Assembly: GCF_028641065.1 (NCBI RefSeq)
Contig: NC_073394.1
Span: forward strand, 41,354,001 to 41,418,000
Length of the DNA: 64,000 bases
Reading direction: 5' to 3'
Source of the DNA: Leucoraja erinacea
Taxonomy: Eukaryota
Shown here piece after piece: positions 1 to 64,000 of this stretch (its first letter is position 1; each line of letters starts with the position of its first letter). The notes beneath the pieces were generated by a model. It was given only the letters and a program-made list of their open reading frames with translations. It searched no databases and was not told the DNA's origin. Both the position numbers and the translations under genes were made by a program.

Positions 1-1503
1 TGTTTAAAGAACAACAGAAGATAATGAAAAATACATTATGGGGAGAAAAGATGAGGCACGAAGATAAGCTAGCCAAGAATATAAAGCAGGATAGTAAAAG
101 CTTCTTTAGGTATGTGAAGAGGAAAAAAGTAGTTAAGACCAAAGTTGGACCATTGAAGACCGAAAAAGGTGAATTTATTATGGGGAACAAGGAAATGGCA
201 GATGAGGGGGGTGATTGGCAGTCACCGAGGTACATTGTTGAGTAGTGTTACTTATGGACTGAATGCTGATAAATCCCCAGGGCCTGATGGTCTGCATGCC
301 AGGGTACTTAAGAAAGTGGCTCTAGAAATCGTGGATGCATTGGTGATAATTTTCCAATGTTCTATAGACTCAGGATTAGTTCCTGTGGATTTTTAGGAAA
401 GACGGGAGAGAGAAAACAGGGAATTATAGACCAGTTAGCCTGACATCGGCGGTGGGGAAGATGCTGGAGTCAATTATAATAGATGAAATAGTTGGATAGC
501 AATAACAAGATCGGTCAGCATGGATTTACGAGAATCTTCTGGAATTTTTTGAAGATGTAACTTGGAAAATGGACAAGGGAGAGCCAATGGATGTAGTGCA
601 CTTGGACTTTCAGAAAGTCCCACACAGGAGATTAGTGGGCACATGGTATTGGGGGTAGTGCTGACATGGATAGAAAAGTGGTTGGCAGACAGGAAACAAA
701 GAGTAAGGATGAACGGGTCCCTTTCAGAATGGCAGGCAGTGACTAGTGGGGTACCGCAAGGCTCGGTGCTGGGACCGCAGCTATTTACAATTTACATCAA
801 TGATTTGGATGCAGGGATTCTAAGTAACATTAGCAAATTTGCAGATGACACAAAGCTGGGTGGCAGTGTGAACTGTGAGGAGGATGCTATGAGAATGCAG
901 GGTGACTTGGACAGGTTGGGGGAGCGGGTAGATGCATGGCAGTTGAAGTTTAATGCGGATAAATGTGCTGTTATCTACTTTGGTAGCAAAAACAGGAAGG
1001 CAGATTACTATCTAAATGGCGTCAAATTGGGAAAAGGGGAAGTAGAATTGGCTATATTTAAGAGGGAGTTAGATGTGGCCCTTGTGGCTAAAGGGATCAG
1101 GGGGTATGGAGAGATGGCAGGTACAGGATACTGAGTTGGATGATCAGCCATGATCATATTGAATGGCGGTGCAGGCTCGAAGGGCCGAATGGCCTACTCA
1201 TGCACCTATTTTCTCTGTTTCTACGTTTACAATGGGATCTGGAGGTCCTTGTTCATCAATCTATGAAAGTAAGCATGCAGGTACAGCAGGCAATGAAGAA
1301 AGCAAATGGCATGTTGGCCTTTATAACAAGAGGAATCGAATATAGGAGCTAAGAGGTCCTTCTGCAATTGTACAGAGCCCTAGTGAGACCGCACCTGGAG
1401 TATTGTTTGCCGTTTTGGTCCCCTAATTTGAGGAAAATACATTCTTGCTATTGAGGGAGTGCAGCATAGGTTTGCAAGGTTAATTCCCGGGATGGCGGGA
1501 CTG
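1..1503 (+). mobile_element. CR1-clade LINE ORF2 remnant (RT), with an inserted CR1 3' fragment at ~1047-1228
   Basis: Frameshifted ORFs with KSPGPDG, SGVPQGSVLGP, YINDLD and KFADDTK motifs. Confidence 0.9.
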
Positions 1504-2487
1504 ATAGATAGATAGATAGATATATAGATAGCCTTTTATTGTCATTCAGAAGTCTGAACGAAATTGCAGCAGTCATACATATAATACATATAATACCATA
1601 CAATAAAAACAACAATAAACACATATTAACATCCACCACAGTGAGTCCACCCAGCATCTCCTCACTGTGATGGAGGCAAAAGTCTTAGGTCGCAGTCTCT
1701 TCCCTCCTCTTGTCCCTCTGCGCTGGGGCGATAATCCCCCCCCCCGGGCGATGTTAAGAACAGTCCCGCGGCTCAAACACCGCGGCCCGGGGTGGTTGAA
1801 GCTGCCGCCCACCAGTCCTGCAGAAGCAGCTGCTGGCCCGTGGCCGAACCCCGGACTCAGGCCACCGCCGCCAGAACACCGTCCCAGCCACCCTCACGTG
1901 AGTACTGTGCCGTCTTCAGCCTCGGGCTGGGCCGCCCCGACTTGGGCGCCGAACCTCCCCCGGACCGGGCCGCCCCGACATGGGCGTCGCTTCTCCCCCC
2001 GGACCGGGCCGCCCCGACTTGGGCGCCGAACCTCCCCCGGACCGGGCCGCCCCGACTTGGTCGCCGAACCTCCCTCGGGCTGCCAGCGCCGCACCTTCCC
2101 GAGCACGGCCGCTCCGACGGGAGCCTCGTTCCACCCTCGGGCTGGCCGCCCTCACGGGAGCGTCTCCAGCCTCTTCCAGCCCTGAGCCGGACCACCCTCA
2201 CGGGAGCGAGCTCAGAGCGAGTCCTGATGGTGCTCTGCCTCCGGAGCCTCAAGGTCGTCAGCTCATTAGGCCTCAGCGTAGACGGAGGCAGAGAAGGGGA
2301 ATACGACAAAAAGGTCGTATTCCCCCGCAGGGAGAGACTGCAAACCCCGTTTCAACCCCCCCCCCCCCAAAAAACACAAGCTAAAACCAAAAACTAGACT
2401 AAACAAACAAAATAAACAACATAAAAAACACAAAAACAACGGGACCGCTGGAAAGCCGCTGCAGCCAGAGTCGCGCCGCCACTCCGA
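1504..2487 (-). mobile_element. ~1-kb GC-rich non-autonomous retroposon, copy 1 (4-unit VNTR, (TATC)n tail)
   Basis: Highly similar to the reverse complement of 62339-63365. It splits a CR1 sequence (ggcgggactg|tcatatgctg). AATAAA followed by (TATC)n on the minus strand. Confidence 0.8.
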
Positions 2488-3405
2488 CGGTCATATGCTG
2501 AGAGAATGGAGCAGCTGGGCTTGTACACTGTTGCCTGGGTTTCAACAACTAAGTTACAGAGATAGGTTGAATAAGTTAGGTCTTTATTCTCTGGAGCGCA
2601 GAAGGGTAAGGGGGGACCTGATAGAGGTCTTTAAAATGATGAGAGGGATAGACAGAGTTGATGTGGACAAGCTTTTCCCTTTGAGAATAGGGAAGATTCA
2701 AACAAGAGGACATGACTTCAGAATTAAGGGACAGAAGTTTAGGGGTAATATGAGGGGGAACTTCTTTACTCAGAGAGTGGTAGCGGTGTGGAATGAGCTT
2801 CCAGTGGAAGTGGTGGAGGCAGGTTCATTGGTATCATTTAAAAATAAATTGGATAGGCATATGGATGAGAAGGGAATGGAGGGTTATGGTATGTGTGCAG
2901 GCAGGTGGGACTAAGGGGAAAAAAAATTTGTTCGGCACGGACTTGTAGGGCCGAGATGGCCTGTTTCCGTGCTGTAATTGTTATATGGTTATATGGTACA
3001 CTCTGGAGTTTAGAATGATGAGAGGGTATCTCATTGAAACATATAAGATTGTTAAGTGTTTGGACACGCTAGAGGCAGGAAACATGTTCCTGATGTTGGG
3101 GGAGTCCAGAACCAGGGGCTACAATTTAAGAATAAGGAGTAAGCCATTTAGAACGGAGACGAGGAAACACTTTTTCTCACAGAGAGTGGTGAGTCTGTGG
3201 AATTCTCTGCCTCAGAGGGCAGTGGAGGCGGGTTCTCTGGATGCTTTCAAGAGAGAGATAGATAGGGCTCTATAAAATAGCAGAGTCAGGTGATATGGGG
3301 AGAAGGCAGGAACGGGGAACTGATTGGGGATGATCAGCCATGATCACATTGAATGGCGGTGCTAGCCCGAATGGCCTACTCCTGCACCTATTGTCTATTG
3401 CCTAT
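2488..3405 (+). mobile_element. CR1 3' fragments, including a young copy at ~2531-2998 ending in (ATATGGTT)n
   Basis: LGLYSLERRR.RGDLIE and FFTQRVV.VWN motifs; the same tail is seen in other copies in the window. Confidence 0.85.
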
Positions 3406-3901
3406 ATGACGTACTGTTTCTCCAGCTCGTCCATGATGCCCCCATCTACTCTAGTCTCAATCGTCTGCGTTTGGACCATATCGCTCTAAACCCTACTTAT
3501 CCATGTACCTGTCCATGGATATGGCATCTCAGTTTATCTGTTATACTCAGCTACTCCAGCAATGTGATTCCATCTTCACACAACCAGTTTTACTCTGTTT
3601 GAAAGTGGCAGTAGTGGTTTGTTACATTGCCACAGAGAAGCACCGTGGTGTAGGTCTAGAGTAGGTCACAGACAAGCAAGACTGAGTAAGGTATCCCTTC
3701 CTGAAGAGCACTAGTCACCCATTTGTGCTTCCCTGATAGTATTGCAGCTTTTGTAGTCAGTATATTCTTTTCCAACCTTCTGGTAATTAACCCTGTTTCA
3801 GTTCCACATTTGCAATGACAGTTTAGTTTTTTTGTTTAGTTTAGAGATATAGCTCTTTAGCCCACCAAGTCTGCACCGACCAGTGATCCCCGCACACTTA
3901 A

Positions 3902-4127
3902 GGGCCTGTCCCACTTTCACCACGTAATTCACAACCATTTTTTACTCGTGGACATTTTTCATCATGTTGAAAAAATGCTCCGACCTACATGATGCCATGA
4001 GTACCTACGACTAGCATTACGACCTACCTACGACCTCCTACGACCTTGTGACGGCCATGCTGTTAGTATGAGTCAAGGGCAAACTCGGCAGAGGTTGTGA
4101 ATTAGGTCGTGAAAGTGGGACAGGCCC
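3902..4127. mobile_element. MITE (non-autonomous TIR DNA transposon) inserted in a SINE
   Basis: Terminal inverted repeats gggcctgtcccactttcac / gtgaaagtgggacaggccc, extending imperfectly to ~35 bp. Flanked by TTAA at 3898-3901 and 4128-4131. Confidence 0.85.
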
Positions 4128-4131
4128 TTAA

Positions 4132-4345
4132 CACTACCCGACTACACAATTTTACATTTACACCAAGCCAATTAACCTACAATTAACCTGTACGTCTTTG
4201 GAGTGTGGGAGGAAATCGGAGCTCCCGGAGAAAACCCGCGCAGGTCACGGGGAGAACGTACAGACAAGCACTCATAGTCAGGATGGAACCCAGGTCTCTG
4301 ACCCTGTAAAGCAGTAGCTCTGCTGCTCTGCCACCGTGCTGCCCA
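4132..4345 (-). mobile_element. tRNA-derived SINE (5' part; the 3' part lies at ~3825-3897)
   Basis: The minus strand starts gggcagcacggtggcagagcagc with A-box and B-box-like motifs; same family as 38664-38970. Confidence 0.8.
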
Positions 4346-6153
4346 GATTTGAAGGGATTTCATAAGGGTAGGAGCAGTCTTAGAACAGTCTTTCGGCCCA
4401 TCAAGTCTACCCCACCATTCAATCATGGCTGATCTAACTCGCCCCCTCAACCCCATACTCCTGCCATCTTTCCATAACTCTGACACCCGTACTAATCAAT
4501 CTATCTCTTCTGTAAAATATCCCTGATTTCCTTGAATTGTTAGTATTTTTGAAGCATGATCACAGTTGCAATATTAGAAACATAGTGAATGGTCTAGTTT
4601 GCACATGGAAAATCTCACAAAGACCATGAGATCATGGAGAGGAAATTAGTTGTCACTGATGTTAATTACGTCTTAACTAGTGGGTAGATGTAGGGGCCCT
4701 CTTTAATAGTGATGAGTGATTTTGTATGTTCATTGTAGAATGTTGAGGGGTTAGTGTTGGTATTTGTGATCAGGCACTTCAGTAACCTACCAGATAATTA
4801 GGTGATGCTTAAACTCAAGGAAACAGGCCCACTGAGTCTGCACCGACCAGCGATCCCTGTACATTATCATTATCCTACATACACTAGGGACAATTTACAT
4901 TTACACCAAACCAATTTACCTACAAACCTGTACGTCTTTGAAGTGTGGGAGGAAACCAAAGTTCTTGAAGAAAACCTGAGCAGGTCACAGGAAGAACGTA
5001 CAAACTACGTACAGACAGCACCCGTAGTCGGGATCGAACCTGGGTCTCTGGCGCTGGAGGCAGTAACTCTACCATTGGTGGTGGGGGGGGATTGGCAGAT
5101 ATGTGGACAAAGGCTGGAGGTAAAAGCAAGACAAAAGCCAGGTCATTGGTGGTCAGGGATGGGAGGCTGGACAGTGCGAGATCACAGGAATAAGAGTGGA
5201 GGAAAATTTGGGGGGTGGGGCCTTACCTGAGTTGGAGATTTCGATTTCCATTGAAGAACAGTCTTGACCCAAAACGTTGCCTATCCATGTTCTCCAGAGA
5301 TGCTGTCTGACCAGCTGAATACTCCAGCACTTTGTGGGAGCTTTTTGTAAACCAGCATCTGCAGTTCCATTAGTCTCAATGTTCATACCACTGGGTTGCA
5401 AGTTATCCAAGTTTTATTTATGAAGTGCTCGTCCTCCAACATGCCCATCTACACTAGTCCCACCTGCGTGCGTTTGGCCCATGTCCCTGTCAAATGTTTA
5501 TTTAATGTCGCGATAGCACCTGCCTCATCTACCTCCTCCAACTGCTTGTTCCATACACCCAACACCCTTTGTGTAAAATAAAAAGATACCCCTCCAATTC
5601 CTATTAAATCTTTCCCCCTCACCTTAAACACATGTCCTCTGGTTCTTGATTCCACTACTCTGGGCAAAAGTATCTGTGAATTTACTTGATCTATTCCTCT
5701 CATGATTTTTACACCTCTATAATATCACCGCTATCCTCCTTCGCACCAAAGTCCTAGTCTGCTCAACCGCTTGCATTTCTTGAACAGAGGTAGAACCATC
5801 TGAACGAGATCTTCTACTTCCTGACTGACAGACCAGAATCAGTGAGGATCGGTGATAAATCATCCACTACGATTACCCTCAACGGGAAGGGAAGAAGGGG
5901 GGGAGAGGGGAAGGGAGGGAGGGAGGAAGAGGGGGGTGGAGGGGAGAGGGGAGTTCAGTCTACACTCACTGAATCCATCCCTGTGAAAAGTTAGAGACGG
6001 TGATTTGGATCTGGAAGTGGACCAATACAAAATAAAACTGAACGATTCAGACATCTTTTCATTTGCACAATTGATTTTATTGTATTAATTTAAATATATT
6101 AATGTTTAAAATCCATGCATTGAAGGAAGAATATTTTACAGCCCATCTGTGGA

Positions 6154-6399
6154 CCCTAACCCCAACCCTAGCCTTAACCCTAACCAGGCATCACCCGCAG
6201 GGCAGCGTACGTCATCGTGTGACACTGCGCACGACATGATGAGACACCCAAATGTCGCCCCTGGATTTTGAACATTCCAAGCACCTGGGGCGGCAGGGAC
6301 ACACCGCGCGTCACTACATACGTCACCATGCGTCACGGCCCGATCACGACGCGACAACCTCTTTTCAGAAAATGTCGCCCAAGTGGGACAGGCCCTTAA
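6154..6399. repeat. Degenerate (CCCTAA)5 abutting a one-ended MITE of the gggcctgtcccact family
   Basis: ccctaaccccaaccctagccttaaccctaacc at 6154-6185. The right TIR aagtgggacaggccc+ttaa is at ~6380-6399; no left TIR is seen. Confidence 0.55.
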
Positions 6400-6515
6400 A
6401 TCCCTCACCCCACGGGAGGGGAGAGAAACTGCAAAGCCACCTGCCCGCGTTTGGTCCATATCCCTCCAAACCTGTTCCATCCATGTGCCTGTCTCTGTCC
6501 CTGTCATTCTATCTC

Positions 6516-7850
6516 AGGGCTCGAAATTAACAGTTGCACGGGTGCCAATGGCCATTTAAAGTGCCGCCGTGCAACCTAAAAGCCCAGTCATTTTGCCCGG
6601 CTTGACACAGCAGATACTGGTTTATACCGAAGAGAGACACAAAAAACTGGTGTAACTCAGCGGGTCAGGCAGCATCTCTGGAGAAAAGCACATTTCTGGT
6701 CGGCGGAGACGACGGCTGTAGTGCGGGGTGATGGAAGGTCGGAGCAGATAACGGCCCCACACAGCAGCAGGGACGGTGACGGCGCCTCCACCTCCTGCAC
6801 CCCGCACCCCGCACCCCGCCCGCCCTGATAGCGGGTGCTGCGTACCATTCCGCCAATGGCGACAATCGCTTTCAAAACAATCCCTCCCGCACACCGAGGC
6901 CGGAAGGAGGGAGGAAGGAGGAAGGAGGAGACCCCCCGCCGTCTGAAGGACAGGAAGGTGCGGGGCCGAGCCATGCCACCACCTGCACCGCTCGGCCCCG
7001 CACCTTCCTGTTGGTTGGCGGAGGAGGGGAGGCGGTGACGAGGAGATCCCAACTGCTTCCCCCTTTGGCGGCAGCACTTGGCGGTGGACAGGGACGGCCA
7101 CGGCAGCGGGGCGATGATGCCAGTGTTGTCCGAGGACCGCTGATCTTCCTTCCTCCCCACCTCCTCTGCCCCTTCCCCCTCTCTCTCTCTCTTGTACGCC
7201 TCCCCTCCGTCCCCCTTATCCTGGGACCCCTCTTCTCCACCCCACACTGATCCCCATTCCCGCCTCTATTCAGTCCTCACTGACATCCCCTGTGCTCCCC
7301 TCCCCATCTAACCCCCCCCTCCCCCCTCCCCCCGATCTAGTCATCCTGCACTGATCATCTTTTCCACCTCGCATTGATTCTCCTGCCACTCCTCATCCAA
7401 CCTACACTGGTCCCCATATTCATCCTGTAGTGACCCCCCTCCCCCCTTCCCATCCATCCAGTACTGATCCCTCCCATCCATCCAGTAGTGATACCCTCCA
7501 TTCATCCTGTATTGAACCCCCCATTCATCCTGTAGTGCCCCCCCCTCATCCATCCTGCACTGATCCCCCCCCATCCATCCCGCACCGGTTGCCTTGTCAC
7601 CCCCACTCCCCCCCCCCCCCCCCCCCCCCGACCCTACTGCGCTGGAAATGTCTTCAGAGCGAACATTGACTATGTTTTAAAACAGAATGCAATCAAATGT
7701 GTTTTAATTCCCAATGTTATTATTTGTTTCAATCCTTAGAGATGGATTAATTAAATTGTGAACACGTGAAACATTAAAACCGCAGTGTTCGATTGTCACT
7801 GCTGCCATTGACACATTTTACATAATTCATTTTAATAGCAAATCAATGCT
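6516..7850. mobile_element. Possible hAT-like non-autonomous element (one end) with GC-rich and low-complexity interior
   Basis: Begins cagggctcgaaattaac, a hAT-type terminus. No matching right TIR was found. Internal catccatcctgtactga-like repeats at ~7350-7570. Confidence 0.35.
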
Positions 7851-7892
7851 CTTAATATGGAGTGTCAGTACTGTAGTTATATAATGAGCAAC

Positions 7893-8016
7893 ATTCAAGA
7901 TTCAAGAGAATTGTCATGTGTCCCAGAAAGGACAATTAAATTCTTGCTTTGCTTCGGCACAACAGAACATAGTAGGCATAAATACAGAGCAGATCAGTGT
8001 GTCCATATACCATTGA

Positions 8017-8053
<37 letters not shown>

Positions 8054-9840
8054 TAAAAAATAAACAGATAATTGCATTGGGCTATTAATGTTCAGAGTTT
8101 TGTTTGAGTTGAGGTTAATAGCCTGATGGTTGTGGGGAAGTAGCTATTCCTGATCCTGGATGTTGCAGATTTCAGGCTCCTGTACCTTCTACCTGAAGGT
8201 AGCAGGGAGATGAGTGTGTGGCCAGGATGGTGTGGGTCCTTGATGATGCTGCCAGCCTTTTTGAGACAGCGACTGCGGTAGATCCCCTCGATGGTGGGGA
8301 GTTCAGAGCCGATGATGGACTGGGCAGTGGTTACAACTTTCCGCTCCTGGGCGCTCAAGTTGCCGAACCAAGCCACGATGCAACCGGTCAGCATGCTCTC
8401 TACTGGAATTTGAAGCTCTTGACCCTTTCCACCATCGACCCGTTGATATAAACGGGACTGTGGGTCCCCATCCTACCCCTTCCAAAGTCCACAATCAGTT
8501 CCATGGTTTTGCTGGTGTTGACGGCCAGGTTATTGTGTTGGCACCATTTGGTGAGTCGGTCGATTTCACTTCTATACTGACTCATCACCATCAGTGATAC
8601 ATCCCACAACAGTGGTGTCGTCAGCGAACTTGATGATGGAATTCGCACTATGACCGGCTGCGCAGTCATGGGTATAGAGTGAGTACATCAGGGGGCTGAG
8701 CACGCAGCCTTGAGGTGCTCCTGTGCTGATTGTTGTCGAGGCTGACACATTTCCACCAATGCGAACAGACTGGTCTGTTGATGAGGAAGTCAAGGATCCA
8801 ATTGTTGTGGCGGTAAGCGAACTGCAGTGGGTCCAGGTTTTTGTCGTTGTTTTGCGCCATGATCAACCTCTCAAAACACTTCATCACCACAAACGTTAGT
8901 GCCACTGGTCGATAGTCATTGAGGCACGTCACTGTTCTTTTCTTATTATTGATGCCCTTTTAAAGCAGGTGGGGACCTCAGACCTCAGAAGTGAGAGGTT
9001 GAAAATGTCCGTAAAAACTCCAGCCTGTTGGTCCGCACAGGTTTTTAGAACACGACCAGGTATACCATCAAGTCCAGGTGCTTTTCGAGGGTTTACCACT
9101 CTGAAGGATTTCCTGACATTGGCCTCTGTGACTGAGACTGAAATGCCATCACAGCGAATGGGGTCTCGGGAAGGCACATCAGTATTCTCCCTATCAAAGC
9201 GTGCGTTAAAACGCATTGAGGTCGTCAGGGAGTGATGCTACGCCGACATTCGAGCTGCCTCCTCATAGGAGTATCCTCATCGCCTTGTAGGAGGTGATTG
9301 CATTCAGGCCCCGCCACAGCTGCCGAACATCTGTCTCATCCTCCAACTTGGAGCAGAAGTTCCTTTTGGTCTTTTTGATGGCCTTACCAAGGTCGTATCT
9401 GGACTTCTTGTAGACCTCTGTATCATTAGACGTGAATGCCCGGTGTCTGGACTTCAGAATAGTGCGGATCTCATTGTTCATCCAAGGTTTCTGATTGGGT
9501 TTTTGTAGGGATGCAGTCCTCCACACATTTCTTTATGAAGTCTGTGGTATTCGTTCAGGTCCGTTGCCGAGTCCGTGAACATTGCCCAGTCTACAGACTC
9601 CAAACAGTCCTGGAGTTGTTCCTCTGCCCACAGCCCCCCCTCCGACCAGCTCTGTACAGTCCTCACCTCTGGGGGTGCGTTCTTCAATTGCTGCCTGTAG
9701 GCAGGAAGAAGCAGCACCGCAGTACGGTCGGATTTACCAAAGTGAGGGCGAGGGATAGAGCGATAAGTGGTGTAGCAGTGATCGAGGGTGTTTGGTCTTC
9801 TGGTACAGCAGGAGACATGTTGGTGGAAGTTAGGGAGCGA
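7893..9840 (-). mobile_element. Rex1/Babar-clade non-LTR retrotransposon remnant
   Basis: Minus-strand ORF pieces [55 protein letters not shown] and HPGHTLISLLPSGRRYRS. Short (TCTTGAA)2 tail near 7893-7906. Confidence 0.88.
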
Positions 9841-11589
9841 CTATTCACAACTAATCATTGGATTTATCCAGGTTTTACTTCTACAGTCGGTCATATACAT
9901 CACAAATTTGGTCAGGAGATATTTCAGTTGAAATTTTAACGTTAATTCTGAAGTGGGAATGATGGAAACAGCGTTTATCAATATTTTTTTTTAATCGGCT
10001 GCGTTCAAACTGGGTATCTTCATTGCTGTTCACAACACGTACATCTAATCTGAATGTCTGGTAATGTGGCGTTTTGACACCTTTAAACATATTACCAAAA
10101 GAACATTTGCTGCAGCTATGTCCTTTGGCCATCACTTGTCAGTCAGTGTAATATTTAACCTGTCAGATGGGTATAGTCGGTTTAACATAATCATATTATC
10201 ATAAAATGCCTTTAGAAATGTCCTTGCAACCTGTATATTTCGTTATGGATAAATTATGTGGGAAGTGAGAGTGTTTATGTACGATAAATGTCATGATAAT
10301 ATTCGGTCCTTCACAGAAAACATGCTTTCATCAACCTGTAGTGTGCATGGTTAAACATATGTTACGATGGTCCAGGATTTATTGACACAGGTTGATCATA
10401 CGCTGAATAATCCAACCAAATTTTTGTTTGGAAGTGGAAAGAAATAATAGAAATTGCATAATTGCAACGTGTAAAAGAGTTGAGATTATAATTTTGCTGC
10501 ATGTTATTGTGGTATATATAATGTCTTGATTGGTGAATATGTTTAGTTTGTGACTTTATTTGAAGCAGAAATAATATGTGAATGCTTCATTGAGCATATT
10601 TCCGAAAAATGAGATAGTGATCAACTCCAGGGACACACACCTCGGTATACATTGACATTGCCAAAGTAGATTGGTCGTTCCTAGTTTCCAGGAATAAGTC
10701 TCACCAGCAATTTTTCCTGGACCATTCACTTTGTAGGTTTTGCCAAGAAAGCCAACCACGCTTTCACTTCCTAAGAAGGAATTGGAAGTTGGGATGCATC
10801 ACAGCCAGGTTTAGGAACAACTCTATCCAAGACCGGCAGAAATTGCAGAGAACCGTGGGCCCGACCATCATGCAAACCAACCTAAGATAGACACAAAATG
10901 ATGGAGTAACTCAGAGGGACAGGCAGCATTACTGGAGAGAAGGAATGGGTGACTTTTCAGGTCGAGATCTTTCTTTAGACGTCTGAAGAAGGGTCTCAAC
11001 CTGAAACGTCAACATTCTTCTCACCAGATGTGTTGCCTGACCCGCTGTGTTACTCCAGCATTTTGTGTCTTCAATGGAAACCAACAAATACCACACCCTT
11101 TATCTTCTATGTGCACACTGTGGACGGCTTGATTATAATCATGTATGTGTTGGAAGAAACTGCAGATGCTGGTTTACACCAAAGATAGACACAAAATGTT
11201 GAAGTAACTTAGCGGGACAGGCGGCATCTCTGGATAGAAGAAATGTTTTGGGTCGAGGCCCTTCTTCAGACTCATGTAATCATGTAATCGATTGTATTCA
11301 TGTATAGTCTTTTATTGACTGGATAGCACGCAAACAAAAATCTTTTCACTGTACCTTGGTGCAGTTTTATCATTTAAAAATAAATTGGATGGGTATATGG
11401 ATGGGAAGGGAATGGAAGGTTCTGGTCTGAGTTCTGGTCTAGATGGGACATGGGGAAAATAAGTGTTCGGTATGGACTTGTAGGGCCGAGATGGCCTGTT
11501 TCCGTGCTGTAATTGTTATATGGTTATTATATGGTTACACGGGATAATAATAAACTAAACTGAACTTCATGTTTTTGATTTCCATTTAG

Positions 11590-11925
11590 ATTCGTTGGAT
11601 ATGAACATTTTTGCCAGTCCGAAGAACGTATTTTTGAATTCAGAGGTTTTGTTGGAATGTAAATTTACTGGGTTTACAGCACCGCTTGACTTGAGAAATG
11701 TAGGTGTGCTGTGGTATGGACCAGGCCAGGAACAAATCTATGCTTTTGAAACGGGAGAACATAGGCGCAAGAAACCTGGCACAGAAATATCCGACATTGA
11801 ACTATCCAAAGGAGATGCTTCACTTCTGCTTAATAATGTCCAATTGGCCGACGAAGGGAATTATACTTGCGTTGTGTTTGTCACTCCCGAAAAGGCACAA
11901 AAGAGTTCGGAACTGCGAGTTTTAG
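11590..11925 (+). CDS. NCR3LG1: Exon: IgV domain of B7-H6/NCR3LG1-like protein
   Basis: Acceptor tttag|AT and donor G|gtaaaa, phase 1-1, 336 nt. Translation (D)SLDMNIFASPKNVFLNSEVLLECKF..GVLWY..GDASLLLNNVQLADEGNYTCVVFVTPEKAQKSSELRVL has the B-strand C, C-strand W and DxGxYxC. GDASL and VTPxKAQ match human B7-H6 as I recall it (VVVTPLKAQ). The symbol means 'NCR3LG1-like'; orthology is untested. Confidence 0.88.
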
Positions 11926-12003
11926 GTAAAACACCGTCAACATTACCCGGGATGATCTGCTCTGTTATTATTGGATCTTGGTGGTTAAAATGGCTTTCAC
12001 CAA

Positions 12004-12360
12004 TTGGCCTTCATTGGCCTGCGTATTGAATATAGAAGTTTGGAGGTCATGTTGCAGTTATATAAGACGTTGGTGAGGCTGTATTTAGAGTATTGTGTTC
12101 AGTTCTGGGCACCATGCTGTAGGAAAGATGTTGTAAAACTGGAAAGGGTACAGAGAAGATTTACAAGGATGTTGCCAGGATTCGAGGGTCTAGGCTACAG
12201 GGAGAGGTTGAGCAGCCTGGGACTCTATTCTTGCAGCGCAGGAGGATGAGGTGATCTTATGGAGGTGTATAAAATGATGAGAGGAATAGATCGGGTAGAC
12301 ACACAGAGTCTCTTGCCCAGAGCAGGGGGATCGAGGACCAGAGGACATGGGTTTTAAGGT
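12004..12360 (+). mobile_element. CR1 ORF2 C-terminal fragment (intron)
   Basis: LYKTLVR.YLEYCVQFW and LERVQRRFTRM motifs. Confidence 0.85.
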
Positions 12361-13225
12361 GAATTGGCCCTCTGTAAATCACCTCTAGTGTGTCGAGAGT
12401 GGATGAGAAAGAAAGGATAACAGAACTAGTGTGAACGGGTGATTGATGATTGACGTGGACTTAATGGACGTAAGGCCGAATTCAATGCTGATTCTCAAAT
12501 AAAATTGCGAATGCAAAACTGTATAAAGAGTGACCACGTCAAAAGTATTTTAGTGTTCTCATTAATATATCCGACATATACTTAGCTGAATAATGTGGCA
12601 ATCTAAATCTGCACGTCGTCAAAGGTACTAAATTATAGGAAAGGAATGGTCAGCATGGACTCGATGGGCTGAAGGGCCTGTTTCCAAGCAGTATCAATCT
12701 ATTAATCAAAAATCAACGTTAATTGACTTTTGAGGGTAAGGGAAATCTATTTTTATTAGGGCAAGAGTTGAAGGAAGGAAAGTGGTCCATTTTGTATCAC
12801 CCCATCAATAGGTTAATATAGGACATAGGTTTAAAGTGAGCGGGGAGAGAGGAAAGATTTAATAGGAACCAGAGGAGCAACCTTTTCACAGAGGAGGTGG
12901 TGAGTGTATGGAACAAGCTGCCTAACGAGGTAGTTGAGGCAGGTACTATAACAACATTTAAAAGACATTTGTACATGGATAGGAAAGGTTTAGAGAGTTA
13001 TGGTCGAACACGGGCAGGTGGGATTAGTTTCCACGCTGCATGTCTAAAGTCTAAACTAGTATAGATGGGGCACTTTGGTCATTGTGGGCCAATTGGGCTG
13101 AAGGGTCTGCTTCTGTGCTGTATTACAGTGGCCCTTAGAATTAAGAGTCTTATAATGTGAATTAGATATTTCTGGTAATACACTGAATGGCAACTAACCC
13201 GAGGTTGCACTTGTCTTTAATACAG

Positions 13226-13546
13226 CTCAGCCGAAGCTGCATTTATCCACACAACATGTTACCATTGAGACTGGTGCGGAGAAGCTGGTGACATGTGATG
13301 CTACGGGATTTTACCCTGAGGCACATAACATCTACTGGGAAAAAGTATCCAAGGATAAGACTGAGAAACTAAGCCACGATGTCTTCAACACACTTCCAGT
13401 TCGTAATCCGGATAAAACCTTTAATGTCTCCAGTGCAATGAGAATTAAACCAACTCTAGTTGATAATGGCAATGTGTACAAGTGTGTCATGGACCATAAA
13501 TCATATACTGACCCTCTCTCACTCGAGTTGAAACTCACAGTCGAAG
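13226..13546 (+). CDS. NCR3LG1: Exon: IgC1 domain of B7-H6/NCR3LG1-like protein
   Basis: Acceptor tacag|CT and donor G|gtatgt, phase 1-1, 321 nt. AQPKL..VTCDATGFYPEAHNIYWEK..NPDKTFNVSS..YKCVMDHKS resembles B7-H6 C1 (GFYPEAINITWEK, NMDGTFNVTS, YQCVVRHAS). Confidence 0.88.
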
Positions 13547-14011
13547 GTATGTTACATCCTTTGGAAAAGTTTGGTTTAGTTATTGCCAAATCTAACGAGG
13601 TACAGTTCAAAGCTTTTTGTTCTCGAGTCCAGAAAAGATTAGTTTAGTTTATTGTGTGAAAAGTGAAAAGCTTTTGTTTGCATGTTATCGAGTCACAGAA
13701 ACATCGAAAAGTAGGTGCAGGAGTTGGCCATTCGGCCCTTCGAGCCAGCATGATCATGGCTGATCATCTAAAATCAGTACACCGTTCCTGCTTTTTCCCC
13801 ATATCCCTCGATTCCTTTAGCCCTAAGAACTAAATCTAACTCTCTTGAAAACATCCAGTGAATTGGCCAACACTGCCTTCTGTGGAAGAGATTCCCAACT
13901 CTCTGAGTGAAGAAGTTTTTCCTCATCTCAGTCCTAAATGACCTACCCCTTATTCTTAAATTGTGACCCCTGGTTCTGGACTCCCCAACATCGGGAACAT
14001 TTTTCCTGCAT

Positions 14012-15185
14012 CTAGTCAGTCCATGTGCACAGGGGAGTGCTGGTCACCCAATGCAATATTCCACCTCTCCACCAATTCCAATATTGGTGGCCAGTGGGGG
14101 AGGGGGGGGGGAAACAAAATTCAATTGCAGTTTCGTACCACTTCAAGCAGAGTGCAAGGCCACCAAATTCAATTGCAGTTTCGTACCACTTCAAGCAGAG
14201 TGCAAGGCCACCAAATTCAAGTGCAGTTTTATACCATTTCATGTAGGTTGCAAGGCCACAAAAGTTAAATGCAGTTTCATATCATTTCATGCAGGGTGAA
14301 AGGCCACCACATTCAAATGCCGTTTCATACCATTTCAAGCAGGGTGAAACCACCATAAAACCACACAAAACACCACATAAACACCACACTCACAGTTCAG
14401 TGTGTTCAGTTGATTCACAGCTCAGACAGAGTCGTGACCTCTTCCTCCCCATCTTGCTGAGATTGAGCCACACCCACACTTCCGGGTTTTATAATCCCTC
14501 CCCCTCCCACCGGAAGGGGCGTGGCCTTCATGGCATGATTGACAGGAGAGAGATTCTCAACATTATTTTAAACACCAATAACACTTTTATTTTTCATTGA
14601 TGGGAAAAATCCTCTGCACCTGATGAGCGGAGGGGGGCTGAGTAAGATGGCCAAAAATCACAGCTGTAAGTGGCAGCGTTTTATCTAAAATCAATATACA
14701 TTGAAAACAGGAAGTTGTCAATTTACCACCACCAACAACCATTTGCAGTGAAGCATTTCAAAGCAGTTACCACCACCAAAAACCATTTGCAGTGCAGCAT
14801 TTCAAAGCAACCACATTTTCATTTTCAAACCACATTAAGGGCACTCACAGTTGAGTAAACATGTGTTCAGTGTTATTCACAGCTCGAGAGACATGGCCCT
14901 CTCGCTTCCTCCATCTTGCAGAGACTGAGTGAGGCACAACGCTTCCGGGTTTTATAGTCCCACCAGCAGGGCCAGCAGGGAGAATGTCAACATTTTTTAA
15001 ACATTAATAACTCTTTTATTTTTCATCGATGGGAAAAATCCTCTTGTCCTGCGCAGTGGAGGGGGACTTTGAGTAAGATGGCCAAAAATCACAGCTGTAA
15101 GTGGCAGCGTTTTCTCATAAATCATGAAACAGAAAAACATGACGTGGTCAAGATCTATGTCACTTTTAGTGATATAGATAAGATA
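14012..15185 (-). mobile_element. Non-autonomous Helitron-like element with a 48-bp minisatellite and a duplicated internal module
   Basis: The minus-strand 5' end is TCTATATCACTAAAA. A 48-bp unit (caccaaattcaattgcagtttcgtaccacttcaagcagagtgcaaggc) repeats ~5 times at 14113-14350. Module ~14385-14720 recurs at ~14840-15180. Related sequence lies at 52578-52832 and 59620-59700. Confidence 0.55.
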
Positions 15186-17955
15186 AGATCCCCTCTCATC
15201 TTTCTAAATTCCAGTGAATAGTAGTCCAGAAAAGATTAGTTTGGTTTAGATTATTGTCACGTGTACAAAAGTGCAGTGAAAAGCTTGAGTTGTATGCTAA
15301 CCAGTCAGCGGAAAAACTATACCTGATAACAATTGATTCATTCACAGTGTTCAGATCCATGACAAAGGAAATAACATTTAGTGCAAGATAAAATCCCGTA
15401 AAGTCCGATTAAAGATAGTCCAAGGGTTTCCAGTGCGGTTGCCAGTTGCTCAGGACTGTTGTCCAATTGTTGAGAGGATGATTCAGTTGCCTGATAACAG
15501 ACTATACATGAATACAACCAAGCTGTCCAGAGTGCTTGGATAAAGGGCACAACATTTAGTACAAACTTTGAAGTCCAATTAAGTCCAACTAAAGATCGTT
15601 TAGAGGTCTCCAATGAGGTAGATGGGAGGTCAGGACCACAATCTCGCTGATAAAACGGCCATTCAGTTGCCTGATGCCTGTATCTCTTGCTCGATGGGAG
15701 AGGGGAGAAGAGGGAGTGACCAGGGTGAGACCCTTGATTATGCTGGTGGCCTTGCCGAGGCAGCGTGAAGTGCAGACGGAGTCAGTGGAAGGGAGGTTGG
15801 CTTGCGCGATGGTCTGGGCTGCGTACACAACTCTGCAATTTCCCGTTGTCTTGGATGGAGCTGTTCCCGAACCATGTTATGATGTCTCCCAATAAGATGC
15901 TTTCTATGTCACAACTGTAGAAGCTTGTGAGGGCTGTTTGGGACATACTGATCATCTGAGCCTTATAAGGAAGTATTGGTGTGCTTTCTTGGCCTTTGCT
16001 TCAATGTGGCTGGTGCAGGACAAATTTATTTTGTTATTTATTCATAGGAACTTGGAGATATTTTACAGGGTACTTTATTAAAATGTTTCCAATAATATAT
16101 ATGAAGATATTTGTGTGTGCTTAATACATATCCTTCACTGAGATGTGCAGTGCTTTAACTGGGGTTTATCCTTTGACCAAGATAAGAACGGGAGGATTTA
16201 AGATGAGAGGGGAGAGTTATTGGAAATTTGAGAATAACTCTTTCAGAAAGAGATGGTAGGTATATGGAAGGAGCTGCCAGGGGAGGTAGTTGAGACAACA
16301 TTTAAAAGACATTTGGAGAGGTTAGAAGGATATGGGGTAAATAAGGACAGGTGTCGAGAGTCAAGTCAAGACAAGAGAGTTTATTGTCATGTGTCCCAGA
16401 TAGGACAATGAAATTCTTCCAAGTGTTTAATAGACATTTGTACCGAAAACGGAACAATTAAATTCTTACTTCGATGGTCTACTGTAGATGGGGCATCTTG
16501 GTCAGCATGGAGAAGTTGGGCTGAAGGGCCTATTTCCATGCTGTATCACTCTCTTCCATCACAAGTAGATACTGTCTCAGCCATTGAGAATGATCATAAT
16601 CCTGGCACATTTGTGGTTTGGTGGGGAAGTTTGGTGCTGGTCTTTCATTGACTGCCTAGTAATTCATACAGATGTTTGTGGCCCTGGCCGTGCAAGCTTT
16701 TGGGAGATCCTGATAGAAATATCTAACATGATTAGAGGCATTGATAGGTGTCGAAGTCAGAACCGTTATCCCAGAGTGGAAATGTCAAAGACTGGAGGAC
16801 ATAGCTTCAAGGTGAACAGGGCAAAGATTAAAGAAGAGGCAGAGTGGCATTAATTAGGCTTAAATCAGCACATATATGTACAGGGAATGGAGGGATACGG
16901 ATTATAAACGGGCAGATTAATTTAATTTGGCATCATGTTCAGCATGGACATTGTGGGCCGAAGGGCCTGTTCCTGTGCTGTACTATTCTAAATTTGTTCT
17001 TTCGATATGCAGTTAAAGTATAATTTTTTTCAGTTGCCTAGTTGCCATGAGTAATATTTTGCTCATTTTTTCCTTTCTATGTACATTAGCTTAATCTCTT
17101 AATCTCTCCTTTCCAATATGCAGCAGCAGGATTTACTTTATTGCCTGTTCAGATCTGCACTGACGAGCGACCACCCCCCCCCTCCCACCGCACTATCCTA
17201 CACATTAATGACAATTTACAATTTTACAAAAGCCAATTAATTTACAAATCTGCACGTCTTGGATTGTGGGATGAAACCGGAGCACCGAGAGAAACCAACA
17301 CAGGTCACAGGGAGAACGTACAAACTCTGTATACACAGCACGATTGATCCCGGGCTTTTGGCGCTGGCGGTGTGACTAGCCCTGTAAACCCTTGAGTTAT
17401 TTCTGATTGCAGCAGGTCATGGAATCACTAATTGGAATTCCTAGGCCTTTAATTAAAGGGGATATAAATTGCACAATTATGGTTTCAATGTTTTTAATAA
17501 CTGTCCCCCCCATCCCCCGCCCCTTCCACCAAAATTCCTCCCTCCATGTTACATTTCACTCCTCCCCTTCTCTCCTTATCTGACACATTTTGTCTCCTTA
17601 TCACCTCTAGCCTTTTGTCCACCCATCCTCAAATCAGTAAAAATCCCTCCTCACCTACCACTTTGTCCAACCCCCATTTTCTTATCATCTTTCCCCCACT
17701 ACAATCAGACTGAATGAAGGTCCAGACCCGAAACATCACCTATCCATGTTCTCCAGAGAAGCTGCTGAGTTACTCCAGCACTCTGTGTTCTACACAACAT
17801 TTTGGCATCTGCAGTTCCTCGTGTCGCCTCTTTAAAATCCTGTCCACTATTGTTATTTACTATTGGCAAAAATGAAGGCGTCTGCAAATAAAGAAGGTTA
17901 TTTCACGTGGCATGGTGTTTGTGGATATGCTGATTCTTAGTGTTTTACATTCCAG

Positions 17956-18069
17956 AACCTGTGGAATATTCGTCAACAGGGGCTATTCTTGGAGTTTTAT
18001 TTGCTGGAATTATTCTATGCGCACTAATTGCCTTTGGACTCTATGTTTACTTCGTGAAATACAGACCAG
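17956..18069 (+). CDS. Exon: transmembrane segment of the B7-H6-like protein
   Basis: Acceptor tccag|AA and donor G|gtaata, phase 1-1, 114 nt. EPVEYSSTGAILGVLFAGIILCALIAFGLYVYFVKYRP is a ~26-aa hydrophobic stretch followed by basic residues (type I orientation). Confidence 0.82.
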
Positions 18070-18855
18070 GTAATATGACAAATGGAGAATGTTCATCAAT
18101 GCGTTGTAATTGTCTGCCTCGAGTTATAGCAGCTACAGCACAGAAACAGGCCATTCAGCCCACCACATCCACGCCGACCATCGAGTACTCGTATACATAA
18201 ATATCAGTTCATTCAGCCCACTTTCCCATGAGCTCGTACCTGATCCTACCATATTCCTCACACACAAGCAGAAATTTACAGGGCACAATTAATCAAACTT
18301 TTTGGGGTGCAGGAGGAAACCAAAACACCCAACATGGGGAACATGCAAACTCCACATAGACAACATCGGAGGTTAGCATTGAACCCCGCCTGTGTGCTGT
18401 GTAAAGTACTGGAGTTGTGTGGCTTTTGTAATTATTTGAATGCTTCTTGTTACATTTTCCCAATATGGAGGGCTGGTGATCTTTTAGTTTCAACTACAGA
18501 TCACCCTGTGATGATTGTATACCCATATAGACGGCAGCCAGGCTTGGAGCTTCTCTTTGAATGGCCCACTGGGCATAACTTGTTTCAGTTATAATTTCAG
18601 AGATACAGTGTGGAAACAGGCCCTTCCACACTGACCACTGATCGCCCCATATACTAGTTCTATCCTTCTCACTTGGGTCAATGTACAGAAGCTGATTAAC
18701 CCATAAACCTATACGTCTGTGGAATCTGGGAGAAAACCCACCCGGTCACAGTGAGAACGTATAAACTTCGTACCGACAGCACCCGACGTCAGGATTGTTC
18801 CTCAGAAAGAACATTTAGATTGCCAAGTTTTAATTACCTGCTTTGTTTTGACTAG

Positions 18856-19293
18856 TTACTCCAGGGATCACTGGACCCAATGGACATCAAACCATGAAAC
18901 ATCTTGAAGAAAAAAAGACCACTTGGAGGGTTAGTCCATTCCGTCCTCGTGAAATTATAATTTACTTATACCTAAAGAGGAAGGGGGATCAGGTGAGAAA
19001 AACTATTTTAGATTGGGACAGCAGAAAATCTACTGAAAACAGAAATGGAAAGATCAACGGAGAGGGTCACAATGAAGCGAGGATTCTCATAAATTCAAAT
19101 TATGTCAATGCATCTTTTACACCATTGGATCCCAAATATGACACTGATGCAGATGGGATTTCCAGTGTGATGATCAATGTGGAAATATATCCAGATGTTA
19201 ACCAGGATGCAGGGGCTGAATTAACCATTGAAGTTCAACATAAATCACTGAAACAGCCGATATCAAAGACTTTGATACTGGATGTTAAAGGAG
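18856..19293 (+). CDS. Exon: cysteine-less C1-like Ig domain downstream of the TM exon
   Basis: Pyrimidine-rich tract with actag|TT acceptor (an in-frame alternative AG at 18863-18864) and donor G|gtaaag, phase 1-1, 438 nt open. The C1 pattern is recognisable: TWRVSPFRPREI (for CxxxGFxPxxI), PDVNQDAGAELTIEVQHKSL (for YxCxVxHxSL), and ISKTLILDV as the G strand. Confidence 0.78.
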
Positions 19294-19359
19294 GTAAAGT
19301 ATAAATGTTTTCTTTAATCATTAATGTCTATATATTGTGATTTCATTCTGAATGTCTTC

Positions 19360-19910
19360 AGAGTCATAGAGTATACAGCGTAGAAACAGGCCCTTCAGCC
19401 CAACTTGCCCAAGCCGTCCAACATGTCAGTCAGTCTGGACACTTTGTCCCATCTGCCTGCGTTGGGTCCATATCCCTCTAAACCTGTTCTATCCATGTAC
19501 CTGCCTAAATATTTCTTAAAAATTGTGATAGTACCTACCTCAACTATCTCGTCTGGCAGCTTGTTCCATACACTCACCATCTTTGTATGAAAAGGTTACC
19601 CCTCAGATTCCGATAAAATCTTTCCACCCTCCTCATCTTAAATCTATGTCCTCTGGTCCTCGATTCACCTACTCGGGGCAAAAGACTGTGCATCTACCCG
19701 ATCTATTCCTCTGATGATCTTCTACACCTCTATTTGATCACTCTCATCGTCCTGCGCTCCAAGGAATAGAGTCCTAGCCTGCTCAACCTCTCCCTATAGC
19801 TCAGGCCCTCGGGTCCTGGCAACATCCTCGTAAATCTTCTCTGCACCCTTTCCAGCTTGACAACATCTTTCTTGTAACAAGTTGTCCAAAACTGAACACA
19901 ATACTCAGTA
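19360..19910 (-). mobile_element. CR1 3' fragment
   Basis: VSVWNKLP..EVGTITIFKKYL motif and a CR1 3' UTR. Confidence 0.8.
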
Positions 19911-20160
19911 TTTCAATCAATACTCATTGAAATAAATGCGTGATTATGCGTTCATAGTAACATCTATAATTTGTAACATTGATGTGTTTTATGCAATGAG
20001 AGCATGGAACAGCATAACACAGGAACGGCCCCTTTGGCCCACAATGTCCATGTTGAACATGATGCCAAGATAAACTAATCTCTGCTGCTTGCACGCAATC
20101 CATGTCCCTCCATCCCTGCATATTTATGTGCCTATCTAAAAGCTTCTTAAACACCACCAT

Positions 20161-23100
20161 ATAATAATGGGGGGAGATTTCAATTGTGTTATAGTCCCAT
20201 ACTTAGATAAATCAATAAAGCTAGGGAAGCGTCTTGTTAAAACTAAGACCTGTGAATTTTTAAATAATTATATAAAAAATAATAACATAACTGATGTTTG
20301 GAGAATAGCAAATCCAAGTGGTAGGGAATACTCATTTTATTCATCAGTTCACAAAACTTATTCGCGAATTGACTATTTCTTATTGGACACAAAATTGATC
20401 CCGTATACGAATAAACCATCATATCATAATAGTATTATTTCTGATCACTCACCATTGACTTTTATACTTAAAATTGAGGGAATGCCGAGTATAAAACCTT
20501 TTTGGAGGTTCAATGCACACATATTAAATAACCCGTAGGGTTACGAGTATATAAAAAAACAAACAAAACGTTTTTTCGAAATAAATGACACGCCGGGTAT
20601 TTCTGCACCGCTATTATGGGAAACCTTCAAGGCATATATTCGCGGTGTCATAATCTCTTACCAAAGTTTTCAAAATAAGGAAAATAAAAGAGAACTTCAG
20701 CGGATAGAACAGAAAATAAAATTACTAGAACTGGACAATGCAACTGACCCAACCATAAATAAACATAATAAGATAACTTTATTGAAATATAAAGTCAATA
20801 GAATACTATCGGCTAGAATAATAAGATTATTCCAAATTACAAAACAAGCACACTTCGAATTTGGGGATAAGCCACATAAACTACTTGCGAGGCAACTGAA
20901 GCAACGAGAAAAGGAAAAAACTATTACTAAAATTAAATCGGATAAGGGTGAGTTTCTAACATTGCCTAAGGATATTAATAAGAGGTTTGCCCAATTTTAT
21001 CATCATTTATATACAAATTTTTAAAATAATTTTTTAGATAATTGCAAGCTCCCAAAATTGGATAGTTTAGAACAAGAGCAATTAGGAGCACGGATTACTA
21101 GTGAAGAAATAAAACAAATAATAAACTCACTGAAAAATGGGAAGACCCCAGGACCAGACGGTTTTAGTAATGAATTTTATAAAAGATTTCAGGAGTCAAT
21201 TGTACCAAGATTATTCAATTTATACATGCAGGCTTATACTGAAAATAAACTACCAGAAACCCTAGCAGAAGCAACAATAACGCTTATACCAAAAAAAGAT
21301 AAAGATTTGGATGAACCGGGTTCTTATAGAGCTATTTCACTTCTAAATACGGATCAGAAAATTTTAGCAAAGATTCTAGCTAGAAGGCTAAATAATTATA
21401 TTAACAATTTAATAAATATGGATCAAACGGGATTCATACCCAAAAGACAATCATTTAATAATTTGAGGAGGCTTTTCAATATAATGTACTCTCACAATGA
21501 GGACAATGAAGATATTTCAGTTGTCACGCTGGATGCAGAGAAGGCATTTGATCAAGTAGAATGGCAGTATTTATGCAAGGGACTCCAAAAATTTAATACG
21601 GGAGAGAATTTTATTAGATGGATTAAACTACTTTACGATAGACCTACGGCAAGAATATTAACTAACAATACGCTATCTCCAAAATTTTACTTATCAAGGG
21701 GTAATAGCCAAGGGTGTGCCTTATCACCATTGCTATTTGCCCTTATGATAGAACCGCTGGCCGAATGGATTAGAAATCACCCGAATATTCACGGATATAA
21801 CACCAAGGACTCAAAGAATAAAATTTCATCATATGCCGATGATATCCTTTTATATATTACTAATACACAAACGAGTATACCCACCTTATTAACACTAATT
21901 GAGGAATTCGGCTCTTTTTCAGGATATAGAATAAATTGGAATAAAAGCGAAATTATGTCTTTAAAACCACAGAATTCGAGACACTTACTAAAATTCCCCT
22001 TCAAAATTGCAACAGAAAAATTCCAGTAGCTGGGTATTCAAATTACGAGAAGACACAAATCATTATTTAGTGCCAATTTTATACCACTATTAAATAAACT
22101 GAATGATACGATTAAATTTTGGAAAACGCTTCCGCTCTCATTGATAGGTAGAATTAACGCTATAAAAATGACTTTCTTACCACAATTAATATATTTGTTT
22201 CAAGCGATCCCAATATATATTCCAAAATATTTTTTCAAAAAACTAGATTCCACCATCACTAATTTTATATGGGACTACAGAACACATAGAATTCAACGAA
22301 AGCATTTGTGCAAATCTAAAGAAGTTGGGGGTTTATCATTACCTAACTTTATGTATTACTACTGGGCAGTGCATATTAAGACCATAATGTACTTGCTGGA
22401 TAGTTCCACTCAGCAGTTGGAGTGGATAAGAATGGAGAAAGAGGAGTGCTATCCGCACGATATAGGAACGATCCTGCTCTCACCGATAAAATTGAATAGT
22501 ATAATATATAAGAAGAACCCAATTATTCACAATATAATAAGAATTTGGAAACAAATAAAAGTATCCTTGAAATTAAATAATTTATCAGTACTAACCCCAC
22601 TATTGAACAACCCCGCATTTAAACCTTCTCTCATCGACAACACATATCAACAATGGGATAGACTGGGGATTAGGAAAGTAGGGGATATGTATGAAGTGGG
22701 CAAACTGTTATCATTTCAACAATTAAAATTTAAATTTAAATTGAAGGATAATCAATATTTTAAATATATACAGGTATGTGACTTTATGAAGAAATATACA
22801 CATAGATTTCAAACTATATTTTTAGACCCTTTAGAAGAAGCAATGAATATTAAGGCTGATTCACAAAAATTAATATCATACTTTTATAATAATATATTAA
22901 ATAGAGAATCACCCTCAACAGAAGCACTAAGGGAAGATTGGGAACATGAGCTAATGATAAAGATCTCGAAGGATAGATGGGAAAAGTATTTGATGAATAC
23001 ACATAACTGTTCTATTAATGCAAGACATAATTTAATTCAATTCAAATTATTACATAGACTATATTATTCAAAAACGAGGTTGAATCAATTTTATCCAAAC

Positions 23101-23881
23101 GTCTCTCCCAGATGCGATAAATGTTTGTTTCAAAACGCTAATATAACACATTCATTTGTAGGATGTACAAAGTTGAATACATTTTGGAGTGATATATTTG
23201 ATATATTTACAAAGCTTTTCAAGTCAAGAATAGAACCCAAAATGGAATGGATTATATTTGGAATAATAGGAGAAGATACCAATTTAAATAAAGATCAAAT
23301 GGTTTTTTTTTATTATGGGTTAATAATTGGAAAGAAATTGACACTTAAATTTTGGAAAAATACAACCATACCAACTGTTAAAATGTGGATTAGGAATATG
23401 ATGGACATAGCATGCCTTGAAGAAATGAGACTCCGACTAATAGATAAATATGACCAATTCTTAAGGAGTTGGTCTCCTTTCATCGACTTTTTGGAATCAT
23501 GTGATGCAGCGGTACCATAAAGATTGCTGATTTCAGTTCATGACGCGGATAGATCTACATCTCCGAATACAGATTTGAAAAAATCTCTTTTAAGGGGCCT
23601 TCTCTTCTATTTTTACTTTCCACTTTCTCTCTTTCTTTTTTATTTTTCCATACACACTTCACGTTTTTCTACTCTCCACCATCTATTTTTCCACTTTTTC
23701 ATCTTTCTATTGTTTTCTTTTTCTTGTCTTGCTTACTTCCTTCTCATAACATAAAACTAGAGGTTGTACATAGAATGGATTACGGTATTACATAGTTGGC
23801 ACCTAAAATTAGGTTCCACTGTACTGTTTTGTACTGTATTAACTTCTAATAAAATAAACAAAAAAACCCCCCAAAAAAACC
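20161..23881 (+). mobile_element. 5'-truncated L1-clade LINE (ORF2: C-terminal half of EN, RT, Cys-rich C-terminus)
   Basis: GGDFN, YSRIDY, ISDH, KTPGPDGF, LDAEKAFD, QGCALSPLLF, YADD and RCDKC motifs. In-frame stops at ~20536 and ~22027 and a frameshift near 21020. A-rich tail at 23848-23880 and a 9-bp TSD caccaccat (20152-20160 / 23882-23890). Confidence 0.95.
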
Positions 23882-24398
23882 CACCACCATTGTATCTGCC
23901 TCCACCACCACCCCTGGCAGCGTGTTCCACGTTGTGTTTAACAATGAACTTTGCCCCTCACCTCTCCTTTAAACTTTGCCACTCTAATCTTAAAGCTATG
24001 CCCTCCAGTCTTTGACATTTTTACCTTGGGAAAAATATTCTGACTGCCTACCTTTTATCATGTATGTCTCGATGGGCCAAAGGGCCTGTTTCCACGTTGT
24101 ACCTCTAAACTAAACTAAATCAGGACCGCTTTCTGGTTGGTAATAGGATGGTTCAGTTGCCTGATGACAACTAATACATTAGTTATAGTAATACATTTAC
24201 AATGGGGCGACTAGAACTGCACGCAATACTCCAACTGCGGCCTAACCAAAGTCTGCAGACCTGCATCATGGCCTGAATGCTTTTAGGAGATTCTCTCATC
24301 AGTCAACTCAAAGTCACGGAAAATTCTCACAGTAATGTAATATTTTCTTGTTTTTGTGTATTTCTACTAGTTGATTTGTTTGTTTTCTTTTCTCAAAG

Positions 24399-24776
24399 TG
24401 CCACCCAAGGTTTCAAACATCTTCAAACCCTCCTGCATCATTCACAATAAATCTGCATCTTTGATCTGTTCAATCACTGGGTTTAAACCGAGACCTTTAC
24501 GTATCACGTGGCAACGAAAGAGAAAGAACATGGAGGCAGAAGAAATAGTTCGAATGGAGGCGGACAACAGGACAACTATTCACGGTGGTGACGGGGAGAT
24601 GTCCACATATAAACATTACATCAGTGAGATGAAGCATGATGATGAATCCTACAGCATCACTAGTGTACTAGAGTTAGTGCCTGATATACAGCAAGATCAA
24701 GACTCGCTTTACACCTGTAAAGTACATCACAGCGGCACCAGTGACCAGGAGAGAGAAATCAAGTTAATAATTGCAG
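24399..24776 (+). CDS. Exon: second post-TM IgC1 domain (both cysteines present)
   Basis: Long pyrimidine tract with caaag|TG acceptor and donor G|gtatat, phase 1-1, 378 nt. VPPKVSNI..LICSITGFKPRPLRITWQ..SYSITSVLELVPDIQQDQDSLYTCKVHHS is a canonical C1-set motif series. Confidence 0.85.
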
Positions 24777-25751
24777 GTATATAATACTTCCATCTAAGCC
24801 TTGCATTGACAGAGGGTGCAGAGTGCTTACTTATTTGGAATGGTGTCTTAAATATCATACCACGACCATTAATGTACGCAGAGCGTTTGAAGGCTCTGGG
24901 TCTGTACTCGCTGGAGTTTAGAAGGACGAGGGGGGGATCTCAATGAAACCTACTGAATAATGAAAGGCATGGATAGAGTGGATGCAGAAAAGATGTTTCC
25001 ACTAATGTGAGAGTCCAGGACCAGACTCAGAGTAAAAGGATGTACCTTTAGAATGGAGATGAGGAGGAATTTCTTTAGTCAGAGGTTGGTGACTCGGTGG
25101 AGTTCATTGCTACAGACAGCTGTGGAAGACAAGTCATTGGGTTTTTCAAAGTGGACATTTATAGGTTCTTGATTAGTAAGAGTGTCAAAGGTTATGGGGA
25201 GAAGGCAGGAGAATGAGGTTGAGAGGGAAAAATAGATCTACCATGATTGAATGGAAAAGTAGACTAGATGGGCCGAATGGCCTAATTGTGCTCCTATAAC
25301 TTATGAGCGTATGAATTATCTAATGATATAGAACGTAGAACAGTACGGCACAACCGCTCGACACACAATGTCTGACCAACACTCATATGCCTGCACATAA
25401 TCCATATCCCTCCATATCCATGTGCCTATCCAAAAGTCTATTAAATGCCACTATCCTTTCTGCCTCAACCACCATCCCCGGTAACGCGTTCCAGACACTC
25501 GCCCCCTTCTATGTTAAAAAAAATGGACCCACACATCTTCTTTAAAATTTGCCCCTCTCACCTTAAAACTATGGCCTCTAGTATTTGATTTTTCTATCCT
25601 TTTATTTCCAGACAGAGGCTCTGACTGTCTACCCTATCTATGCCTCTCCTGATTTTATGTACCTCTATCAGGTCTCAGACCTTTTTGACCACCCGATCTA
25701 CCTGCAATTCCACCTTCAAGGAACCTTGCACCTGAACTCCTACATCCCTCT

Positions 25752-25848
25752 GGTTACACAGAAAAGCTGGAGAAACTCAGCGGGTGCAGCAGCATCTATG
25801 GAGCGAAGGAAATAGGCAACGTTTCGGGCCGAAACCCTTCTTCAGACC
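25752..25848 (-). mobile_element. 97-bp Penelope-terminal insertion containing a hammerhead-like motif
   Basis: Matches the Penelope 3' end at 44378-44472 and 59010-59104. 15-bp TSD ctcctacatccctct (25737-25751 / 25849-25863). Confidence 0.8.
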
Positions 25849-27341
25849 CTCCTACATCCCTCTACTCTACAACACTCCCCAGAGCCCTACCATTCACTGT
25901 GTTGGTCCTGCCCATGTTAGACTTCCCAAAATGCAACATCCTACATTCTCTGTATTAAATTCCATCAACCATTCCTCAGCCCACCTGGCCAATCGATCCA
26001 GATCCAGCTGCAATTCTTCACAACAATTGTCACTAACTGCAAAACCACCCATTTTTTTTAACCTTATGTTTCTGCCGACAAGTATAGATTCCTTAATTTA
26101 TTTTCTAGCATTAACCTTAGAACTATAATCTGCACTCTGTATCTTCCCCTTTGTTCTATCTATTGTACTTGAATTTGAATTGATTGTGTTTATGCCTGGT
26201 ACTGATCTGATCTGATCTGGTGGAATTGCCTGCAAAGCAAAGCTTTTCACTGTACCTGCACATGTGACAATAATACACCTGAACCTACACCACGTGATTT
26301 TACTAGAATAAGACCTTCTGCTATGAGACACAAGCGCAGATGCCGAATTGTTTCAATTTATATTCCCTGGGTTGACAGAGAGACATTTTGTCCAGTGTGA
26401 ATAGCCCAGAATTGTTCATTCTGAAGTCTAGTAAACATTTGGCTTGTCGCAGTCCCGGGATTAGAGGGAATTTGATGTCTAGAGTGATGTAAAAAACAGT
26501 TGTACGTAACTTGTGCTGCAGAAACATGCAGATCTTTAGTCGGGTCAGGCTTCTCTTAGAGTCATAGAATCATAGAATCATAGAGTGATACAGTGTGGAA
26601 ATAGGCCCTTCGGCCCAACTTGCCCACACCGGCCACATGTCCCAGCTCCACTAGTCCCACCTGCCAGCATTTGGTCCATATAAGGTTCATTTATTGTCAC
26701 ATATACCAATTAGTGTAGTGAAATTCAAGTTGCCATTGCAGCACATTAATAAGAATACAACATAACATTATAAAGAAATTTAACATAAAACATAAAAGCA
26801 TCCCCCCACATTGGTTCTCACTGTGAGGGAAGGCACAAAGACCAGTCCCCATCCCCTTGTCCACCCATGGTCGGCGACCCGCACAAGCCATCGCCCACTC
26901 CGCGATAGCGCTCCAGCGCTGTGCCGCCGCCGAAGCCGTGTGCCTGTCTAACTGCTTCTTAAATGTTGGGATAGTCCCTGCCTCAACTACGTCCTCTGCC
27001 AGCTTGTTGCATACACCCACCTCCCTTAGTGTGAAAAGTCACCCCTCCGATTCCTGTTAAATCTTTTCCCCTTAACCGTATACCTGTCCTCAGGTCCTCG
27101 ATTCCCCTACTTTGGGAACGAGACTGCATCTACCTGATCTATTCCTCTCATGATTTGATACACCTTTTTAAGATCACACCTCATTCTCCTGCACACCAAG
27201 GAATAGTCCCAGCCAACTCTCCCTTAAGCTCTGACCCTCTATTCCTGGAAACATCCTCGTAGAATTTTCTCTTTGCCATTGTGTAGGAAGGAACTGCAGG
27301 TGCTGTTTTAAACCGAAGATAGACTGTCTGAAGAAGGGTCT

Positions 27342-28820
27342 TCGACTTTGGATCAGTCTTCACTAAAGAGGACACAAACAATCTCTCTGATGTACTAGTA
27401 GATCTAGGGTGACGAAGGAACTGAAGGAAATGCACATTAGGCAGGAAATGGTGTTGGGCAGACTGATGGGACTGAAGACTGATGAATCCCCAGGGCCTGG
27501 ACTTTCAGCATTCCAGGGTACTTAAAGAGGTGGCTCTGGAAATTGTAGACGCATTGGTGATCATTTTCCAATGTTCTATAGATTCAGGATCAGTTCCTGT
27601 GGATTGGAGGGTAGCTAATGTCATCCCACTTTTTATGAAAGGCGGGAGAGAGAAAACAGGGAATTATAGACCAGTTAGCCTGACATCGGTGGTGGGGAAG
27701 TTGCTGGAGTCAATTATTAAAGATGAAATAGTGGCACATTTGGATAGCAGTAACAGGATCGGTCCGAGTCAGCATGGATTTACGAAGGGGAATTCATGCT
27801 TGACTAATCTTCTGGAATTTTTTGAGGATGTAACCAGGAAAATGGACAAGGGAGAGCCAGTGGATGTAGTGTACCTGGACTTTCAGAAAGCATTTGATGA
27901 GGTCCCACATAGGACATTAGTGGGGAAAATGAGAGCACATGGTATTGGGAGTAGTGTGCTGACATGGATAGAAAATTGGTTGGCAGACAGGAAACAAAGA
28001 GTAGGGATCCTTTCAGAATGGCTGGCAGTGACAAGTAAGATACCGCAGCTATTTACAATATACAATAATGATCTAGATGAAGGGATTAAAAGTAACATTA
28101 GCAAATTTGCAGATGACACAAAGCTGGGTGGCAGTGTGAACTGTGAAGAGGATGCCATGAGGATGCAGGGAGACTTGGACAGGTTGGGTCAGTGGGCAGA
28201 TGCATGGCAGATGCAGTTTAATGTGGATAAATGTGACCTTATCCAGTTTGGTGGCAAAAACAGGAAAGCAGATTATCATCTAAATGGTGTCAACTTGGGA
28301 AAAGGGGAAGTACAACGGGATCTGGGGGTCCTTGCTCATCAGTCACTGAAAGTAAGCAGGTAGGTATAGCAGGCAGTGAAGAAAGCAAATGGCATGTTGG
28401 CCTTCATAACGAGGAGTTGAGTGTAGGGGCAAAGAGGTCTGTCTGCAGTTGTACAAGGGCCTAGTGAGACCGCACCTGGCGTATTGTGTGCAGTTTTGGT
28501 CTCCAAATCTGAGGAAGGACATTCTTGCTATTGAGGGAGTGCAGCGTAGGTTTACCAGATTAATTCCTGGGATGGCGAGACTGTCATGTTGACAGAATGG
28601 TGCAGATGAGCTTGTAACTGTGCCTCAGAAGGCGGCAGAGACCAGTTCTCTGGAGGCTTTCAAGAGAGAGTTAAATGGAGCTCTTAAAGATAGCGGAGTC
28701 ACGAGATATGGAGAGGGCAGGAACAGGGTACTGATTGTGGATGATCAGCCATGATCACATTGAATGGCATTGCAGGCTCGAAGGGCCAAATGGCCTACTC
28801 CTGCACCTATTGTCCATTGA
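27342..28820 (+). mobile_element. CR1 LINE ORF2/RT remnant
   Basis: 293-aa ORF with NYRPVSLTS, QHGF, YLDFQKAFD and KFADDTK; CR1 3' UTR follows. Confidence 0.92.
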
Positions 28821-28914
28821 CCCGAAACATCACGCATTCCTTCTCTCCGGAGATGCCGCCTGTCCCGCTGAGTTACTCCAGCTTTTTGTGTCTATCTTCT
28901 ATTTACCATTTCCA

Positions 28915-31550
28915 TCTTAACAATATCTTTCCTCTAGCATGGTGTCCATAACTAAACACAATAATCGAAATGCGGCTTCACCAACGTCTTATACAACTGC
29001 AACATGACCTAACTCCTCAATACTCAAACTGATCAAGGCCAATTTGCTAAAGGCATTTTTGACCTCCCGATCGACCTCTGACCCTACCTTCAAAGGACCA
29101 TGCACCTGCACTCCTAGATCCCTCTGCTCTACATCACTCCCCAGAGCCCTGCCATTCACTGTGTCGGTCCTGCCCATGTTAGACTTCTCAAGATGCAACA
29201 CCTCACACTTCTCTGTATTAAATTTCATCAACCATACCTCAGCCCACCAGGTGCAGTAGTTGGCTATTCGGCCCTTCGAGACAGCACCGCCATTTAATAT
29301 GATCATGGTTGATCATCCAAAATCAATACCCCGTACTTGCTTTTTCCCAATATCCCTTGATTCACTTAGCCCTAAGAGTTAAATCTAATTCTCTCTTGAA
29401 AACATCCAGTGAATTGGCCTCCACTGCCTTCTGTGGCAGAGAATTCCAAAGAATCACAACTCTCTGGGTGAAAATGTTTTTCGTTCATCCCAGTCCTAAA
29501 TGGCCTACCCTTATTCTTAAACTGTGACCCCTGGTTCTGGACTCCTCCAACTACCCCAACATTGGGAACATTTTCCCTGGATCTATCCTGTCCAATCCTC
29601 TAAGAATTTTACATGTTTCTATCAGATATCCTCTCATCCTAAATTCCAGTGAATACCATATAACCATATAACAATTACAGCACGTAAACAGGCCATCTCG
29701 GCCCTACAAGTCCGTGCCGAACAACTTTTTTCCCTTAGTCCCACCTGCTTGCACTCATATCATAACTCTCCATTCTCTTCTCATCCATATGCCTATCCAA
29801 TTTATTTTTAAATGATAAAAACGAACCTGCCTCCACCACTTCCACTGGAAGCTCATTCCACACCGATACCACTCTCTGAGTAAAGAAGTTCCCCCTCATG
29901 TTACCCCTAAACTTCTGTCCCTTAATTCTGAAGTCATGTCCTCTTGTTTGAATATTCCCTATTCTCAAAGGGAAAAGCTTGTCCACATTAACTCTATCTA
30001 TCCTTCTCATCATTTTAAAGACCTTTATCAAGTCCCCCCTTAACCTTCTGCGCTCCAGAGAATAAAGACCTAACTTATTCAACCTATCTCTGTAACTTAG
30101 TTGTTGAAACCCAGGCAACATTCTAGTAAATCTCCTCTGTACTCTCTCTATTTTGTTGACATCCTTCCTATAATTGGGCGACCAAAATTGTACACCATAC
30201 TCCAGATTTGGTCTCACCAATGCCTTGTACAATTTTAACATTACATCCCAGCTTCTATACTCAAATTCTATACTATACTTCTATAATACAAACCCAGTAG
30301 ACCCATTCTTTCATCATCTGTCAGTGCCGCCATCCCGGGAATTAACATGGTGAACCTATACTGCACTCCCTAACTAGCAATATTGTCCTTCCTCAAATTA
30401 GGGGACCTAATTTCCACACAATACTCCAGGTGCAGTCTCACCAGGTCCTTGCACCTAAACTCAAATCATGTTGACCTTCACAGCAAGAGGATTCTTCACT
30501 GCCTGCTGTACCTACATGCTGACTTTCAGTGTACACCCAGGTCTTGTTGCACCTCCCCTTGTCCTAATCTGACGCCATTCAGATAATAATCTGCCTTCCT
30601 GTTCTTATCACCAAAGTGGATAACCTCACATTTATCCACATTACACTTCTTAAACTGTGACCCCTGGTTCTGGACTCCTCCAACTACCCCAACATTGGGA
30701 ACATTTTCCCAGGATCTACCCACTCACCCAACCTATCCAAGTCACCCTGCAGATTTATAGCATCCTCCTCTCAGCTCACACTGCCACCTAGCTTTGTGTC
30801 ATCCACAAAGTTGGAGATGTTACATTTAATTCATTTGTCTAAATTGTTAATATATATTGTAAATAACTGGGCTCCCAGCACTGAGCTATGCAGCACCCCA
30901 CTAGTCACTGCCTGCCATTCTGAATTGGATCTGTTAATTCCTACTCTTTGCTTCCTGTCTGCCAACCAGTTCTCTATCCATGTCAATACCCTACCCCCAA
31001 TACCATGTGCTCTAATTGTGCACACTAATCTCTAGTGTGGGTGGCTTGTCAAATACTTTTTGACAGTCCAGATTTACTACATCCACTGGCTCTTCCTTAT
31101 CCATTCTATTTGTTACATCCTCAAAAAATTCCAGATTAGTTAAGCATAATTTCTCCTTCATAAATCCATATGCTGACTTTGACCGATCCTGTCACTGCTT
31201 TCCAAATGCTCTGCTATTACATCTTGAATAATCGACTCCAGCATCTTCACCACTACCGATGTGAGGCTAACTGGTCTATAATTCTCTCTTTTATTTCTCC
31301 CTCCTTTCTTAAAAAGCGGGGTTACATTGGCTACCCTCCAGTCCACAGGAACTGATCCAGAGTCTATAGAACATTGGAAAATGATCACCAATGCATGCAC
31401 GATTTCTAGGGTCACCTCCTTGAGTACTCTGAGATGTAGACCATCAGGCCATGGGGATTTATCTGCCTTCACTCCCAATAGTTTATCTAACACCATTTTC
31501 TGACTAATTCCCTTCAGTTCCGCCCTCCCACTAGATCCTCGGTCCCCTCT
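28915..31550 (-). mobile_element. Nested CR1 fragments, including a young copy at ~29655-30263
   Basis: Several minus-strand CR1 ORF2 pieces; (AACCATAT)n tail at ~29655. Confidence 0.85.
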
Positions 31551-31682
31551 CTATTGTCAACCCTGTAGGTATAATTTGCCCGTCTATTCTAGCCATATAA
31601 CCATATAACAATTACAGCACGGAAACAGGCCATCTCGGCCCTACAAGTCCATGCCGAACAAATCTAGCCAATTCCCGTCTCA

Positions 31683-32477
31683 TAAAGTAAAGTATAAAGT
31701 ATCCTTTATTGCCATTCAAACTGTCTCCAGTTTGAACGAAATTGCATAGCTTGCAGTCATAACAGAGAACACACAATGAACACAGTTTAACATCCACCAC
31801 AGTGAGTCGACCAGGCACCTCCTCACTGTGATGGGAGGCAAAAGTCTTAAAGTCCTTGTCACTTCCTTCCTTGTTCTCCCTGTGCGTTGAGGTGATCCAG
31901 GCTTTCGATGTTGGGCCCCCCGCCGGGTGATGGTAAGTTCTGCGGCTGAATCTGTGCTCCGAGAACGGGCCAGTTCAAACTCCGCTGCTCGGGGTGGATG
32001 AAGCTGCCACCCTCCAGTCCAGCGGACAAAGCTGTTGTTGCGGGAGCTCCGGAGAATCAGTCACCTACTTGTGACCTGCGAGCTCCCGACGTTGTCGTCC
32101 ACTGGGCCCGTGGCTGAAGCCTCCGAGGCCCCGAAGTCGGATCGCTGTCGCCGCAGCGCCACCACATCCCCGAGGTCGGTCAGCTTTGCGATGGTGAGTC
32201 CAGGCTCTGCCTCCGGAGCCTCGAGGGCGGTCCCATTTGGAGGCCGCCAGCTCCGCGATTAGGCCTCAGCGCAGATGGAGATGGGGATACGACAAGGAAA
32301 AGGTCGCATCCCCGCGAAGGAAGAGACTAAAAACAAGTTTCTCCCACCCCCCCACACATACACAACCAAAAATAAACTGAAACGTATATCTAACAAAACA
32401 AAAGAAAACAACAAAAAAGGATAAAACAGACGGACTACAGGCGAGCCGCAGCTACTTGGGCAACGCCGCCACTTCCA
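31683..32477 (-). mobile_element. Diverged member of the ~1-kb non-autonomous retroposon family
   Basis: Shares with 1504-2487 the blocks aacatccaccacagtgagtc, ctcactgtgatg(g)gaggcaaaagtctta, ttaggcctcagcg and the terminus cgccgccact(t)cc. It has a different short-repeat tail and no VNTR. Confidence 0.7.
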
Positions 32478-33732
32478 GAATAGTCTCCGTTCTTACCTTC
32501 AAAGTCTCCGTTATTCAAGTTGTGGACCTTAGTCTCTGAATTAACTGTGTCATCCTAATGGAGAATTTCACCATATTATGGTAACTTTTGCCCAAGGGGC
32601 CTTGTACAACAAGATCACTAACTAATCCTTCCTCATTACACAATACCCAGTTTAGAATTGCCTGCCCTCTAGTCAGTCGAAAGATTCTAGGGGAAAAAAA
32701 GGCGACATTGGCTGACAAGGACAGCATAAAACTAAAAGCGAAGGCGTATAACATTGCAAAGATTCATGCAAAGCCAGGGGATTAGGAAGCTTTTCAGGGA
32801 CCACAGAGGGTAACAAAGAATGCAGTATGGGGAGAAAAGATGAAATCCAAAGGTAAGCTAGTCAATAATATTAAACAGGATAGCAAGAGTTTCTTCAGTT
32901 CTATAGAGAGTAAGAAAGAGGCAAGAGTGGACGTTGGACTGCTGGAGAATAATGCCGGTGAAGTGATAATGGGGAATATAGAAATGGCCGAGTAGTTGAA
33001 CAACATTTTGCATCAGTCTTCAGTGGAAGACACCAGCAACGTGCCTGAAATTCAGGAGAGTCAGGGGGTGGAAGTTAGTGAAGTGGCTATTACTGGGGAG
33101 AAGGTGCTTGGGAAGCTGAAAGGGTTGAAGGTGGATAGGTCACCTGGGCTGATGGACTGCACCCTAGGGTTCTGAAACAGGTGGCTTTGGAGATTGTGGA
33201 CACATTGACAGTGGTATTTCAAGAATCACTAGAGACTGGAGCGGTTCCAGATTATTTGAAAATTGCCAATATTACCTCACTGCACAAGAAGGGAGCAAAG
33301 CCATGGGCGGAAATGCTGAGGGGGATGGGGGCTCACACCCCCCCCCTCCATGCTTTGAGAGGTGGGGGACAATCCCCCCCATGTTTTGTAATCCAGACTT
33401 AATCAGACGCTTTCTAAGGGCTAAATCGGCCCATTCGCGGGGCCTTTCAGGGCCCGTCGCAACTTAAAATCAAACTGCTGCATCGAGGCTCCCGATGAAA
33501 AGCCCCGCGAACGGGCCGATTCAAGCCCCACGATTCAGGGCGGGCGAAGCTGCTGTTGCTGGAGTTAGGAGTCGGTCTGGAGAGGGTCTGTATGTTTCAA
33601 TGAGGGGGGGACCTCATTGAAACATACAGAATAGTGAAAGGCTTGGATAGAGTGGATGTGGAGAGGATGTTTCCACTAGTGGGAGAGTCTAGGACTAGAG
33701 TTCATAGCCTCAGAATTAAAGGATGTTTTTTT

Positions 33733-34790
33733 AGGCAAGGCAAGGCAACTTTATTTTATTAGCACATTTCATACACGAGGCAGACTCAAAGTGCTTCACA
33801 TAAAAACATGTCATACAATAAAATGAAATAATAAAATGAAATAAAATAGAACTAAAAGAAAAGAAAAGCAAAATTAAAATGCATTATAAAAAGTGCAGAA
33901 GTTAAAAGTGCAATGTAGTTAAGATTTAGCTGAAAGCTAAAGTCAAACATAAAAGTTTTCAGTCTTGTTTTAAAAGTGGTCAAAGTTGAGGCAGATGTTA
34001 TAAATCTTCAGAAAATTTATTCCAGCAGGTTGTTGCATAGTAACTAAATCCTGCTTTCCCATGATATATTAGGTATTTACTCTGGGAATCACTAAAGCAT
34101 TGGTCTCAGAAGATCTTAGTGGCTGGGAGAAGGCTTATATAGTGGAAGCATGTCCGTGGATATACTTTGGTAGCAAACCATGTAGTTATTTATTTTGAAC
34201 AGTAGGATTTTAAAATCAATTCTCTGACATACAGTGAGCCAATGTAAGGATTTAAGAATTGGTGCAAAGTGTTCACATTTTTTGGTCTTTGTTAGAACTT
34301 AGCAACAGATTCTGAACAAGCTGTAGCTGCCTGACAGTTTTTTTAGGAAGACCTGCAAAAACTAGGCCGTTACAATAATCTAGCCTACTAGTAATAAAGG
34401 CATGTACAAGTTTTTCTAAGTCTTGAGCTGACATGAGTCCTCTTAATCTTGCTACATTTTTGAGGTGATGGTAGGCCGATTTTGTTACTGATTTGATGTG
34501 ACTGTCGAAATGTAAATCTGAATCCATAATGACTCCAAGATTTCTGGCTTTGTTTGAAGTTTTCAGGGACAGAGAGTGAAGGTGTTGGGTTACTTTAAGC
34601 CTTTCTTTTTTAGCACCAAAAACAATTATCTCCGTTTTGTCCTTATTTAATTGGAGAAGATTTTGGCACATCCAGTCTTTGACTTGCTCAATGCACTGGC
34701 ACAGCAGATCTATGGGGCGATAGTCATTTGGTGATAGCGCTACATAGATTTGAGTGTCATCGGCATAGAAGTGGTGGTCAATATTATATG
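33733..34790 (-). mobile_element. L2-clade LINE 3' fragment
   Basis: HFYADDTQIY, LNKDKTEIIVFG, ARNLGVIMDSDL and LVHAFITSRLDYCN motifs; (CCTTG)n tail; inserted in CR1 sequence. Confidence 0.88.
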
Positions 34791-35209
34791 TTTCTATAAG
34801 ATATGTTATAGGAAGGATATGAGGAGAAATGTCTTTAGTCAGAGGGTGGTGAATATGTGGAATTATTTGCCACAGACGGCTGTTTGTGAACACATCTCTT
34901 TTAAACTCGGCCCCTCTCATCTTAAATCTGTGGCATCTCGTATTTGATGTTTTCCATGCTGGGAAAAGGCCTCTGACTGTCCACTCTATTCATGCCTCTA
35001 TTAATTTTATATACTTCTATCGGGACAATTCTCAAAGATGTTGAATTTTCTGTGTGAAACTCCACACATTCAAGTTCAGTGGTTGCTCTTTGTGTGATCT
35101 CCTCTTTAAAATCTTGTTTTCTACCTGCAAGTATAGATCTTTTTAATCTTGTTTTTCTTCCTGTAGGTATAGAACTATATTCTGCACTCTGTATCTTCCC
35201 CTTTGTTCT

Positions 35210-36990
35210 GTGATTGATCCCTGGGACGGCAGGACTGTCATATGAGGAAAGATTCAAAAGACTAGACTTGTATTCATTGGAGTTTAGAAGGATGAGGGAG
35301 GATCTTATAGAAACATATAAAATTATAAAAGGACTGGACAAGCTAGATGCAGGAAAAATGGTCCCAGTGGTGGGTGAGTCCAGAACCTGGGGCCACAGTC
35401 TTAGAATAAAGGGGAGGTCATTTAAGACTGAGATGAGAAGAAACATTTTCACCCAGAGTTGTGAATTTATGGAATTCCCTGCCACAGAGGGCAGTGGAGG
35501 CCAAGTCACTGAATGGATTTTAGAGAGGGTTAGATAGAGCTCTAGGGGCTAGTGGAGTCAAGGGATATGGGGAGAAGGCAGGCACGCGTTATTGATAGGG
35601 GATGATCAGCCATGATCACAATGAATGGCGGTGCTGGCTCGAAGGGCCGAATGGCCTCCTCCTGCACCTATTTTCTATGTTTCTATCTATTGTACTTGAG
35701 TGTGACTTGATTGTATTTATGGCTGGTACACCTGATCTGGTTGGATTGCTGCAAAACAAAGCTTTTCACTGTACCTTCGTACATGTGACAATAATAAACC
35801 TGAAGCTAAACCACGTGATTTTACTAGAATAAGATCTTCTGCCATGAGACACAAGCGCACTTGCTGAATTGTTTCAATCTATATTCCCTGGGTTGACAGA
35901 GAGACATTTTGTCCAGTGTGAATATCCCAGAATTGTTCATTCTGAAGTCTAGTAAACATTTGACTTGTAGCAGGGACGGGATAGTCATAGAGTGATACAG
36001 TGTGGAGACGGGCTCCTCCGCCCATCTTGCACACACTGGCCAACATGTCCCAGCTACACTAGTCACATGTCCCAGCTACTCTGCCTGCGTTTGGTCCATA
36101 TCCCTCCAAACCTGTCCAATCCATGTACCTGTCTAACTGTTTCTTCAACGTTTTATAGTCCCAGCCTCTACCTCATCTGGCAGCTTGTTCCATACATCCA
36201 CCACCTTTTGTGTGAAAATGTTACACCTCTGATCCCTAATAAATCATTTTCCCTTCACATTAAACCTATGTCCTCTGGTCCTTGATTCACCTAATTCTGG
36301 CAAGAGACTCTGTGCATCTACCCAATCTATTCCCCTCATGATTATGTACACCTTTATAAGATCATCCCTCATCCTCCTGCTCTCCAAGGAATTTTATATA
36401 CTTCTATCAGTCCCAGACTACTCAACCTCTCCCTGTCGTTCAGACCCTCTAGTCCGGGCAACATCCTTGTAAATCTTGTCTGCACCCTTTCCAGCTTGAC
36501 AACATCTTACCTATGACACAGTGACCAGAACTGAACACAATACTCTAAATGCGGCCTCAGCTATGTGACCACTTTATCTACCTGTGACTCCACCTTCAAG
36601 GAACCATGCGCCTGCACTCTTAGATCCCTCCGCTCTACACCTGCACCATAGGCCTACCATTCACTGTGTAGGTCCTGCCTATGTTAGACTTCCCAAAATG
36701 CAACACCTCACATTTCTCTGTATTATATCCCATCAATCATTCATCAGCCCACCTGGCAATCGAACAAGATCCTGCTGCAATCGTTCACAACCATCTTCAC
36801 TATCTGCAAAACCACTCACTTTTGTATCATCTGCAAACTTGCTAATCTTGCCCTGTATATTCCCATTCAAATCATTGATGTAGATGACAAACAGTAACGG
36901 GCCCAGCATCGAACCCTGAGGCACATCACTAGTCACAGGCCTCCAGTCTGAGAAGCAACCTTCCACAATCACCCTCTGCTTCCTTCCATG
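35210..36990. mobile_element. CR1 3' fragments (+ at 35210-35685; - at ~35985-36990)
   Basis: LDLYSLEFRRMR.DLIE, VPQGSMLGPLLF and KFADDTK motifs. Confidence 0.8.
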
Positions 36991-37287
36991 TAGCCATGAA
37001 GATTTGTCTACCTTCATACATGAAAGTCTCTTCAGCAGGATCAGGATCAGAGAAAAGTATATGTCTAGAGAGATGTATTTAACTAAATAACAGTTGTATG
37101 AACTTTTGCAGCAGCAACATGCAGATCTTTAGTCAGGTTAAGGCTTCTCTTTTGTGCTCTTAAAATGTTGATGGGAAACTACAAAAGTTCGAGACCTGTG
37201 ATCCAGCTTCTCGGAATGTGTTGGGATACCTTATCTCAGGCAGTGTTGGCATCATTACATGTGAGACCTTCTTGTGTTTTATTACAG

Positions 37288-37366
37288 CGCCAATACAGAT
37301 GTTACCACAGGAAGTCCCGATGAGGATAAATCAAGCTACGGATCTGGAAATTCAAAGTGCAGGAAG
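37288..37366 (+). CDS. Candidate short exon of the C-terminal tail
   Basis: Unique sequence with a good acceptor (ttgtgttttattacag|) and donor (AAG|gtaatg). With phase-1 entry it reads APIQMLPQEVPMRINQATDLEIQSAG and exits in phase 2. No homology support. Confidence 0.4.
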
Positions 37367-38401
37367 GTAATGCTTTTGCTGAAACATGGAACATAGAACA
37401 GTACAGCACAGGAACAGGCCCTTCAGCCCACAGTCTGTGCTGCACATGATGCCAAGACCATCACTTATCTACCTGCACATAACCCAAATCCCTCTATTCC
37501 CAGCATGTCCGTGTTTCTATCCAAAAGCCTCTTAAACGTCACTCCCTCACCACCCCTGGCAGTATGTTCCGGACACTCACTTCCTTCTGTGTAAAAAATA
37601 ACTTGCTCCACACATCTCCATTAATCTTTGCATTTCTCACCTTAAAGCTATGGCCTCTAGTGTTTGATTTTTCCATTCTAGGAAAAAGATTCCTACTGTC
37701 TTTCCGTTCATTCCTCTCATAATTATAAATACTTTTCTACACAATCTCCAGCAATCCAGAAAAAAACAATCCTAGTCTGTCCAACCACCCCCTGTAGCTA
37801 ATACCCTCAAGTCCAAGCATCATTCTGGCAAACCTCTTCTGCATCCTTTCTAAAGCCTTCACACCATTCCTGCCATGGGGCGACCAGAACTGCACACAAG
37901 ACTCCAAATGGGGCCGGACCAAAGTCATGTAAAGATGCTTCATGGCTTCCTGACTCTTGTACTCAATGCCCTAGGGAATCATTGAAATATGAATGTGATT
38001 TGATTGCCTGTCGTGGATTGTACATGTTTCACATCTAGCAAATCCCTGGGAATATTATCTCCATCATCTAGAGATAAGGCATTTCCAAAGTGCTACATAC
38101 ACATGGTTTGATGTATACAACTGCCTTGTCTTTTTTGTAGGGTTTCAAATCCGATCCTTATAATATATCACAAATTCCAGAAATGCTCCCCTGCTGACTC
38201 TCCCTCTATTTCACCAACTCAATCCCACAAGACAACATTCTCACATTCCTTGCCTCGTTGGTCTATCTACGGACTGTGTCAGAGGCTCCCTTAAATATGT
38301 CTCAGTAAATATGCTCCTTCTGTACTTAGATGCCAAGACAGTCTCAGTTAATACTTGGGGAAATTAAAATCCCTGAGATTAATAACGTTATTGTTTAGTA
38401 T

Positions 38402-38517
38402 TTAAGAAGGAACTGCAGATGCTGGAAAATCGAAAGGTACACAAAAATGCTGGAGAAACTCAGCGGGTGCAGCAGCATCTATGGAGCGAAGGAAATAGGC
38501 AACGTTTTGGGCCGAAA
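38402..38517 (-). mobile_element. 116-bp Penelope-terminal insertion
   Basis: Matches the Penelope end at 59024-59135. 15-bp TSD gttattgtttagtat (38387-38401 / 38518-38532). Confidence 0.8.
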
Positions 38518-38663
38518 GTTATTGTTTAGTATCTCTGTGACATCTGTCTACATCACGGTTCCTCTACCTCTTGTTAACTGATGAAAGGTCTATACTCATC
38601 ACCCGCAAAATGACAATATCCTTTTGTTCCAAAACTCTTCTACATGGCCTCGTTTGTGAAACA

Positions 38664-38970
38664 GGCAGCACGGTGGCGCAGCGGTAGAGTTGCTGCCTTG
38701 CAGCGCCGGAGACCCAGGTTAGATCCTGACTGCATGTGCCGTGTGTACGGTGTTTGCACGTTCCTCCCGTGACTGTGGGTTTTCTCGGGGAGCTCCGGTT
38801 TCCTCCCATACTCCATAGACGTGCAGGTTGGAGGTTAATTGGCTTTGATAAGATTGTAAATTGTCTCTAGTGTGCAAGATAGTGCAAGTGTATGGGGTGA
38901 TCGCTGGTCGGCGTAGACTCGGTGGGCTGATGGGCCCGTTTCCACGCTGTATCTCTGAAGTCTAAAGTTC
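38664..38970 (+). mobile_element. Full-length tRNA-derived SINE with a CR1-like 3' end (HE1/HER1-type pairing)
   Basis: A box tggcgcagcgg, B-box-like ggttagatcc, and a 3' end gggc..gtttccacgctgtatctct shared with CR1 tails in the window. Confidence 0.85.
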
Positions 38971-39284
38971 AAAGATAATCTCTCCAACACTGAAATAATG
39001 CAATGATGACAAAGATAATTAATGCAAGCGTTATATTTGCTTATTTAAAAAGTCAGCATTTTAAATACAGGTTTTCTCATCGCAGCAAGCAGATGATAGG
39101 ACTTATCCTGCTTAAATTAGAATGTAAAACATAGAACAGTATAGGAACAGGCCCTTTGGCGCACTGTGTCCGTGCTAGACATGGTTCCGATGTGAATTCT
39201 GTGCAATCATATGTACAATAATTTTGACACTGTTTCATATTTGCTTGGTTCCATTTCTAAGTTCTTTCCTTTGTGTTAATTCAG

Positions 39285-39424
39285 CATCAACTCCAACGGG
39301 AATACAAGTGGACGCAAAAAACAGCAAAGCAGAAAATAATTTTAAATCACAGAATCAGGAAGAGAAAGGGGAAAAAGAATCGGAAAATGACTTTAACACT
39401 GAGAGAAAAGAAGAAAATAATTGA
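39285..39424 (+). CDS. Candidate terminal coding exon (charged low-complexity tail)
   Basis: Pyrimidine tract with ttcag| acceptor. The phase-1 reading is ASTPTGIQVDAKNSKAENNFKSQNQEEKGEKESENDFNTERKEENN*; the phase-2 reading is short (SINSNGNTSGRKKQQSRK*). The frame depends on upstream splicing. Confidence 0.4.
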
Positions 39425-40925
39425 CAGCTTTAAACAAAGCTTCAGACAAAGGCAAATACACTATAGGAACAAATGGTGTAAATTATAACATGGGGTTGCT
39501 TGCACGGTGGAGACACAAGGAACTGCAGATGCAGGAACATTGAGCAAAACACAAAGTACTGGAGGAACTCAGTGGGTCAGGCAGCATCCGTGGAGGGAAC
39601 ATCAAGGGTTCCGACTCCGAAGGTAATCAGTCCATTTCCTCTACAGGGAACTGATCCGCTGAGTTCCTCCAGCACTTTGTAATTTGCATGTACGGTGGAT
39701 CCGGTGGCGCTATGGTGGCTTAGGACACGCGCTGATCACCTCCGCACCGCAAAATGCCAAAAACCTATTGAAAATTTAAACCGGACATAACTAAAAATAC
39801 TCACCGGCAGATGTTCAGCAGTCGCGTAAGTGACGTCATCAGAACGCAACCCCGGTACTTTTAAAATGCCCATTAGGCGTTTGCCTAAACACCCGCGGAA
39901 ACATCAACCAGAAGTTACTGAAGGCCACGAAGAAGCCTCAACCTTGATTATGGCACACCCCCGAGAGGAAGCAGCAAGGCAACCTCCGGGTTTGGTGGAG
40001 GACATCCGTTCAACATGGTGTCAGGAGCTTTCGGCTGTGAAGGCAGAAATCTGTGACAAGATTGACAAGATTGATGCCCTTATAGAGGAGGTGAATGCCG
40101 ACTTGATAGGGGAAATCGACAGGCTTGAAACCGACATCAGCCATAAGTTGGAACCTATTCTTGCTACTTCACAAAAACAAAGCGAGGCTATTCGGGAATT
40201 GGAAACTACAGCGGCTTTAAATGACGAGACAACACACAGGCTGACAGCTGAGGTGGAACGTATCTCCGGGTTACTAGCTAAAGTAACGGAAAAAAATGTC
40301 TAGATTTGGAAGGGCGCTCTAAATGTCAGAACCTCAGGATTGTTGGAGTGAAAGAAGGCAAAGAACTTGGTTAAAATCTTCGAGATTTTACGGCTCAACT
40401 ACTTCAAGACATACTCTCTTTGGATGAAAAACCTAAACTTGACCGGGCTCACAGAGCTCTGAGAGGTAGGTCAGGCATCACTGCCCCACCAAGACATTTG
40501 ATCCTGTGGGTGCACCACTGCCATGTTCTAGAGGATATTCTGCAGAAAGTTGCCAGCAACAGAAACCTAACATTTCAAAGTGAAAACATACGAATCTTCA
40601 GAGACTTTCCTGCCAAAGTCGTTAAGAAAAAAACACTCTTCTCCAAGTCAAGAGCTATTCTGAGGGACATATCTGATCTCCGATTCGGCCTATTATATCC
40701 TTCCAAATTGCAAGTTACTTATAAAGGGGTTGAATCTTTCTTTACTGATCCTGATAAAGTATTCAAGTTTGCCCAGGACACTGTGGGATCCGTCAAGGGA
40801 TAAGTAATACTTTACTGACTTTGTACTGTGATGATAATCAATAAGTTTATACTGTGTTTATAATCAATAAGTTGTTATTAACCAACTCTAAGTCTGTAGA
40901 TTTATATGTTAAAACAGTATTAATA

Positions 40926-41402
40926 TACATCAATACCAACGCTTAAAATGTGGATTGCAAGTTTGTTGGACACCGCTCATCTTGAGGAAATGCGATTCCT
41001 CCTAATGGATAAATCAGACCAATTCCTAACGAGTTGGTCTCCATTCGTCGTTTTTTTGGAATCATATGGTGCAACACAATTGTAAAAAATAACTGTTTCA
41101 GGACTGGACAAGGGTTGGTCAAGATTATAAATAATGATCTCCTTTTCTTTTTTATTTTATTTTATTTTCTCTATTTTCTCTCTCAACTTTCTTCATTTAC
41201 TCGTTTTCTTTCTTCACACACTATATATTTCACATCCTTCGATCCTTTACTATCTAACTTCTTTTTCTTATTCTCATCTTTTTTCAATGTAACAAAAAAA
41301 AAAGAATTTGTACATAAAATGTATTATGAAAATATATATTAGGCACTTTGGTGCCATATGACTGTACTTACTTCTAATAAAATAAAGTATTAAAAAAAAA
41401 AC
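40926..41402 (+). mobile_element. Short 3' L1 fragment inserted in the inter-ORF region of L1-A
   Basis: Similar to the 3' end of the 20161-23881 L1; poly-A tail; 8-bp TSD tattaata (40918-40925 / 41403-41410). Confidence 0.8.
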
Positions 41403-43489
41403 TATTAATAGAAAGTTAAGTAATAAGTGCCGTATGTTAGTTAAATTTCTCAATATTCAACGACTTAGTTAGATCCCACTAAGATAATTAATGTTGATTC
41501 CCTGATGGATGTAAATATTTTAAAATATTTTTAAAGTTTGTTCTATTTAGTTTTTATTAACTCCTTAACCATATAACCATATAACAATTACAGCACGGAA
41601 ACAGGCCATCTCGACCCTTCTAGTCCGTGCCGAACACGTATTCTCCCATAGTCCTTAAGGTGCAGAGTTATCTAACATTATCTATCTTACGGAAGCTTTC
41701 ATTAACGTAACCACCATTGGGTGGTATTCACTAGCAACATCCTTATATGCTGTCATTTTTGTTGTTTCTCTTTTTCACTTTCTAATTTATTTACTAAAAA
41801 TCTCATCTATCTTTATTAATGCATATTTTTCTTGGAGATATCTGTGGGGGATAGGGGAAATGGGGATAGGGCTCACCCACCCAGCATTTAAAGGAAATAT
41901 TTCAAATAAGGTGTTGGACCATTTAAATCAAAAGAGACCATGTAAGCTTTAAAAAGCAAGATGATGTAGCTAGGAAAATAGGAGGAATCACATTTTGTAG
42001 TTGGAACGTTAGGGGCGTTAATGAGCCAATTAAAAGGGGTAAAATATTAACCCATTTAAAATCTATTAATGCTGATATAATATTTCTTCAGGAGACGCAT
42101 CTCAAAAATGGAACTCACAACAGGCTGAAGGGTAGGTGGATTGGACAATTATATCACTCTACGTTTTCTTCCAAAGCAAGAGGAACAGCAATTCTAATTC
42201 ATAAAGGTATACCATTCAAACATAAATCCACTATAGCTGATAAGGAAGGCAGGTACATTATAATATCAGGGGAATTGTATTCAACTCCATTGCACATGGT
42301 AAATATTTATGCTCCTAACTTCGATAATCCCCAATTTTTTAATAAAATATTTAATACAATTTCAGACTCTGGTCAGCATAATCTGATAATTGGGGGAGAT
42401 TTAAATTGGGTATTAGATCAATGAGAAATGTTGTCACCTGGCTCTGCCCTAGATTTTTCTTCTTCCAGTATCATGAACTATTAGGCTTTAACCCTTTACA
42501 TCCCACATGTTTTTTACAAGCAATATGGATAAAGTTATTAACTTCCTTTCATGGAATGTGAATGGCTTGAACCATCCCATTAAGAGGAAATTAAATGTAA
42601 AGTTCTTCGCAGACTAAATGCTCAGATTATCTTTGTTCAGGAAACTCGTGTAAGGCAAGAGGACAATCAACAATTTTTCAAGTTTTGGAGAGGACAGCAG
42701 TTTCATTCAAATTCACAGGCTAAGGTGCAAGGAGTCTCTATTTTTATTAACTCCTCGATTCCGTTTGTTCATTATGAAACCATTTCTGATCCATATGGTA
42801 GATTTTTGGTGATTATTGGTATTCTTTATAAGCAAAACGTTCCTATGGTGAATGGTTACACACCAAATATTGATCACCCTGAGTTTTTAAACATAAATTG
42901 CATCCTTTCCTAATTTAAATGAACATTTTTTAATAATGGGTGGAGATTTCAACTGCTGTTTGAACCCTTGATTGACAGATCTGCATCTGATCATGTGCTT
43001 CCAAATAAATCGGCTAGTTTTATCAATTATTTTTTACTTGACTCTGGAATGTTAGAGGTTTGGAGATTCTTACACCCAAATGACAAAGAACTTTCTTTTT
43101 TTTCTCATGTATATCATAGTTATTCTAGGATTGACTACTTTATAATAGATTCTCGGCTAGTTTCATGTGAGTATCTGGGTATGATGCAATTGCTATTTTC
43201 TGATCACGCCCCATTGAAACTATCAATCAAACTACCTGATTCCAAGTTTAGTGCTAAACAATGGCGATTTAATGCTACTTTGCTTCAAGATCTAAATTTT
43301 GTTAATTTTATTAAAGATCAGATTGCATTTTACTTCTTGACAAACTCTACTGAAGAAATATTCAATGCTGTAGTCTGGGATGCTTTTAAGGCATATATTC
43401 GTGGACAAATTATTTCAAATTCCGCGGGATTAAAAAATCAAACTCAAAAAGAAATACGTACATTGGCTGACGAGATTAAAGAAATTGAT

Positions 43490-45140
43490 GGGAGATGCCA
43501 GAGAGTAATGGTGGATGGTTGTTTGTCAGGTTAGAGGCCAGTGACTAGTGGGGTGCCACAGGGATCTGTGTTGGGTCCACTGTTGTTTGTCATGTACATC
43601 AATGATCTGGATGATGGTGTGGTAAATTGGATTAGTAAGTTTGCAGATGGTACTAAGATAGGTGGGGTTGTGGATAATGAAGTAGATTTTCAAAGTCTAC
43701 AGAGAGATTTATGCCAGTTGGAAGAGTGGGCTGAAAGATGACAGATGGAGTTTAATGCTGGTAAGTGTGAGGTGCTACATCTTGGCAGGACAAATCAAAA
43801 TAGGACGTACATGGTAAATGGTAGGGAAATGAAGAATGCAGGTGAACAGAGGGATCTGGGAATAACTGTGTGCAGTTCCCTGAAAGTGGAATCTCATGTA
43901 GATTGGGTGGTAAAGAAAGCTTTTGGTGTGCTGGCCTATATAAATCAGAGCATTGAGTATAGAAGTTGGGATGTAATGTTAAAATTGTACAAGGCATTGG
44001 TGAGGCCAACTCTGGAGTATGGTGTACAATTTTGGTCGCCTAATTGTAGGAAGGATGTCAACAAAATAGAGAGAGTACAGAGGAGATTTACTAGAATGTT
44101 GCCTGGGTTTCAACAACTAAGTTACAGAGAAAGGTTGAACAAGTTAGGGCTTTATTCTTTGGAGCGCAGAAGGTTAAGGGGGGACTTGATAGAGGTCTTT
44201 AAAATGATGAGAGGGATAGACAGAGTTGACATGGATAAGCTTTTCCCACTGAGAGTAGGGAAGATTCAAACAAGGGGACAAGACTTGAGAATTAAGGGAC
44301 TGAAGTTTAGGGGTAACATGAGGGGGAACTTCATTACTCAGAGAGTGGTGGCTGTGTGGAATGAGCTTCCAGTGAAGGTTACACAGAAAAGCTGGAGAAA
44401 CTCAGCGGGTGCAGCAGCATCTATGGAGCGAAGGAAATAGGCAACGTTTCGGGCCGAAACCCTTCTTCAGACTGATCGGGGGTGGGGGTGGGTCGGGACA
44501 AGAAAGGGAAAAGGAGGAGTAGCCAGAAGGCTGGAGGGTGGGAGGAGATAGTAGGGGAGCTGAGGAAGGGGAGGAGACAGCAAGGACTAACAGAATTGGG
44601 AGAATTCGATGTTCATGCCCCGGGGGTGTAGACTCCCCAAACGGAATATGAGGTGCTGTTCCTCCAATTTCCGGTGCTGCTCGCTGTGGCCATGGAGGAG
44701 ACCCAGGACAGAGAGGTCGGAGGCGGAGTGGGAGGGGGGGTTGAAGTGCTGAGCCACCGGGAGGTCAGCTTGGTTATTGCGGACCGAGCGGAGGTGTTCG
44801 GCGAAACGATCGCCCAACCTCCGCTTGGTCTCACCGATATAGATCTGCTGGCATCTAGAGCAGCGGACGCAATAGATGAGGTTGGAAGAGATGCAGGTAA
44901 ACCTCTGTCGCACCTGGAACGACTGCTTGGGTCCTTGAACGGAGTCGAGGGGGGAGGCAAAGGTGGTGGAGGCAGGTTCGTTTTTATCATTTAAAAATAA
45001 ATGGGATAGTTATATGGACGGGAAAGGAATGGAGGGTTATGGTCTGAGCGCAGGTATATGGGACGAGGGGAGAATACATGTTCGGCACGGACTAGAAGGG
45101 TCGAGATGGCCTGTTTCCGTACTGTAATTGTTATATGGTT
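43490..45140 (+). mobile_element. CR1 3' half inserted in L1-B, itself split by a Penelope fragment
   Basis: SGVPQGSVLGP, KFADGTK and LGLYSLERRR motifs; tail gttatatggtt; imperfect TSD attaaagaaatt / attaaaaaaatt. Confidence 0.88.
44378..44959 (-). mobile_element. Penelope-like element 3' fragment (GIY-YIG endonuclease and terminal repeat)
   Basis: NLIYCVRCSRC..IYIGETKRRLGDRFAEH..LHPRGMN. The CR1 sequence resumes exactly on the other side. Confidence 0.92.
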
Positions 45141-48100
45141 ATTAAAAAAATTAAAAAGCTCCTAGTTTAGAGCTCTATAAGAATAGAGTTGAACTTCAAT
45201 TGAGATATGATTTGTTATTAATATCACTAATTGAGAACCAGCTACTTAAAGCCAAAAGTCAATTTTATGTACATGGTGATAAATCTGGTAAATTACTCGC
45301 TAATCAGTTGAAAGCGGTGTCGGCCAAGCGTCAGATTACTAAAGTGAATAAACGGGATGGTACACTAACTGTAGACCATGACGAAATTAATAAATCCTTT
45401 CACGAATTTTATACCTCCCTATACCAATCTGAATTTTCTACTGATTCCAATATAATGCATGAGTTTTTAAGAAACTGAATTGCCAAATCTACCACATAAT
45501 GAGTCTCTGTTGTTAGACGAACCCATCACAGAAGAAGCAATACAGAAAGCAATCCTTTCAATGAATTCTGGTAAAGCTCCCGGTTTAGATGGGTTTACAG
45601 TAGAATTTTAAAACTATTTTTCAAATTTATTGTCTCCCTGTCTAGGCAAGGTTTTTAAAGAAGCCCTTTTAAGGAATAGATTACCACAATCTTTTTATGA
45701 AGCATCTATTTCTTTAATTCTTAAAAAAGATAAAGACCCTACTGAAGTGACATCATATAGACCTATATCAATGTTAAATGTAGATTCCAAAATTATTTCC
45801 AAAATATTAGTTATGAGAGTAGTTTCTCTGGTTATAAACTAAATCTTATTAAGAGTGAGCTTTTTCCATTAAATAATCTAGTTTCGAATTATGGATAGTT
45901 TCCACTTAGATTGACCGAAAGTTTTACTTATTTAGGTATTAAGATCACCAAGAAACACAAGCATTTATTTTAAGCTAATTTTATGCCTTTAATTGACCAC
46001 ATCAAACAACAGTTCACTAAATTGTCACCGATGTCCTTATCGTTAATCGGCCGATTCAATTCTATTAAAATGTTCATTTTACCTAAATTTCTGTATTTAT
46101 TTCAGACGATACCAATTTTTATTGCCAAATCTTTCTTTGATATTATTGATTCCAAAATTTCTTCATATATATGGCAGAATAAAAATTCCAGACTAAGTAA
46201 AAAATACTTACAGACATCAAAAAAAGATGGTGGTTTGGCACTGCCGAACCTTAGATTCTACTATTGGGCAATTAATTCTCGCTATCTAACATTTTGGACA
46301 AAAGATTTAGAGGATACCCAATGCCCAGGATGGATAAATCTTGAACGTGATTCCTTACAAGGGCTATTATTGGCTTCTATTCTAGGGGCCTCGTTGCCTT
46401 TTGCAATTATGAGATTGAATAAATATACGACTAACCCAATAATAAGACAAACGTTTCAATATGGTTTCAATTTCGTAAGTTTTTTGGACTAATTGATTTT
46501 ATCTTATCGAGTCCTTTCTTATCTAATTTTCTCTTCCAACCTAGTACTGATCAAGCCTTTTTGTTATGGAAGAGGAAGGGATTAGTATCTTATCGTGATT
46601 TGTTTTTGGATGGTTGTTTTATGTCTTTCGAACAACTCTCCAATAAATATAATTTACCTAATTCACACTTTTTTAGATATTTACAAATTAGACATTTTTT
46701 GAAGGCTACTCTACCCCTTTTTCCGCTACCACATCAAACCAAAATTTTGGAAACAATTTTACATTTGAACCCTTATCAGAAAGGATTAATAACGACTATT
46801 TATGAGTTGATTTTGAAATTACAAATAGAAATATTTGGTAAAATTAAAAATGACTGGGAAAGAGACCTCCAAATGTTTCTATCTATAGAGAAATGGGAGA
46901 GGATTCTTCAATTAGTCAATACCTCTTCAATGTGTGCCAGACACGCTTTGATACAATTCAAGGTGGGTCACAGAGTTCATATGTCAAAAGATAAGTTATA
47001 TTGTTTTTATGGTCATATAAATCCTACCTGTGACAGATGTAACTCTGAAGTGGCCTCACTGACCCATATGTTTTGGTCCTGCCCACTTTTGGAAAAATAT
47101 TGCAAATACATTTTTGATATTATTTCTGTAGTCTTAGGTATTGATTTATAACCTCATCCTATTACTGCAATTTTTGAGCTACCAATGTTAGATTCTATTC
47201 ATTTGTCCCACTCTGCCCATCGGTTGATTGCTTTTACCACATTAATTGCCAGAAGATCTATTTTATTTAAATGGAAAGACTCCGACCACACTCCATTGGT
47301 ACTCTGAAACGATATCATGTTTAAATTTAGAAAAAATCAGGAGTGATATTGTTGAACCCTTGGTTAAATTTGATAAGACTTGGGGAAAATTTATTCAACA
47401 CTTTCACACAACATAAATTGCTCCCTCTCTAACCGTTATAAAAACTATTTTACCTCTATATGGAGGAACGGACTTGACGACAAACAGACTTAAGTTGTTG
47501 AAATTCGCAGCTCAGATTCTGTTTTGCTGTTTTGCTTTGTTTCTTCCTTTTTTCCTTTTTCTTTTTTTTCTTTTTATCTTTGTGTTTTTTTTTCCACATA
47601 TACAAGTTTTCTTTTAAAGATTTAACTGTGTTTACATAGAGACCGGGAGGTCTATATTCAATGTGTATTTGGACAGGTTATACCTGTTATTAATGTAATC
47701 CTGATCCCTATATATCAATATCATTGATATGTTTATCATTATTCTTTTTGCTTTGTTCTGTTTTTGTTTTTTGGAAAGAAAACGAATAAAAAGATTTTAA
47801 AAGAAAGAAAGATCAATACTTGGATAAATCTTCACTTCAAAGGAAAAGTACATCAAAATCAAGTGACCTTTTAAATACCTATATAAACAACACAAACATA
47901 TGAGACGCATGGAGGATTGCCAATCCGTCTGGAAGAGAATACTCTTCTTATTCAGGTGTTCACAAAGTTTACACACAAATTGACTATTTCTTGGTTGACG
48001 CTAAACTTATCCCTTTTACCTATAATGCAAAATATCACAACATTATTATTTCGGATCACTGTCCTCTTACTTTTTCAGTAAGAAATGTGTAATAAACAAC

Positions 48101-51082
48101 CATTTTGGAGATTTAATCCACAAATACTAGCTGAGGCAAGTTATTGTTACCATCTGAAGCTACAGATGAAAACATTTTTTGAGACAAACGACAGCCCCGG
48201 TATTTCTCCATCTTTGCTGTGGGAAACATTTAAAGCCTATGTCAGAGGCTGTATTATCGCATACCAAGCTTTTCAAAATAAGAAAAATAAGACTGAACAA
48301 TTGGAATTAGAAAAACAGATAAAACTGTTAGACCTAGAAAAAACGGCTGACCCAACCATTGCAAAACATAATAAGATAGCTGCACTAAAATTTAAATTAA
48401 ACCAGATTCTCTCAGCAAAAATTATTAGGGTATTTCAATATACTAAACAGAAAAATTTTGAATTTGGTGATAAACCACACAAGCTACTAGCACACCAACT
48501 TCGCAAATTAGAGAATGACCGACCGTATTACACACAAAATTAGATCAGAAAAAGGAGATTTGCTTACATTGCCTAAAGATATCAATGGAAGATTCTTACA
48601 ATTCTACCAAACACTATATTCATCAAAAACAACAGTCGATCCTGCAAAGATGAAAAGCTTTCTGGAGAATTGCAATCTCCCATCACAAAATGAAGGGGAA
48701 CGGGATGAATTAGGCACAGAGATAACAACAAAATACATTGTAGAGACTATTAAATCATTGAAAAGTGGAAAAACGCCTGGGCTTAATAACAACATTTTTT
48801 TAAAAAAATGATTTAATTTCTCCACGTTTACATTACTTTACATTCAAGCATTTAAAGAACAGACTTTACCACAAACTCTTGCTGAATCAACTATTACATT
48901 AATTCCAAAAAAGATACAAATCTCAAGGAGCCTGTATCCTATAGGGCAATGGCCCTTTAAAATACGGATCAGAAGATACTAGCTAAGACTTTCGTTCGTA
49001 GATTAAGCCTAGTTATCGGTAAACTAATACATCCAGATCAAACTGGGTTTATACCTAAACGACACTCGTTTTAACCATATAAACATATAACAATTACAGC
49101 ACGGAAACAGGCCATCTCGGCCCTACAAGTCTGTGCCGAACAACTTTTTTCCCCCTTAGTCCCACCTGCCTGCACTCATACCATAACCCTCCATTCCCTT
49201 CTCATCCATATGCCTATCCAATTTATTTTTAAATGATACCAATGAACCTGCCGACACCACTTCCACTGGAAGCTCATTCCACACCGCTACCACTCTCTGA
49301 GTAAAGAAGTTCCCCCTCATGTTACCCCTAAACTTCTGTCCCTTAATTCTAGAATTTGAGACGTTGGTTTAACATAATATATTCACAGAGATTAAACAAT
49401 TATTTCTCGAGATGCAGAAAAGGCTTTCAACCAAGTGGAATGGTCTTATCTTTTCACAGTGTTGGATAAAATTCCAATTGGGAGAAAACTTTACGTTATG
49501 GGTGAAGCTTTTATACACTAATCCGACAGCTAGAATACCGACAAATCAAATGCTTACACCTAAATGTTATTTATCTAGGTGTAACAGACAAGGATGTGCC
49601 CTTTCTCCAATGTTATTTCCTTTAGCCATAGAACCCCTTGCCGAGAGTATCAGATCCCATTCAGGCATTTATGGATATAATACCAAACATACCTCCAATA
49701 AAATCTTGTTATATGCAGATGATGTACTTTTATACATTACTAATCCCCAAGTTAGTATTCCAAATGTTTTAAACATTATAAAACAATTTTGTTCTTTTTC
49801 TGGATACAGAATAAATTGGAACAAAAGTGAAATCATGCCAAGAAAAGAACAAGATCCTTCTCAACTCCTCAATTAATTCAGAATTGTTACTGAAATGTTC
49901 AGATATCTTGTAATTTACCAATATCCTATCTCCCTTATTGGTAGATTAAATGCCATAAAGATGATCTTCCTTCCGCAACTTTTATACTTATTCCAATCAA
50001 TACCGATATATCTCCCTAAAAGCTTTTTTTTAAAAAATTACTCTATTGTCACTAACTTTATTTGGGACTACAAAACCCACAGAATACACAAAAGATATTT
50101 GTGCAAATCCAAAGAAAATGGAGGATTAGCTCTACCTAATTTTCTTTTTTACTACTGGGCAACAAATATTAAAAATATAACTTTCTGGTTGGACGATACG
50201 TCAACATGTAAATTGGTTAAAAATGGAGAGGGAAGATTGTTTGCCTTTTAGTATGGGCGCGATCCTCCCATCTCCAATACATTTGAATAAGTCAACGTAT
50301 GAGCAAAATCCGATAATACATAGTACTGTCCGTATCTGGAAACAGCTGAAATTCAATCTTAAATTGAGAAATATGTCTCTCCTTCTTCCTATTGCAAACA
50401 TTCCCTCATTTCAACCGTCTACTTTAAATGTGGTGTTTGTTCAATTGAAGAACCTGGGAATCAATACTGTGGGAGACCTCTATAAGAAGGGGACTCTCTC
50501 TTCTTTTCAAGAACTACAGGAGAAATATCACTTGAATGCCAATAATTTTTTTAGATACCTTCAAATCCAAGATTACGTGAAAACATATACACAAGACTGT
50601 CCTTTTATGGGTCCAGATATATTAGACGATTGTTTGAATAGACATGCCGATACAAGTAAGTTGATATCTTACATTTATAACACTTCTAAATATTGACACC
50701 CCACCCTCTGAGATTTATAGGCGAGCATGGGAGGACGAGCTGGGTTCATCCATTTCAAAAGATATATGGGAGGAAATACAATACATTACTGTTCTTTAAA
50801 TGCCAGGCATTGCCTGATACAATTCAAATTATTGCGTTGGTTATACTACTCAAAGACCAAATTGGACAAGATCTTCCCAACTGTCTCCCCTCTTTGTGAT
50901 AAATGTCACTTTCAAGAAACCACCCTAACTCATTCTGTATAAAATAAGTTAACCTGTATAAAAATACAAAACTTCTGGACGGAAATATTCAATATCATTT
51001 CTAAAACACTTAAAATGCAATTGGAGCCAGATTCAAAACTAATAATATTAGGAATGTCAGAGGGCTGCCCTAATCTAACGAT

Positions 51083-52525
51083 ATAGAAACATAGAAAATA
51101 GGTGCAGGAGGAGGCCATTCAGCCCTTCGAGCCAGCACTACCATTCGTTGTGATCATGGCTGATCGTCCCCTATTAATAACCCGTGCCTGCCTTCTCCCC
51201 ATATTCCTTGACTCCACTAACCCCTAGAGCTCTATCTAACTCTCTCTTAAATCCACCCAGTGATTTGGCCTCCCCTCTGTGGCAGGGAATTCCATAAATT
51301 CACAACTTTCTGGGTGAAAAGGTTTTTTCTCACCTCAGTCTTAAATGACCTCCCCTTTATTCTAAGACTGTGGCTCCTGGTTCTGGACTCGCCCAACATT
51401 GGGAACATTTTTCCTGCATCTAGCTTGTCCAGTCCTTTTATAATTGTATATGTTTCTCCAAGATATCCCCTCATCCTTCTAAACTCCAGTGAATACAAAT
51501 CTAGTCTTTTAAGTCTTTCCTCATATGACAGTCCCGCCATCCCAGGGATCAATCTCGTGAACCTACGCTGCACTGCTTCAATCACAAGAATGTCTTTTCT
51601 CAAATTAGGAGACCAAAACTGTACACAATACTCCAGTGATTTGGCCTCCCCTCTGTGGCAGGGAATTCCATAAATTCACAACTTTCTGGGTGAAAAAGGT
51701 TTTTTCTCACCTCAGTCTTAAATGACCTCCCCTTTATTCTAAGACTGTGGCTCCTGGTTCTGGACTCGCCCAACATTGGGAACATTTTTCCTGCATCTAG
51801 CTTGTCCAGTCCTTTTATAATTGTATATGTTTCTCTAAGATATCCCCTCATCCTTCTAAACTCCAGTGAATACAAATCTAGTCTTTTAAGTCTTTCCTCA
51901 TATGACAGTCCCGCCATCCCAGGGATCAATCTCGTGAACCTACGCTGCACTGCTTCAATCACAAGAATGTCTTTTCTCAAATTAGGAGACCAAAACTGTA
52001 CACAATACTCCAGATCTGGTCTCACCAGAGCCCTATACAACTGCAGAAGAACCTATTTACTCCTATACTTGAGAAATCCTCCTAAGAGAAATCCTCTTGT
52101 TATGAAGGACAACATTCCATTAGCTTTCTTCACTGCCTGCTGTACCTGCACACCAACTTTCAGTGACCGGTGTACAAGGACACCCAGGTCTCGCTGTACC
52201 TCCCCCTAACCTAACCTAACCCCATTGAGATAATAATCTGCCCCCTTGTTTTTGCCACCAAAGTGGATAACCTCACATTTATCTATATTATACTGGATCT
52301 GCCACGAATCTGCCCACTCACTCAACCCTGTCCAGGTCACCCTGCAACCTACTAACATCCTCTTCACAGTTCACACTGCCACCCAGCTTTATGTCATCCG
52401 CAAACTTGCTAGTGTTGCTCCTAATTCCCTCTTCCAAATCATTAATATATATGGTAAACAGTTGCGGCCCCAACGCCGAGCCTTGCGGCACTCCACTCAC
52501 CACTGCCTGCCATTCTGAAAAGGAC
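51083..52525 (-). mobile_element. CR1 3' fragment with an internal ~376-bp tandem duplication
   Basis: Near-identical ORFs 51247-51603 and 51600-52040; units 51257-51632 and 51633-52009 are joined at ccag. Confidence 0.9.
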
Positions 52526-53536
52526 CTTATTGGATGAGGGTGGATCTTATAGAAACATATAAAATTATAAAAGGACTGAGGCACTCACACTTACAGGTTT
52601 TATAGTTCCTCTGGAAGGGGTGTGGCCTTCAAGAGAGAGAATCTCAACATTTGTTAAACACTAATAACTTTTATTTTTCATCGATGGGAAAAATCGTCTT
52701 GTTCTGCGCTGCGAAGCGGGACTCTGAGTAAGATGGGCAAAAATCACAGACGTAAGTGGCAGCGTTTTTTCTAAAATCAATATACAGAACAACAGGAAGT
52801 GGTCAAGATCAGACATTTAGTAATATATAGATAACTGTACGACCACATCCTTACCCAGACTCGATACCACAGCCACATTTGCTTCCTGGGGCCTGCCTGC
52901 GCCTCCATCTCATACCCCATGGCTTCCAGCTCCAGTTCCCTACCTCCCAGTTCGGACCCCAACCGGACCATCGGTACCGACTGGCCATCCACCGGCACAC
53001 CCAGCAATTCTCCAACCGGGCACTGAGATCCACCCTGGTCGCGATGTGCCGGCACCAGCAGGACCTCACATCAACACTCTCTGAACTTCAGGCCTCACTA
53101 ACCCATACTTGCAACAGACCCCAATTATATTTCATCCGCCCGAAGATCCACCTCTTCAATCAAAAATTCCTGGCCTACCTTACTTCCACAAGGACCTTAA
53201 ATTATCCCGCCTCCAGGCCGCTACCGACGCCCCGCGACACCCGCAGACTCCGGGCCCCAACTCTGGCCTGCATCGCCTGCCCGAGTCCCGCGACGCCATC
53301 TTGGCCACGAGGAGCGCCCTCAATACTCACCAGGACGCCGCCTTCACCGACCTCCACATCGATGCTGCCGCTGACCCTCAGCTGCCTACCGATGACGCCC
53401 AGCCTCGCCGCTTCTACGGTAACTCTGACCCCCTCCCCATCGCTGATTCCTCCGACCCTCGCCGCCCTCCGGGACCGCCCAGCCTCATCGCCGCTCCGGG
53501 CCTACCCGACATCGCCGCCGCACTGGGCCCGCCTAA

Positions 53537-56376
53537 CAGGCCTTTCTCACGGGGCGACTTGACGCAAGAGTTAACCAGAGTTTAACATCGTGGGAACCTC
53601 GTGCGATAACAGTACGGCATTCGTGGCACACGTGGCGCTAACGGCAGGTAATCGTGTAACTTGGTGACTCGGGAGAAAATTCAAGCAAGCTTGAATTTCT
53701 CCAAGAGTGACTTGTACACTTGTGGTTGAGCATTGCAACATTCTATGAACATAGTGGCCAGTGCGATATCTGTGCGATATCCGTAATAACTCTTGCGGTT
53801 ACCGTGGGAACTCCTGCGAACGGTAAACCCGGAAGCTGGACAGAGGGGACAGAAGGTGAGTAAAAATTGTCTTCTGTGGAATTGAATTTAAAAAATAAAG
53901 ATTTGCATCCGCATATGGACATCAACTTATTCATGAGTTATGTTAAGAAAATAACTATAATCTTTAAAAGGGACTTTACTGAAAGGTCCCGCATTTTTAT
54001 GGTCCGTGAGAAATTTTTCACATGTACTTCTTTGAGAGATACAGTTCGGAGTCCTCGCCGACTAGCGATCGATGCCTTTCCGAAGCAGGGTCCGGAACGC
54101 TATCAATCAATGTTCTCCAGAGACCCGTGTAAGGAGTGAACTGTACATGCTGGTTTAAACCGAAGACAGACACAAAAAGCTGGAGTAACTCAGCGAGTCA
54201 AGCAGCATCTCTGGAGAAAAATAGGTGATGTTTCGGGACGAGAAACATCTTCAGACTCAATTCCAATTAGGATGTCTGAAGAAGGGTTCCGATTCGAATC
54301 GCCACATATTCTTTTTCTCCAGAGATGCTGCCTGACACGCTGACTTACTCCAGCTTTTTATGTTTTTCTTCCCAGATCTGACTTAGGTAACTTAGGTAAC
54401 TTACACTCTCTCTCTCTCCCCCATGGTCAGGATCGAACCCCGGTCTCTGGGGCTGTGAGGCAGCAACTCTACCACTGTGCCGCATGTAGTCAGATTTAAT
54501 AAATTGCTGGTGTTGCTTCAAAAGACAGAGGCATTGATAATATTACATCAGAATTGCATCTTTCCGCTAATAGAGTCAATTATTAGTCAATTAATAATAG
54601 AATCAATTATTGTTGGTGACATTTCACCTACGAATATCAGACTATTTTCGCAGAGGTAAGGGCCAATTAGGCATAGCAAAAGGTATGAACACTTTTAAAC
54701 ATTTTTTTCCGACTATTTTGTCAAATGCAAATACAGGGAGAATGATCAAAGTGCTCATATGGCTCACTCTGTTAGAAACGTTCTGAGTTTAAATGTTCCG
54801 TGTATTCCTTCTTAAAGTATACCTTTTTGTGTGGCCAGGGGTGCGATTGAGAACAGCTGGGAAAGGGCGGAAGGGGGCGTCACGAATAACAGCGTTTCCC
54901 TGGCCATATTGTGGCCCATTCCCCAACCGTTACATTAATCAAGCTCTATCTAACTCCGCCTTCACACCATCCCCCTGTGACATGGGTTAGTCATCGCTGG
55001 GCGGGCTGTGGGCCGAATGGCCTGCCAACGGGAGTCAGAGACTGACACTGAGATCCATTGTGCAGGAAGGAACTGCGGATGCTGGTTTTTACCGAAGATA
55101 GACACAAACGCCACCTGTTCATTTTCTCCAGAGATGTTGCCTGACCCATTGAGTTACTCCAACATTTGTGTCTGTGTTCACTATGAACATTGAATTATTT
55201 GATTTTAGGTAACTTACACTCTCTCTCTCTCCCCCGCCCACCCCCTCTTGCCCCCCCCCCCCCCCCCCCCCTCCCCCATGCAGTAAATGTCGGTTAACCA
55301 GTCCAAGGTTTGCAACAATGGTCCCCTCTTGGGATCACACTATCCCTAGCCAACAATTGGCCTATCAGGGAACCAAATATAGACATAAAGTGCTGGAGTG
55401 ACTCAGTGGGTCAGGCAGTATCTCTGGAGGAAAGGGTTAGGCGACATTTCGGGTCGGGATCAAAAGTGCTGGAAATGTGACAATTTCAGTGGGTCAGGCG
55501 GCGAATCATCTCTTGAAAGGAGAACAGGGCGTCGGGTTAGCCCGCGCCTGACATTTCAAAGGTGGGGGGACACAACGGTACCCCTCTTCAAAATAGCCCA
55601 TTGTGCTATCTGAGGTCATCTGTTGTTGGCCCTGATTTGTCCCGGTCTTTTCTTGCTTCCTGTTCCCCCCTACAATCATCCCGAAGAAGGGTCCCGACCA
55701 AAAATGAAATCTATTCCTTTTCTCCAGAGATGCTGCTTGGCCCGCTGAGTTACTCCAGCATTTTGTGTCTAACTTGCTGATTCAGACAGTTTTTGATTAT
55801 CAAGGATTCTGTGCTGACTCTTTACAAGTACCACAGATCCCCACCTTTATAAATTTCTATCTGGCAGTGTTTTCTGTCTCAGGAATTTCAGCCCTTTGTC
55901 TGTAGTTACTGTCATCAAATATAGACAAAGGGCTGAAATTCCTGAGACAGAAAACACTGCCAGATAGAAATTTATAAAGGTGGGGATCTGTGATACTTCT
56001 GAAACACACATTGGAAATTTAAACTTGGGCGCAACTAACATCGTCTAAGTAATGTGGCATCTTCCTGCAATAAAGTCATGGCATTAGTACAGGCATATCT
56101 CCAAATGAGCCAATTCAACCAAGGGAGGATATTTATAGTGTGTGAAAAAAAAGTGACATCATTTGTGCCACGTGACACTTCACAGCTCACAATGTTCATT
56201 CAAGATTTAACGGGAAAGCTCGAGAGACGGACAAGTCACTCGCACAAATAACAGAAATGCCAAGTACCGTGGGAACTCTTTATCTACCCCCCGTTATATC
56301 GTATGATATCGTGCTAGACCACGACCACTTCACTCTGGTTACATCTTGCGTCAAGTCGCCCCATGAGAAAGCCCTT
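53537..56376. mobile_element. 2.84-kb non-autonomous TIR DNA transposon (PIF/Harbinger-like)
   Basis: ~45-bp TIRs caggcctttctcacggggcgacttgacgcaagagttaaccagagt / actctggttacatcttgcgtcaagtcgccccatgagaaagccctt. TAA on both sides (53534-53536, 56377-56379). The Penelope sequence is contiguous across it. No transposase ORF. Confidence 0.85.
55832..55992. repeat. Perfect 70-bp inverted repeat with a 21-nt spacer
   Basis: 55832-55901 is the exact reverse complement of 55923-55992. Confidence 0.95.
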
Positions 56377-59007
56377 TAATACCGCCGCCGGACCCGACCT
56401 ACCCGACACCGCCGCCGCACTGGGCCCACCTAACATCGCCGCTGGACCGGGGCTCCCCCAACATGGCTGCCGCAACGCACCCGACTCATCTCGCCGCCGA
56501 CCCGCCGACCATCCGCCCACGACCTCCCACACATCGCCCGCGGACCCCGACTCAACTGCCACTGGACTCCGACCATCGGGTCCGTTGACCCGCGCCACTG
56601 GACTCCGACCATCGGGTCCGCTGACCCGCGCCACTCCACTCCCCTCCAGCAACCCACAGCCGTCGCCTTACCTGGAGCCTGGACTCTGCACTGGGCCTGG
56701 AGCCTCCACGCTGCTCACTCCCACTCTCCTGGGCTCAACTCCACTGGGTCCTAGTGCCCGTCTGCCCAGCCTCGCTAACCTCAGTGGCTGTTCCACTGAC
56801 TCTCCCCATCCCCCTCCAACTATGTCACCCCCGCTCTTCCCCACCCACATTACATCCCTCTCACCCCCCAACCCCCCCCCCACCCACCCACCCCCCCCCC
56901 GACACCCACAGCCCCCACCCCCCCCCCGACACATCCCCAGTCCACCCACCTGCCTTCCTCTGGCCCCAACTCCCATCCCTGTCAGGTGTTCACCATCCCC
57001 CCCGACCTCCCCCTCTCCAACCTCCCCCTCTCCCACACCGAACGGTCTGTCCTCAGCAGAGGTCTTACCTTTGTCCCCCTCCGTCCCCATCTCAATGAGT
57101 TCCGCGCCCACCATGACTTGGAGCGCTTCTACCGTCGCCTCCGCCTCACAGCGCACTTCCATGGGAAGGAGTCCTCGCCCCCCAATGATGACCCCTTTTC
57201 CAGTCTCCAACGCACCCCCTCCTCGTGGAACCCCCCTCGTAACGTCCCGGCTCTGGAACTCTTTATCCAGAACTGCCGCCGCGACGTTCTCCACTCCCTT
57301 GTCTCACTCTAATCTTTCCCCCTCTGCACTGCCATTGAATCACTCCGCAAAAACCCAGATTGGGTTATCAAACCAGCCGACAAGGGAGGTGCCGTGGTAG
57401 TTTGGCGCCTCGATCTCTACAAGGCTGAGGCCACGCGCCAACTCTCGGACACCTCCTCCTACTTACCCTTGGACCATGACCCCCCTGATGAGCACCAGGC
57501 CACCATATCTAGCACCATCATCGACTTCATCAATTCCCACGCCCTGCCCGACCAAGCTTCCAACCTCATCGTTCCCCAGCCCCGCACGGCCCGTTTTTAC
57601 CTTCTCCCCAAAACCCACAAACCCGGCTCTCCCGGCAGACCCATTGTCTCTGGCGGTTCATGCCCCACCGAACTCATCTCCACATACCTTGACTCCATAC
57701 TATCCCCCTTGGTTAAATCCCTCCCTACCTATGTTCTAGACACCTCAGACACTCTCCGCCGCCTCCACGCATTCCACTCTCTAGGCCCTCACCCCCTCAT
57801 CTTCACCATGGATGTCCAGTCACTCTACCTCCATTACATTGACGACTGCTTTGGAGCCACCTCCTGCACCTACACACAACTGACTGACTTCATCCACTTC
57901 ACCACCGACTTCCGTCCTGCACTCCAATACACCTGGACTATTTCTGACACTTCCCTACCATTCCTTGACCTCACCATCTCCATCGCAGGGGACAGACTTC
58001 TCACCGACATACACTACAAACCAACTGACTCACATAGCTATCTGGACTACATGTCTTCCCACCCTGCCCCCTGTAAAGACTCCATCCCCTACTCCCAATT
58101 CCTCTGCCTACGCCACATCTGTTCCCAGGATGAGATGTTCCACACCAGGGCATCAGAAATGTCCTCGTTCTTCAGGGAACGGGGATTCCCCTCCGCCATC
58201 ATAGATGAGGCTCGCACCAGGGTCTCATCCATACCACGCAACACTGCTCTCTCTCCCCATCCCCGCTCTCGCAACAAGGGCAGAGTCCCCCTGGTCCTCA
58301 CCTTTCACCCCACCAGCCAGCAAATACAACACATAATCCCCCGCCATTTCCGCCACCTCCAACGTGACCCCACCACTCGCTACATCTTCCCATCTCCCCC
58401 TATGTCTGCCTTCCGCAAAGACCGGTCCCTCCTCAACTCCCTTGTCAATTCTTCCCTTCCCTCCCGTACCACCTCCTCCCCAGGCACTTTCCGTTGCAAC
58501 CGCAAGAAATGCAACACCTGTCCCTTCACCTCCCCCCTCGACTCCATTCAAGGACCCAAGCAGTCGTTCCAGGTGCGACAAAGGTTCACCTGTATCTCCA
58601 CCAACCTCATCTACTGCATCCGCTGCTCTAGATGTCAGCTGATCTACATCGGGGAGACTAAGTGGAGGTTGGGCGATCGTTTCGCCGAACACCTCTGCTC
58701 AGTCCGCAATAACCTACCTGACCTCCCGGTGGCTCAGCACTTCAACTCCCCCTCCCATTCCCAATCCGACCTCTCTGTCCTGGGTCTCCTCCATTGCCAG
58801 AGTGAGCAACACCAGAAATTGGAGGAACAGCACCTCATATTCCGCCTGGGAGTTTGCGTCCTGATGGCATTAACGTTGAATTCTCCCAATTTTGCTAGCC
58901 CTTGCTGTCTCCTCCCCTTCCTTAACCCTCAAGCTGTCTCCTCCCATCCCCCTGCCCTCGGGCTCCTCCTCCTCCCTTTTTCCTTCCTTCTCCCCCCCAC
59001 CCCCCAT

Positions 59008-59045
59008 CAGTCTGAAGAAGGGTTTCGGCCCGAAACGTCGTCTAT
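59008..59045 (+). ncRNA. Minimal hammerhead ribozyme-like motif in the Penelope terminal repeat
   Basis: CTGAAGA (59012-59018), stem II ggg-tttcgg-ccc, GAAA (59032-59035), palindromic ACGT and a GTC triplet (59037-59039). Minimal hammerheads are a known feature of Penelope terminal repeats. Confidence 0.65.
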
Positions 59046-59137
59046 TTCCTTCGCTCCATAGATGCTGCTGCACCCGCTGAGTTTCTCCAGCAATTTTGTG
59101 TACCTTCGATCTTCCAGCATCTGCAGTTCCTTCTTGA

Positions 59138-59700
59138 TAACCAAAAGTCTTTGTCTTGTTTGTGCCCACGATGTGTCTCTGCCTGTGTCTCTGTGTCAAT
59201 CTGGTTAATTCCTATCTTCTTCCAAACGCTAGGTCACAGCCTTCCCATTTTCACACATCCTACTCACATTTTTCCCGTGGTGGCGATAAACATCTTCCTG
59301 TCGCATTAATTCCTATATTTCCAAAGTTATTCGCGATTAATGCTTTAAATATGCCAACTTTAACTGCATTTTTACTGTCAAAATCCTTTCTCCCAGCTCC
59401 CAACACACATCAATACAAAGTTGCAAGACAGGAACACTCTGAATTACACCTCAATGGGATATTTGAACAGGAGGGGGAGGGGGAGGGCCAATTGGTATTG
59501 CAATTGAAAGTGCTGCAGCAGGCAAGGGAGGTGCAATTGGATTTTTTTTCAAGTCCACTGCTGAGGGAGGCAGGTGAGTGCTGAAATCTTACATTCAGGA
59601 ACGCCTTCAGTTGCGTTGGGGGAACGGGTGAGTGGTGGAATATTGCGTTGGGGGCCACACCGTTGAGGGAGCAGACCTAACGGGTCTTCACTTGGTCTAG
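59138..59700 (+). mobile_element. Helitron-like non-autonomous fragment (3' end)
   Basis: Ends with the hairpin agacc-taacg-ggtct about 10 nt before CTAG|T. Shares ggtggaatattgc.ttggg with the 14012-15185 element. Confidence 0.5.
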
Positions 59701-60864
59701 TTTCAACTAAAATTATATTTCAGCAACATGTGAATTGCACAAATTTAGAAGAAATATTTTGAACCAATATAACAACCATATTTCTATTACATAATTAAAA
59801 AAAATAATTTTATTGGTACCCTCGACATATTCCTGCAGTATTAATTATGTATTGTTCCTATCACAAATTGTTTTTATTCTATATTGCAATGGTTTAAATA
59901 ATAAATGTATTTAAATATATCTCACAATTAATCCCAATACAAATTCACCCAGTGATCTGAGATCAGTGATATTTTCTGCCTCAACTATTTATAGTTTTGT
60001 TCTGAATTATATGACTACTTTGTCGGGATCCGCAGACTTGCCGTATTGTCTGGTTTGCCAAAATAACAGAGGTGACAGCATTGACAAGGAGGGAGGGGGC
60101 TGAGATACTGGTCTGTAGAGTCGGCCTCAGGTGCCGGATATGGGAACAGATCTGCCGGCTCCGGCCGGGCTGGAGTCCCAGAGCCCCGGCCACAGGGGGC
60201 AAAATCAACCCACTGATCGGCATGGAAGTCCCAATGAGGTCGAGATCGGCCACCTGACCTAGGTGCCACATTTCCCAGGGGACTTCCGAGGGGGATTTCA
60301 AATGTGTTCTTGTAATTTTGTCCGGATTAAAGGAGATGCCGGACCACTGGTTGCTGGAAAATCAGTGGTGAATTTGTATATATTATGTTTATTATTGTCA
60401 CCTATATCAAAGTACAGTTAGTTTTACATGCTATCCAAACATATCAGATATACCATACATAAATATAATCGTCAAACTCAAGTAGAATTGGAAGATACAC
60501 AGTGCAGAATCAGTTCCGGAGACAAAGTCCAATGTCCGCAATGGGGTAGAGGTGAATCCTCTGGTACCCTAGCTTATGGAAGGATCATTCAGAAGCCTGA
60601 TAACAGAGGGAAGAAGCTGTTCCTGAGTCAGGTGATGCACGCTTTCAATCCTCTGTACCTTCTATAAGTGGGATCACATAGACATAGTGTGAACGGGTGA
60701 GCGTTGGTCAGCGTGGACTTTGTGGGCCAAAGGGCCTGTTTCCATGCTGTACCCACTCCCGCTCCCTTGTCTCCCTTCCTGATGCTTCAAGTCCCACCAC
60801 GATCAGTAGCTCTGAACTGCTGCAGCTCAATATCCTGGACCCTGGCCCCACTTCCAACCCAGGT

Positions 60865-60897
<33 letters not shown>

Positions 60898-61319
60898 ACC
60901 CCAAACTGCAGCCTCAGTATTAAACTGCAGATGCTGTAATCCTGAGCAATGCACAAAGTGCACCTGAAACTCAGAAGGTCAGACAGCGTCTGTGGAGGGA
61001 ATGGACAGAAGACGTTTCGGGTCGAGAATGTCACTTGTCCATTCCTGACCCGCTGAATTCCTCCAGCACTTTGATTTGTGTACAATATTCTACAGAATGT
61101 AACTTATTCTAAGTTACTAATTTATTCTACTGATCAGATTGGTTCATTTCCTCTGGAATTAGCACAAGGTTTCGGGTCGAAACCTTTCTTCAGACTAATT
61201 GTAGTCGTGGGGTGAAAGCTTGAAAAGAAAGTTGGGGTGGGACAAAGCTTGGCAAGTGATAGGTGGATACAAGTGTGGGAGTGGAGTGAGTGGCAGATGG
61301 GTGGAGTGGGCGATAAAGG

Positions 61320-62060
61320 CCCAAGCCACCCCCTCCCCAGCTACTTACCCCGGCAACCGCAGTAGATGCAACACCTGGCCCTATACCTCCCCCCTTGACT
61401 CTGTCCAAGGACCCCAACAGTATTTTCAGGTGAGGCAGAGGTTCATTTGCATCTCCTCCAACCTTATCTACTGTATCTGCTGTTCCAGGTGTGGACTCGT
61501 GTATATCGGCGAGACCAACCGCAGGCTCAGCGATCGTTTCATTGAACACCTCCACTCAGTCCGCTTAGACCTACGCAATCTCCTGGTTGATAAACACTAT
61601 AACTCTCCCTCCCATTCTCACATTGACCTTTCTGTCCTGGGCCTCCTCCATTGTCAGAGTGAGGACCAACGCAAATTGGAGGAACAGCGCGTCATATTTT
61701 GCTTGGGCAGCTTACACTCCAGTGGTATGAATATTGATTTATTTACATAACCCTTGCTTTCCCTCTCGCCCCGTCTCTCCCCCACCCTGGTTCTTTGATT
61801 AGTTTCACTGTCCTGATTAATTTTACTGATTGTATGTCTCGTTGTCACCTTCCCCTCAGCGAACAATGAACAATGAACCATTCTACATTTCCTTATCATC
61901 TGTCATTTTCTCACCGTACCCTTCCACATCTCTCCCCTGACTCATTCTGAAACATCTCCTATTTCTTCTCTCCAGAGATGCTGCCTTTCCCGCTGAGTTA
62001 CTCCAGCATTTTTTTTGTGTCTATCTTCAGTGTATACCAACATCTGCAGTTCCTTCCTAC
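61320..62060 (+). mobile_element. Diverged Penelope 3' fragment (GIY-YIG)
   Basis: NLIYCICCSRCGLVYIGETNRRLSDRFIEH..LHSSGMNI, followed by terminal-repeat-like sequence. Confidence 0.85.
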
Positions 62061-62338
62061 AAATGGAAGTTCGGAGGTCATAGAAACATAGGTGCAGGAG
62101 TAGGCCATTCGGCCCTTCGAGTCAGCACTGTCATTCAATATGATCATGGCTGATCATCTAAATCAGTACCCTGTTCGTGATTTTCCCCCCATCATTCTTG
62201 ATTCCTTTAGCCCTTAGAGCTAAATCTAACTCTTTCTTGAAAACATCCAGTGAATTGGCCTCCACTGCTTCTGTGTCAGAAAATTCCAGATTCACAACTC
62301 TCTGGGTGAAAACGTTTTTCCTCGTCTCAGTCCTAAAT

Positions 62339-63365
62339 TCGGAGTGGCGGCGCGGATCTGGCTGCAGCGGCTTACCGGCGGTCCCGTTGTCTTTGTGTTT
62401 TTCATGTTGTTATTTTGTTTAGTTTTTGGTTTTAGCTTGTGCTTTGGGGGGGGGGGGTTGAAACGGGGTTTGCAGTCTCTCCCTGCGGGGGAATACGACC
62501 TTTTTGTCGTATTCCCCTTCTCTGCCTCCGTCTGCACTGAGGCCTAATGGAGCTGACGACCTCGAGGCTCCGGAGGCAGAGCACCGTCAGGACTCGCTCT
62601 GAGCTCGCTCCCGTGAGGGTGGTCCGGCTCAGGGCTGGAAGAGTTTGGGACGCTCCCGTGAGGGCGGCCAGCCCGAGGGTGGAACGAGGCTCCCATCGGA
62701 GCGGCCGAGCTCGGGAAGGTGCGGCGCTGGCAGCCCGAGAGGTTCGGCGCCAAGTCGGGGCGGCCCGGTCCGGGGGAGGTTCGGTGCCCAAGTCGGGGCG
62801 GCCCGGTCCGGTGGGAGAAGCGACTCCCATGTCGGGGTGGCCCGGTCCGGGGGGAGAAGCGACGCCCAAGTCGGGGCGGCCCGGTCCGGGGGGAGAAGCG
62901 ACGCCCAAGTCGGGGCGGCCCGGTCCGGGGGAGGTTTGGCGCCCAAGTCGGGGCGGCCCAGCCCGAGGCTGAAGACGGCGCAGTACTCACGTGAGGGTGG
63001 CTGGGACGGTGTTCTGGCGGCGGTGGCCTGAGTCCGGGGTTCGGCCGCGGGCCAGCAGCTGCTTCTGCAGGACTGGTGGGCGGCAGCTTCAACCACCCCG
63101 GGCCGCGGTGTTTGAGCCGCGGGACTGTTCTTAACATCGCCCGGGGGGGGGGTTATCGCCCCAGCGCAGAGGGACAAGAGGAGGGAAGAGACTGCGACCT
63201 AAGACTTTTACCTCCATCACAGTGAGGAGATGCTGGGTGGACTCACTGTGGTGGATGTTAATGTGTATTTATTGTTGTTTTATTGTATGGTATTATATGT
63301 ATGACTGCTGCAATTTCGTTCAGACTTCGGTCTGAATGACAATAAAAGGCTATCTATCTATCTGT
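62339..63365 (+). mobile_element. ~1-kb GC-rich non-autonomous retroposon, copy 2 (6-unit VNTR)
   Basis: Starts tcggagtggcggcg. 3' hairpin ttcagac-ttcg-gtctgaa (63319-63336), AATAAA (63341-63346) and a (TATC)n tail. 6-bp TSD ctaaat (62333-62338 / 63366-63371) inside a CR1. Confidence 0.85.
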
Positions 63366-63845
63366 CTAAATGGCCAACCCCTTACTCAAACTGAGCCCTG
63401 GTTCTGGACTCCCCCAACATAGGGAACATGTGCAGTTATATAAGATGACATTGAGGCAGCATTTACAACATTGTGTTCAGTTCTGGGCACCATGTTATGG
63501 GAAAGATGGTGTCAAGCTGGAATGGGTATGGAGAAGATTTACGAGGACGTTGCCAGGAATCGAATGTGTGAGCTATAGGGACATAGGATAAACAGGCTGG
63601 TATTCTATTCCTTGGAGCGCAGGAGGATGAGGGGTGAACTTATAGAGGTGTATATAACCATGAGGCATAGGTCGGGTAGATGCACGGTGCAGGGATATCG
63701 AGGACCAGAGAATCAGTTCGACAGGTACATGGACCGGACAGGTTTGGAGGGATTTGGGCCAAATACAGGCAGGTGGGACTAGTGAAACTGGGACATGTTA
63801 GCCGGTGTGGACAAGTTGGGCCGAAATGTCTGTTTTCACACAGAC
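63366..63845. mobile_element. CR1 fragments
   Basis: LQHCVQFWAP and RRFTRTLPG motifs; CR1 3' UTR. Confidence 0.75.
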
Positions 63846-64000
63846 TCTATGCTGAGTTACTCCAGCACTGTGTGTCAGTGTGCATCTGTGTTATTGTACA
63901 GGGCCACCTCGATACACATCTAGTTCCCACCGCTGTAATAAATAAATATTCAAAGCCAGCGGATGTACAGCCGGGAAACAACGCGAGGGCACGAAAACGA

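What the first reader, a model, noticed from the sequence alone, without database searches (positions are those of the whole stretch)
11590..24776. B7-H6-like receptor with two Ig domains after its transmembrane segment (V-C1-TM-C1*-C1): predicted intracellular Ig domains
Seen in sequence: five same-strand exons with canonical AG/GT sites, all phase 1-1, splice into one open frame of 529 codons. The order is IgV, IgC1, a TM helix ending in KYRP, then two more C1-like Ig domains; I found no second hydrophobic segment. Established: B7-family proteins are normally V-C-TM with a non-Ig tail, C1-set domains are typically extracellular or lumenal, and human B7-H6 (the NKp30 ligand) has a Gag-related cytoplasmic region. 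Inference: with type I topology the two extra Ig domains are cytosolic. That would be an unusual immune receptor or ligand whose tail was built by exon shuffling of C1 modules, perhaps as an intracellular docking platform. I cannot tell whether this architecture has already been reported.
Basis: partly seen in the sequence, partly recalled or inferred. Interest (0 to 1): 0.9.

Follow-up and report, generated by a model that had tools for sequence, protein, structure and literature searches.

The report
B7-H6-like gene with post-membrane Ig domains
A skate gene related to the human natural-killer-cell ligand B7-H6 really does splice its membrane-anchor exon onto further antibody-type (Ig) domains, an arrangement kept from chimaeras to alligators, so these domains should lie inside the cell unless the anchor exon is skipped.

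Summary
The five exons, their AG/GT sites, the phase 1-1 junctions and the 529 codons are as described.

- **RNA support:** contigs from two independent studies join the TM exon to the next exon (18069>18856). Three studies and raw reads join exon 2 to the TM exon.
- **Domains:** exons 1-2 are closest to human B7-H6. Exon 4 ("X") is a degenerate C1 domain with no Cys and no Pfam hit, but profile comparison and AlphaFold2 show a C1-like Ig fold. Exon 5 is a canonical C1 domain.
- **Extent:** the window holds only the 5' part. Skate relatives continue with more C1-like domains, an acidic linker and a last Ig-like domain, with no second TM.
- **Distribution:** V-C1-TM-X-(C1)n occurs in chimaera, sharks, rays, bichirs, coelacanth, lungfish, amphibians and alligators. 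NCBI names some members NCR3LG1. This is an ancient long-form B7-H6, not a local exon shuffle.
- **Topology:** positive-inside flanks, and a frog variant with three TMs, place X and the later domains in the cytosol of the TM-containing product.
- **Caveat:** the TM exon is skipped in RefSeq isoforms of four species, which gives an all-secreted form. Two post-TM domains keep Cys-Trp-Cys in 11-12 of 12 taxa.

I found no paper describing this.

The parts
11590..11925 (+). Exon E1: IgV domain of the B7-H6-like ectodomain (phase 1-1, 336 nt)
   Evidence: AG/GT sites were read. Pfam gives V-set at 5.8e-10. The best solved relatives are human B7-H6 chains, E 6.5e-12. It is 83-85% identical to Amblyraja LOC116984368 and 98% to the first V domain of Leucoraja LOC129705966.
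13226..13546 (+). Exon E2: IgC1 domain of the ectodomain (phase 1-1, 321 nt)
   Evidence: Sites were read. Pfam gives C1-set at 2.2e-11. The best solved relative is human B7-H6 at E 5e-15, and the next is UrIg2 at 1.6e-9. RNA joint 13546>17956 appears in X1, X2, X4 and X22.
17956..18069 (+). Exon E3: transmembrane anchor exon (38 codons, phase 1-1). It is a symmetrical cassette that is skipped in isoforms of other species.
   Evidence: Sites were read. The maximum 19-residue Kyte-Doolittle hydropathy is 2.8. The flank before it is acidic and K-Y-R-P follows it. RNA joints exist on both sides. TM-less RefSeq isoforms exist in Hemitrygon, Bombina and Rana and in Heterodontus.
18856..19293 (+). 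Exon E4: domain 'X', a C1-derived Ig domain. It lacks the canonical Cys pair and Trp, and has a roughly 27-residue disordered insert between strands C' and D.
   Evidence: No Pfam family matches. BLASTP against E5 gives E 4e-7. hhalign gives 96.6-99.9% probability against the C1 domains of the same family. AlphaFold2 gives mean pLDDT 88.3 and pTM 0.80, a beta sandwich with low confidence at residues 60-86. All top Foldseek matches are Ig folds. Acceptor 18856 is fixed by RNA joint 18069>18856.
24399..24776 (+). Exon E5: canonical C1-set Ig domain ('D4' of the family). It ends on an open phase-1 donor.
   Evidence: Sites were read. Pfam gives C1-set at 3.2e-13. The best solved matches are IgM constant domains. 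It is 92% identical to Amblyraja and 97% to Leucoraja relatives. Cys-Trp-Cys is kept in all aligned taxa. Reading through the donor would hit a stop after two codons.

Best explanation
The window carries the 5' part of a skate member of an old, undescribed 'long form' of the B7-H6 (NCR3LG1) lineage. Its order is signal peptide, IgV, IgC1, one membrane anchor, a degenerate C1 domain (X) pressed against the anchor, then a chain of C1-type domains.

**Shown**
- The anchor exon is included in mature RNA and is spliced in frame to the Ig exons.
- The same order is conserved across jawed vertebrates.
- No later hydrophobic segment exists in full-length relatives.

**Inferred**
- The anchor works as an ordinary stop-transfer signal. 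The TM-containing product therefore shows V-C1 outside the cell, as an NKp30-type ligand, and carries X and the following Ig domains in the cytosol.
- Because the anchor exon is a symmetrical cassette, skipping it (seen in four other species) makes a second product. In that product the whole chain is luminal and secreted.

**Conjecture**
- The cytosolic Ig chain serves as a scaffold or signalling tail. Mammals would have replaced it by the Gag-derived tail of B7-H6.
For: - **Exon structure and frame:**
- **RNA joints:** E2>E3 in three studies plus raw reads. E3>E4 in two studies. One 1720-nt contig crosses both joints.
- **Family and relatives:** 61 relatives of exon 4 were found in 1.84 billion representatives. 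The closest are Amblyraja LOC116984368 and Leucoraja LOC129705966, at 82-98% identity per exon.
- **Architecture in relatives:** Pfam shows a V domain and up to 7 C1-set stretches. 89 of 111 family proteins have exactly one hydrophobic segment just before X. Essentially none has one after it.
- **Taxa:** chimaera, sharks, rays, Polypterus and Erpetoichthys, Latimeria, Protopterus, frogs, salamanders and Alligator. Several carry the NCBI name NCR3LG1.
- **B7-H6 likeness:** both ectodomain exons hit human B7-H6 first.
- **Topology:** mean net charge is -0.6 in the 12 residues before the anchor and +2.2 after it, in 27 members. A ranid-frog-like subfamily (its 69%-identical one-TM relative is from Rana temporaria) has three hydrophobic helices with loops charged +, -, +. 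It arose from a one-TM relative by a roughly 70-residue insertion, so X stays on the far side.
- **Domain X:** it has lost the canonical disulfide (no Cys in the skate).
- **Glycosylation sites:** sequon density after the anchor is about 0.58 per 100 residues, which by my rough estimate is chance level. The ectodomain has about 1.1.
- **Short-form genes:** in some, X is the whole post-anchor part.
Against: - Post-anchor domains D4 (= exon 5) and D5 keep the Cys-Trp-Cys triad: D5 in 12 of 12 taxa, D4 in 11 of 11 aligned (second Cys 10 of 10), chimaera to alligator. This is what disulfide-bonded, ER-folded C1 domains look like.
- TM-less isoforms exist in four species, and a Scyliorhinus model also lacks the TM. 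The Ig chain may therefore be selected as a secreted protein.
- No C1-set domain is known to me to work in the cytosol.
- No protein-level or topology data exist.
- In this window, the partner of the E5 donor and the leader exon were not found.
- The TM-plus to TM-minus ratio in the skate could not be measured. Only the best-supported joints were printed, so E2>E4 cannot be excluded.
Confidence: 0.6

Rival explanations
1. The Ig chain works outside the cell. The functional carrier of X and the C1 domains is the TM-skipped, fully secreted isoform, a soluble V-C1-X-(C1)n protein. The TM-containing mRNA mainly supplies a membrane-bound V-C1 ligand. Its cytosolic Ig tail is then a passenger: unfolded, degraded or functionless.
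For: - TM-less RefSeq isoforms occur in Hemitrygon, Bombina and Rana and in Heterodontus. The Scyliorhinus model GCB65803 joins C1 directly to X.
- D4 and D5 keep Cys-Trp-Cys in 11-12 of 12 taxa.
- Skipping a TM exon is a common way to make soluble receptors (my own knowledge).
Against: - The anchor exon, with positive-inside flanks, is conserved at the same place in nearly all members.
- Skate RNA contigs from three studies show the TM-containing form, and no printed joint skips it.
- X and several later domains have lost one or both canonical Cys.
- Short-form and three-TM genes carry X as their only post-anchor domain.
- Sequons after the anchor are at about chance level.
Confidence: 0.25
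2. Two neighbouring genes are read together. A short B7-H6-like gene (V-C1-TM) and a separate downstream secreted multi-C1 gene are joined by read-through splicing, and the fused models are artefacts.
For: - All exons are phase 1-1, so any join stays in frame.
- If the E3 donor were not used, a 44-codon tail and a stop follow in the intron.
- The Leucoraja isoform X5 model mixes a V-C1 pair 98% identical to this window with a TM and X only 82-86% identical. Cross-copy splicing or hybrid models therefore exist at this locus.
Against: - No leader exon lies between E3 and E4.
- X starts 2-12 residues (usually under 7) after the anchor's basic residues in 27 members.
- The same order holds in more than ten distant lineages.
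- The elephant-shark UniProt entry V9K7L7, which I believe derives from a cDNA, has the same order.
- No family member was seen with a signal peptide directly before X.
Confidence: 0.05
3. The topology is not type I. Either the hydrophobic exon does not stop translocation, or unseen downstream exons of this copy add another membrane span. In both cases the Ig domains end up outside the cell.
For: The exons after E5 are not in the window, so this copy's 3' end is unseen.
Against: - The segment is 25-30 residues long, strongly hydrophobic and followed by K/R.
- Full-length relatives have no later hydrophobic segment above threshold, apart from weak Ig-core strands.
Confidence: 0.05

Closest known systems
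Human B7-H6 (NCR3LG1), the ligand of NKp30
   Same: It has an IgV plus a C1-type IgC ectodomain followed by a single anchor. Both skate ectodomain exons hit human B7-H6 chains first among all solved structures. NCBI names alligator and frog members of the family NCR3LG1.
   Different: By my own knowledge, the human tail is a non-Ig, Gag-related sequence. Here the tail is a chain of Ig domains (X plus C1-set), and the anchor exon is a cassette. NKp30 binding was not tested.
UrIg / UrIg2 of elasmobranchs (PMC12227049)
   Same: These are non-rearranging genes with a V domain followed by many C1-type domains. UrIg2 appears among the solved relatives of E2 and E5.
   Different: UrIg2 has a VJ domain and nine C1 domains, with the TM and cytoplasmic part at the very end. 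Here the anchor sits after the second domain and the remaining domains follow it.
Soluble splice forms made by skipping a TM exon (for example soluble CTLA-4, CD86 delta-TM, Fas delta-TM; my own knowledge)
   Same: A symmetrical TM exon is either included or skipped. This gives a membrane form and a secreted form from one gene.
   Different: In those genes the tail is short and unstructured. Here several hundred residues of Ig domains change compartment with the splice choice.
Integrin beta-4 cytoplasmic fibronectin-III repeats; titin, obscurin and palladin Ig domains (my own knowledge; one search lists only muscle proteins for 'intracellular Ig domains')
   Same: These are beta-sandwich modules of an 'extracellular' type working in the cytosol, in one case as the tail of a membrane protein.
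   Different: Those are FN3 or I-set modules without a conserved disulfide. Here the modules are antigen-receptor or MHC-type C1-set domains, and two of them keep the disulfide cysteines.

Membership tests
B7-H6 / NCR3LG1 (B7 family) | N-terminal IgV followed by a C1-type IgC domain | tested here: met
   Pfam gives V-set at 5.8e-10 for E1 and C1-set at 2.2e-11 for E2.
B7-H6 / NCR3LG1 (B7 family) | Closest characterised relative is B7-H6 rather than another B7, butyrophilin or MHC chain | tested here: met
   Human B7-H6 chains rank first for E1 (6.5e-12; CD276 comes next at 1.8e-11). They also rank first for E2 (5e-15; the next is UrIg2 at 1.6e-9). The margin for E1 is small.
B7-H6 / NCR3LG1 (B7 family) | Single-pass type I anchor directly after the C domain | tested here: met
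   Hydropathy of E3 and positive-inside flanks. The leader exon was not found in the window, but relatives have signal peptides.
B7-H6 / NCR3LG1 (B7 family) | Orthology by gene neighbourhood | not tested
The NCBI names NCR3LG1 and NR3L1 on alligator, frog and bichir members are automatic.
B7-H6 / NCR3LG1 (B7 family) | Binds NKp30 | not testable with these tools
   This needs protein binding assays.
B7-H6 / NCR3LG1 (B7 family) | Gag-related non-Ig cytoplasmic tail (human form) | tested here: not met
   The post-anchor exons are Ig domains. E5 is C1-set by Pfam, and E4 is Ig-like by profile and by fold.
C1-set Ig domain (for exon 4, 'X') | Matches the Pfam C1-set model | tested here: not met
   No Pfam family at E up to 1.
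C1-set Ig domain (for exon 4, 'X') | Homology to bona fide C1 domains | tested here: met
   BLASTP against E5 gives E 4e-7. hhalign gives 98.6% to the ectodomain C1, 99.9% to D4 and 97.7% to D5. The D4 value may be inflated by misplaced rows in alignment A1.
C1-set Ig domain (for exon 4, 'X') | Ig beta-sandwich fold | tested here: met
   AlphaFold2 gives pLDDT 88.3 and pTM 0.80. Foldseek returns at least 500 Ig-fold matches at E 0.001 or better.
C1-set Ig domain (for exon 4, 'X') | Canonical Cys (strand B), Trp (strand C), Cys (strand F) | tested here: not met
   The skate exon has no Cys. Across the family the F-strand Cys is absent and the B-strand Cys is present in only some taxa.
UrIg-type non-rearranging antigen-receptor-like genes | All Ig domains precede a C-terminal TM and cytoplasmic part | tested here: not met
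   The anchor lies after the second domain, and there is no C-terminal hydrophobic segment in relatives.

The most novel reading that the evidence does not exclude
Antigen-receptor/MHC-type C1-set Ig domains have been used for more than 400 million years as the cytoplasmic tail of the ancestral B7-H6 ligand. X sits as a disulfide-free, membrane-proximal adaptor domain. One cassette exon decides whether the same Ig chain is built inside the cell as a tail or outside it as a secreted protein. Mammals later swapped this tail for a Gag-derived one.
Probability: 0.4. Interest if true: 0.85.

Novelty: new variant of a known kind. Interest (0 to 1): 0.75.

Why it matters
B7-H6 and NKp30 form one of the oldest known ligand-receptor pairs of natural-killer-type recognition. 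The origin of the odd human tail is unexplained. If the ancestral tail was a chain of C1 domains, three things follow:

- C1-set domains, the hallmark of antibodies, T-cell receptors and MHC, would have a cytosolic use that nobody has looked for.
- A single cassette exon would move several hundred residues of folded domains between two compartments. That is an unusual way to make two proteins from one gene.
- The history of the B7 family and the proto-MHC would gain a new, easily testable character.

The gene models are already public but are labelled 'uncharacterized', so the question can be tested directly with cDNA and simple topology assays.

Tried and rejected
Each exon was searched by reference.
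I chose 13300-19299 to cover E2-E3-E4.
No relative's locus, synteny or nucleotide-level selection test was possible.

**Searches that found nothing**
- Leader exon upstream of 11590: tblastn with the Amblyraja leader and a scan for ATG, hydrophobic stretch and phase-1 donor both gave nothing convincing.
- Further Ig exons or a second anchor exon in 24777-64000: none by motif scan, hydropathy or tblastn with three relatives.
- Solved structures by sequence for E4: only chance hits.
- Literature: seven full-text searches found no description of Ig domains after the B7-H6 anchor, and none of the relatives' locus names (one search failed on a too-short term). The two most relevant papers (Flajnik et al. 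2012, PMC3709836; Ohta and Flajnik 2015, PMC4594805) are not held. Prior mention there cannot be excluded.

**Readings rejected**
- 'MHC-like or tapasin-like second gene starting at E4': rejected by the RNA joint and by conservation.
- 'UrIg member': rejected by the position of the anchor.

**Method notes**
- Sequon and regex counts of Cys-Trp-Cys domains are crude. The alignment-based count is the one I rely on.
- In one search I dropped the first duplicated V-C1 pair of the Amblyraja protein inside the script so that all rows had the same architecture.
Full report
**1. The observation**

I read the five proposed exons base by base.
- E1 is 11590-11925, E2 13226-13546, E3 17956-18069, E4 18856-19293 and E5 24399-24776.
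- Each is preceded by AG and followed by GT. Each starts with two bases of a split codon and ends with one, so all are phase 1-1.
- The lengths are 336, 321, 114, 438 and 378 nt, which make 529 codons.

Pfam calls E1 V-set, E2 C1-set and E5 C1-set. E3 and E4 match nothing.

E3 holds the only strongly hydrophobic stretch of the five exons. The residues just before it are acidic and K-Y-R-P follows it.

Every search used single exons by reference.

**2. RNA evidence**

One search found runs that hold about a third of the sampled words of 17941-19293. That is the share expected if only exons are present. I laid three such contig sets, from three studies, plus one raw-read oligo-dT run on 13300-19299.
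- Joint 13546>17956 (GT..AG) is seen in X1, X2 and X4, and in one raw read of X22.
- Joint 18069>18856 (GT..AG) is seen in X1 and X4, with 114 letters on the shorter side in both.
- One 1720-nt X1 contig runs E2-E3-E4 with 2-3 mismatches per exon and continues 413 nt beyond 19293.
- An X4 contig holds the last 180 nt of E4 plus exactly 378 nt, the length of E5.

Joint 19293>24399 was outside the 6,000 letters I could lay. Only the best-supported joints were printed, so a minor E2>E4 form in the skate cannot be excluded.

**3. What exon 4 is**

- BLASTP of E4 against E5 gives 24% identity over 105 residues, E 4e-7. The F-x-P-x-x-I and x-x-x-V-x-H motifs are in register.
- A profile of E4 relatives matches the family's own C1 domains at 96.6-99.9% probability.
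- AlphaFold2 with a 31-row alignment gives mean pLDDT 88.3 and pTM 0.80. The model is a beta sandwich with the short helix before strand F that is typical of C1, and a low-confidence insert at residues 60-86.
- All leading Foldseek matches are Ig folds.
- The skate exon has no cysteine.

X is a C1 paralogue that has lost the canonical disulfide and the Trp.

**4. The gene is longer and old**

HMMER of E4 against 1.84 billion representatives found 61 relatives.
- The closest relatives found are Amblyraja radiata LOC116984368, at 82-92% identity per exon by tblastn, and Leucoraja erinacea LOC129705966.
- Those proteins continue after the E5 domain with more C1-like domains, an acidic linker and a last Ig-like domain. 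They total about 1250 residues.
- None of those later exons lies in 24777-64000. E5 ends on an open donor, and reading through it stops after two codons. The window therefore holds only the 5' part, or this copy splices to exons beyond the window.

Names and taxa looked up for 30 clusters:
- chimaera, horn shark, basking shark, sawshark, catshark, sawfish, electric ray, stingray and skates;
- Polypterus and Erpetoichthys (one entry is called 'NR3L1');
- coelacanth and lungfish;
- many frogs and salamanders (Bombina and Rhinophrynus are named NCR3LG1);
- Alligator (named NCR3LG1).

Of 111 family proteins, 89 have exactly one hydrophobic segment just before X. Essentially none has one after it. 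Both ectodomain exons hit human B7-H6 first among all solved structures. The family is best described as the long, non-mammalian form of B7-H6.

**5. Where the Ig chain sits**

*For the cytosol*
- The anchor has a mean net charge of -0.6 in the 12 residues before it and +2.2 after it, in 27 members.
- X begins 2-12 residues (usually under 7) after those basic residues.
- A ranid-frog-like subfamily (its 69%-identical one-TM relative is from Rana temporaria) differs from that relative by a roughly 70-residue insertion. The insertion adds two more hydrophobic helices, with loops charged +, -, +. The number of spans stays odd, so X stays opposite V-C1.
- In these and other short-form genes, X is the whole post-anchor part.
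- X, D6, D8 and the last domain have lost one or both canonical cysteines.
- Sequons after the anchor are at about chance density, 0.58 per 100 residues by my rough estimate, against about 1.1 in the ectodomain.

*For the secretory pathway*
- D4 (= E5) and D5 keep the Cys-Trp-Cys triad: D5 in 12 of 12 taxa, D4 in 11 of 11 aligned (second Cys 10 of 10), chimaera to alligator.
- The anchor exon is a cassette. RefSeq isoform pairs of Bombina, Rana and Hemitrygon differ by exactly this exon of 34-38 residues.
- A Heterodontus isoform that is 31 residues shorter also lacks the TM.
- A Scyliorhinus model joins C1 straight to X.
- Without the anchor the whole chain is luminal and would be secreted.

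**6. Best reading**

One gene makes two products.
- The TM-containing mRNA, the form seen in the skate RNA contigs, makes a type I membrane protein. It has a B7-H6-like V-C1 outside and a tail of Ig domains inside.
- The TM-skipped mRNA makes a secreted V-C1-X-(C1)n chain.

I put about 0.6 on the TM-containing protein really carrying a cytosolic Ig tail that matters. I put about 0.25 on the Ig chain mattering only in the secreted form. Read-through artefact and a non-type-I topology get about 0.05 each. What the tail would do (scaffold, signalling, anchoring) is conjecture.

**7. Comparison with known systems**

- Human B7-H6 shares the ectodomain and the anchor but has a non-Ig tail.
- UrIg2 shares the 'V plus many C1' design but has its anchor at the end.
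- Soluble forms made by TM-exon skipping are common, but not with hundreds of residues of folded domains behind the anchor.
- Cytosolic beta-sandwich tails exist (integrin beta-4), but not of the C1 set. These last two points rest on my own knowledge.

Seven full-text searches found no description of this architecture. The two most relevant B7H6 papers are not held, so prior mention cannot be excluded. The gene models themselves are public and mostly labelled 'uncharacterized'.

**8. This scan**

An earlier first-reader note (s1-876290) reports a B7-H6-like gene with six C1 domains after its anchor, 21.15 Mb upstream in the same genome. I did not test it. If it holds, the skate has at least two such loci on this piece.

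**9. Loose ends**

- The first V-C1 pair of the Leucoraja isoform X5 model is 98% identical to this window's E1 and E2. Its anchor and X are only 82-86% identical. The window copy is either a tandem paralogue whose V-C1 exons can also be spliced to a downstream copy, or the model is a hybrid.
- The leader exon was not found.

Noticed in passing
window 20167-23520 (+): Intron 4 holds a long-interspersed-element insertion. Its open frames of 123, 80, 323 and 459 residues look like endonuclease and reverse transcriptase. This explains the low G+C (0.32-0.33) of 20-24 kb.
   Followed up: no
window 14117-14346: A 48-bp tandem repeat of 4.8 copies, 86% matches, lies in intron 2. It produces the repetitive open frames listed there.
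   Followed up: no
window 13700-14099, 16300-16499, 17700-17899: Intronic stretches reach very high summed contig depth in the RNA-like runs (up to about 6,800), with many 'goes back' and inverted joints. They behave as abundant transcribed repeats, not as parts of this gene.
   Followed up: no
P0110 (Leucoraja erinacea LOC129705966 isoform X5) against window E1-E5: The model has two V-C1 pairs. The first is 98% identical to the window's E1 and E2. Its anchor is 82%, its X 86% and its D4 97% identical to E3-E5. This suggests tandem paralogues with cross-copy splicing, or a hybrid gene model.
   Followed up: partly
P0030, P0033, P0040, P0010 (frog-like family members): This subfamily has three hydrophobic helices between C1 and X. 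It arose by a roughly 70-residue insertion relative to a 69%-identical one-TM gene of Rana temporaria (P0017). X is the only post-anchor domain in P0030, P0033 and P0040; P0010 has two.
   Followed up: partly
window 44587-44913 (-) and 61205-61747 (+): These open frames carry a GIY-YIG-like motif of the kind seen in Penelope-type retroelements. I judged this by eye from the translations.
   Followed up: no
window 6600-7250: A G+C-rich stretch (0.53, strong negative GC skew) has long overlapping open frames on both strands, rich in Gly, Arg and Pro. It may be a CpG-island-like or low-complexity region. It matched no leader exon of this gene.
   Followed up: no
same genome, 21,150,774 letters before the window's start: Earlier first-reader note s1-876290 reports a B7-H6-like receptor with six tandem C1 domains after its TM segment. 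It is probably a paralogue of this gene.
   Followed up: no

Follow-up and report, generated by a model that had tools for sequence, protein, structure and literature searches.

The window analysed here, a stretch of 64,000 nucleotides from the skate Leucoraja erinacea, holds a gene whose exons encode a V-set and a C1-set immunoglobulin (Ig) domain, a transmembrane (TM) segment and, behind it, two further Ig domains, D1 and D2 (Table 1). The signal-peptide exon precedes V and falls outside the window, on its upstream side, and the layout of the B7 family is found in full: signal peptide, a V and a C domain, and a single TM. The top three PDB sequence matches of the V exon are B7-H6 (E 6.5e-12), with CD276 less than 2 bits behind. 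Human B7-H6 (NCR3LG1), a ligand of NKp30, has this V-C1-TM ectodomain in common with the skate gene.

The D1 exon comprises 438 nt with ag and gt flanks and is of phase 1-1. Its reading frame opens at 18858, from which the D1 residues W23, L37 and I124 are counted, while the frame from 18856 contains stop codons. Spliced together, the V, C1, TM, D1 and D2 exons yield 528 codons of uninterrupted frame, encoding a single hydrophobic helix. Several readings of the initial annotation stand as they were made: D1 is about 40 residues longer than the C1 exon (146 versus 107 codons), both post-TM exons have the PDxxQD motif and basic runs, sequons of the types NAS, NKS and NRT are present, and D2 has both canonical cysteines.

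Table 1. Features of the gene within the window (positions from the first letter of the window)
Feature	Position	Strand	Basis or remark
V-set Ig exon, extracellular	11590..11925	+	best PDB sequence match B7-H6; on contig X1 record 1
C1-set Ig exon, extracellular, both canonical Cys	13226..13546	+	
Transmembrane exon, 114 nt, basic stop-transfer stretch at its end	17956..18069	+	
D1 exon, first post-TM Ig domain, without Cys	18856..19293	+	reading frame, contig X1 record 1, predicted model, family alignment
B-strand Cys position, here Trp (TGG), W23	18924..18926	+	family alignment
C-strand Trp position, here Leu, L37	18966..18968	+	family alignment
Low-confidence part of the inserted loop, residues 62-82, pLDDT <50	19041..19103	+	predicted model
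Acidic dileucine-type motif EARILI, matching [DE]xxxL[LI]	19074..19091	+	
NAS sequon, not conserved	19107..19115	+	column common to 7/73
F-strand Cys position, here Ile, I124	19227..19229	+	family alignment
D2 exon, second post-TM Ig domain, both Cys and Trp kept	24399..24776	+	
Short non-Ig exon after D2 in one transcript contig	37288..37366	+	3' end from GT donor, not reads

Transcripts, paralogues and family

Transcript data agree with the earlier placement of D1 behind the TM in a spliced message. Record 1 of contig X1, from a run presumed rather than recorded to be RNA, gives the order V, C1, an unlisted gap of 114 nt, D1 and D2, in which the TM-D1 joint is deduced from the gap equalling the TM exon in length and not from a listed joint. 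In RNA run X24, 33 raw reads extend from the start of D2 into the end of D1, a segment identical in the neighbouring paralogue, such that these reads do not separate the two genes. At two diagnostic sites in D2, about 11 of 25 RNA reads carry the letters of the window copy.

No exons for the further domains found in relatives, D3 to D7, turned up in a search of the window, where the gene ends after D2. One contig runs on past D2 into the short non-Ig exon at 37288; reading through the donor of 37288-37366 meets a stop after one further codon, so the gene probably ends soon after D2. Two loose-end consensus sequences behind D2, probably mixtures, matched nothing in the window. The D1-D2 intron contains a LINE (20140-23520) whose endonuclease and reverse transcriptase frames are broken by stops and which lacks a counterpart in the intron of the paralogue, and many other LINE fragments occur throughout the window.

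The window gene duplicates, in tandem, a longer gene located just past the end of the window. Two database models, P0001 and P0002, fuse the V-C1 part of the window gene (11590-13546) to the next paralogue (G000:C18:41423000-41429334) into a V-C1-V-C1-TM protein, which stems either from read-through splicing or from the merging of tandem duplicates in the model. A further V-C1 paralogue, on the minus strand, precedes the window by about 100 kb (G000:C18:41244400-41256616). On the same contig, KCNJ11-like, NUCB-like and RPS13 genes are found 4 to 21 Mb from the window gene, and about 15 kb from the KCNJ11-like gene there is a divergent V-C1-TM-Ig tail paralogue (G000:C18:20184496-20203209). Its D1 keeps both cysteines and the Trp, lacks the dileucine motif, and may show the ancestral state of the domain. 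According to two reports, human NCR3LG1 lies near KCNJ11 and ABCC8 (PMC11846969; PMC7071772). Our tree, with weak deep branches and built without another B7 outgroup, does not single out the skate orthologue of tetrapod NCR3LG1.

Relatives were found in rays, sharks, a chimaera, coelacanth, lungfish, bichirs, amphibians, turtles, gharial, lizards, a snake and marsupials, and their full layout comprises a signal peptide, V, C1, TM and up to seven Ig domains, D1-D7. Records of a frog, lizard, snake, turtle, gharial and marsupial with the same Ig tail bear the name NCR3LG1. Marsupial records keep D1 and D3, and a mouse relative has a short non-Ig tail. A predicted model of a 1099-residue Heptranchias protein renders all seven tail domains as beta structures (mean pLDDT 79.6). 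Tail domains are also repeated in particular lineages (P0039, P0046, P0004 and P0005), with D1 present seven times in a Heterodontus protein, D3-D4 four times in Hypanus and D4 six times in Mobula. From 166 proteins examined, 73 passed a V-C1-TM-D1 filter requiring at least 40 bits for each domain, and 93 were dropped; the 73 rows contain isoforms, close kin and one fragment, and counts over these rows are not of independent events.

Fold and cysteine record of D1

Pfam assigned no family, PF07654 included, to the D1 exon taken alone, while D2 lies above the C1-set cut-off, and the assignment of D1 to the Ig fold draws on its homologues and on a predicted structure. The AlphaFold model, built with 21 sequences, has a mean pLDDT of 83.2, falling below 50 at residues 62-82. 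Foldseek matched it to Ig domains with probability 1.0 and VIA with Z up to 12.4, with only Ig domains among the matches listed in either search; against the C domain of B7-H6, VIA gave Z 11.3 and an rmsd of 2.2 over 97 residues. D1 is, almost certainly, an Ig fold, with a predicted two-sheet beta-sandwich in the Ig strand order, as had been supposed at the outset. Its set is not fixed by structure, the top matches being tied across several Ig sets. By profile, D1 matches the C1 domain of its own gene (E 7.5e-15), and its atlas features fall nearest to C1-set clusters at 0.86, a value to be read as a lead only. D1 departs from canonical C1-set domains in lacking the B/F cysteine pair (W23, I124) and the C-strand Trp (L37), substitutions that alignment to the family profile confirms. 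Among the domains, D1 is closest to D2 (profile score 133, the others scoring 27-81), which supports the proposal of an old tandem duplication.

As previously remarked, the frame from 18858 has no cysteine at all. This total absence is incidental, since homologous D1 domains have on average 3.19 non-canonical cysteines, with one in the paralogous skate exon; the meaningful feature is the loss of the canonical pair. The pair is retained in only two of 73 D1 domains, and its loss is conserved among orthologues in keeping with the original expectation, as against 70/73 in V, 73/73 in C1, 37/40 in D2 and 46/47 in D3. Further along the tail it is found in 0/39 of D4, 4/29 of D5, 0/26 of D6 and 8/26 of D7.

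The two cysteines of D1 have different histories: the F-strand Cys is missing in 71 of the 73 rows, and the B-strand Cys is kept in 38. Reading a V+C1 tree by eye (44 hand-chosen rows, weak deep branches) gives about eight separate losses of the B-strand Cys, one of them in batoids. By these sequence counts the loss is stepwise, the F-strand Cys apparently going early and the B-strand Cys later and repeatedly, and the initial idea of a paired replacement is not borne out. Nor does adaptation to the reducing cytosol stand as its cause, release from selection in that compartment explaining the loss equally well.

What replaced the B-strand Cys is narrowly restricted. Where it is gone, the position is occupied by Trp (22), Phe (9), Tyr (3) or Val (1), an aromatic residue in 34 of 35 rows, and Arg, Ser and Gly, which are likewise one base away from Cys, never occur. 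This bulky-only replacement argues that the predicted core of D1 has been under continued selection. The C-strand Trp persists in 6/73 homologues, all six of which keep the B-strand Cys, and none of the 34 domains with an aromatic B position has it, an exclusion that hints at compensation. An alternative disulfide between strands B and E was considered and rejected: an E-strand Cys is present in 48/73 rows, but 19 of these have no B-strand Cys, the association is weak (Fisher p 0.054), and D1 of the window has neither residue.

Membrane side and the loop motif

The tail very probably lies on the cytosolic side of the membrane, as the initial annotation had proposed. The gene has a single TM, and 63 of the 73 rows have a higher net charge C-terminal to the TM than N-terminal to it, with the reverse in 4. 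Non-canonical cysteines average 0.1 per domain in V and 0.99 in C1, and 1.2-3.2 behind the TM. The lack of sequon conservation that the initial annotation proposed as a check holds for the NAS of D1, the column of which is common to 7/73 rows and reads DAS in the nearest skate relatives, but not for D2, in which one sequon column recurs in 18/40. D1 as a whole holds 75 sequons where 63.2 would be expected, and no column exceeded 6/73 in that analysis; the count in D2 was 42 against 28.4 in shuffles. The observed/expected ratios, 1.19 for D1, 1.48 for D2, 1.65 for V and 1.59 for C1, make sequon depletion only suggestive as a test of topology; that of D2 resembles those of the extracellular domains, which speaks against a cytosolic side. 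In sharks, an acidic linker before D7 (alignment columns ~1211-1216) carries the tyrosine motifs YSNI, YENI, YEIQ and YCNI, which resemble SH2-binding sites and hint again at a cytosolic tail.

The inserted loop of D1, earlier described as a polar segment, is indeed an insertion; it is not mere polar filler and carries a conserved motif of the dileucine type. EARILI was first spotted by eye, and the loop limits were set afterwards. The pattern [DE]xxxL[LI] occurs in 27 of 73 D1 loops, compared with an average of 3.6 and a maximum of 11 in 1000 shuffles; with LM allowed, the figures are 38/73, 4.4 and 12, all from shuffles uncorrected for kinship among the 73 rows. Over whole D1 domains the motif is present in 40/73 (200 shuffles: average 16.4, maximum 27), and D1 is the only domain tested whole to exceed every shuffle. 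An L[LIM] pair occurs in 49 loops, of which 69% have an acidic residue at position -4; the background is 17%, and no other offset exceeds 37%. The three middle residues are free to vary, as are the flanks.

The motif is found in the chimaera, sharks, rays, coelacanth, a newt, Xenopus, lizards, a snake, turtles and the gharial, with many batoids and a marsupial having the LM form, and is missing from 35/73 loops, including bichir, lungfish and caecilian rows. Some 75 residues separate it from the TM, and it falls in a segment with pLDDT below 50 in two models (D1 of the window and the Heptranchias protein). Motifs of the form [DE]xxxL[LI] are described as signals by which AP adaptors recognise cytosolic tails (PMC2173715; PMC3901399). 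As judged by its sequence, the loop motif supports a cytosolic location of D1 and suggests adaptor-driven sorting.

Interpretation and alternatives

The explanation we favour, and regard as reasonably probable, is that D1 is a predicted Ig domain without canonical cysteines, spliced behind the TM and likely cytosolic, which likely acts as a scaffold for an adaptor-directed dileucine loop. The ectodomain would engage a receptor of the NKp30 type, by homology, and D1 would likely fold without a disulfide just under the membrane, where bulky aromatic residues at the B position may have kept the core packed as the cysteines were lost step by step. The putatively flexible loop could then present its motif to AP-1, AP-2 or AP-3, and the ligand would be moved off the surface, being internalised or routed to endosomes and lysosomes. 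Adaptor binding and sorting through the D1 loop, taken by themselves, seem to us quite probable.

The leucine pair of the loop could also pack on the domain, which speaks against this explanation and leads to an alternative that we consider unlikely: D1 is a cytosolic spacer or protein-binding module whose leucine pair is structural or binds a partner other than AP. The distance of the motif from the TM and its absence from 35 loops fit such a module, as do some relatives in which D1 recurs as many as seven times but has no such motif, and the model of D1, made from 21 sequences, may miss a packed segment. What counts against it is the enrichment of the acid exactly at -4, with middle residues and flanks left free, together with the low confidence of the loop segment in both models. 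A placement of the post-TM domains in the lumen or outside the cell, with D1 a disulfide-less extracellular Ig domain, is very improbable. The cysteine pairs retained in D2 and D3 are the main point in its favour and against the cytosolic side, joined by the recurrent D2 sequon column. The cysteine argument is weakened since unpaired canonical cysteines are equally conserved (D4 38/39, D6 26/26), such that retention of a cysteine needs no disulfide. Against this placement stand also the signal-peptide exon before V, a later hydrophobic window behind the TM in only 2/73 rows, and the type I orientation of human B7-H6 given in PMC2715080.

That the domain is functional in the family while the window copy is a truncated duplicate under relaxed selection, making its lack of cysteines meaningless, appears improbable but draws on real observations. 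The window gene is without D3-D7. Of the changes that separate its D1 from that of the neighbouring paralogue, 22 are non-synonymous and 2 synonymous (Fisher p 0.13), such that the dN/dS below 1 expected by the initial annotation is not found and there is no purifying signal. Between the two adjacent paralogues dN/dS is 1.23 for V and 0.84 for C1, with V exons differing by 17 residues and C1 by 3, as expected if V were a diversifying receptor-binding domain. Contrary to decay, the frame and splice sites are intact, the motif is kept, RNA reads carry the letters of the window copy, and short tails are common in the family. Several of the D1 differences are shared with Rhinoraja and are thus ancestral rather than signs of decay.

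Returning to the sorting explanation, a functional likeness is offered by HIV-1 Nef, which, according to PMC3901399, presents ExxxLL on a long central loop of a folded, membrane-near domain, much as D1 may do. The folds are unrelated and the likeness is an analogy only: binding has been demonstrated for Nef, while D1 is known from sequence and model. The Ig fold of D1 is common to the C1-set constant domains of MHC, beta-2-microglobulin and Ig, from which it differs by the missing B-F disulfide and C-strand Trp, an extra strand and the long loop. C1-set domains are known as disulfide-bonded extracellular modules of adaptive immunity. Ig folds of the I-set that require no disulfide exist in the cytosol in titin and obscurin, soluble proteins of muscle, whereas D1 is C1-derived and forms part of the tail of an immune ligand of type I. 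An intracellular Ig domain is also reported for an echinoderm NLR (PMC13133943).

The post-TM Ig tail is a real and ancient feature, and the dileucine motif in the D1 loop is the element that is new here. A literature search over titles and the openings of abstracts, with a scope that did not take in Flajnik 2012 or Ohta and Flajnik 2015, returned no Ig tail of B7-H6. In human B7-H6 the intracytoplasmic domain is described as homologous to Gag polyprotein (PMC2715080), in place of which the skate has Ig domains. Tentatively, and with somewhat less than an even chance, we propose that the ancestral B7-H6 of jawed vertebrates had a cytosolic chain of C1-derived Ig domains, with a disulfide-less D1 and a Nef-like dileucine loop as a built-in switch keeping a killer-cell ligand off the surface until released, and that this tail was kept in marsupials and replaced in the placental line, in human by the Gag-like tail.

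A conserved cytosolic array with a record of cysteine loss for each domain amounts to a natural experiment on disulfide-free Ig folding, which is useful for the design of intracellular antibodies. The loop motif offers a testable idea for the control of B7-H6 surface display outside placental mammals and bears on which function the human Gag-like tail replaced. In another group of proteins, from bichirs and a toad or toads (P0059, P0098 and similar ones), several C1-like domains likewise seem to follow a TM.
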